NCBI GenBank assembly: GCA_048940645.1
Contig: JBHLOI010000035.1
Coordinates: 1 to 38,330 of the forward strand
Length of the DNA stretch: 38,330 nucleotides
Reading direction: 5' to 3'
From: Promethearchaeota archaeon
GTDB taxonomy: Archaea > Asgardarchaeota > Lokiarchaeia > Sigyniarchaeales > SOKP01
The stretch's first letter is position 1; the number at the start of each line of letters is the position of its first letter. The position numbers and the translations under genes are program-made. The notes below the pieces were generated by a model, which was not told where the DNA came from, did no database searches, and saw only the letters and a list, made by a program, of their open reading frames with translations. Shown here one piece after another: positions 1 through 38,330 of the stretch.

Positions 1-477
1 GGTGGTCAAGGGGCTCCAACCACGCTTTATGGGGCGACTAGTAGCACAACTCCTTATAAGATGTTTGAAAATAGAAGTGATGGAGTAGAGTTAGCATTGG
101 CAGCAGGAGCTACATATGTAGCAAGAACTACAGTAGCCCATCCTAGAACTTATATAAAATATTTTCAAAAAGCATTGAACCATAAGGGTACATCTGTTAT
201 TGAGGTTATTACTCCTTGTGTTACGTACTTTGGTAGGAAAAATCTTGATAATTTAGGTGCAGAATATACTGGCTTAGAAGGCGAAAAAATGGATACGGGA
301 GGAAAAATGATTGATTGGATTAAAAGAAATACTGTTCGCATAAACCAAGCAAAATTCATGAGTGAAGAAGAACTACTTAATAAGTATATAATAGGTGAAT
401 TTAGATACCAACCAGATAAACCTGAGTATTCTGATGAGTATGCTAAAATACAAAGGATTGCCATGGAGGAAAAATAA
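1..477 (+). CDS. 2-oxoacid:ferredoxin oxidoreductase beta subunit (TPP-binding), 5'-truncated by window edge
   Basis: Frame is open from base 1 (GGQGAPTT..., matching the TGGQxSPTT motif). Also GATYVAR and IEVITPCVTYFG motifs; lies directly before a gamma subunit. Confidence 0.92.
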   Translation, partial: GGQGAPTTLYGATSSTTPYKMFENRSDGVELALAAGATYVARTTVAHPRTYIKYFQKALNHKGTSVIEVITPCVTYFGRKNLDNLGAEYTGLEGEKMDTGGKMIDWIKRNTVRINQAKFMSEEELLNKYIIGEFRYQPDKPEYSDEYAKIQRIAMEEK

Positions 478-479
478 AT

Positions 480-1079
480 ATGGCTCGATTTGAGGTACGT
501 ATTGCTGGTTATGGAGGACAAGGAGTAATTACATTGAGTAAGATGATTATTACTGCTAGTTCATTGTATGAAGGCTTAGCTGGGACACAAACAGAAGCCT
601 ATTCAGCCGCTGCTCGGGGAGGAAAATGTTGGGCAGAAGTTGTTGTTGACTTAGATAAAGATGTGGACCTTATTGATTATCCAAAAGCTCTTGAACCTTA
701 TGACTTTTTAATAATTCTTTCTGAGGAATCGGCTGCAGATGTTAAACAAAGTATGATAAAACAAGAATCTAATACAGGTTTTTTAATCTGGGATAATTCT
801 ACCATTCAAAAATTTAGAGCCGCTAAGAGAGTTGACAAATCTTTAGGCGTCCCAATTCAGAAAATGGCTGTCGAAAAATTTGGAAATATTGTATTTGGTA
901 ATTCTATTTTACTAGGTTTGTTTACCATTCTTTCGGGCATATTCTCTGAAGAATCTGCGCTTGAAACAATTAAAAAGTTCGTACCAAGTTCTACTTTGGA
1001 AAAAAATTTAGAAGCTTTTGAATTGGGCAAGCAAGAAGCTATAGAATTTCTTAAAAAATTGAAAGAGGATAATAATTAA
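480..1079 (+). CDS. 2-oxoacid:ferredoxin oxidoreductase gamma subunit
   Basis: EVRIAGYGGQGV, YSAAARGG, NSILLG and NLEAFELG motifs; 2 nt after the beta subunit stop. Confidence 0.92.
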   Translation: MARFEVRIAGYGGQGVITLSKMIITASSLYEGLAGTQTEAYSAAARGGKCWAEVVVDLDKDVDLIDYPKALEPYDFLIILSEESAADVKQSMIKQESNTGFLIWDNSTIQKFRAAKRVDKSLGVPIQKMAVEKFGNIVFGNSILLGLFTILSGIFSEESALETIKKFVPSSTLEKNLEAFELGKQEAIEFLKKLKEDNN

Positions 1080-1080
1080 A

Positions 1081-2898
1081 ATGTATATTGAAAAGGTTAA
1101 AAAGGGTTGGACTGAATTAGAAAATGAGATCATAAAAACAAACAAGTGTGTATATTGTGGAGCTTGTGCTGCTTTTTGTGCAAATATTAAATTTAATAGA
1201 GAGATGGAAATACCTATAGAAGATGGTTCATGCAAAGATATTAATACATGTAGAGATGGTTATGGATTATGTTATAACTTATGTCCTAAGACTGAAATTG
1301 ACAGAATTTCGTTAGCTTTATTGGATAAATGGGTGTTTGGAAAAAAACATGACAAAATCTTGGGGCATTATATTGGTATTTATTCAGTAAAATTAACAGA
1401 TAAGGCGAGAGAAATGGTTCCTAGTCGTGTTGGACCTTTAACTGGTTTATTATGGGTTGCAATGAAAAATGATTTGATTGATGCTTCTATTATTGCTGAT
1501 AAAGATGAAAATTTCAAACCTTTTCCTATGATTGCTAAAAATGAACAAGCTTTATTTAGAGGTGCTGGCTATAAGCCGAGTCAAAGTCCTACAATATCGC
1601 TTGTAGGAGAAGCTATTAATAAAGGGTTTAATGATATAGCTGTAGTTGGAACGCCTTGCCAAATTCAAGCATTAAGAAAGTTACAAAATCATCCTATTTT
1701 TGATTTTGAAGCATATGATTTAGTTTCTTTAGCAATTGGTACTTTCTGTTTTGGTACATTTCATAATCAACAATTGAGTGGGTTATTTATGGATTTAGAT
1801 ATTAGACCAGATCAAATTGAAACGATTGATTCTCATCAACAAAATTTTAAAATGAAAATTAAAACAAATTCAACAACTAAAGAAATTGCTTTTAATTGTC
1901 TTTATGAAAAAGCCATTAGAAACGCATGTTTTACATGTTCTGACTATACTGCATCATTTGCTGATATATCAGTAGGAAGGGTTGGTAGTGAGCAAGGATG
2001 GGACACTATCATAATTAGAACAGAACGGGGAAAACAAGTTTTCGATTTAGCCTTAGATCAAGGATTTATTGAGATAAAATCACTTGAAAAAGATGAGGAA
2101 GAATTAGTCCTTGATATAACAAGAAGCAAGGTAGAGATTGTAGAAATTGCTTCTATTGTTGAGCATTCTCCAGATATTAAGAGTTTTATTGTTAGAAATC
2201 AAAGAATTGCCAAGGCTTACCGTCCAGGAATGTTTGTAATGCTTTGGATTCCTGATGTTGATTTTTTTCCAATGTCTATCTCCAATGTTGAAGGAAACAT
2301 GCTTGAGATTACCGTTCAAAAGATTGGTGAAGGCACCACAAAATTATTTGAATTACAAAAAGGAGATCAAATAGGAATTCGAGGACCATATGGTAATACT
2401 TTTAACTATGAGGATGCAAATAAGATCTTGGTAGTTGGAGGAGGAATGGGTATAGCTGCTTTAACATCTTTAATTGAACCACTTAAGAAGAATAACAAAA
2501 ATGTTTTTGTTACTATCGGGGCGAAAGATGAAGTTTCGTTAATCTTCTATGAGAGGTTGATAAATCTAATTCCAAATACAATGTGTGCCACTGAGGATGG
2601 ATCTGTTGGAAGAAAATGTTTAGTAACTGATACTATTGAAGATGTTTTAAAGAAAGAAAATATCGACCTTATTTTAACATGTGGACCTGAAGTTATGATG
2701 AAACATGTCTTAGAAATTGCTGAAAATCATAAAATAGAGATACAAGCTAGTTTGGAAAGGAAAATGAAATGTGGGGTCGGTTTATGTGGTTCTTGTTGTA
2801 TTGGTATGAATAGTGACGTTACTGTATGTAAAGAAGGACCTATCTTTAATTCTACCCAATTGAAGAAATTTCCCCAGTTTGGTAGCTATATAAAATAG
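1081..2898 (+). CDS. Fusion: ferredoxin + FrhB/FdhB (F420 hydrogenase beta family) domain + PyrK/NfnA-like FAD/NAD-binding 2Fe-2S domain
   Basis: N-half: CVYCGACAAFC, GLCYNLCP, VGTPCQ, IGTFCFGTF, ACFTCSDYTASFADISVG. C-half: PMSIS, IRGPYG, VGGGMGIA, CGPEVM, ERKMKCGVGLCGSC...VCKEGPIF. Confidence 0.88.
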   Translation: MYIEKVKKGWTELENEIIKTNKCVYCGACAAFCANIKFNREMEIPIEDGSCKDINTCRDGYGLCYNLCPKTEIDRISLALLDKWVFGKKHDKILGHYIGIYSVKLTDKAREMVPSRVGPLTGLLWVAMKNDLIDASIIADKDENFKPFPMIAKNEQALFRGAGYKPSQSPTISLVGEAINKGFNDIAVVGTPCQIQALRKLQNHPIFDFEAYDLVSLAIGTFCFGTFHNQQLSGLFMDLDIRPDQIETIDSHQQNFKMKIKTNSTTKEIAFNCLYEKAIRNACFTCSDYTASFADISVGRVGSEQGWDTIIIRTERGKQVFDLALDQGFIEIKSLEKDEEELVLDITRSKVEIVEIASIVEHSPDIKSFIVRNQRIAKAYRPGMFVMLWIPDVDFFPMSISNVEGNMLEITVQKIGEGTTKLFELQKGDQIGIRGPYGNTFNYEDANKILVVGGGMGIAALTSLIEPLKKNNKNVFVTIGAKDEVSLIFYERLINLIPNTMCATEDGSVGRKCLVTDTIEDVLKKENIDLILTCGPEVMMKHVLEIAENHKIEIQASLERKMKCGVGLCGSCCIGMNSDVTVCKEGPIFNSTQLKKFPQFGSYIK

Positions 2899-2987
2899 TT
2901 TTTCTACATTTTTTTCTAGTTTTTTCTATATAAAATTCATATATTATATACTAAATCTTGAAAATAAAGATCTATTAATTCCATTTA

Positions 2988-3683
2988 ATGATAGATTCAA
3001 ATTCAATTAAGAAAGTAGTATTAAAATTTGGGGCAGATTTATGTGGCTTTGCTCCAATTGAAAGATTTAAAGAAGCACCTCAAGGATTTCATCCATGTGA
3101 TATCTATAGATCTTGTAAAGCAGTCATAGTATTTGCTATAAAAATGCCAACAGCATCCCTCTTCGCATCAAGTTGTATCCCATATACTCATATTCAGAAT
3201 TTAGTAATACAGGAAGTTGACCAATTAACATTAAAACTTATACGAGGCGTTGAAAAGATGGGAATTGGATGTGTTCCCATTCCTTCTGATGATCCTTATG
3301 AGTATTGGGAGCCCGAAAGATCATATGGTCGTGCTATATTATCATTAAAGCATGCTGCTTATCTTGCCGGCTTAGGAACATTAGGAAAAAACACACTTCT
3401 ACTTAACGATCAATATGGCAATATGGTTCAATTAGGAGCAATCTTAGTAAACGTTAATTTAAATGGAGATCCAATAGCAAACTATAATCTATGTGATTAT
3501 AATTGTCAGATTTGCCTGGAAAATTGCCCAAAAGAAGCATTAAATGGTATTACAGTTGATCAGAAATTATGTAGAGAATTATCAACATTTAAAACGGAGA
3601 AAGGGTATATACTTAAAAAATGTAATTTATGCCGCAAACTATGCCCAAGTGCCTTTGGGATAAACAAAAATAAATTAGAGTGA
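2988..3683 (+). CDS. QueG/reductive dehalogenase-like double-cluster Fe-S protein
   Basis: GADLCGFA, LKHAAYLAGLGTLGKNTLL, CDYNCQICLENCP and CNLCRKLCP motifs. Confidence 0.8.
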   Translation: MIDSNSIKKVVLKFGADLCGFAPIERFKEAPQGFHPCDIYRSCKAVIVFAIKMPTASLFASSCIPYTHIQNLVIQEVDQLTLKLIRGVEKMGIGCVPIPSDDPYEYWEPERSYGRAILSLKHAAYLAGLGTLGKNTLLLNDQYGNMVQLGAILVNVNLNGDPIANYNLCDYNCQICLENCPKEALNGITVDQKLCRELSTFKTEKGYILKKCNLCRKLCPSAFGINKNKLE

Positions 3684-3763
3684 TTAAGTTAGATTTATAT
3701 TTAATAATAACTTAGTTCTATATAGTACTTTCTTATATAAAACAATATGAAAAAGTGTGAAAT

Positions 3764-4117
3764 ATGAGTAAAATAATAGCATATTGCGGTCTAAATTGTT
3801 CAGATTGCCCAGCATATATAGCGACTCAAAAAAATGATACAAATGAGTTAGAAAAAATTGCTAAGAAGTGGTCTAATGAAAGGATGCAATTCCATGCCAA
3901 AGATATCCTATGTGATGGATGCTTCTCTGATGGTAGGATTTTTCAAGGGTGTCATGAATGTGATATTAGAACCTGTGCTCGTAAAAAAGGATTAAAAAGT
4001 TGCGCTTATTGTGAAGATTATCCATGTGAGCTTTTAAGTATTGCTTTTGGAAAAAGCGTTGACCCTTCGGCTAAAGAAAGGTTAGATGAAATAAAGAAAA
4101 ATATTGAGCTTCCATAA
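3764..4117 (+). CDS. DUF3795-family Cys-rich protein
   Basis: AYCGLNCSDC...CDGC...CDIRTCA...CAYCEDYPC pattern. Confidence 0.85.
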   Translation: MSKIIAYCGLNCSDCPAYIATQKNDTNELEKIAKKWSNERMQFHAKDILCDGCFSDGRIFQGCHECDIRTCARKKGLKSCAYCEDYPCELLSIAFGKSVDPSAKERLDEIKKNIELP

Positions 4118-4171
4118 ATTGTGTTCCAAAATAATAATTTCTAAATTTTTTATTTCTTTATTCTTAATAAA

Positions 4172-5122
4172 GTGAAAAATCATAATTTAAAGAAGGGGAT
4201 AATTTACGGATTAATAGCAGTGTTTTTAATAGGAATGCAACCTGTTATTGCAAATTCAAGACCCTCAATTATAGATCCATACATATTTGCGGCAATTACC
4301 GCCTTAATTGAAGCTTTGATTTTTTTTCCAATCTTCCTGTTGGAGATACGAAGATTAAACAATAGTAGTAAAAATGATCCATCAGAAGAGAATAGAATTA
4401 ACTCTCTATTAAATGGATGGAAAAAAAAGAAGAATATTAAGCTGTTAATTGTAATTGCATTAGTTTTTAGCATTGTTCCTATTTTATTATACATTGGTTA
4501 TGAGCTCGCAGGAGCAATTAATAGTTCATTAGCCCTGAAAAGTGAAATAATATTTGCTCTTTTATTTGGATATTTAATTTTAAAGGAGGAAAGAATTTCC
4601 AAAATTCAAATCTTTTTTTGTTTTTTATTGTTTATTGGTTTGGTTATTGCAATTACTGAAGGTTCATTCAATTTACTTGAATTTAATATAGGTGTTGTCA
4701 CATTACTAATTAGTGTAGCATTATTCACATTGGTGCATGCATTCACTAAATCTGCTTTTGATCGCAATGAATTATTTCCAACTCAAGTCGTATTTATCCG
4801 CAATTTATGTAGTGGAATAATCTTAACGCTAGTTTATTTAGTTATTTTCCCTAAAGATAATTTCTTATGGTTGCTAGATTTTAATAATTTCATATTTTTC
4901 ATGTTAATGGGTTTAGATTATGGATTTTCTTTGTTTTTTTGGTATAAAACAATTTCATACATTCAAATTGGAAAAGCAGGAATAATTAATTCCTTAACCC
5001 CCGTTGTTTCTGCATTTTTTTCTTTTATTTTTCTTGGTGAAATTTTTACTATTTTTCATTTGATTGGAACAGTAATTATAATCATATCGATTTTTATGAT
5101 TGTCAGAGAAAAGAGCAAATAG
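4172..5122 (+). CDS. EamA/DMT family transporter (paralog 1)
   Basis: About 10 hydrophobic segments, two-repeat layout, ILKEERI and PVVSAFFSFIFLGEIFT motifs; GTG start. Confidence 0.88.
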   Translation: MKNHNLKKGIIYGLIAVFLIGMQPVIANSRPSIIDPYIFAAITALIEALIFFPIFLLEIRRLNNSSKNDPSEENRINSLLNGWKKKKNIKLLIVIALVFSIVPILLYIGYELAGAINSSLALKSEIIFALLFGYLILKEERISKIQIFFCFLLFIGLVIAITEGSFNLLEFNIGVVTLLISVALFTLVHAFTKSAFDRNELFPTQVVFIRNLCSGIILTLVYLVIFPKDNFLWLLDFNNFIFFMLMGLDYGFSLFFWYKTISYIQIGKAGIINSLTPVVSAFFSFIFLGEIFTIFHLIGTVIIIISIFMIVREKSK

Positions 5123-5175
5123 TTATATCTAAAACTATAATTGTTTAAATATCGGTACTAATTCATTTTAATATC

Positions 5176-6117
5176 TTGGTTAAATTAAATTACATTAAAG
5201 GTATTTTGTTTGGAATAGGTTCTGCAATTTTAATCGGTATTCAACCAATTATTGTAATCTCACTCCCATCTGAAATCGATGCATATTTATTTGCTACAAT
5301 GACAGTATTTTATGAAACCATTATATTCCTACCTTTATTCTTTTTAGAAAGAAGACATCTTAATTTAACTTTAAAACAAGACCCATCTAAACTAAATGAA
5401 ATAAATATCTTAAAAAATGGATGGAAAAAAAATAAATATTTTTTGATATATATCGGAATTAATTTTGCCATTGCTCAAATATTATTATATTTAGCATATC
5501 AACTTTCTGGAGCAATAAATGCTTCACTAGCGCAAAAGACGACTATTATTTTTGGCTTATTATTTGGTTTTTTAATTAATCATGAAAAAATATCTCTCAC
5601 GCAAATTGTATTCTCTATTATCTTATTTTTTGGACTAACTTTAGCTGTTACTCAAGGAAATTTTAATATTATTGAATTTAATGTTGGTGTTTTAATAATG
5701 CTTTTGACAGCTGCAATATGGATGCTTGCTCATACATTTACAAAACCAATCTTAGAGAGGAAGGAGCTCAGTTCAATTCAATTGGTATTTATAAGAAACT
5801 TTTTAAATTCTATTATTTTGATCTCAACCTATTTCATTTTTTTCCCAATTCAAAATATAAGATTTATTTTTGACCCAACATATCAATTTTTTTTCATTAT
5901 TATGGCTTTTGCTTATGGTTTTGATTTATTTTTCTGGTATAAAGCTATATCTTATATAAATGTTTCAACTGCTACGATAATTATCGCCCCTTCACCGATT
6001 ATTACAGCACTATTTGCTACTTTATTTCTAGGTGAAAAATTTACTATTTTTCATCTTTTCGGTACTATAATTATCATAATTTCAATTCTAGTTATAGTAA
6101 AAGAAAAAGGGGAATGA
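5176..6117 (+). CDS. EamA/DMT family transporter (paralog 2)
   Basis: Same architecture; GAINASL, NHEKIS and PIITALFATLFLGEKFT motifs; TTG start. Confidence 0.88.
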   Translation: MVKLNYIKGILFGIGSAILIGIQPIIVISLPSEIDAYLFATMTVFYETIIFLPLFFLERRHLNLTLKQDPSKLNEINILKNGWKKNKYFLIYIGINFAIAQILLYLAYQLSGAINASLAQKTTIIFGLLFGFLINHEKISLTQIVFSIILFFGLTLAVTQGNFNIIEFNVGVLIMLLTAAIWMLAHTFTKPILERKELSSIQLVFIRNFLNSIILISTYFIFFPIQNIRFIFDPTYQFFFIIMAFAYGFDLFFWYKAISYINVSTATIIIAPSPIITALFATLFLGEKFTIFHLFGTIIIIISILVIVKEKGE

Positions 6118-6179
6118 TATACTTCAATAAATTTTAACTTCTAAACATTTTTAATATTTAATGAATTTAGGTAAATATC

Positions 6180-7130
6180 TTGAGCAATAATCTAAAAAAA
6201 GGGCTTATTTTTGGAATTTTGGGTAACATCTTGGTAGGTTTTCAGCCGATAGTAGCAAATTCACGCCCAGAATCTATTGATGCTTACATATTTGCTGCTA
6301 TGACATGTATAGTAGAAGCAGCGATATTTATTCCATTAATGTTAATAGAATTCAAACTAAATCGCTCAAAAGCAAGAAAGAGTAATATATTAATTAATAA
6401 TCATGATTCTATTCTAAAGAATTGGAAAAAAAATTTGAAAGTTTTTCTATTTATAGGATTACTATTCGGTATTAACCAACTTTTATTTTTTATTGGCTAT
6501 AAATTAGCAGGTGCGATAAATGGAGCATTAACCCAAAAAACAACTGTGTTTTTTGGATTGATTTTTGGTTATTTAATACTAAAAGAGAAAATAACTAGAG
6601 CCCAAGTTTTATTTTCTATTATTCTATTTTTCGGTTTAGTAATTGCTATTACCCAATTTTCTTTTAATTTAGAAAATATCAACGTTGATATTATTTTAGG
6701 TGTTTTAGCATTATTACTTATTACATGTCTATGGATGTTAGGCCATACTATAACAAAACCAATCTTTTCTAGAAATGAGGCTACACCGACGCAGATGGTA
6801 TTTATAAGAAATATTCTGAGTGGTTCCATCTTATTTTCAACTTATTTCATATTTTTCCCTTTACAAAATTTAAGTATTTTCTTAGATCCGATTAATAATT
6901 TCTATTTTTTCGCTATGGGGGCAGTTTATAGCCTGGGATTATTCTGTTGGTACAAAACACTTTCGTATTTGGATGTTTCAAAAGCTACAATATTGCTTTC
7001 ACCGACTCCAATTGTTACAGCAATATTTGCTACGTTTCTCCTTGATGAAATTTTTACCATTTTTCATATTATTGGCACAATAATAATTATAATATCTATA
7101 ATTCTAATTATGAGATTAAAAAGTAATTAA
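6180..7130 (+). CDS. EamA/DMT family transporter (paralog 3)
   Basis: Same architecture; GAINGAL, ILKEKIT and PIVTAIFATFLLDEIFT motifs; TTG start. Confidence 0.88.
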   Translation: MSNNLKKGLIFGILGNILVGFQPIVANSRPESIDAYIFAAMTCIVEAAIFIPLMLIEFKLNRSKARKSNILINNHDSILKNWKKNLKVFLFIGLLFGINQLLFFIGYKLAGAINGALTQKTTVFFGLIFGYLILKEKITRAQVLFSIILFFGLVIAITQFSFNLENINVDIILGVLALLLITCLWMLGHTITKPIFSRNEATPTQMVFIRNILSGSILFSTYFIFFPLQNLSIFLDPINNFYFFAMGAVYSLGLFCWYKTLSYLDVSKATILLSPTPIVTAIFATFLLDEIFTIFHIIGTIIIIISIILIMRLKSN

Positions 7131-7176
7131 TTATAATCTTGAAATAATATTATTACCAAAAAAAGTTGAATAAATT

Positions 7177-7842
7177 GTGAAATATACTTCAATATTTGAT
7201 GTTATAGGCCATATAATGGTAGGTCCAAGTTCAAGCCATACGGCGGGAGCGTGTCAAATTGCATATGTTTCCCAACTATTATATGGAAAAAAATTTGAGA
7301 AGGTAAAGATAGGGCTTCACGGTTCATTTGCTGAGACTTATCGTGGTCATGGAACCGATATCGCAATATTAGGGGGATTATTGGGATTTAAACCCGAAGA
7401 TGAGAGATTAAAAAACGCAATTGAAATTGCTGAAAAAAAGAGTCTTAAATATTCATTTGAACTTGTGGATTTAGGAGCAGAATATCACCCAAATTCAGTT
7501 AGCATAGAAATGAGTAATGGATCAGATAATATGACTGTTATTGGCTCTTCGATAGGAGGAGGTAATATAATAATCAAAGAAGTAAATGGATTAGAGGGAG
7601 GTTTTGGGGGGGAACCTAATACTTTAGTAATTTTGAATCATGATAAAATAGGAGCGCTTGTTAATATTGCTAATACTCTTCAAAAATTCAAATTAAATGT
7701 TGGATCTATGAAAATATCCAGAGACCTAAAAAAGAAAGTAGCTCTAACTTGGCTGGAAGCAGATTCTGCGATTCCAGAAGATTTAATCAATGCCTTAAAA
7801 GAGCATAAAGAAATATTATGGGTGAGAATTATTAATGTTTGA
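7177..7842 (+). CDS. sdaAB: L-serine dehydratase, Fe-S dependent, beta subunit (C-terminal ACT domain)
   Basis: SIFDVIGHIMVGPSSSHTAGA, GSFAETYRGHGTD, HPNS and SIGGG motifs. Confidence 0.95.
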   Translation: MKYTSIFDVIGHIMVGPSSSHTAGACQIAYVSQLLYGKKFEKVKIGLHGSFAETYRGHGTDIAILGGLLGFKPEDERLKNAIEIAEKKSLKYSFELVDLGAEYHPNSVSIEMSNGSDNMTVIGSSIGGGNIIIKEVNGLEGGFGGEPNTLVILNHDKIGALVNIANTLQKFKLNVGSMKISRDLKKKVALTWLEADSAIPEDLINALKEHKEILWVRIINV

Positions 7843-8704
7843 GTCAATTTCACAATTACTTAATGATTCTGAAATTAAGGGAATTGCACTTCACGATTTA
7901 ATTATAGAAGATGAATCTGAATATCAAAATACTCCTAAACAAATTATTAATGAACGTTTGCATAGATCATTAACTATTATGAAGCAGTCCTTAGATAAAG
8001 CACTTACAACTGATATTGAATTGCCCATTAAGGAAGCAAACCATCAAGCACAAAGAATGCTTTCGTCACCAATATTTTTTGGAAACCATATGAAAGAAGC
8101 TATTGCTTGGGCAATGGCTATTAGTGAATATAATAGCGGAATGGGCCTAATTGTCGCAGCTCCTACAGCAGGGGCTGCAGGAGTTTTGCCAGCTGTCCTT
8201 TTTAAAGCTAAAGAGATTTTAAAAAAATCCGAGGGGGATGTAGTTAATGCTTTAATTGTTGCAGCTGCAATTGGTGCTATAATTGGAAATCGTGCTATGT
8301 TATCTGGAAGTGAAGGTGGATGTCAGGCCGAAGTAGGAGTTGCATCTGCAATGGCAACCGCAGCTATAACGTATATGGCGGAAGGTTCAGCAGACCAAAT
8401 AAGTAATGCGATTGCATTAAATTTGAAGAATATATTAGGGCTTGTATGCGATCCCGTTGCTGGATTAGTTATATCACCTTGTATTAAACGAAATGCAATT
8501 GGAGTTGTTAATGCCTTCTTGGCTGCTGAAATGGCATTATCAGGGGTTACATCGATTATACCTGCAGATGAGATAGTCGATGCAATGATGAAAGTAGGTC
8601 GAAAACTTCCATATGAATTAAAGGAAACAGGATTAGGTGGAATTGCCGCAACAAAAACAGGAAAAAGAATAAAGAAAAGTATTTTTTCCGATTCTCTCAG
8701 ATAG
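7835..8704 (+). CDS. sdaAA: L-serine dehydratase, Fe-S dependent, alpha subunit
   Basis: IVAAPTAGAAGVLP, SGSEGGCQAEVG, LGLVCDPVAGLV, PCIKRN and LKETGLGGIA motifs; 8-nt overlap with the beta subunit. Confidence 0.95.
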   Translation: MFESISQLLNDSEIKGIALHDLIIEDESEYQNTPKQIINERLHRSLTIMKQSLDKALTTDIELPIKEANHQAQRMLSSPIFFGNHMKEAIAWAMAISEYNSGMGLIVAAPTAGAAGVLPAVLFKAKEILKKSEGDVVNALIVAAAIGAIIGNRAMLSGSEGGCQAEVGVASAMATAAITYMAEGSADQISNAIALNLKNILGLVCDPVAGLVISPCIKRNAIGVVNAFLAAEMALSGVTSIIPADEIVDAMMKVGRKLPYELKETGLGGIAATKTGKRIKKSIFSDSLR

Positions 8705-8950
8705 CACTTAAAACATTCCAGATATGCATATAATTAAAATTCTATTTAGAATCATTATCAATTAATAATAAAATATTTTAATATATATAACAATTATCTT
8801 AATATTTGAGTCTAAATTCTAATTTTTCTCAATTTTAATGGAAATTCGAAATATTTAAATATTTCAGTATATCTCTCAATATATAAATACATACCTTAAT
8901 ATATTACAATATAAAGAAGTTATAAAAAGTAAGCAAAATGAGTGTTAAAT

Positions 8951-9760
8951 ATGATAAATGACGTTATAATAAAAGTAGAAAATTTAAAAAAATACTTTGG
9001 TGAAGTTAAAGCAGTTAACGATATTTCATTTGATGTTCATACTGGTGAGGTTTTCGGTTTATTAGGTCCCAATGGTGCTGGAAAAACCACAACTATTAAG
9101 TTATTGCTAGGTTTATTAGAACCTTTAGAAGGAAATATGAGTATTTTTGGATTAAACCCTGAACGGGATGAGGTACCAATTAAACGTCGAGTAGGGTATG
9201 TTTCAGAAGAACCATTAATTTTTAAATCACTTACTCCTAAAGATTTATTTAGTTTTATTGCTTCAATCAGAGGATTAGATGGAGAGGAAACTTCAGAAAA
9301 GGCAAAAGAATATTTAGAGAGCTTAGAAGCTGATGAATATTATGAGCAATTAATTGCTACATTATCTCATGGAAATAAACAAAAAATACAAATTATAGCA
9401 GCCATCCTTCATGAACCTGATTTACTTATATTAGATGAACCTATTGCTGGATTAGATGCAAAATCTGTGAAAGTTGTTAAAGAAATACTTGATTTACATA
9501 CAAAACAAGGGGGTGCTGTTCTTTTTTCCACACATATAATGGAAATTGCTCAAGAACTCTGTGATAGAATAGGAATTATTAATAAAGGTAAAATAGTTGG
9601 CATAGGTACAATTGAAGAATTGCGTCAACAATCTAACAAGTTAGGTGCAAGTTTAGAAGATGTATTTCTCAGGTTGACAGAGCAAGATGCCTCTGTAGAT
9701 GAAATTGTAAGAAGATTAAGGGCATCCTATAAAAGGAAATTCACAGGTGAAACAAGTTAA
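8951..9760 (+). CDS. ABC transporter ATP-binding protein (exporter type)
   Basis: Walker A GPNGAGKTT, signature LSHGNKQK, Walker B LLILDEP, STH switch. Start is ATG 8951 or GTG 8942. Confidence 0.95.
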   Translation: MINDVIIKVENLKKYFGEVKAVNDISFDVHTGEVFGLLGPNGAGKTTTIKLLLGLLEPLEGNMSIFGLNPERDEVPIKRRVGYVSEEPLIFKSLTPKDLFSFIASIRGLDGEETSEKAKEYLESLEADEYYEQLIATLSHGNKQKIQIIAAILHEPDLLILDEPIAGLDAKSVKVVKEILDLHTKQGGAVLFSTHIMEIAQELCDRIGIINKGKIVGIGTIEELRQQSNKLGASLEDVFLRLTEQDASVDEIVRRLRASYKRKFTGETS

Positions 9761-9761
9761 T

Positions 9762-12338
9762 ATGGAGGAAGAGGTTAAGTACAAATTTTATTCTTTAGCA
9801 AAATACCCTAATTTAGAAATATTAATGGATTCTCAACTTGCTTCAGCAGGAGCTAACCAGGCAAAAATATTAGAAAGATATAAGAAAAATAAGAAAGCTA
9901 TTAAGCGTCAACTTATTGCACTTAAAGTGGTTTACGGATTTATTTTTGTCTTTATTCCCTTTTTTTCCGTATGGGGTTATTTAGAAATTGTTGGAGGTTA
10001 TTCATCATCTTCTCCTATTGAAACATTATTATTTACTAATAGTTTTGTCTTTGGAATATTCTTTCTAATGTCAGTTCTTTATGTTCTTCTTATGGGTTTA
10101 TTTAGCACAAGTTCATTTATGTCCGGTAATGCATTTAAATGGTTACAAACTCTACCTCTTGCAAAAAGAGATTTGAAAAAACTTGGTTATGTAACCATTT
10201 TTCGCAATCTTGATATAGCCCTTATAGCTTTAGTTTTAGGGTTTCCAACAATCCTGTTAATTATGACCCAAAATTTTTGGCTTTTTCTTACTAGTTTAGC
10301 TTCTTCCACATTAAATGCTGTATTTGCGTTTAGTATTTTAGTTATTCTATCAGAGAAAATGGCTAAGATCTTTTCAGAATCTAGTGGTAGTTCAAAGAAG
10401 GCTAGTGTTTTAAGAATAATCACGATGGGAGGATTTTTCTTATTAGCGTTTGGAACTTCGTTTCTACTTTCCTGGTCATTGAATCTTATTGAAGATTTTT
10501 TCATTATATTTCCTACCAATGAATCTGCTAGTTTGTTAAATCGCATTTTGAGCTTAATTCCTTTCCCTTTTGGGATAACTTATTTAATTGCTTTTATAGC
10601 AAATCCAGTAATTATACCACCAGACTTGATTCTTACTTCAATGGTTGGTTTTGCTTTGTTTATGGGATTAACATTCTTATTATATAGATTTGCCATAAAG
10701 CAAGTTAAAAGTGTAACTGCCACTGAAGTTGAGCTTATAAAGAAGAAAAAGAAGAAATTAATCAGTAAAAAAGAAGTAACAGTAGAAATCAAGACAGTTT
10801 CAACAGTAAAATCATTTATCCGAAAGGATTTAATATCAACAACTAGGGATTATCAAAGTTTTATTTTTCTAATAATGCCTATTATATACCCAATTATCAT
10901 AGTTCTAAGCATGTCGCCTGTTATTGGTGAGGAAATAGCCTCTATTGATAGCATAATTATTTTATGGTCTGTAGTAGTAGGGGTGAATCAATTCATTCCC
11001 TTTATGCTAGTAGCTGGTTTTTTAAATATGGAAGAATCAGGAGCATCTATTTTATCATCATTACCATTACTTGCACGAAAACAAGCAAAGGCAAAAATCT
11101 ATTTGATGCTAACGATTCAAGCTATAGGTCTTGGATTGATGGGGTTCATATTAATGATTATAACTAATTCATTAATATTATTGACACTTTTTCTTCTTAC
11201 TATTCCAATTGCCTGGATATTTCTTCTCTTTACATTTGAACTGAAGGCGCGATTTTTTGGAAAAATGAAATACAAATACGTTGTTGAAGAAGTAAACAAA
11301 CAACGGAAGGTGTTAAAATGGTTATCATTAATTTGCTCAGAACTGTTAATTTACTTCACTATTATCATCGTTGAATTTACTTTACTAAGTTTATATGGAA
11401 TTTTAGGAATTATCATTGGTTTAGTGGTTATTGGAATAATTGGTCTTAGCTCTTTGGTTTATATTTTTACTAGGATGTTTCCCAAAGAAAAAGAAATTGC
11501 TACATACTACACAGGTGGATTATTGAGAAGGAATGTAATTGCGGGAGCGGTTATTGTAGTGGCACTCTATTTTATTTTTCTAAACTTGGTAGGAATAATT
11601 GAATTACCATTCTTACCAGTTCTATTTGGACTACCAATAGAATATTGGTTATTAATAGAGGTTATCTTAATATTTCTTGTATTTATACTTTTATTTTTTG
11701 TGGTCATTCCCATTGGATTGAAATTACCAAATGGAGAAGAATCTATGAAACAATATATATATTCAATTGGCTTCACACGAACAAAACCACTAGCAAGAAA
11801 TATTTTAATCGGCATAGCTTCTTTCCTACTATACGCTCTATCTACGTGGTTTTTTGCTAATATATTGGGAACATATATATTTGATCCTAATGTGTTATTC
11901 GGTTATCCTAGTTGGGTATTATTATATTATATGCTATACGCTGGCATTTGGGAAGAGATTGCTTATAGAGGAGTGATCCTAAACCTCCAACTAAGAAAAT
12001 ACTCAAAAATGACGTCGGTTATTACTAACGGAATACTTTTTGGCATTTTTCATTCTCTTAATATATTAAGCGGTTTTGATCCATTATACGTATTAAACCA
12101 AGTATTCTTTGCGAGTTGTTTAGGTATTGCCTTAGCTTATGTATACGTTAAAACTGAAAGCCTTTTACCTTGTATGATGATTCATTACTTAGTTAATACA
12201 TTTGGACAGTTATTCGTTAATGCTATGTTTCCAAATGATGCAATTGCTTCTGCCTTTTTAGTTTATGGAGCAGGATTAGTACCTATGATATTAATTCTAT
12301 TGTTTACAAAACTAATAATAAGAAAGAAAAAACCATAA
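9762..12338 (+). CDS. Putative ABC exporter permease fused to a C-terminal CPBP (Rce1/Abi, CAAX protease II) intramembrane metalloprotease
   Basis: Two permease-like halves (WLQTLPL, FIRKDL, ILSSLPL), then WEEIAYRG, FGIFH and HYLVN CPBP motifs. ATG lies 1 nt after the ATPase stop. Confidence 0.82.
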   Translation: MEEEVKYKFYSLAKYPNLEILMDSQLASAGANQAKILERYKKNKKAIKRQLIALKVVYGFIFVFIPFFSVWGYLEIVGGYSSSSPIETLLFTNSFVFGIFFLMSVLYVLLMGLFSTSSFMSGNAFKWLQTLPLAKRDLKKLGYVTIFRNLDIALIALVLGFPTILLIMTQNFWLFLTSLASSTLNAVFAFSILVILSEKMAKIFSESSGSSKKASVLRIITMGGFFLLAFGTSFLLSWSLNLIEDFFIIFPTNESASLLNRILSLIPFPFGITYLIAFIANPVIIPPDLILTSMVGFALFMGLTFLLYRFAIKQVKSVTATEVELIKKKKKKLISKKEVTVEIKTVSTVKSFIRKDLISTTRDYQSFIFLIMPIIYPIIIVLSMSPVIGEEIASIDSIIILWSVVVGVNQFIPFMLVAGFLNMEESGASILSSLPLLARKQAKAKIYLMLTIQAIGLGLMGFILMIITNSLILLTLFLLTIPIAWIFLLFTFELKARFFGKMKYKYVVEEVNKQRKVLKWLSLICSELLIYFTIIIVEFTLLSLYGILGIIIGLVVIGIIGLSSLVYIFTRMFPKEKEIATYYTGGLLRRNVIAGAVIVVALYFIFLNLVGIIELPFLPVLFGLPIEYWLLIEVILIFLVFILLFFVVIPIGLKLPNGEESMKQYIYSIGFTRTKPLARNILIGIASFLLYALSTWFFANILGTYIFDPNVLFGYPSWVLLYYMLYAGIWEEIAYRGVILNLQLRKYSKMTSVITNGILFGIFHSLNILSGFDPLYVLNQVFFASCLGIALAYVYVKTESLLPCMMIHYLVNTFGQLFVNAMFPNDAIASAFLVYGAGLVPMILILLFTKLIIRKKKP

Positions 12339-12374
12339 AAAAGCTGCCAATATTTTTTTTATTTTTTTTTTATA

Positions 12375-13670
12375 CTATTTTTTTGATTCATTAATTAAAA
12401 AAGCGATACATATGTGTAATGCATTTTCTAAGGTACCTTTTTTAATTTTGTCAGGTGTATCGGTATCTTGATGATAATAACTTGATCTAGTCTTCCAATC
12501 AGCTGAATTTATAAATCCTGCTTTTATATTTGCCTTTGAAAATGCTGCAGCATCAGAACCACCAGATAATCTGCCTAATGTCTTTTCTAATTTTCCAGAA
12601 CCTAATGTTTTTGCTTCAATTCCCTCGAGTTTTGCTGCTTTTAATAGTTTTAATACCATCTCTTCAGAATGTTTTGTTCTAGTAGTTGGTTCATAATCGA
12701 TAACATGGAATCCATTAGGAGTCTCTAATCCATCCATATTTACAACCATAGTATTAATATCGTTTAATTCTTTTAAATGCGAAGATACATATCGGTATGC
12801 TCCTCTCAAGCCAGCTTCTTCGCAACCAAATGCTATCAATCTAATTTCTGTATTATTCGGAATAATATCTTTATTACTATTGAGATAACGCCCTAGTCCA
12901 ATAAGAACAGAACAACTACTTAAATTATCGACAGCACCAGGCACCACATTACCTTTTTCTCCAGAAGGGACAAAGAAAAAAAGTCCAATTATAGAGGGAC
13001 TCCCGATTATTAGTAGCCATATTGAGGTATTGCAGAAGATTGACTTAAGAGTAATGAATCCAATCACCATGAATATCAGATTTAAAAATGCAATAATAAA
13101 CCAAATTAAAATTAACATAATACCTCCAAAAGCTAAAACTAGAAAACCCCATTTTAATAGCTTTAATAGAGTAAATTGAATTGCGGAGTCAATATGAGCT
13201 GAAAAAATTATAATATTTCTTTTCTCTCCTTTTATTATTTTTCCAATTACATTTTGAGACGACTTTTTGCGAAATAGGGGGTCAATAAACTCTCGATAGT
13301 TAAAAAATTCCTCCCACATTATTACTATTGAAAGAAAGATTAAAAAAAAAGAAAGAATGGATATAAAGGCTAGCCAAAAAGGATTTGAAATTAGTTGAAT
13401 GATAAGATAAAGTCCAATTGACAAAAGAATAAAAATCATGATTAATCTTATCCACCCAAGAAATGCTTTAGGATGGCATGTAAAATACTCTAAAGAAGCA
13501 GTATCACATATTTTTTCCATCTCTTTTTTTATTATTTCAGCAGCTTTAGCTTCTGCTGGACTGCATGGCATCCTAGGACCACATTCAGCTATGATTTTAT
13601 TTACAAAATTATACATATAATCAGAATCTTCTTTTGAGATCTCGATTTTCATAAAATTACCTATCTTCAT
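12375..13670 (-). CDS. M28/M20-family metallopeptidase with inserted transmembrane hairpins
   Basis: SAHIDS, GAVDNLS, GCEEAGLRGA, NMDG, SDAAAF and YHQDTD motifs. Start may be ATG 13652. Confidence 0.88.
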   Translation of the reverse strand: MKIGNFMKIEISKEDSDYMYNFVNKIIAECGPRMPCSPAEAKAAEIIKKEMEKICDTASLEYFTCHPKAFLGWIRLIMIFILLSIGLYLIIQLISNPFWLAFISILSFFLIFLSIVIMWEEFFNYREFIDPLFRKKSSQNVIGKIIKGEKRNIIIFSAHIDSAIQFTLLKLLKWGFLVLAFGGIMLILIWFIIAFLNLIFMVIGFITLKSIFCNTSIWLLIIGSPSIIGLFFFVPSGEKGNVVPGAVDNLSSCSVLIGLGRYLNSNKDIIPNNTEIRLIAFGCEEAGLRGAYRYVSSHLKELNDINTMVVNMDGLETPNGFHVIDYEPTTRTKHSEEMVLKLLKAAKLEGIEAKTLGSGKLEKTLGRLSGGSDAAAFSKANIKAGFINSADWKTRSSYYHQDTDTPDKIKKGTLENALHICIAFLINESKK

Positions 13671-13745
13671 TAAAAAAAATATGTCAAAAAAATATTAAAT
13701 CTATATAAATATAAAATTAAATATTAAAGGAAGAGGAAGATTTCT

Positions 13746-14471
13746 GTGAATATTTTTAGAGGAGAGCAATACGTTTGTGAAGTATGTGGTTATAATATGA
13801 TTGGTTATCTTCCTGATACTTGCCCTTTCTGTGGATCATCAAGGGATAAATTTATTACGGCTGAATTTTGTTCAAAAAAATACCATATTAAAAAGGGAAA
13901 AGTTACTAATAGAGTTTTTAGTTTAGCAAGTTCACCAAAATTGGGTTTAGAGCATTTTGCATATTGTATAATTTCTGATAATCAGAAAATTTGGATTGAT
14001 TGTCCTTCTACTTTTCAAGCTAATTTAGATAGAATGGACAAAATATTATTTACCCATCATCATTTTTTAGGTGCTTCAAATCTCTATAGAAGTTATTATA
14101 CTGCATTTATATGGATCCATCAATATGATACTCAAAATGTACTCACTCAAAATCACTCTTTTGATAAATTATTTCTAGAAAATTTTGAATTAGACGGAAT
14201 TGAAGCGTTCCATATTAATGGTCATACACAAGGATTTACATTTTATATATTTGAGGATGTATTATTCGTATGTGATTATGTATTCCTCAATAAAGAAAGT
14301 ATGCGTCTTAATCCTTACGGTTCAAATAAAGAAACTGTTCATGGAGCTTTTAAAATTAAAAAAATAATTAAAAATAAGAATCTCAGTAAGGTATGTGGGT
14401 ATAACTATGTGGATGACTTTTCGGATTGGAAAGAAAAATTCGAAGAATTATTGATAAGAACTAGTTCTTGA
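13746..14471 (+). CDS. Rubredoxin-like domain fused to a degenerate metallo-beta-lactamase-fold domain
   Basis: YVCEVCGY...CPFCG, followed by WIDCP, FTHHH, GHTQG and LFVCD. Confidence 0.75.
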   Translation: MNIFRGEQYVCEVCGYNMIGYLPDTCPFCGSSRDKFITAEFCSKKYHIKKGKVTNRVFSLASSPKLGLEHFAYCIISDNQKIWIDCPSTFQANLDRMDKILFTHHHFLGASNLYRSYYTAFIWIHQYDTQNVLTQNHSFDKLFLENFELDGIEAFHINGHTQGFTFYIFEDVLFVCDYVFLNKESMRLNPYGSNKETVHGAFKIKKIIKNKNLSKVCGYNYVDDFSDWKEKFEELLIRTSS

Positions 14472-14560
14472 TTTAAAAAGAATTTAAATTAGTCAAAAGA
14501 TTAATTTAGGTTTTAAGTATTAATATTTAGTATTAAAGATTTAACTAAGATAATTATAAG

Positions 14561-15397
14561 ATGAGCTATAAAGAAATTGAAGTTACATGCCCAACGTGTT
14601 CTTTAGTAAAAGTAATTAAAGTTCCTATGAGAATTTTTTCTCAGAAAAAATTTGGAACAATTAAAATACAAGTTCCTCAAGGAGGAGTGTGTAAAGAACA
14701 TCAATTCATAGTATTTGTTGATACTAAGGGCATTATCAGAGGTTATGACCAAATTGATTTGCTAATGAAAAGAGTCGCCCAAGGGGAGGAAGAAACCCGG
14801 AGATTTAGCATAAAACACTTCATAGATATTTATGGTCTATATGGATTATTTTGTTTGATTCATGCTAAAATATTTAATTATCCAGCATATATTATAAGGG
14901 ATAAGGAATCTGAAGATTTCTCGTATGTTATTAATAAAATTGGTGAAAGATTACTTCCAGAAACATATCGGGGCACCTCAAATGTTAGCTTTCTCAACGA
15001 AACTGATTATAATAAAATAAAATTAAACGACAAGAATGCTTTCGTTATGGATACACATCAACATATCTTACAAACACCATGGGAGGAAAAGTTAAAATTT
15101 GAAGAAGAAATGATCAAAAAAGCATTAGATATTCTTGATGAAGAAGAACAAGTAAATCTAATTCAACAAAGTATATCGAAATTGGTAAGAGAAGCTGAAT
15201 ATGTTAAAAGCGTTTTAGAAAAGGTAAAAAAAATATATGAAGAGGATCTAGTAGACCAGATAGCACGAGAACTAATGATTCCTAAACCTAACTATTATCG
15301 AATAAGCTTAATTAAGGATTTTATTAAACAAAGATATTCTCCCAAATTAGCAGTAAAAATAAAAAGTAAAGTGGAAGAATTTTTAAATCTTCTTTAA
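14561..15397 (+). CDS. Hypothetical protein with N-terminal Zn-ribbon (CPTC...CKEH) and probable C-terminal winged helix
   Basis: 278-aa ORF with an ATG start; Cys/His ligand pattern. Confidence 0.7.
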   Translation: MSYKEIEVTCPTCSLVKVIKVPMRIFSQKKFGTIKIQVPQGGVCKEHQFIVFVDTKGIIRGYDQIDLLMKRVAQGEEETRRFSIKHFIDIYGLYGLFCLIHAKIFNYPAYIIRDKESEDFSYVINKIGERLLPETYRGTSNVSFLNETDYNKIKLNDKNAFVMDTHQHILQTPWEEKLKFEEEMIKKALDILDEEEQVNLIQQSISKLVREAEYVKSVLEKVKKIYEEDLVDQIARELMIPKPNYYRISLIKDFIKQRYSPKLAVKIKSKVEEFLNLL

Positions 15398-15513
15398 ACT
15401 CTTTTTCTATAAGAAGGAATTTCGCGGAAATCGACTATTAACACTATCTGTAGGTTTCTTTAGTGGTATTAGCTTTCCTTATAGCGTTAGATTGAAAAAC
15501 CTCAATATATTTT

Positions 15514-16425
15514 TTATGAGGAAAGAGTATCCAGTATTTCTTCTATGTGATTGATTGCCGTGGATATATGAGCTTCATTCGGGAAAAATTTGCTGATGCA
15601 ATTAGGGATGGCTTCACATACTAATCTCCCCATTCTAACAGGTACACTAGTATCTAATTCGCCGTGCCATAGAAATATCTTAATACTTGATGGGATTTCT
15701 TTTAGGTTAAACCCCCAATCTGAGCCTAATAATTTGATATCATAAACTACTCCGTTGATTCCTTGTCGAAAGGGTTCTGCCATTAATTCAACATATAGAA
15801 CTAATTTCTCAGGATCTACCATGATCTTTTTATCTGGCTCAGGCAATTTTTTAGATCTTTTTTGAAATGTCTTTTCGAGTTCCTCTGGTGTTTGATCTTT
15901 TAATTTTAAAATTTTCTTCTGAATAATCTTATAAAACTTAGTTAAAAGTCCAGGCTTATTTTTAGCTAATTTAAGTTCTTTCTGCTTCCCTTTATCCATC
16001 CCTTCTAAACCTAGGTTAATTGGACCAAGTCCAGAAACAATACCACAATAAGTTAAGCGTTCAGGAATCTTTAGTGCACACGCTAAAGCATATGCAGATC
16101 CACCAGATCCTCCCAAAACTGCAAATTTTTGAATATTTAAACTGTTAGCTAATTCAATTACATCATCAGGCCATTCCAAAATTGTTCTATTTTCTTTAAA
16201 ATCTGATAACCCTCTTCCAGGGCGGTCTATTGATATGAGACGAACGTTAAATTGTTTATCATCAAAACCGTACATTATAGGTTCAAGACGGGAGGAGCCA
16301 TGACCATGAAAATAAAATATTGGCGTTCCCTCAGGTATACCAAATTCTGCATACCCAAGCTTGCGACCATCTTTTAACGTAATAATTTGGTTATATTTTT
16401 CATTCTTTTTCATATTATCATTCAT
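15514..16425 (-). CDS. Alpha/beta hydrolase
   Basis: LKDGRKLGYAEFG, FHG, DRPGRGLS, nucleophile elbow GGSGG, WHGELD and EAH motifs. Confidence 0.92.
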   Translation of the reverse strand: MNDNMKKNEKYNQIITLKDGRKLGYAEFGIPEGTPIFYFHGHGSSRLEPIMYGFDDKQFNVRLISIDRPGRGLSDFKENRTILEWPDDVIELANSLNIQKFAVLGGSGGSAYALACALKIPERLTYCGIVSGLGPINLGLEGMDKGKQKELKLAKNKPGLLTKFYKIIQKKILKLKDQTPEELEKTFQKRSKKLPEPDKKIMVDPEKLVLYVELMAEPFRQGINGVVYDIKLLGSDWGFNLKEIPSSIKIFLWHGELDTSVPVRMGRLVCEAIPNCISKFFPNEAHISTAINHIEEILDTLSS

Positions 16426-16648
16426 TAAAAATAAGGAATATTTTTTAATTTTTTGAGATTTTTTTTACTATTTTTAGGGCATGGAAAGCTAAAAGGGAGA
16501 GTGAAAGAGTAGTAAAAATTGGACTTACTGCTGGAGTTGTATGTCTTATTTTAAGTTATGGACTATCTTGATAATATCTACTTGGCTTATAATGGTGTTG
16601 GTCATAAAAACATTCATGTTTACATTTTACATTTTATATAGAAAAAAT

Positions 16649-16698
16649 AAAATGCAATCATGAATTTATTTATAAAAAATAATTCAAAAATGCAATCA
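16649..16698 (+). promoter_or_regulatory. 12-bp direct repeat AAAATGCAATCA x2 flanking a TATA-like box upstream of the lsrF-like gene
   Basis: Exact copies at 16649-16660 and 16687-16698, with TTTATTTATAAAAA between them. Confidence 0.5.
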
Positions 16699-16720
16699 AA
16701 AGAATAAAAAGTGATTTAAA

Positions 16721-17515
16721 ATGGTTTTAGTAGGCGATTGGGGCTTTCAAAACCGCTTTAATAGAATTATTAAGCCTAAATCTGGACGTTGCGTTATGTT
16801 AGCAATAGATCATGGATATTTTGGGAATATTCCAGGTCAATTAAAATGCTTTACTGATATGCAGCCATTATTTAAGTATGCTGATGCCCTTATGTTAACT
16901 AGAGGAATGTTAAGAAATTGTGTACCTTCTGAAATAGACGTTCCAGTTGTATTAAGAGTTTCTGCTGGTGCTAGTATGCTTAAAGAACTTTCTAATGAAG
17001 AAATTAATGTTGCTATTGATGATGCGATAAGACTAAATGTTTCAGCAATTACTTGCTCAATCTTCGTTGGAGGGGAGTATGAGAAACAATCATTAATGAA
17101 TTTATCGAAATTAGTAAACTGGGGGCAAGAATATGGAATTCCTACCTTAGCCGTCACAGCAGTTGGACGTGAAATGGTAAGGGATGCACGATATCTAGGA
17201 ATGGCAAGTAGAATGGCAGCAGAAATGGGTGCAACCTTCGTGAAGACTTATTATTGTGAAAACTTTGAAGAGGTCACAAGTATCTGCCCGGCGCCAATTG
17301 TTATAGCTGGTGGTAAAAAAATTGAAGAACGAGAGGCTCTTCAGATGTCTAAAAATGCAGTTGATAAAGGAGCAGTAGGAGTGGATATGGGAAGAAATAT
17401 TTTTCAATCAGATAGCCCATTAGGTATGATTAAAGCAGTAAGAGCAATTGTCCATGAAAAAGCTTCGGTAGATGAAGCATTTGAAATTTATAAAAGCGGT
17501 CCCTTAGGACTATGA
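16721..17515 (+). CDS. lsrF: LsrF-like class I aldolase/thiolase (DhnA family)
   Basis: DWGFQNRFNRII, MLAIDHGYF, LTRG, AAEMGATFVKTYY, IVIAGGKK and GVDMGRNIFQS motifs. Confidence 0.85.
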   Translation: MVLVGDWGFQNRFNRIIKPKSGRCVMLAIDHGYFGNIPGQLKCFTDMQPLFKYADALMLTRGMLRNCVPSEIDVPVVLRVSAGASMLKELSNEEINVAIDDAIRLNVSAITCSIFVGGEYEKQSLMNLSKLVNWGQEYGIPTLAVTAVGREMVRDARYLGMASRMAAEMGATFVKTYYCENFEEVTSICPAPIVIAGGKKIEEREALQMSKNAVDKGAVGVDMGRNIFQSDSPLGMIKAVRAIVHEKASVDEAFEIYKSGPLGL

Positions 17516-17648
17516 GTATTATTTTCTATATTCTTTTTTTTTGGTTCTTTTTAAATTCTATAATAGTCCTATTTATACTGAAGTCAAGTTTAAATTCTTT
17601 AGAGATAATTTTTAACTGAGGCTAATGAAATAAATATAAAATTGAGAG

Positions 17649-19127
17649 GTGAAGATATTTAAAATAGCACTTATTAATCCAGGACCCGGAGATATTTTAG
17701 AAAAGGGTAGACTTCTAGCCAATGTAGATTACTTTTATCCTCCATTAGGTATCTGCTATTTAAGTGCTATTTTGAAGAAGGAAAACTATGACGTTGAAAT
17801 TATCGACCAAGCTGCAAAAGGTTTTAGTTTAGAACAAATTGTTAAATGGATAAAAAAGAAGGATCCCGATTTTTTAGGTTTTTCTACTTTAACAGCCTCC
17901 GGGTCAGGGATTAGTGCTGCAATAACCGCAAAAGAGGTGAAAAAGTGGAATCCTAATATTAAAATAATATTTGGAAATCGCCATGCAACAGTTAATGATT
18001 ATCGAATCTTAAACAAATATCCCCAGGTTGATATTTGTGTAAGAGATGAGGGAGAATATACCATTTTAGAATTAATTAAAGCATTTGAAAGAAATCTCCC
18101 TTTGAAAGATATTAAGGGAATAACCTATAGAAATAATGGAAATATTTTAAGAAATGAGAAAAGGGAACTGATAAAGGATCTTAATGCATTGCCATTCCCT
18201 GATAGAAAATCCTTAAAGATCGAATATACAGGGAACCTTGGTAATTTAGATTTAGTAGCAAAAGGTTTTACTTCGATAGTTTCCTCTCGTGGATGCCCTT
18301 ACCATTGCACTTTTTGTTATGGAAAAAGGTCTGTTGGGTTTAGGACTCGCTCTGTAGAAAATATAATTGAAGAAATTCTTTATTTGGAGAGTGAGGGCTA
18401 TAAATTTATAAATTTCGTAGATGATAATTTTACATTTTCAAAGAACAGAGTACTTAAGCTTTGTCAATCAATGCGAAAAAACAAGATTGATATGAATTGG
18501 ATGTGTCAAGGAAGGGTTAATCAAGAATCCACTGAAGTATTAAGTGAAATGCGTCGAGTTAATTGTAGAATTATATGTTATGGTATAGAAAGTGCGAATC
18601 AGAGAATTCTTGATTATTATAAAAAAGGAATTACTCCTGCACAGTCAATATTAGCAGTAAAAAAGGCAAGAAAGTCAAGAATTCCCTTAGTAATAGGTTC
18701 CTTTATAGTTGGAGCACCTGGTGAAACTTATAGGGAAATCTATAACACTTTGAAATTTGCTCAAAGATTAAAAATTGATTTCCCTGTTTTTAATCTTCTT
18801 GGAACAATGCCTGGAACTGACATTTGGGATGAATTAGTGGAAAAAAACATTCTAGATGAGGAAAAATATTGGGAAGATGGAGTTCATATTCCAGATATCG
18901 ATCCTAATGGGATTCCAACCGAAGAAATTTCAAATTTAATTCTGGAAATGTTTAGACAGTTTTTAAGAGACCCCAAATATATTTTAAAAGAGGCTTATAG
19001 AACTATTTCGAGTTTATATCGATTATTTGCCACTTTTAGTTTTATTGCTAATAATATAAATAACTTCAGGGATTTTCATGGTGTTCGATCCTTTTGGAAT
19101 CCGGATAAAGTTTTAGAGAGAAACTGA
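17649..19127 (+). CDS. Cobalamin-binding radical SAM protein
   Basis: PPLGICYLSA B12-domain start, SRGCPYHCTFC (CxxxCxxC), FVDDNF and GIESAN motifs. Confidence 0.92.
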   Translation: MKIFKIALINPGPGDILEKGRLLANVDYFYPPLGICYLSAILKKENYDVEIIDQAAKGFSLEQIVKWIKKKDPDFLGFSTLTASGSGISAAITAKEVKKWNPNIKIIFGNRHATVNDYRILNKYPQVDICVRDEGEYTILELIKAFERNLPLKDIKGITYRNNGNILRNEKRELIKDLNALPFPDRKSLKIEYTGNLGNLDLVAKGFTSIVSSRGCPYHCTFCYGKRSVGFRTRSVENIIEEILYLESEGYKFINFVDDNFTFSKNRVLKLCQSMRKNKIDMNWMCQGRVNQESTEVLSEMRRVNCRIICYGIESANQRILDYYKKGITPAQSILAVKKARKSRIPLVIGSFIVGAPGETYREIYNTLKFAQRLKIDFPVFNLLGTMPGTDIWDELVEKNILDEEKYWEDGVHIPDIDPNGIPTEEISNLILEMFRQFLRDPKYILKEAYRTISSLYRLFATFSFIANNINNFRDFHGVRSFWNPDKVLERN

Positions 19128-19201
19128 TTTTAAATAAAGGTTAAATTCTTAACTTTTTATCAATTTCATTTATTACTATAGATAAATTCATTCTAAATCA
19201 A

Positions 19202-20161
19202 ATGCAGATTCCTAATATTGAAAACTTGGAAATTAGTAAACTAACTGATGAAGTTTTACTAATTCATCAAATTAATCCTCCATTTCATTTTTCTTGCTGT
19301 GATGGGCTTGTTATTCTCCATAAAAACGGGAGAAATTCCAATAGTGTGATTTTAGATTTAAATATTGAACCACCTTTAGCTAAAAAAGTTAATGAAATTT
19401 ATGGTCCAGTATCAAATTACGTATGTAGCCATGGTCATATGGATCATATTGCTCATGTACATCAATGGGAAACTTTAGGAGCAAAAATTCATGCTCCATT
19501 CCCAGAATCAACATATTTGCAGAATCTAAAGAATTTTTATTTAGGTTTTGGATTTAATAAAGCAATGGATTATTCCATTATACAAAAATTTGGAGAGATA
19601 AATGGTTATAAAAAATGCAAGAAAGTTAATCCTTTTAAACCAGGTGATTCATTAGAGTTTGAAGATTTTACTCTTGAAACTATTCCTTTTTTAGGACATT
19701 CAAAAGCTCATACTGGATTTTTACTGGCAAAGGAAAGAATTATCCACATAAGTTGTTTAGGTTTTGATCAACCTGAACCAGGAGTGGATGGATTTGGTCC
19801 CTGGTATGGATTTGATGAATGTTCAATTGAACAGTATTTAAAGGATATTGATTTAGCAGAATATATTTTTCTTGAACAGGCTGATCTTCTAACTTCAAGC
19901 CATTCATATATAGTTAAAAATCCCGATAGCACCCCTTTTAATTATATACGAAATAAAATTCAGAAAAATCAAACTATTGTGGACCAAGCAATCTTATCTC
20001 TTAAATCTATTAATAGGTTTAAAATAAATCTGGCTAATTTACTTGAACTTGATTTATTTTTTCCAAAAAAGAAAATGAAAGGGTTTTTATTGGAAATTTA
20101 CAATTATTGGGAATCAGGAATAATAAGGAAACATTTAGAAAGAAGTAAATACCTTAAATAA
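19202..20161 (+). CDS. Metallo-beta-lactamase-fold hydrolase
   Basis: SHGHMDH (HxHxDH), GHSKAH and SSH motifs. Confidence 0.82.
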   Translation: MQIPNIENLEISKLTDEVLLIHQINPPFHFSCCDGLVILHKNGRNSNSVILDLNIEPPLAKKVNEIYGPVSNYVCSHGHMDHIAHVHQWETLGAKIHAPFPESTYLQNLKNFYLGFGFNKAMDYSIIQKFGEINGYKKCKKVNPFKPGDSLEFEDFTLETIPFLGHSKAHTGFLLAKERIIHISCLGFDQPEPGVDGFGPWYGFDECSIEQYLKDIDLAEYIFLEQADLLTSSHSYIVKNPDSTPFNYIRNKIQKNQTIVDQAILSLKSINRFKINLANLLELDLFFPKKKMKGFLLEIYNYWESGIIRKHLERSKYLK

Positions 20162-20164
20162 CTT

Positions 20165-21229
20165 TTAATTTTCATTTTCATTTTTTTCCGGTTCTAATAT
20201 GACCTTTAAGGATTCTTTTGCTTCACAAACTACTTTAAAAGCCTCTCCCGCTTTGCTTAAAGGGAATCTATGAGTAATTAAGTCTTTAACATTTATTCTC
20301 TTTGCTAATATCCAAGTATAAGCTTCTTGTAAATCATCTGGTGCAGCACCATAGGATGTCATGATTGTAATTTCATTTCTCCAATATTTATTGATAGGGA
20401 CTTCTAATTTGACATCTGGTTCTGGTACAGCAAAAAATATAATTGTGCCTCCTGGAGCTGTACAATCTAAGGCTTGTTTTGCTGCTGAAACAGCTCCAGT
20501 GCATACTATAACAATATCAGCTAATCGATCATTATTAAATTCTTTTAATCTAGCAGCTATATCGTTATAAGTAGCATGAAATACGGTATCAGCTCCAAAT
20601 TTTTTAGCAATTTCCATTCTATATTCATTTAAATCAGTTGCAAATATCTTTTCAACACCTCTTAGCTTTGCTAATTGAATATGCAAAATTCCTGAAACTC
20701 CACTACCCAATATGAGAACTATTAAACCTTTCCTAACATTTGCTAATCGTTGAGCTCGACAAACACAACCTAATGGCTCTATAAACACAGCTTCTTCATA
20801 AGAAACAGCTTTATCTAATAAATAGACACCTCTCTTTTCAATATTAATTTTAGGAATCCTAACATATTCAGCAAATCCACCTGGATCAAAATTCGTATTA
20901 TGAAGCAAATTACATGCTGTATGATGTCCTTGATTACAATAATGACAATCAAAACAAGGAACATGATGAGAAACAAATACACGATCTCCTTCTTTGAATT
21001 TTTTCACTCCTTCTCCAATTTCGACAATATCTCCAGCGATTTCATGGCCGAGAACTAGACTATCTACTCCTAATTTTTTCATTTTTGCAAATCGATAATA
21101 TTCTAATATATCAGAACCACATATACCCGACTTTTTTACTTTTACTAATAATTCACCTGGTTTTATGGTTGGTTTTGGTATTTCATCTTGTCTTATATCA
21201 TTATTGTTGTAATATCTTGCTAACTTCAT
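20165..21229 (-). CDS. Zn-dependent medium-chain dehydrogenase (sorbitol/threonine dehydrogenase-like)
   Basis: GICGSD, LGHEIAG, CFDCHYC...C structural Zn site, EPLGC and GSGVSG motifs. Confidence 0.92.
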   Translation of the reverse strand: MKLARYYNNNDIRQDEIPKPTIKPGELLVKVKKSGICGSDILEYYRFAKMKKLGVDSLVLGHEIAGDIVEIGEGVKKFKEGDRVFVSHHVPCFDCHYCNQGHHTACNLLHNTNFDPGGFAEYVRIPKINIEKRGVYLLDKAVSYEEAVFIEPLGCVCRAQRLANVRKGLIVLILGSGVSGILHIQLAKLRGVEKIFATDLNEYRMEIAKKFGADTVFHATYNDIAARLKEFNNDRLADIVIVCTGAVSAAKQALDCTAPGGTIIFFAVPEPDVKLEVPINKYWRNEITIMTSYGAAPDDLQEAYTWILAKRINVKDLITHRFPLSKAGEAFKVVCEAKESLKVILEPEKNENEN

Positions 21230-21404
21230 TATTTCATCAAAACATAATCAATATTGACGATATTAAAGATATTATGTTGTGAACTTATTTAATATTTTAT
21301 TTGTGAATAATTTATTTCTAATAGTAAGAAGGAATTTAAAGTTTAAATAAGACCTTGATATAATTTCCTATAGGATTAAAAATACATAATTTTGGAAAAG
21401 CTAC

Positions 21405-21854
21405 ATGAAAAAAGAAAGATTTACTAAAAAAGAGTTGGAAGAAGTTAAAAACATTAAAGTCGGTAAATGGGACATAATAGCTGAATTTCATCGAATTGAA
21501 TGGCTGAAAAAAGGTTATTCAGAAGAAGAATCAAAAATTCATGGTATAGTAATAGCAGTTGTGGGTTATCAAGCACGATTGGGAAAAGAAGCTCAGACCT
21601 ATCAACTTGAACTAAAAGGTAAAGAAAAAGGGGTTTCATTGACTCGTCGGGAAAAAGAAAAATGGATAACAACTAAAGATTTTGATAAAATTATAAATAA
21701 AATAGGAGAGAAATATTATAATTCTATTTTTTCACCAGCAATAGAGAATTTATATAATAAAGGATATTCATATAACGAAGTAAAACAAGCGGTTGAAATT
21801 CCTCCCAAAATTGGGGCTAAAATATCTTTAGATAAATTTTTAAATTTTCTATGA
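21405..21854 (+). CDS. Hypothetical protein
   Basis: 149-aa ORF with ATG start, typical composition and an upstream TATA-like TTTAAATA; family not recognised. Confidence 0.65.
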   Translation: MKKERFTKKELEEVKNIKVGKWDIIAEFHRIEWLKKGYSEEESKIHGIVIAVVGYQARLGKEAQTYQLELKGKEKGVSLTRREKEKWITTKDFDKIINKIGEKYYNSIFSPAIENLYNKGYSYNEVKQAVEIPPKIGAKISLDKFLNFL

Positions 21855-21883
21855 AAATTTCATCTATACTATTTCATCGCTGA

Positions 21884-23299
21884 TCAGGCTTGATCAACGA
21901 TTTTTTTCAAATACTTTCGCTTACGGAGCAAAAGTTTAATTTGTTCATCTATACGTGTCAAACCCATACGTTCGGATATACTTACTCCTGATGCCTTCAT
22001 TTTTTCCCAACTGATAAAATTTTTAGACAGTTCATCTTGTTCAGTTGTTATTCGTTTAATTAATCGATTCAAACCATATTTTTCAGCAGTATCCAGAGCT
22101 TGGTTTAATAATATTTGGGCTTCTTTAAATTCAAAGTTTATTAGTTTCAACTTAGCTTGTAGTGAAAACAACTCAACAAGCAGCCAGAATGCTTGCTGAT
22201 TATTAGCAATATCCTTTAATTGAGTGATATAAGGTTGAATCTCATCTAGTATTTTTAAATCGCTAGTTTCACGTAATTCTGTTAAATAGAGATCACATAA
22301 ATTTATCAGAGCATGATAATAAAGCCCAGAAAATGGATGTTCTTCATTAATAATTTGCTTTAATATCTCCTTTGCTTTTAAACGCTTAATATTTTGAGGC
22401 ATTTTTTTCAGCATCTCTGCTTTTGAAAGCCTATAAAAAGTATCCCCAGGCCATTCTATTTGATCACCGAACTGTTTCATACGGTCTAGACATTGCTGAG
22501 CTTTTTCAAGAGAGTCCATATTGAGATACAATTCAAAAAGAGAGCTAAGAACTACTATTGTCTTAAAACTATTAATCTCATCACATAATAATAAACCTCG
22601 CTCTAAATAATCCAAAGCCTTGTCAAAATCTCCTTTTTCAATGAAATACATTCCCATACTGTTAAGACCTCCAATAATTTCTTGTTTATCATTTAATTCC
22701 TCTGCAAGAGTCAAATAATGTTTAATAGATTCGAGATTATAAAATAAATCACCTTTATAATAATTATTAAAATTAAGCAATTTTGTCGCAAGCATTATGA
22801 GCTTTTTATTTTTAATTTCTTTGGCAATTTTTAAGACCTCATCAGCATACTTCAGAGAACGGTCTAACTCGCCCATATTAAAATAACAACCACCTTTGTA
22901 TAATGCAATATATGCTTTTCTTTCTTTAAATTGGATTGATGATACTTGGTTGATTGTCTTTAATAATTGTTCAGTTTTGCTAATGGTATCTAGTGCTTCT
23001 TTTCGCTTATCACTTTTGTTTAGAATATAAGTCTTTGTGAGGAGGACATCAATTATTTGAAATTTATTTTTTAATTGTTGACTTTCTTTGTAAGCTAATT
23101 CAGCATAATTAAGAGCCTTATTCGTATATCCAAGTTCAAAAAGGAGAGAACTCTTAAGGTGATGAATTTCGAGTTGATCTTGAAGTGAAAGCCCTTTTTT
23201 ATCCTCAAGTATATTAATAAGTTTTAGGGCTTCTGTGAATTTAGCTTCACTCTTAAGATGCTTTACTTGAGATAATTCGTTTTTATTGGAATATAACAT
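21884..23299 (-). CDS. Tetratricopeptide-repeat protein
   Basis: Repeated helical TPR-like units (KGGCYFNMGELDRSLKY; NSMGMYFIEKGDFDKALDYLERG); GGAGG Shine-Dalgarno upstream. Confidence 0.85.
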   Translation of the reverse strand: MLYSNKNELSQVKHLKSEAKFTEALKLINILEDKKGLSLQDQLEIHHLKSSLLFELGYTNKALNYAELAYKESQQLKNKFQIIDVLLTKTYILNKSDKRKEALDTISKTEQLLKTINQVSSIQFKERKAYIALYKGGCYFNMGELDRSLKYADEVLKIAKEIKNKKLIMLATKLLNFNNYYKGDLFYNLESIKHYLTLAEELNDKQEIIGGLNSMGMYFIEKGDFDKALDYLERGLLLCDEINSFKTIVVLSSLFELYLNMDSLEKAQQCLDRMKQFGDQIEWPGDTFYRLSKAEMLKKMPQNIKRLKAKEILKQIINEEHPFSGLYYHALINLCDLYLTELRETSDLKILDEIQPYITQLKDIANNQQAFWLLVELFSLQAKLKLINFEFKEAQILLNQALDTAEKYGLNRLIKRITTEQDELSKNFISWEKMKASGVSISERMGLTRIDEQIKLLLRKRKYLKKIVDQA

Positions 23300-23342
23300 G
23301 AAATTAAACCTCCAATAATCTTTAATTTAATTAATTTTATTT

Positions 23343-24020
23343 TTATTTTTGCTTTAATTTTTTTTTTAATTCAAATAGAGCAGCTAGGGGTAAAGATATA
23401 TCAAAATAAACAAAAGCCTCTTCAGTATTTAAATCTTCCTCCATAGCTAATTTATGCAACTTCAATACATATTCTGTACGTAAATCTATAAGCTTGCTAG
23501 AGCGTTTCTTATCAAAATATAGAAAAACTGGTTCATCGATATATGATAAATATTCATCATAGGTACTTTTAGCCTTCTCAATATCGCCCAACTGACTTTC
23601 AAGAGTATTTAGTAATGGATCTAAATAATCTAACAACTTTTTTATATTATAACTCATTTTTCGGTAATTTATTATCTCCCATTTGTAAAATTGCTGAAGT
23701 TTCTGAGGATCCCTTGAAAGAGATATCTCATCTAATTCTAATAACTGCACTTTAAATTTAGGATTAATTTGGTAGATCTTAGGCGGTATTCTTCCTTTCA
23801 CAACTTCTTTTGCTATTCTTGATATGAGAAGTCCGTCTTTTTCCATTAACTTTAAATGTCTAGCAACAGTTGTTTTACTTTGTTCAACATAGTGAGTAAT
23901 TTGAGTAACATTTAATTCTTTATGGAGTTCAAGGATAGCCCAAATTTCGAATCGTAATTTATGTTTAGCTATTAATTGATCCCATTCCTCTTTAATTATA
24001 TTATTATTTTTTATACTCAA
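23343..24020 (-). CDS. ArsR-like winged-helix transcriptional regulator
   Basis: LRFEIWAIL...LNVTQI...SKTTVARHLKLMEKDGLL; TTG start with AGGAG upstream. Confidence 0.82.
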   Translation of the reverse strand: MSIKNNNIIKEEWDQLIAKHKLRFEIWAILELHKELNVTQITHYVEQSKTTVARHLKLMEKDGLLISRIAKEVVKGRIPPKIYQINPKFKVQLLELDEISLSRDPQKLQQFYKWEIINYRKMSYNIKKLLDYLDPLLNTLESQLGDIEKAKSTYDEYLSYIDEPVFLYFDKKRSSKLIDLRTEYVLKLHKLAMEEDLNTEEAFVYFDISLPLAALFELKKKLKQK

Positions 24021-24234
24021 TGGATCTTTAATACTCCTATCGAAATTGAATTTTAAATCATTACTTAAATCCTAATTATTCCATTACATATAACTCTTTT
24101 AATTACCTCATCAATAAAAATTAATTTATTGTATATAAAACGTTATTATTTTTCGATCTTATATTATATATAGGGTTTTAAGATATAAAAATATGATCAA
24201 AAAGTTTAAATATGAAACGTTCTAAATAAATAAT

Positions 24235-24260
24235 ATTATGACACGATCATGCGTCATAAT
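24235..24260. promoter_or_regulatory. Inverted repeat ATTATGAC-N10-GTCATAAT, candidate operator
   Basis: Perfect 8-bp arms about 25 nt downstream of TTTAAATA (24205-24212), in the divergent region next to the ArsR-like gene. Confidence 0.55.
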
Positions 24261-24307
24261 TTAATACCATAAAAATAAATCTAAAAAGGAATAGAGATTG
24301 AAGAAAA

Positions 24308-24964
24308 ATGTATAAAACCAAAACAAAAAAGATATTTTATGGAATTCTAGCTTTAGGACTCATATTCTTAAGTCTCACCTCAGTAGTATCTGCACATGGG
24401 TATCAAAGAAGAGTGACCTACAGACCATTTAGCGATTGGACATTAAATAATCCCCGTGTAGTATTAGGATATACAACTAATTGGGATTTGCTCCCAGAAG
24501 GTTGGATAGTACGGCCTAATTTTGGTGTTGAAGATACAGGGCAATATTATGGTTATATACGTCAAGAAATATTAGATGATGGACGAGCCGAGCTTACAGT
24601 CTACATCATTGGAAAAAACAGTCCGAGAACATTATATCGCTTATCAGATTGGTTTGATTTTTTCGCTGGAGGACCATTTCCTGAAGATGTTCTTGAGAAC
24701 TTAGAGATGGATTTCTTTACCATACTGAAATTTATTGTTCCTGAGCCTAATCAAGAGATACCTTTCGTGTTTGATCTATTTGAAGAACCATATGAGTGGG
24801 TATCCTTGATATTTATTGCTTATGCGTCTGGTACATTCACAGATTATGCTGGGGAATTTGAATATACCCCCGGAGAAATAGGTAGAGTATTTATACTACA
24901 AAGTAATTATATCACTGAAGATGGCGAAGAAATCTGGCCTCATGAAATAATAAATGTTTATTAG
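24308..24964 (+). CDS. Secreted hypothetical protein
   Basis: Signal peptide (KTKTKK, hydrophobic core, VSA|H); acidic and aromatic mature region. Confidence 0.75.
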   Translation: MYKTKTKKIFYGILALGLIFLSLTSVVSAHGYQRRVTYRPFSDWTLNNPRVVLGYTTNWDLLPEGWIVRPNFGVEDTGQYYGYIRQEILDDGRAELTVYIIGKNSPRTLYRLSDWFDFFAGGPFPEDVLENLEMDFFTILKFIVPEPNQEIPFVFDLFEEPYEWVSLIFIAYASGTFTDYAGEFEYTPGEIGRVFILQSNYITEDGEEIWPHEIINVY

Positions 24965-25371
24965 TCAAAAAATGAGGTTTAAAAAAAATGAAACAGGGTC
25001 TAATCCCTATTATAATTATCTTGGTTTGCTTGAGATAATATTACTATATAATTTGCACTTCTATTAGATGCAGAAAATTGTTGAGAAACCCAATTAAAGT
25101 CAGGAGATTCAGGATGGTTGAAATCTTTAATCAAATCTATAGAAATGGAGGAAATGGTTCAGAATAATGGCTTCTCGATAAACCACACCTAAACCATAAT
25201 TATTCCATTCTATTTTTTTTTTAATTTCTTTATTTAAAGCGGTTTCAAATATTTCCTAAATTTTGAATCTTTTTTAGGAATATCCCAGAAAATTTTATAT
25301 AAAATAAACAGGAAGTATCAATTACAATGAAAATAATTAAAAATAAATATTTAGGAGTATGAAAAATATCT

Positions 25372-25836
25372 ATGGTTGAAGTAAAACAAGAGCTTTTAGC
25401 TCCATGTGGATTGTATTGCGGTGTTTGTTCAATTTATATCGCACATAGAGATAATAATATGAAATTTAAACAAGTATTATTTCCTGTTTATAAGGCATTT
25501 GCAAAAACCGTTGATGAAATAGCTTGTACAGGATGCTTATCTGATGGTATTGTTTTTCCAGTATGTAAAGCATGTGCTGTTAAAAAATGTTGTAACGAGA
25601 AAAATATTGATGGATGTTATCAATGCGATGACTTTCCATGTAAATTTATCAATAATTTTCCTATCCCTGTAGCCAAGAAGGTAATAATGCGTACAATACC
25701 ATTTTGGAGAGAAAATGGAACAGAAAAATTCGTAGAAGAGGAAGAGAAAAGATACCACTGTCCAAATTGTGGAAATCCAATATTTAGAGGAGCGAAACGT
25801 TGTAATAAATGTAAAAATGAAGTTGATGTTGATTAA
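25372..25836 (+). CDS. DUF3795-family Cys-rich protein with C-terminal Zn ribbon
   Basis: APCGLYCGVC...CTGC...CYQCDDFPC...CPNCG...CNKC. Confidence 0.85.
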   Translation: MVEVKQELLAPCGLYCGVCSIYIAHRDNNMKFKQVLFPVYKAFAKTVDEIACTGCLSDGIVFPVCKACAVKKCCNEKNIDGCYQCDDFPCKFINNFPIPVAKKVIMRTIPFWRENGTEKFVEEEEKRYHCPNCGNPIFRGAKRCNKCKNEVDVD

Positions 25837-25864
25837 AAATATAGATTAAAAAAATAAAAATTAT

Positions 25865-26068
25865 TTACCTCTTATTATTTAGACTGCTTTTTAAGAGCAT
25901 TTTGAAACAAGTATCGTCTAAATCAGCATACATTTTTAATTCATCTTCCAGGAAATCTCTTAAAGCAGTTCTAATTGCTTCACTTCTTGAGGGATATACA
26001 CCCAAATCATTTAAGGTTTTAATTGCAGCTAAGTATTTTTCAGGCAGATTTATAGTGATTATCTTCAT
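25865..26068 (-). CDS. CopG/ribbon-helix-helix transcriptional regulator
   Basis: MKIITINLPEKYL...GVYPSRSEAIRTALRDFL; ATG at 26068. Confidence 0.88.
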   Translation of the reverse strand: MKIITINLPEKYLAAIKTLNDLGVYPSRSEAIRTALRDFLEDELKMYADLDDTCFKMLLKSSLNNKR

Positions 26069-26250
26069 TTTTATCAACCCTTAATATGTTAAAAATAGAA
26101 AATTTACATTGTATTGGTTTAATTAATAAATATATTTATTCGGATTATATATAAATCAGTTCTATTAATCCTTTAATGGTGTTAATGGTTTAATTTTTAA
26201 CGAATATTTTGCATTACAGTTCATACAAAAATTTCTAAAAACCTTTTAAA

Positions 26251-27003
26251 CTAATAGAGTTTATTAAATGATTTTATATGCGAAACTAAAGAGTATGCTG
26301 ATTTATATAATTCTGAATGGCTAACATCTTTAATATCTTTTAGAAATTTGAGAGTATAATCTTCTTCGCGCTTAATATATGTAATATTTCTCGTTTTCTG
26401 ATCATAATCCAAGAAAACATCGATTTTTAAAACGTTTTCCTTCAATCTACCTGGTAATTGAGGCATCATATTAAATGTAAAGATTAAATCAGGATCAGAT
26501 TTATTCTTTCCATCAATAACAAAAACCACGTTGGGTTGTAAATAAGAGATAAATGATTCCATAGAATGGAATAGATCATCAACTTTTATTGTCAATTTTG
26601 AATTATCTAATGCACTACAATCACTAATTAAAGGAAAGGAGAATTTTTCTTTACCTCTAAATGCTAAAGCAATCTCATTGGAATTTAAATACTTTTTAAA
26701 AGTTTCATGGTCTTTTTCTAAAAGATATTTATCAGATATAGGATCACTTTTGCAGTATACTATCATTACTCCGGCAGATAGGAGATTTATCTTCTGAAAG
26801 TATATCTTATATTCTGGACTATAAGGTAAATTAATTATTTCTTTACTTCCTCCTAATCCAAGTTGAGCCATTAAATCCATTGGTACTTGACTTGTGAGCG
26901 TAAATAAAAGAAAGGACCTAAAATCCTCCAATTCAATGAAGTTAGTGAAATCTTTAAAATTTTGATTAACAATATTAATTTTTTCTTTAAAGTTCTGAGA
27001 CAT
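26251..27003 (-). CDS. Hypothetical protein
   Basis: 250-aa ORF; no family recognised. Confidence 0.7.
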   Translation of the reverse strand: MSQNFKEKINIVNQNFKDFTNFIELEDFRSFLLFTLTSQVPMDLMAQLGLGGSKEIINLPYSPEYKIYFQKINLLSAGVMIVYCKSDPISDKYLLEKDHETFKKYLNSNEIALAFRGKEKFSFPLISDCSALDNSKLTIKVDDLFHSMESFISYLQPNVVFVIDGKNKSDPDLIFTFNMMPQLPGRLKENVLKIDVFLDYDQKTRNITYIKREEDYTLKFLKDIKDVSHSELYKSAYSLVSHIKSFNKLY

Positions 27004-27063
27004 TATACTATCTTAAAAACTTATTATTTAATTAAATCAATGAAAGAATGATCTTAATTAAAT

Positions 27064-27483
27064 TTATTCCAAATAATTCGAAAGAAATTTCTTAAGAGAT
27101 TTTTTTACATTTTGGGTAATATGGTGCTCAATCTCATGTGATACCTTCTCGATTAATTGATTATCTTCAATTTTTAATACATTCTTGAAAAAAGCTCTTA
27201 ATAATTCATGGATTTCATCTAATTGAATAGCAATGTTTTTCCCTTCTTCGGTGAGTCGTATAGCTTTTCTAGGTTCCCATTTAATATAACCCTTGCTTTT
27301 TAATTTATCAAGCATCCCTGATACGGATGCAGGTTCGACATCGAGGGCCTCAGCTATTTCTTTATTTGAGACCCAACCTCCCCTTTTTTTCTTGGAAATC
27401 TCATAAATAACATCTATATATCTTTGATAACTTTCTCTAACTTCCAAAAAATCTAAAAGATCTTTATCACTACTATTTGCCAT
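27064..27483 (-). CDS. DtxR/MntR-family metal-dependent transcriptional regulator
   Basis: YIDVIYEI, EIAEALDVEPASVSGML, LTEEG, HELLRAFF and HEIEHHI motifs; ATG 27483 preferred. Confidence 0.9.
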   Translation of the reverse strand: MANSSDKDLLDFLEVRESYQRYIDVIYEISKKKRGGWVSNKEIAEALDVEPASVSGMLDKLKSKGYIKWEPRKAIRLTEEGKNIAIQLDEIHELLRAFFKNVLKIEDNQLIEKVSHEIEHHITQNVKKSLKKFLSNYLE

Positions 27484-27582
27484 CTTTTTAGATGAATTTA
27501 AAATTTTTGCAATGTATAATATCAATAATTATTCATTCCTCTTTTTAATTTTATTATAAAAAAAATTGACTAAATAATAATA

Positions 27583-28167
27583 ATGAGAAAAAAATTCACC
27601 GGTATTCTATTTCTTATCGTTGGAAATTCTGGTTCTGGAAAAGATTCAATAATACAAGGAGCTGTTAAAAAGTATCCTAATGATCTAAATAAATTATATG
27701 TTCCAAAACGCTATATCACACGAGATCCATCCAAAACTGAGGAAAACATCTCAATTTCTCCCGAAGAGTTCAGAATCATGTCTAAAGAAGGAAAATTCGC
27801 TCTTAAATGGCACATTTATGGGTTAGACTATGGAATATCTATTGAAATTGATGAAAAGCTTAAAAATGGTCAATCTGTAGCTGTAAATGTAAGCAGAATT
27901 ATAATTCCCGAAGCAAAAAAAGTGTATGAAAATACCAAAGTCATATTTATCGAAGTTCCCTTTGATATTACCCTAAAACGCCTTAAAGAACGGACTAGAG
28001 AGATAGGAAAAAGGTTGGAAGAAAGATTAGAAAGAGCAAGAAATAATCAAAAATTTCCAGAAGCAGATTATATTATTGATAATTCTGGCCTTCTTGATGA
28101 TGCTATTGATCAATTTATAAATTATGTAATAAAATGTATTGAACAAGTTAAGAATAGAATAGAATAA
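27583..28167 (+). CDS. phnN: PhnN-like ribose 1,5-bisphosphokinase (guanylate-kinase fold)
   Basis: VGNSGSGKDS, RYITR, WHIYGLDYG, VNVSR and IDNSG match PhnN better than Gmk. Confidence 0.7.
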   Translation: MRKKFTGILFLIVGNSGSGKDSIIQGAVKKYPNDLNKLYVPKRYITRDPSKTEENISISPEEFRIMSKEGKFALKWHIYGLDYGISIEIDEKLKNGQSVAVNVSRIIIPEAKKVYENTKVIFIEVPFDITLKRLKERTREIGKRLEERLERARNNQKFPEADYIIDNSGLLDDAIDQFINYVIKCIEQVKNRIE

Positions 28168-28245
28168 AATATAGAAAATAAAACAAAATTTTTTTATTAA
28201 CAAGAATTATATTTTTTTGTATTTACATATTAGATTCTAAATTAT

Positions 28246-28379
28246 GGCTCGGTTCGTATAGTGGTTAGTATTGGGGACGAATCTTGAAAAATATTCAAGA
28301 ATCCCCACTGTGAATCCTTAGAGATTGAGGGAATTTCTCTCCTTTCGAGGAAACGGGGGTTCGATTCCCCCACCGAGCC
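28246..28379 (+). tRNA. tRNA-His(GUG) with two non-canonical introns (28279-28308 at 32/33; 28322-28352 at 45/46)
   Basis: Spliced sequence G-GCTCGGT TC GTAT AGTGGTTA GTAT T GGGGA CT GTG AA TCCTT AGAC GGGGG TTCGATT CCCCC ACCGAGC C folds as a cloverleaf with G-1:C73. Both junctions form relaxed bulge-helix-bulge motifs. CCA is not encoded. Confidence 0.88.
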
Positions 28380-28498
28380 CTTCTTAACCTATAATTTCTA
28401 TGTTTTGTTTTAAATTTAAGTATAACTACATAAAATGGAAGATTAAAATCTTTAGAATTATTTTCTTATATAACTGATACTAATTAATATTAGTAATT

Positions 28499-28954
28499 AT
28501 GGGGATATTAGATCAAGAAAAACTTAGAGACATTCCAGGATGGGAAAAAAATGCACCAATTCATATTTGTATGAATGCTGATTATCGAGGATTGACATTT
28601 TGTTGTAAACCAGGGCATTCACTAACATTTGGCTTTAAATGCAAAAGAGATCAAATTCTTGATGAGATCGGAATGACCTCACAGGAATTTATTAAGGTTA
28701 AAGAGGAATTTTCAAAAGAAAATCAATGGAATTCAGATTTAGTATGTTTTGGATCACTTTCCTACTGTTGTATGCGAAGAGGAGGCTGCCCAAGAAGAGA
28801 TCCTGCTTTAGAGTTAAGATATCCTAATAAAACAAAGGAGGAGAGGATGAGATTATACTTTCAAAAGAAGAAAGAGTTAGCAAAAAGAATTTTAGAAGCT
28901 GTAAATGATTCAAAAGGAAGAGAGAAAGTTAAGCCATATTTAAAATTTTTATAA
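28499..28954 (+). CDS. Methanogenesis marker 9 domain protein (stand-alone Cys-rich domain)
   Basis: WEKNAPIHIC...RGLTFCCKP, CFGSLSYCC and CPRRD motifs. Confidence 0.75.
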   Translation: MGILDQEKLRDIPGWEKNAPIHICMNADYRGLTFCCKPGHSLTFGFKCKRDQILDEIGMTSQEFIKVKEEFSKENQWNSDLVCFGSLSYCCMRRGGCPRRDPALELRYPNKTKEERMRLYFQKKKELAKRILEAVNDSKGREKVKPYLKFL

Positions 28955-28976
28955 ACTTCATTTTTATTAAGGTAAA

Positions 28977-29936
28977 ATGATAATTTCAATAACTCATGAG
29001 CATGATTTAGATGGGTTAGGATCTCAAGCAATTATAAAAAGATATTTTGATTTCCTTTATACTGGAGAAAAGGAAGAATTTAAGCAATACTTTGCTCATT
29101 ATTTGGATTTTGTTGAAAAAGTGAAAAAAATCTTAAGTGCAGAATATCTCCCTTCTCAATTAATTATTACAGATATTGGCTTTAACGAGGATTTTAAAGA
29201 ACTATTCCCAAAATTGGAAGAAGCAAAAAACAAAGGCTGTAGGATACTATGGTTCGACCATCATTTAGTTAGTAATGAGATTAAAGAAAAAATTAAAGAT
29301 TTCACATATCTTTATATGAATGATCCCTTGAGTTGTGCTGCTGAAATAGTTAAAGATTATTTTTTGCCAAATGACTTAATTGCTATAAAAATAGCAGAAT
29401 TAGCGAGGGATTCAGATTTTAAAACTAATAAATTTCAATTCGCTGATGATTTACAATTAATTATTGGATATAATCGTGGTGATACTAAATATCAAGAAAA
29501 ACTTAAATTAGTTTCCTTATTATCTAGGGGAGGTTTTGAAGAGCCCTGGTTTAGTACTCAATTAAAGGAGTTAAAAAGTTGGTTTAATGAAGAATCAATA
29601 TTTGCCATAAATCAAGCTAAAATTGTTAATATAAAGGATTTTGGGGATTTGGCTATTTCATTTGCAAGAATTAGTGGAGGAAAAATTACTGATCTGCTCA
29701 AAAAAAAATTTCCAAAAATGAGAGCTTATATAGGAATCGATACGAGATTTAATGAAATAATTATAAATAGCGAATACATTAATTGTAGAGACTTTGCCGT
29801 TGAATTTAATGGTGGAGGCCATAAATCAAGGGCAGGATTTAAGTATAAATCTCCTTTTACAGAGAAAGGAGTTTTAAATCAACAATTTATTCAAGATATT
29901 AAACAGAAATTTATCAAATTTAAAACTAAATACTGA
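28977..29936 (+). CDS. DHH-family phosphoesterase
   Basis: THEHDLDG, ITDI, WFDHH, CAAE and GGGH motifs. Confidence 0.88.
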   Translation: MIISITHEHDLDGLGSQAIIKRYFDFLYTGEKEEFKQYFAHYLDFVEKVKKILSAEYLPSQLIITDIGFNEDFKELFPKLEEAKNKGCRILWFDHHLVSNEIKEKIKDFTYLYMNDPLSCAAEIVKDYFLPNDLIAIKIAELARDSDFKTNKFQFADDLQLIIGYNRGDTKYQEKLKLVSLLSRGGFEEPWFSTQLKELKSWFNEESIFAINQAKIVNIKDFGDLAISFARISGGKITDLLKKKFPKMRAYIGIDTRFNEIIINSEYINCRDFAVEFNGGGHKSRAGFKYKSPFTEKGVLNQQFIQDIKQKFIKFKTKY

Positions 29937-29997
29937 TGAATAAATTAAGATATTACCAAGGGATATATTGAAAAAATATTTAGATATTTCAATTAAA

Positions 29998-30034
29998 TCG
30001 TGAAAGATGCGTTTCACGAATTTCTTATTTTTTT
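29998..30034 (+). terminator. Hairpin TCGTGAAA-N6-TTTCACGA followed by a T-rich tract (terminator or operator)
   Basis: Perfect 8-bp inverted repeat at 29998-30019, about 60 nt after the DHH stop. Confidence 0.4.
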
Positions 30035-30090
30035 CAAAAAATGATAAAACGCAAATTTTTTAAATAACAAAGGCTAAAATAACAATTAAT

Positions 30091-30234
30091 ATGCAGTGGG
30101 AAAAAGTTCTATCACACGGACGCAGAGAAGACTTATATATCTATAAAGTTTTAACGCCTCATAATGAAACTGCTGATGACGACAAAAAAATCTTAAAGAA
30201 TATTCTTTTAGTAGAAGTCGGTAGAAAGAGTTAG
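30091..30234 (+). CDS. Candidate 47-aa small protein
   Basis: ATG...TAG, MQWEKVLSHGRREDLYIYKVLTPHNETADDDKKILKNILLVEVGRKS; TTTTTAAATA about 30 nt upstream; converges on hsp20. Confidence 0.35.
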   Translation: MQWEKVLSHGRREDLYIYKVLTPHNETADDDKKILKNILLVEVGRKS

Positions 30235-30243
30235 GATTAGGGT

Positions 30244-30897
30244 TTAATCTCCAATTTCAATATTTGTCGCTTTTTCATCAATTCTTTTTAATTTAATTTC
30301 AAGTATCCCATTAACATATCGTGCTTTAGCGTAATCAGAATTGATTGGCGAAGGCAATTTTACTTCCTTAAAATATTTTCTTTTTGATTCTGGTTTAGTT
30401 GATATTGTTAAAGAGCGTGTTGTTGCTTTTAAAACTATATCGTCTCTAGTAACACCAGGCATTTCTGCTATTACTATAAGGTGATTTTCATCTTGATTAA
30501 CTTCTACTAATGGTTCTCTTCTCTTTTTCACCTTTGTTTTACCAGTGTAAGATTCGGGCTTTATTGTGCCAAATGAATCAACAATTGGTTTTCCATCTGG
30601 TCCAGACGTTATATTAAAACCATACATTATTGGTTCTTTAAAAAATTTCGATCGATTTTTCCAAATCTCTCTTCTAAATTCCTCTGGAGAGAGATCTTGT
30701 ATATCTTTAGGTAAATTTTTGGATATTTGCTTAAAAATCTCTTTAAAGATATGTTGAAATTGTTCTGGATTAACGAATTTACTAATATCTAAGTCTTTAA
30801 AAATTTTTTTTGGGTCACCAAACAATTTGAATAGATCGATTGGATCCTCATAATCATCTTCTTCATCCTCGTCTTCATCTCTATCTTTTGGTGGCAT
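30244..30897 (-). CDS. hsp20: Archaeal Hsp20 small heat-shock protein
   Basis: YGFNITSGPDGKP, REPLVEV, IAEMPGV and ARYVNGILEIKL motifs; ATG 30897 preferred. Confidence 0.92.
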   Translation of the reverse strand: MPPKDRDEDEDEEDDYEDPIDLFKLFGDPKKIFKDLDISKFVNPEQFQHIFKEIFKQISKNLPKDIQDLSPEEFRREIWKNRSKFFKEPIMYGFNITSGPDGKPIVDSFGTIKPESYTGKTKVKKRREPLVEVNQDENHLIVIAEMPGVTRDDIVLKATTRSLTISTKPESKRKYFKEVKLPSPINSDYAKARYVNGILEIKLKRIDEKATNIEIGD

Positions 30898-31087
30898 GAA
30901 CTTACAACTCACTTACATATCTATAGATATTATATTCAATTAAATTTTTAAATTTGAATTTAAATATAAATACATAAAGTTAAAAAGTTAATAGCTTATA
31001 TTCTAGAAAAAATTGTTTAGATTAATAAAGTTATTCCAAATAAAAATTTTGTAATTTTATATTAAAAATATTTGAGAGTGGATTGTT

Positions 31088-32899
31088 ATTTATTCTGATT
31101 TAGATGAGGATGAGAAGGAACTTTATCTTGATGTTTTGCGAGAGGCACCTTTATTACCTTTTTCTAATTTCGTATCGCGTGGGGACATTCCAGACCGGAT
31201 CGATATTGCAAGACCAAGAAGTTATATTGATCGTGAAGTTTATCGGCTTGTTCGTCAAACTTATAGAGATAAGTCATCACGATTAATACCCATTTTAGGA
31301 TCAGCTGGTACGGGTAAAACACACGCGTATCATTCCTTTAAAGATAAAGAACGAGAAAATAGAAAAAAGTTAGAACAGGTTACTGAAGAAGAAGAAATCG
31401 AAGTTAGTCAATTAGAACCTGTAGATTGGAGTATTGTCTATGTTCCTAGCCCTCCAGCAAGCATTAGAGTCTTGTTACATGTATATACCTGTATGATTGA
31501 AGAATTAGGTGCTGAAATTCTTGATGTTGTCTCAGAAAGATTAGTAAAGGAGAAATGGGGTGGTAAGAAAGGAGGAATCTTTCAAAAACCTAAAATTGAT
31601 GAAGTTATTCAGAAAGGAATAAGAGAATTTCCTGGTGTTTTTGCAGATTGTGTAAAAGCATTAGTATTATACCAACTAGATAAAAATAAAAAGGCTTTAG
31701 CAGAAAGATGGCTGCTTGGTGAAGATTTAGAAGATGATGAATTAAATGAATTAGGCATCAACAGTGTTGTTGAGGAAGATGATGTTTGTTTAGCCATGAT
31801 TAAAATCATCACAGATAACTTAGATAGAGTTCTTATTCTCTATTTTGATGAACTTGAATCACCATATCGTATGCTTGGTGAAACAGCTGAGCAAAAATTT
31901 CTAGAAATCTTAAAAAGATTATATAATGAAGTTAAAGGACTAGTTATTACCATTGCTGTTTTAAAAGAAATATGGCCTCGGATTTTAGAAATAGCAGATC
32001 CACCTTTACGTTCAAGAATGGAACCTGAACAAGATTTAAAGCCATTCAGCTTAAATGATTTAAAGATCTTCTATTCAAGGACTATGGAGGCTTTTTGGGA
32101 CAATAATAATTTAAATCCTCCGCTTTATCCATTGTTTCCTATAAATGAAAAAATAATAGAAATGATCTATGAAAAGACGCAAGGAAATCCAAGAAATTCC
32201 ATAAAACTTTGCAGGAGATTCATCGATAAAGTAGTGATGGAAGAGATGACTATAGAAGAATTAATGAAAGCTGGTTCAGAAATAGTTGCTTCCCCTAGGC
32301 CCCCAACCAGGGAAGCAGAAGAGGAAGTAATCGACTTTTCAAAACCAAGAGAAGTTGTTAAAAAAACCATAGAAGAAATTTTAGCAGAAGAAGAATATGC
32401 GATAGATGTTAATCCTTCATCTGTAGCTGGAGCTGCACTAAAAAGTATTATCAAGGTAGGGGAAGAAAAAGGTATAAAATTCAAAACACAAATGGAATTT
32501 AAATTTAAGTTAGGCAAAAGAAGCCAAACTTTAGCAGCTCTGATTGACACAAAAGACAAAAAATGGGGTTTAGAAATCCCATCAATAAAAACTTTTGATA
32601 GAAGTGCAGGGGTTGCAGGTTATTATGCTGCAAAACGATTGAAAGATGCAATTGATGAAAATGCTATTGATGCTGCAATTTTAATAGTGCCAACAGGAAG
32701 TAGTGGAGCTAAATTTGAAATGATATTGGAAAATAATCAAAACATCCGAAAAGTAGAGATCAATAATGAGTTAGGAGAACAATTAATTGCTAATGCATTA
32801 TCTTATCCTACTAAGGAAGGATGGAATATTGCAAAAATTATATTTCCAGATATTGGAGACTATAAACCTCCTGAGGAGGAAACCCCTTCAGAAGACTAA
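31088..32899 (+). CDS. AAA+ P-loop ATPase with helical insert and uncharacterised C-terminal alpha/beta domain
   Basis: Walker A GSAGTGKT, Walker B LILYFDELE, LRSRM (Arg finger) and GNPRN (sensor 2). The frame is open upstream of TTG 31136 to a TGA at 31073, so the start is uncertain. Confidence 0.82.
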   Translation: MYSDLDEDEKELYLDVLREAPLLPFSNFVSRGDIPDRIDIARPRSYIDREVYRLVRQTYRDKSSRLIPILGSAGTGKTHAYHSFKDKERENRKKLEQVTEEEEIEVSQLEPVDWSIVYVPSPPASIRVLLHVYTCMIEELGAEILDVVSERLVKEKWGGKKGGIFQKPKIDEVIQKGIREFPGVFADCVKALVLYQLDKNKKALAERWLLGEDLEDDELNELGINSVVEEDDVCLAMIKIITDNLDRVLILYFDELESPYRMLGETAEQKFLEILKRLYNEVKGLVITIAVLKEIWPRILEIADPPLRSRMEPEQDLKPFSLNDLKIFYSRTMEAFWDNNNLNPPLYPLFPINEKIIEMIYEKTQGNPRNSIKLCRRFIDKVVMEEMTIEELMKAGSEIVASPRPPTREAEEEVIDFSKPREVVKKTIEEILAEEEYAIDVNPSSVAGAALKSIIKVGEEKGIKFKTQMEFKFKLGKRSQTLAALIDTKDKKWGLEIPSIKTFDRSAGVAGYYAAKRLKDAIDENAIDAAILIVPTGSSGAKFEMILENNQNIRKVEINNELGEQLIANALSYPTKEGWNIAKIIFPDIGDYKPPEEETPSED

Positions 32900-32959
32900 G
32901 AAAGTTAATCTAAGAATATTAGTGTTTTTCTACTTTTTAATATTTTATTCTCTTATTAG

Positions 32960-33886
32960 TTAAAAATTTTCGAAGAAATCTTTAAATTTCTTATCCATGC
33001 TAAATAACTCTTTTGCTAATTGATCAGCCCTTTTAAGTTCATTAGACATCTGGATTAATGATTCAGATAATTCTTGTTCTTCAAATGAATTTGATATATT
33101 AATTAACTTATTTACTGGTTTAATTAGTTCATGATATAAATGTAGTTTATTTTGGTGCAATAATTCAATGAGCTTCTCAATGTCTTTAAGCAATACTTCT
33201 TTCTCTTTCATTAAGTCAGGGAATTTTACAATTTGTTCTGCTTTATTTTCTAAAAAAGACTTAATTTCAGTCTCTTGAATGACTTCTGCTAATTCTGCTG
33301 CTTTTAAAAAGCTTTTCATTGCTTTTTTATATAATTTTTCATGTAGCAGTTGCTCTGCAAGTTTAATTTCATCAGATAGCTTTTCAGGGATTTCTTCACC
33401 AAGATTAATTAATTCTCTTGCTTCTTGCAGTTTACCATTATCAATCATCTTTTTAGTTTTCTCATCAATAGTATCCTTAACCAAAGCAGGTTGCTTTAAT
33501 TTTTCCATCAGTGAGAAGATAGAATTCAATTCATCTTTAAGTAACTCTTCCATTTTCGCCCTATCTTTAGAGAAGTTTTGCACTATTTTTTCAGAAATCT
33601 GGTTTACAATACTTTTTAAAGACACTAAATCTTCTTCTTCTTTCAGAATAAAAGCTATAAATAAATTATCTTTTTCGATAGATTTTGCATCAATCTTACT
33701 TGAAAAATACCTTAAATCATTTTGATGTACTGATGCATTCATAAATTCTTTATCAATATGGTTCTCTGTAAATTCTTTTAAAATTTCCGATGAAATTTTA
33801 CTTACTTGGGATAAATAATATTCTGCAATTAGGTTAGGTCCAAAAGATTCATCTATCTCATATAGAATAATTCCAACAGGCGACAT
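32960..33886 (-). CDS. Longin/uDENN-like N-terminal domain plus helical C-terminal region
   Basis: GIILYEIDESFGPNLIAEY resembles the longin/uDENN beta-hairpin (hhhhxxFDxxxGP); AGGAGG Shine-Dalgarno upstream. Confidence 0.6.
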   Translation of the reverse strand: MSPVGIILYEIDESFGPNLIAEYYLSQVSKISSEILKEFTENHIDKEFMNASVHQNDLRYFSSKIDAKSIEKDNLFIAFILKEEEDLVSLKSIVNQISEKIVQNFSKDRAKMEELLKDELNSIFSLMEKLKQPALVKDTIDEKTKKMIDNGKLQEARELINLGEEIPEKLSDEIKLAEQLLHEKLYKKAMKSFLKAAELAEVIQETEIKSFLENKAEQIVKFPDLMKEKEVLLKDIEKLIELLHQNKLHLYHELIKPVNKLINISNSFEEQELSESLIQMSNELKRADQLAKELFSMDKKFKDFFENF

Positions 33887-34072
33887 TTTTTTACCTCCTT
33901 ATATCTTACGAAATTGATATTTAATATTTAATAGTTAATTAGCATTTAATTAAAAATTTTTATACCATCTTAATTATTTAGTTAATAGTTAGTTAATAGT
34001 CAAACTTCATTAGATTTTAAAATTTGAGAAAATTAGGAATAAAAGATCGAGTTTTGAGTGAAAATTTAATAT

Positions 34073-34756
34073 TTACTTTTTATATTTAAAAACTTCTTCT
34101 CCTTTCATTGAGTCAATTGAGAGTCCTTTTTTATATCTTGCATATTTTTCAAATTTTTCCTCAAATAAAATATCAATTTCATCTAAGGGTAAATCCGCAT
34201 GAACACCCCTATCTTTTAAATATTCACCAAAACGGTTCCCATTATCATCATAAGGGGGAAAGACCGCATCATTTTCCCCATCAAATTCAACCATTGGAAG
34301 GAAGCCTCCTTTTATCGCCGTAGCTTCATCAAAGGAAGGAGTCAATTTTATCCATCTGTTATTCAAATAAAATTCGCTATAACCGTGATAATACATAACA
34401 TTATGTCCCATAAACTCAATGACTCTTTGGGAAACTTTATGATTTATTAAGTCTACTAAATGAATTCGGGCTGGAATTCCAACTGCTCTGGCAAATGAGG
34501 ATAATAAAATGGATTTAGAAACGCAGAAACCATTTTTTCTACGTAAAGTAACACTTGCTTTAAAGTTGGATTTTACATTGGGTATGTAAGTTGCCATATT
34601 ATATTTAATTTCATTTCTTACCCAGTAAAATAAAGCGATTGCTTTCTCTTTATCTGTTTCTAAACCTCTTGTAATTTCCAAGGCTTTATTTTTAACGATT
34701 TTTTTGTCAAAATCATGAAATTCAGTCGGTTGAAGATATATTGAGAAATCCTCCAT
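34073..34756 (-). CDS. Transglutaminase-like domain protein
   Basis: YLQPTEFHD, GFCVSKSILL...RAVGIPAR, HGYSE and WIKLTPSFD motifs. ATG 34756 avoids overlap with AOR. Confidence 0.88.
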   Translation of the reverse strand: MEDFSIYLQPTEFHDFDKKIVKNKALEITRGLETDKEKAIALFYWVRNEIKYNMATYIPNVKSNFKASVTLRRKNGFCVSKSILLSSFARAVGIPARIHLVDLINHKVSQRVIEFMGHNVMYYHGYSEFYLNNRWIKLTPSFDEATAIKGGFLPMVEFDGENDAVFPPYDDNGNRFGEYLKDRGVHADLPLDEIDILFEEKFEKYARYKKGLSIDSMKGEEVFKYKK

Positions 34757-34809
34757 GATTAGAAAAAAATAAGATTGCTTTATAATTTTTTTATTAAAAA
34801 AGGTTTGAA

Positions 34810-36660
34810 TTAAATTCCTAATTCTTCTAATTTTTCTTTTGTTGGCCGTCCAGTTTCCCAGTCCCAACCCCTTATTTCATAGTACTTTCTAAGGTTTTCG
34901 TCTAATTCAAGTTTATTTCCAGCAGTACCACCATATGGAATAGGGTTTGTATTAATTTTTGTTAAGTGATCATCGTCTCTTGTAACTCCTAGTTTACAAG
35001 AAATTAACCTTTTAACACTATTTGCTCTCTCTCCTGCTTTCAACATCCTTCTTTTGTTTCCCAGGCTTTTAAAGCCAGTAGCCGCTTGAAATATTTTTGT
35101 AAGATGAGGAATATTTACGTATGGTTTATTACAAATGACTGCAGAATCATATAAGTTAGCTAAATCTTGCATATTAATAACATCTTTTTCTCTACCGTTT
35201 ATATCAAATCTATCTGCTTTTTTTATACCTGTAATATTAACACCATTGCCATCAATATGATAAAACTCTCCTTTTTCATGGCTCGCACCGCAGCAACATG
35301 TCATATAAGAAAGTGCTTGACCATTATAAGCTCTGGGGTCATGCATAGGCATTTCCAATCCTTTAACATGGGCTGCTAGTTCAGGATCCACTTCAAGCTC
35401 CTCTGCCATGATTTTCACTCCTTTAGATAGCAATTTACCTATACCTTCTGTCTTGGAAATTTTCTCTACGAGTTTTACGGTTAAATCACCATTTCCCCAT
35501 TTAATATCTTCTAAGTTGATATCCGAAAGATATTTTTTGATATTATCAATAGCAATTTTATTTTCAACAAGATATATTAAGAAAGCAATTGATACACCCG
35601 CCGAAATAGTGTCAATTCCATAAATATTACATAGATGATTCGCTTCTAAAATGGGTTCCCATTCAAAATTACCGCATAATGGACCAAATGACGCAAGTGT
35701 TTCATATTCAGGACCATCAATTTCTAACTCATTCCCATCTTTTTCATATATCGTAGTTCTTCCGCACCCTATAGTACATCCCGCACAATAGTAATTTAAA
35801 ACAGGAAAATTCTCCTTTAACGATCTTCCTGTAAGTTTTTCCGCGATAAATTCAGATTGTGTAAAGTAATACGCAGGAACATCTCCAATTACCATTCCCA
35901 TATCAGTATAACATGCCGTTCCATAATGGGACTGGAATTGCACAGCAAAAGAGGCTTCTATCCCTGCTCTAGCTGATGTAACCGATTTTTTCATCTGCTC
36001 AAAATCATCATATTCAATTTTGTTAGTACCCCTTATTGCAATAGCTTTTAGTTTCCTATGACCCATCAGTGCTCCAAATCCGCATCTACCTGCGGCTCTT
36101 CCTTCATCATTGATAATACAGGCATACTTTACTAAATTTTCCCCACCCTTTCCGATACATGCGACCCGAATCTTCTCATCCCTGAGCTCATTTGTTATAG
36201 CATCAATTGTTTCATATGTGCCTTTTCCCCAAATATTCTCAGCACTCTTAAATTCTATAGTTCCATTATCTATAATCAAATATATAGGTTTTTCTGAATC
36301 TCCAGTTATTATGATCGCATCAAATCCACTTTTTCTTAAGGCAATTGGAAATTGACCTCCTGAAGTTGATTCTCCCCACAATTTAGTAAGTGGGGAAATT
36401 CCAGCAACTGAATATCTTCCGCTTGAAGGCGTTATTGAGCCGGTAAGCGGTCCAGTAGCGAAGATTAATGGATTGATACTGGCATAAGGATTTTTTTTCA
36501 ATATTTCATAATCTTCATCAGCTAATAGATCGTAAGTAAGTTTTGCGGATAAACCAACACCACCAACAAAATTTTCAGCGTCTATGGGATTAAGTTCCTT
36601 TATTTCAACTTTTTTGGAATCTAAATCAATATAGACAATTTTACCATTATATCCTAACAT
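34810..36660 (-). CDS. aor: Aldehyde:ferredoxin oxidoreductase (tungstopterin family)
   Basis: ATGPLTG, SPLT, AAGRCGFGALMG, CAGCTIGC, GPEYET, GIDTIS, HVKGLEMPMHDPR and YYEIRGW motifs. Confidence 0.93.
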   Translation of the reverse strand: MLGYNGKIVYIDLDSKKVEIKELNPIDAENFVGGVGLSAKLTYDLLADEDYEILKKNPYASINPLIFATGPLTGSITPSSGRYSVAGISPLTKLWGESTSGGQFPIALRKSGFDAIIITGDSEKPIYLIIDNGTIEFKSAENIWGKGTYETIDAITNELRDEKIRVACIGKGGENLVKYACIINDEGRAAGRCGFGALMGHRKLKAIAIRGTNKIEYDDFEQMKKSVTSARAGIEASFAVQFQSHYGTACYTDMGMVIGDVPAYYFTQSEFIAEKLTGRSLKENFPVLNYYCAGCTIGCGRTTIYEKDGNELEIDGPEYETLASFGPLCGNFEWEPILEANHLCNIYGIDTISAGVSIAFLIYLVENKIAIDNIKKYLSDINLEDIKWGNGDLTVKLVEKISKTEGIGKLLSKGVKIMAEELEVDPELAAHVKGLEMPMHDPRAYNGQALSYMTCCCGASHEKGEFYHIDGNGVNITGIKKADRFDINGREKDVINMQDLANLYDSAVICNKPYVNIPHLTKIFQAATGFKSLGNKRRMLKAGERANSVKRLISCKLGVTRDDDHLTKINTNPIPYGGTAGNKLELDENLRKYYEIRGWDWETGRPTKEKLEELGI

Positions 36661-36682
36661 TTCTCTCCTCTGATTTTATTTA

Positions 36683-37996
36683 TCACATATAATATAATTC
36701 CATTAAATCGTCTATTTTATTTTCATATATGATTTCAAATATTTTACTAATCTGAGGCTTGTCTAAATATCGTGAAGAAAAAAGAGTATCAACATCATTA
36801 AAAGCATTATTAATCAACTGACTTATTTTATTCATATATTCTTCCCGAGAGATCTTTGGTTTCTCAAGTTGATAAATAGAAAGTGGACATTGAACTTCTT
36901 TCAGAAACTCTTGAATTTTTCTCAATAATTCATTTAAAATTCGATCATTTGCTTTCTTATTTACTTCAACTCCGAAAATTTTTGCTATATCTAGAAATCT
37001 ATCCGTTACTTTTGCTTGGTATGCAACAGAAGCGCATATGAATAATCCTACCGCTACACCATGATGGACATGGAAAATACCTCCAAAAGAATGACCTAAA
37101 CTATGTTCTATACCTGCAGAACCTGTATTTATAAATCCCAATCCAGCAATATAAGCGGCCAATTGCATTTTTTCTCGGGCTTCGATATCATTTCTCCTTT
37201 TTACTGCCCGAGGCAGAAATTCTAAGATCATTTCTATTGCTTTAATGTTATGCATATCCGTATAAGGAGTACTTCCATATAAAACATATGATCCAATTGA
37301 ATGCGCCAAAGCATCTATCCCAGTACCCATTGTTAAATAAGGTGGCATGGTTTTAGTAAATTCAGGGTTTAAAACTACTATATCAGGACAGAATTCATAT
37401 AGCGGAACAGCTACTTTTTTTGGAGGATCCCTTCTTGTATCTGTGACCATCGCATTAAAGGAGGCCTCTGCTCCTGTTCCACTTGTTGTAGGTATAGCAG
37501 CTAAAAAGTGAACTTTTTTGCGTAAACCCAAGTATGAAGGCATCATCATCGTATTAACATTCACTAACGGCTGTTCATAATAAAGGAGAATTATTTTTGC
37601 CATATCTATAGCAGAACCACCCCCTATCGCTATAATTGTTTTAGGGTCATATTCCTTGCATATCTCAACAGCTTGCATTACCGATTTTAAAGGCACTTCA
37701 GGAATTACATTATCAAAAATACGAGTATCAATCGCTCTCAGGCTTTTTAATTGATTTGCAACTTTTTCACCTAATCTTCTCAGTTCTGGATCTACGATAA
37801 TTAAAACTCGCTTCTCATCAGGATTTAAAAAAGCACCTAATAAAATTATAAAATCATTTAGACTATTCGTTCCAGTAAATGTATACTTAGGAGACACAAT
37901 AGCACAGTGATATCCACGCATTGCATTACTAGATGCCTTTAAATATAAATTCCTGAAGTTCGGATCTTCATACCAACTAATCTCTCTTTTTGACAT
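36683..37996 (-). CDS. Iron-containing alcohol dehydrogenase
   Basis: GGGSAID, PTTSGTGAE, DALAH, HSLGH and HHG motifs; GAGGT Shine-Dalgarno. Confidence 0.92.
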   Translation of the reverse strand: MSKREISWYEDPNFRNLYLKASSNAMRGYHCAIVSPKYTFTGTNSLNDFIILLGAFLNPDEKRVLIIVDPELRRLGEKVANQLKSLRAIDTRIFDNVIPEVPLKSVMQAVEICKEYDPKTIIAIGGGSAIDMAKIILLYYEQPLVNVNTMMMPSYLGLRKKVHFLAAIPTTSGTGAEASFNAMVTDTRRDPPKKVAVPLYEFCPDIVVLNPEFTKTMPPYLTMGTGIDALAHSIGSYVLYGSTPYTDMHNIKAIEMILEFLPRAVKRRNDIEAREKMQLAAYIAGLGFINTGSAGIEHSLGHSFGGIFHVHHGVAVGLFICASVAYQAKVTDRFLDIAKIFGVEVNKKANDRILNELLRKIQEFLKEVQCPLSIYQLEKPKISREEYMNKISQLINNAFNDVDTLFSSRYLDKPQISKIFEIIYENKIDDLMELYYM

Positions 37997-38011
37997 CTTT
38001 TTACCTCAACT

Positions 38012-38040
38012 AAAAATTTCCTTATAAGGGATAAATTTTT
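38012..38040. promoter_or_regulatory. Palindrome CCTTATAAGG flanked by AAAAATTT/AAATTTTT upstream of adh-aor
   Basis: Perfect 10-bp palindrome at 38020-38029, about 25 nt upstream of the ADH start. Confidence 0.35.
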
Positions 38041-38135
38041 TGTAATTTATAATAGTATCCTTGAATTAAATGCAAAACTAGATAGAAATAGAAAAAATAC
38101 AGATTCAAGCAAAAAAATAAAATATGCGATAAAGA

Positions 38136-38330
38136 TTAGAGAAATTTTATTGCTTCCTTTACTGATTTTTCGAAAAGTATGCAAATCATATCTGCATCTT
38201 CATCATTAATAATGAGGGGTGGCTTAATTTTTAAAGTGTTTTGAATGTAATAGCCTGCCGTAGACATGATCTGCATTTGTTCACCAAAAAAGATTCCATT
38301 TTTCCATCCAGTATGGATCAGTTTGTTCAA
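38136..38330 (-). CDS. C-terminus of a class III PLP aminotransferase (truncated by window edge)
   Basis: NTLKIKPPLIINDED...ICILFE matches the class III C-terminal hRhxPPLxh motif. Confidence 0.7.
   Translation of the reverse strand: MNKLIHTGWKNGIFFGEQMQIMSTAGYYIQNTLKIKPPLIINDEDADMICILFEKSVKEAIKFL

Follow-up and report, generated by a model that had tools for sequence, protein, structure and literature searches.

A single-chain FrhB-PyrK fusion in a 2-oxoacid:ferredoxin oxidoreductase operon of a Promethearchaeota archaeon: a candidate electron-output subunit

What would a protein that combines an F420-reductase-type module and a PyrK-type module in one chain do directly behind the genes of a 2-oxoacid:ferredoxin oxidoreductase (OFOR)? 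The question is raised by one end of the window, the whole 38,330-nucleotide stretch of DNA analysed here, which is a complete contig (C59) of a Promethearchaeota archaeon. Its relevant features are listed below, with the domains of the fusion following the gene itself.

1..477, + strand: OFOR beta subunit (TPP-binding), C-terminal 158 aa, with Pfam TPP_enzyme_C and NCBIfam KorB/PorB-family matches
480..1079, + strand: OFOR gamma subunit, 199 aa, Pfam POR at 88 bits, best NCBIfam match NF006323
1081..2898, + strand: 605-aa fusion ORF, a single intact gene with no internal stop
1081..1350, + strand: fusion aa 1-90, two-[4Fe-4S] ferredoxin domain, eight Cys
1351..2115, + strand: fusion aa 91-345, FrhB/FpoF-type F420-reductase domain, from Pfam, PDB and Foldseek matches
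2116..2898, + strand: fusion aa 346-605 and stop, PyrK-type FAD/NAD-binding domain, from NCBIfam, PDB, Foldseek and alignment
2899..2987, no strand: intergenic, containing oligo-T runs and TATA-like segments rich in A and T, as read from the sequence

A sequence-only reading of this DNA had proposed that one ORF joins the two halves, with its ATG 1 nt past the stop of OFOR gamma. Both points were confirmed, as Pfam and NCBIfam place the FrhB and PyrK domains within one uninterrupted frame, the gamma stop TAA occupies 1077-1079, and the fusion ATG follows at 1081, with a GAGG motif 11-17 nt 5' of it. NF006323, the top NCBIfam match of the ORF at 480..1079, is a 2-oxoacid:ferredoxin oxidoreductase gamma model, and the beta part is 81% identical to residues 144-301 of the beta subunit in the database locus L023. 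A second contig, C38, read as its reverse complement, shares an exact 77-nt overlap with the start of the window and encodes delta, alpha and the N-terminal part of beta; the OFOR operon is therefore complete in this genome. At the other end, 2899..2987 probably comprises the end of the operon and the promoter of the following gene, and the genes 3' of the fusion vary among orthologous loci. An assembly artefact was ruled out as the origin of the fusion: the same architecture at about 600 aa is common to more than 130 protein clusters, more than 120 of which share 68-92% identity and are all about 605 aa long, and a further, more distant clade is 39-43% identical to the window protein.

All 16 cluster cysteines of the fusion, in its ferredoxin, FrhB and PyrK sites, are invariant among 32 aligned sequences. 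Eight of these belong to the ferredoxin domain (C23, C26, C29, C33 and C51, C57, C64, C68), which is matched in the alignment by residues 1-83, the ferredoxin domain of the zeta subunit in 8RIU, and is presumably the docking and electron-entry end. The FrhB/FpoF-type domain, which would bind FAD, contains one [4Fe-4S] site (C193, C223, C283, C286), and its PCQ, FC and CxxC motifs align with those in 8RIU_B, 8RJA_E and FrhB. The domain is recognised by Pfam as FrhB_FdhB_N (aa 115-174, 29.2 bits against a cut-off of 22) and FrhB_FdhB_C (aa 185-337, 129.4 bits against 23.3) and by Foldseek at TMt 0.71-0.81, and the best PDB matches of the N-terminal half are 8RIU_B (E 3e-54), 8RJA_E (2e-42) and FrhB (1e-34). 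The fusion does not reach the FrhB equivalog TIGR03289 (156 bits against 331.5) or the FpoF equivalog NF040616 (96 bits against 475). Judged by these scores, its N-terminal half falls within the FrhB/FdhB/FpoF superfamily, yet is neither FrhB nor FpoF proper.

The C-terminal half passes the PyrK equivalog of NCBIfam (NF000796, 260.7 bits against a cut-off of 224, aa 351-603) and includes NAD_binding_1 (aa 452-543) and DHODB_Fe-S_bind (aa 559-594), both at or above their Pfam cut-offs. Its [2Fe-2S] site is all-Cys (C564, C569, C572, C583), and the NAD-binding GGGxG at 453-457 is also invariant in the 32 sequences. Its PDB matches include NfnA (4YLF_A, 3.6e-31) and PyrK (5KSW_B/1EP3_B), and its Foldseek matches 5KSW_B (TMt 0.85) and the NfnA structure 5JCA_S. 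The [2Fe-2S] cluster of NfnA is Asp-ligated. In the alignment, the motif KCGVGLCGSCC of the fusion stands against IDGTGMCGGC in the NfnA/SudB-like paralogs of the same genome (C115, C118), which have Asp at the first ligand position where the fusion has Cys. By Pfam and NCBIfam the fusion contains no GltD/NfnB-type domain, and no partner of that type is found among the genes called in orthologous loci. An AF2 model (pTM 0.77) connects the two halves by a short helix, with no long linker.

The proposed coupling to the OFOR operon was likewise borne out. Gamma lies immediately 5' of the fusion in all 20 fetched genomes of the family, and delta, alpha, beta and gamma are complete in the 14 fetched loci that reach far enough upstream; three further loci end at a contig edge, and L042, L054 and L040 were set apart from the 14. 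The order delta-alpha-beta-gamma-fusion is repeated in the database loci L023, L025 and L027 and is kept in distant clades (P0127, at 42% identity, P0287 and P0283), with a gamma-to-fusion spacing of -4 to +13 nt across loci. Among about 30 loci at 42-92% identity, there was no case of the fusion apart from the OFOR operon. Irregularities are found in two carriers, G135, where an unrelated 646-aa ORF occupies the expected alpha position, and G138, where beta is not beside gamma. Five sister genomes (98-100% complete) that lack the fusion also lack an orthologous OFOR alpha, and the present genome encodes at least six other OFOR systems, the fusion accompanying this one only. The distribution proved narrower than the Asgard-wide scope of the earlier proposal: in a sample of 300 genomes from the phylum, the fusion is confined to one family, to which protein databases add MAGs labelled Sigynarchaeota and Lokiarchaeia.

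The OFOR itself consists of Fer4 delta, POR_N/PFOR_II alpha, TPP_enzyme_C beta and POR gamma subunits in the D-A-B-C order of the Kor/Oor type. Its alpha subunit scores 394.8 bits on NF006412, slightly below the cut-off of 411, and has 1YD7, 8YS5 and 6N2N as nearest PDB relatives. Regarding the likely substrate, homology leans toward the 2-oxoglutarate/2-ketoacid (Kor/Oor-like) clade and gene context leans toward pyruvate/acetyl-CoA, given the LutAB-like genes, serine dehydratases and mevalonate genes; in distant clades, the operon precedes mevalonate genes including HMG-CoA reductase.

Source databases name the fusion as the electron-transfer subunit of dihydroorotate dehydrogenase B, in line with the passed PyrK equivalog. 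This function is already contradicted and has almost no likelihood left. Orthologues beside pyrD had been set beforehand as the refuting observation for a separate role, and none of the orthologous loci contains an adjacent pyrD, while a separate, canonical pyrD, followed immediately by its pyrK, is found on C86 of this genome. Furthermore, the fusion lacks the C-terminal tail of standalone PyrK, and the annotation ignores the 350-aa N-terminal half. Several hundred database entries are misnamed "dihydroorotate dehydrogenase electron transfer subunit". Within the window, no pyrD, nfnB/gltD or hydrogenase gene occurs among the larger ORFs, a scan that leaves aside about ten ORFs of 90-154 aa, and to that extent the corresponding statement of the sequence-only reading holds.

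In OFORs, free ferredoxin usually receives the electrons of the TPP site by way of delta and its two [4Fe-4S] clusters. On balance, the fusion is probably an electron-output subunit that turns its OFOR into a 2-oxoacid:F420/NAD(P)+ oxidoreductase. Electrons from the TPP site would enter the fusion's own ferredoxin domain and continue through the [4Fe-4S] cluster of the FrhB core to its FAD and on to F420, and the same wire would lead to the PyrK-type [2Fe-2S] cluster, the second FAD and NAD(P)+. The complex would thus be ferredoxin-independent, with the fusion as its fifth component, and because both flavin ends would share one wire, F420H2 and NAD(P)H could also be equilibrated. F420 and NAD are nearly isopotential; the gain from having two exits is not obvious, which we count against such a subunit.

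Arguing for an output subunit are the architecture with its invariant ligands, the conserved operon, the joint absence with the OFOR, the independence from pyrD, the short helix between the halves in the AF2 model, and the F420 genes and Fno search described below, as well as the nearest solved relatives of the N-terminal half, the zeta subunit added to CO dehydrogenase (CODH) and the FwdI subunit added to formylmethanofuran dehydrogenase (Fwd) in the ethane oxidiser Ethanoperedens thermophilum (8RIU, 8RJA), for which F420 reduction has been measured (PMC11493965). Against fusion aa 8-360, zeta and FwdI give TMt values of 0.72 and 0.71, and the sequence alignment to zeta is full-length. Like the fusion, they place an N-terminal two-[4Fe-4S] ferredoxin domain before an FrhB-type [4Fe-4S]/FAD domain and are encoded with a normally ferredoxin-dependent, CO2-releasing oxidoreductase, to which zeta and FwdI have been shown to bind. 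Unlike zeta, the fusion is encoded with a 2-oxoacid oxidoreductase and belongs to an Asgard archaeon instead of an alkane oxidiser, and where zeta ends in a short C-terminal dimerisation tail the fusion has the whole PyrK FAD/NAD/[2Fe-2S] domain. That domain shares with PyrK (1EP3, 5KSW) the all-Cys [2Fe-2S] site, GGGxG, PMS(I/L)S and the fold, and its nearest relatives are pyrD-adjacent PyrKs; in contrast to these, it lies away from pyrD, behind an FrhB module, and ends before the roughly 15-residue C-terminal tail that they carry. A parallel for an FrhB-family gene standing beside OFOR genes is offered by the ANME-1 "FrhB6" paralogs, which are clustered with pyruvate:ferredoxin oxidoreductase genes and predicted to form a dedicated route from 2-oxoacids to F420 (PMC9012536). 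The likeness is one of genomic association only, as no PyrK fusion is described there and the lineage is different.

Several observations weigh against an output subunit, including the equivalog scores far under their cut-offs, the irregular loci mentioned above, and HCAR, an enzyme of the FrhB fold that takes ferredoxin rather than F420, although its match to the fusion is far weaker (1.6e-14). Since the F420 pocket of FrhB proteins is given only as a "positively charged cleft", with no residue-level definition (PMC10229431), F420 binding cannot be read from the sequence. A check for cof genes, suggested along with the original proposal, found cofH (469 bits), cofD (311 bits) and two cofE in this genome, which also encodes Mtd (366 bits), indicating that F420 is made and used here; a lack of F420 synthesis, named beforehand as part of a refuting condition, does not apply. 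CofH is present in 25 of the 31 fusion carriers of the family; four carriers (90-99% complete) have no cofH match, which counts against F420 as an acceptor, and in G186 the match is partial and under the cut-off. All five tested carriers without cofH have two cofE, and F420 tail-building genes are kept in every carrier tested. Fno/NpdG was not detected in this genome, the best score being 31 bits where 150 is the cut-off, and some other link between F420 and NAD(P) is therefore needed.

Co-transcription would fit equally well a soluble partner that uses free ferredoxin without contacting the OFOR directly. The fusion would then be a stand-alone ferredoxin:F420/NAD(P)+ oxidoreductase or an F420H2:NAD(P)+ transhydrogenase, merely co-expressed with the OFOR. 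Its nearest standalone relatives are FpoF/FqoF-like, and a role as ferredoxin:F420 oxidoreductase has been suggested for the soluble form of FpoF/FqoF (PMC10667645). That Fno was not detected in this genome also fits such an enzyme. A model for the latter is Fsr (7NP8, 7NPA), a chain of about 600-620 aa composed of a ferredoxin domain, an FrhB-type F420H2 oxidase and a C-terminal module, which forms head-to-tail dimers where each C-terminal module is supplied by the ferredoxin domain of the partner chain (PMC10229431). Unlike in the fusion, that module is a siroheme sulfite reductase, and Fsr has no link to an OFOR. As a single-chain build of this kind, Fsr is equally a precedent for the output subunit. 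A free-standing enzyme is nonetheless unlikely, considering that the fusion always occurs with the OFOR operon and is lost together with it, that its start runs into the gamma stop or lies next to it, an arrangement typical of subunits, and that only one of the OFORs that would share the ferredoxin pool has a fusion.

Two further possibilities accept a wire from the OFOR and differ from the output subunit in what the FrhB half does. It might be a bifurcating centre in place of NfnB, with its FAD set between the low-potential [4Fe-4S] chain wired to the OFOR and the NAD branch formed by the PyrK [2Fe-2S] and FAD, such that OFOR electrons and NADH together reduce two F420 or, in reverse, F420H2 drives the reductive carboxylation of acyl-CoA to a 2-oxoacid without free ferredoxin. 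The cofactor set (flavin, [2Fe-2S], flavin and a [4Fe-4S] chain to ferredoxin-level electrons) mirrors that of NfnAB (4YLF, 5JCA), structures that the C-terminal half matches. The in vivo potential of F420H2 resembles that of NADPH, making the energetics as feasible as those of Nfn itself. However, the second flavoprotein is FrhB-type rather than GltD/NfnB-type and is part of a single, OFOR-linked chain, the C-terminal half is nearest to non-bifurcating PyrKs, and the FAD of known FrhB modules ends the wire rather than serving as its mid-point (PMC10229431, PMC11493965). Confurcation is made less likely by the all-Cys [2Fe-2S] site, and we regard it as distinctly improbable. Alternatively, the FrhB half might be blind to F420 and only conduct electrons, leaving a 2-oxoacid:NAD(P)+ oxidoreductase that would resemble two other enzymes in function. 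Pyruvate:NADP+ oxidoreductase of Euglena and Cryptosporidium and PadEFGHI of Azoarcus, a phenylglyoxylate:NAD+ oxidoreductase, are OFOR-type enzymes in which a built-in flavoprotein passes electrons to NAD(P)+ instead of ferredoxin. Their added modules (CPR-like in the former) are unrelated to the fusion and include no F420 module, and PadH is not among the best 25 of 30 NCBIfam matches of the fusion. Low equivalog scores, F420-independent enzymes of the FrhB fold such as HCAR (5DQR), the carriers without detected cofH, and the mevalonate genes of the distant clades, whose products use acetyl-CoA and NAD(P)H, are all compatible with this scheme. Yet PyrK alone could accept Fe-S electrons, which leaves a complete and highly conserved FAD-binding FrhB core unexplained, the N-terminal half is far closer to proven F420 reductases than to HCAR, and the F420 tail-building genes persist. 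A purely conducting FrhB half is accordingly very unlikely.

How much of this is new can be stated fairly precisely. No characterised enzyme has the architecture of the fusion, as had been claimed, and a November 2026 review of PFOR diversity gives the number of subunits in characterised archaeal enzymes as two or four, without any mention of F420 (PMC13768988). The idea of a new redox hub needs qualification, since FrhB-type F420 reductases attached to CODH and Fwd were demonstrated experimentally in 2024 (PMC11493965) and FrhB-PFOR gene clusters were also known from ANME-1 (PMC9012536). What is genuinely new is that a PyrK module is fused on and that the partner is an OFOR. A hub fits the anatomy of the protein, whereas the bifurcation option that came with it is weakened by the PyrK-type [2Fe-2S] site.

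The routes by which Asgard archaea carry electrons from amino- and organic-acid oxidation to H2, formate, the Wood-Ljungdahl pathway and biosynthesis are central to syntrophy-based models of eukaryogenesis, and they have so far been inferred largely from gene lists. If the bifurcating arrangement were true, it would represent an F420-dependent, substrate-wired Nfn analogue in the archaeal lineage closest to eukaryotes. If the fusion is an electron-output subunit, it would provide a defined and testable route past the ferredoxin pool that loads F420 and/or NAD(P) directly. The predicted energy yield would change, because 2-oxoacid oxidation to F420/NAD discards roughly 150-200 mV, and the redox bookkeeping of the carriers would be altered as well. 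In that case, the OFOR family would join CODH and Fwd under the recently demonstrated principle of the bolted-on F420 reductase, with a third terminal added.

The sequence-only reading had described a fusion of F420-reductase and PyrK-type domains abutting the gamma gene of a 2-oxoacid:ferredoxin oxidoreductase (OFOR), with no pyrD, nfnB or hydrogenase gene in the window. This description is correct, as judged by the ORF layout, the Pfam and NCBIfam matches and a scan of the larger ORFs of the window (all but some ten of 90-154 aa), among which no pyrD, nfnB/gltD or hydrogenase gene was found. The window is the entire contig C59 of a low-GC genome of 3.83 Mb in 126 contigs, which is about 90% complete. 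The reverse complement of a second contig, C38, ends in the same 77 nt that open C59 (window 1-77; exact overlap), and C38 (locus L061) encodes the delta, alpha and N-terminal beta portions of the OFOR. The overlap calls for joining the two contigs, which gives this genome a complete operon:

L061:1710-2012 (C38), minus strand: OFOR delta, a two-[4Fe-4S] ferredoxin
L061:521-1726 (C38), minus strand: OFOR alpha, POR_N/PFOR_II
L061:3-521 (C38), minus strand: OFOR beta, N-terminal part
Window 1..477, plus strand: OFOR beta (TPP) subunit, C-terminal part, an ORF entering from the contig edge (Pfam/NCBIfam)
Window 480..1079, plus strand: OFOR gamma, complete, 199 aa (Pfam/NCBIfam)
Window 1081..2898, plus strand: fusion protein, 605 aa, co-directional with beta and gamma
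Fusion aa 115-174: FrhB_FdhB_N (Pfam)
Fusion aa 185-337: FrhB_FdhB_C (Pfam)
Fusion aa 452-543: NAD_binding_1 (Pfam)
Fusion aa 559-594: DHODB_Fe-S_bind (Pfam)

The gamma stop codon (TAA, 1077-1079) is separated by a single base from the ATG of the fusion, which is preceded by GAGG, while oligo-T runs and an AT-rich spacer lie 3' of the fusion stop codon. The C-terminal 255 residues of the fusion pass the NCBIfam PyrK equivalog model (260.7 bits, cut-off 224).

The conservation of the fusion across its homologues argues against a misassembly or frameshift where the domains join, and this reading was rejected. A word-indexed search recovered more than 120 clusters of 68-92% identity, all of 599-626 aa and identical Pfam architecture, most of which are labeled as Promethearchaeota/Lokiarchaeota MAGs and named "dihydroorotate dehydrogenase electron transfer subunit". 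About 17 further clusters comprise the clade of P0127, a distant homologue with Sigynarchaeota/Lokiarchaeia labels, and an intermediate clade that shares 51-55% identity with P0127. An exhaustive HMMER search of 1.84 billion cluster representatives returned only two full-length fused clusters, those of the window family and P0127 (42% identity); all other matches were PyrK-PyrD fusions or stood alone as PyrK or FpoF-like proteins. In a sample of 300 genomes from the phylum, 42 of the 68 that belong to the window's own family have the full-length gene, whereas the other families yielded only PyrK matches of about 275 aa. Across 32 aligned sequences (39-89% identity to the window protein), GGGxG at residues 453-457 is invariant, as are all 16 presumed cluster ligands:

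C23/26/29/33 and C51/57/64/68: ferredoxin domain
C193/223/283/286: FrhB core
C564/569/572/583: [2Fe-2S] cluster

The fusion also appears to be inherited together with its OFOR. The gamma gene lies directly 5' of the fusion in all 20 family genomes fetched, with spacings ranging from a 4-nt overlap to 13 nt, and delta-alpha-beta-gamma is complete in the 14 family loci that reach far enough upstream; a contig end cuts L037, L039 and L040, the last retaining most of alpha. Two genomes depart from this pattern. In G135, a 646-aa DUF4379/DUF6614 ORF, which may reflect an insertion or rearrangement (DUF4379 is a treble-clef zinc finger), replaces alpha and delta directly before beta-gamma-fusion (L054:1530-3470), and in G138 no beta adjoins gamma. 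The five-gene set recurs in database loci and in the distant clades represented by P0127, P0287 (on a 3.7-Mb contig) and P0283. Conversely, five family genomes without the fusion (98-100% complete) have no orthologous alpha either, the best match being a 41%-identical paralog in one genome, and none of the at least six other OFOR-type alpha genes in the window genome has a fusion partner. Given this conserved adjacency, joint absence and restriction to a single OFOR, the five genes behave as one heritable unit.

The two halves of the protein have distinct relatives. By sequence, the nearest solved relative of the N-terminal half is 8RIU chain B (E 3e-54, residues 11-360 vs 10-347), then 8RJA chain E (2e-42), followed by FrhB proper (about 1e-34) and Fsr, whereas the match to ferredoxin-dependent HCAR is far weaker (1.6e-14). 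In an AF2 model of the fusion (mean pLDDT 78.5, pTM 0.77), the corresponding TMt values are 0.72 for 8RIU_B, 0.71 for 8RJA_E and 0.78-0.81 for FrhB, a ranking read as the one found by sequence, with the FrhB values numerically the highest. Of these, 8RIU is the F420-reducing CO dehydrogenase of Ca. Ethanoperedens and 8RJA its F420-reducing formylmethanofuran dehydrogenase; coupled F420 reduction has been measured for both, and both anchor to their catalytic core a subunit composed of a two-cluster ferredoxin domain and an FrhB-type [4Fe-4S]/FAD domain (PMC11493965). Similarly, in Fsr an N-terminal unit of this type and a C-terminal redox module form a single chain, with a wire running from FAD to the core cluster, the two ferredoxin-domain clusters and the next module (PMC10229431). 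Neither structural study assigns F420 binding in FrhB modules to particular residues (PMC10229431, PMC11493965). ANME-1 genomes carry an FrhB paralog within PFOR gene clusters, which has been interpreted as a dedicated route to F420 (PMC9012536). An ancestral unfused FrhB beside an OFOR was sought among the three nearest standalone FrhB-like proteins and not found; they adjoin complex-I-type or unrelated genes.

Judging by its sequence relatives, the C-terminal half is PyrK-derived. It is most closely related, at 43-47% identity, to standalone PyrKs whose genes immediately follow pyrD in four other Asgard families; these share its PMS(I/L)S, GGGxG and all-Cys [2Fe-2S] motifs and carry a final stretch of about 15 residues that the fusion is missing. 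In the modeled fold, its TMt is 0.85 against PyrK 5KSW_B, with NfnA and the sulfhydrogenase gamma subunit following at about 0.8. This ancestry notwithstanding, the annotated role as a subunit of dihydroorotate dehydrogenase is exceedingly improbable and was rejected, as C86 of this genome carries a separate pyrD whose next gene downstream is a 294-aa pyrK.

The genome has genes for F420 metabolism. It encodes CofH (469 bits, cut-off 374) with a CofG-like neighbor, CofD (311 bits, cut-off 257), two CofE, Mtd (366 bits) and two Mer-like proteins, both below cut-off. Despite these full F420 synthesis genes and Mtd, no F420:NADP+ oxidoreductase (Fno/NpdG) match exceeds 31 bits across the genome. 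CofH is encoded in 58 of 70 family genomes and in 25 of the 31 fusion carriers common to both samples; five carriers gave no match at the first threshold, one of which (G186) yielded a partial, sub-cut-off match on re-search, and all five have two cofE genes. There are 14 FrhB-family matches, several fused to or beside NAD(P)-type flavoproteins, and seven PyrK-like genes, with unfused FrhB-like/PyrK-like neighbor pairs at three sites:

C45, 7783-9782: PyrK-like member all-Cys
C115, 2696-4742: PyrK-like member with an Asp-containing NfnA/SudB-type [2Fe-2S] motif
C118, 1-2440: PyrK-like member with an Asp-containing NfnA/SudB-type [2Fe-2S] motif

As for the substrate of the OFOR, homology groups alpha and beta with Kor/Oor/"2-keto acid" enzymes: the NF006412 score of alpha is 394.8, delta resembles OorD, and the closest PDB matches are 1YD7, 8YS5 and 6N2N, the four-subunit PFOR 9BT4 reaching only 3.6e-19. 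According to a recent review, the D-A-B-C gene order occurs also in an Acetivibrio thermocellus PFOR (PMC13768988). Contrary to homology, the gene context points toward the pyruvate/acetyl-CoA node. LutA-like (CCG domains) and LutB-like (LUD and Fer4) genes diverge from the operon at L061:2121-4173 (C38) and in five other loci (L027, L043, L049, L050 and L052), and may connect the operon to the pyruvate-yielding oxidation of lactate. In distant clades (Sigynarchaeota/Lokiarchaeia labels), HMG-CoA synthase lies 3' of the operon on the same strand (L034:7875-15253, L062:9387-10187 and the P0283 locus), followed in two loci by an archaeal mevalonate cluster of UbiD-like, AcnX, HMG-CoA reductase and mevalonate kinase genes. 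The surroundings in the window genome are as follows:

L061:5735-7214 (C38), minus strand: D-serine-dehydratase-like gene, RidA and galactarate/altronate-type dehydratase, upstream of the operon
Window 2988-3683, plus strand: QueG/reductive-dehalogenase-like Fe-S protein, 231 aa, 3' of the operon
Window 3764-4117, plus strand: DUF3795 protein, 3' of the operon
Window 4172-7130, plus strand: three tandem EamA-family transporter paralogs
Window 7177-8704, plus strand: L-serine dehydratase beta and alpha chains, 4 kb downstream of the operon

An EamA gene lies 3' of the operon in 18 of the 25 loci compared, conservation of the QueG-like and DUF3795 genes does not extend beyond the closest relatives (L037 and L039), and none of the other loci conserves the L-serine dehydratase pair. 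Together, the serine dehydratases and the C38 dehydratase genes form a local concentration of 2-oxoacid-forming enzymes. Elsewhere in the window, an aldehyde:ferredoxin oxidoreductase (AFOR_N/AFOR_C) adjoins an iron-containing alcohol dehydrogenase (34810-37996, minus strand), and a 492-aa B12-binding radical SAM protein (17649-19127, plus strand) sits beside a DeoC/LacD-family aldolase (16721-17515).

Several functions could be envisaged for the fusion. A soluble ferredoxin-dependent enzyme that is simply co-expressed with the OFOR seems unlikely, given the strict linkage to the operon and the joint loss of both. Nfn-like confurcation would suit the cofactor inventory, but we consider it rather improbable in view of the all-Cys [2Fe-2S] cluster, the PyrK ancestry of the C-terminal half and the fact that known FrhB modules have their flavin at the end of the wire. 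It is also doubtful, and to a slightly greater degree, that the protein is an F420-blind relay making the complex simply a 2-oxoacid:NAD(P)+ enzyme.

Attaching an F420 reductase to a ferredoxin-type oxidoreductase is a known principle; what is new is that the partner is an OFOR and that a PyrK terminal has been fused on. We found no description of an FrhB-PyrK fusion in the literature searched, which covered FrhB in Asgard archaea and Lokiarchaeia, the electron-transfer subunit of dihydroorotate dehydrogenase and five-subunit OFOR. From its anatomy and precedents, the most economical model, which we favor somewhat over the others combined, is that the fusion serves as the output subunit of the OFOR. 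Cofactor content and gene linkage apart, we infer every step of this mechanism. Electrons would leave the clusters of OFOR delta for the ferredoxin domain of the fusion, from which they would reach the FrhB flavin to reduce F420 and, via the [2Fe-2S] cluster, the PyrK flavin to reduce NAD(P)+. As one wire would be common to both flavin termini, exchange between F420H2 and NAD(P)H would also be permitted.
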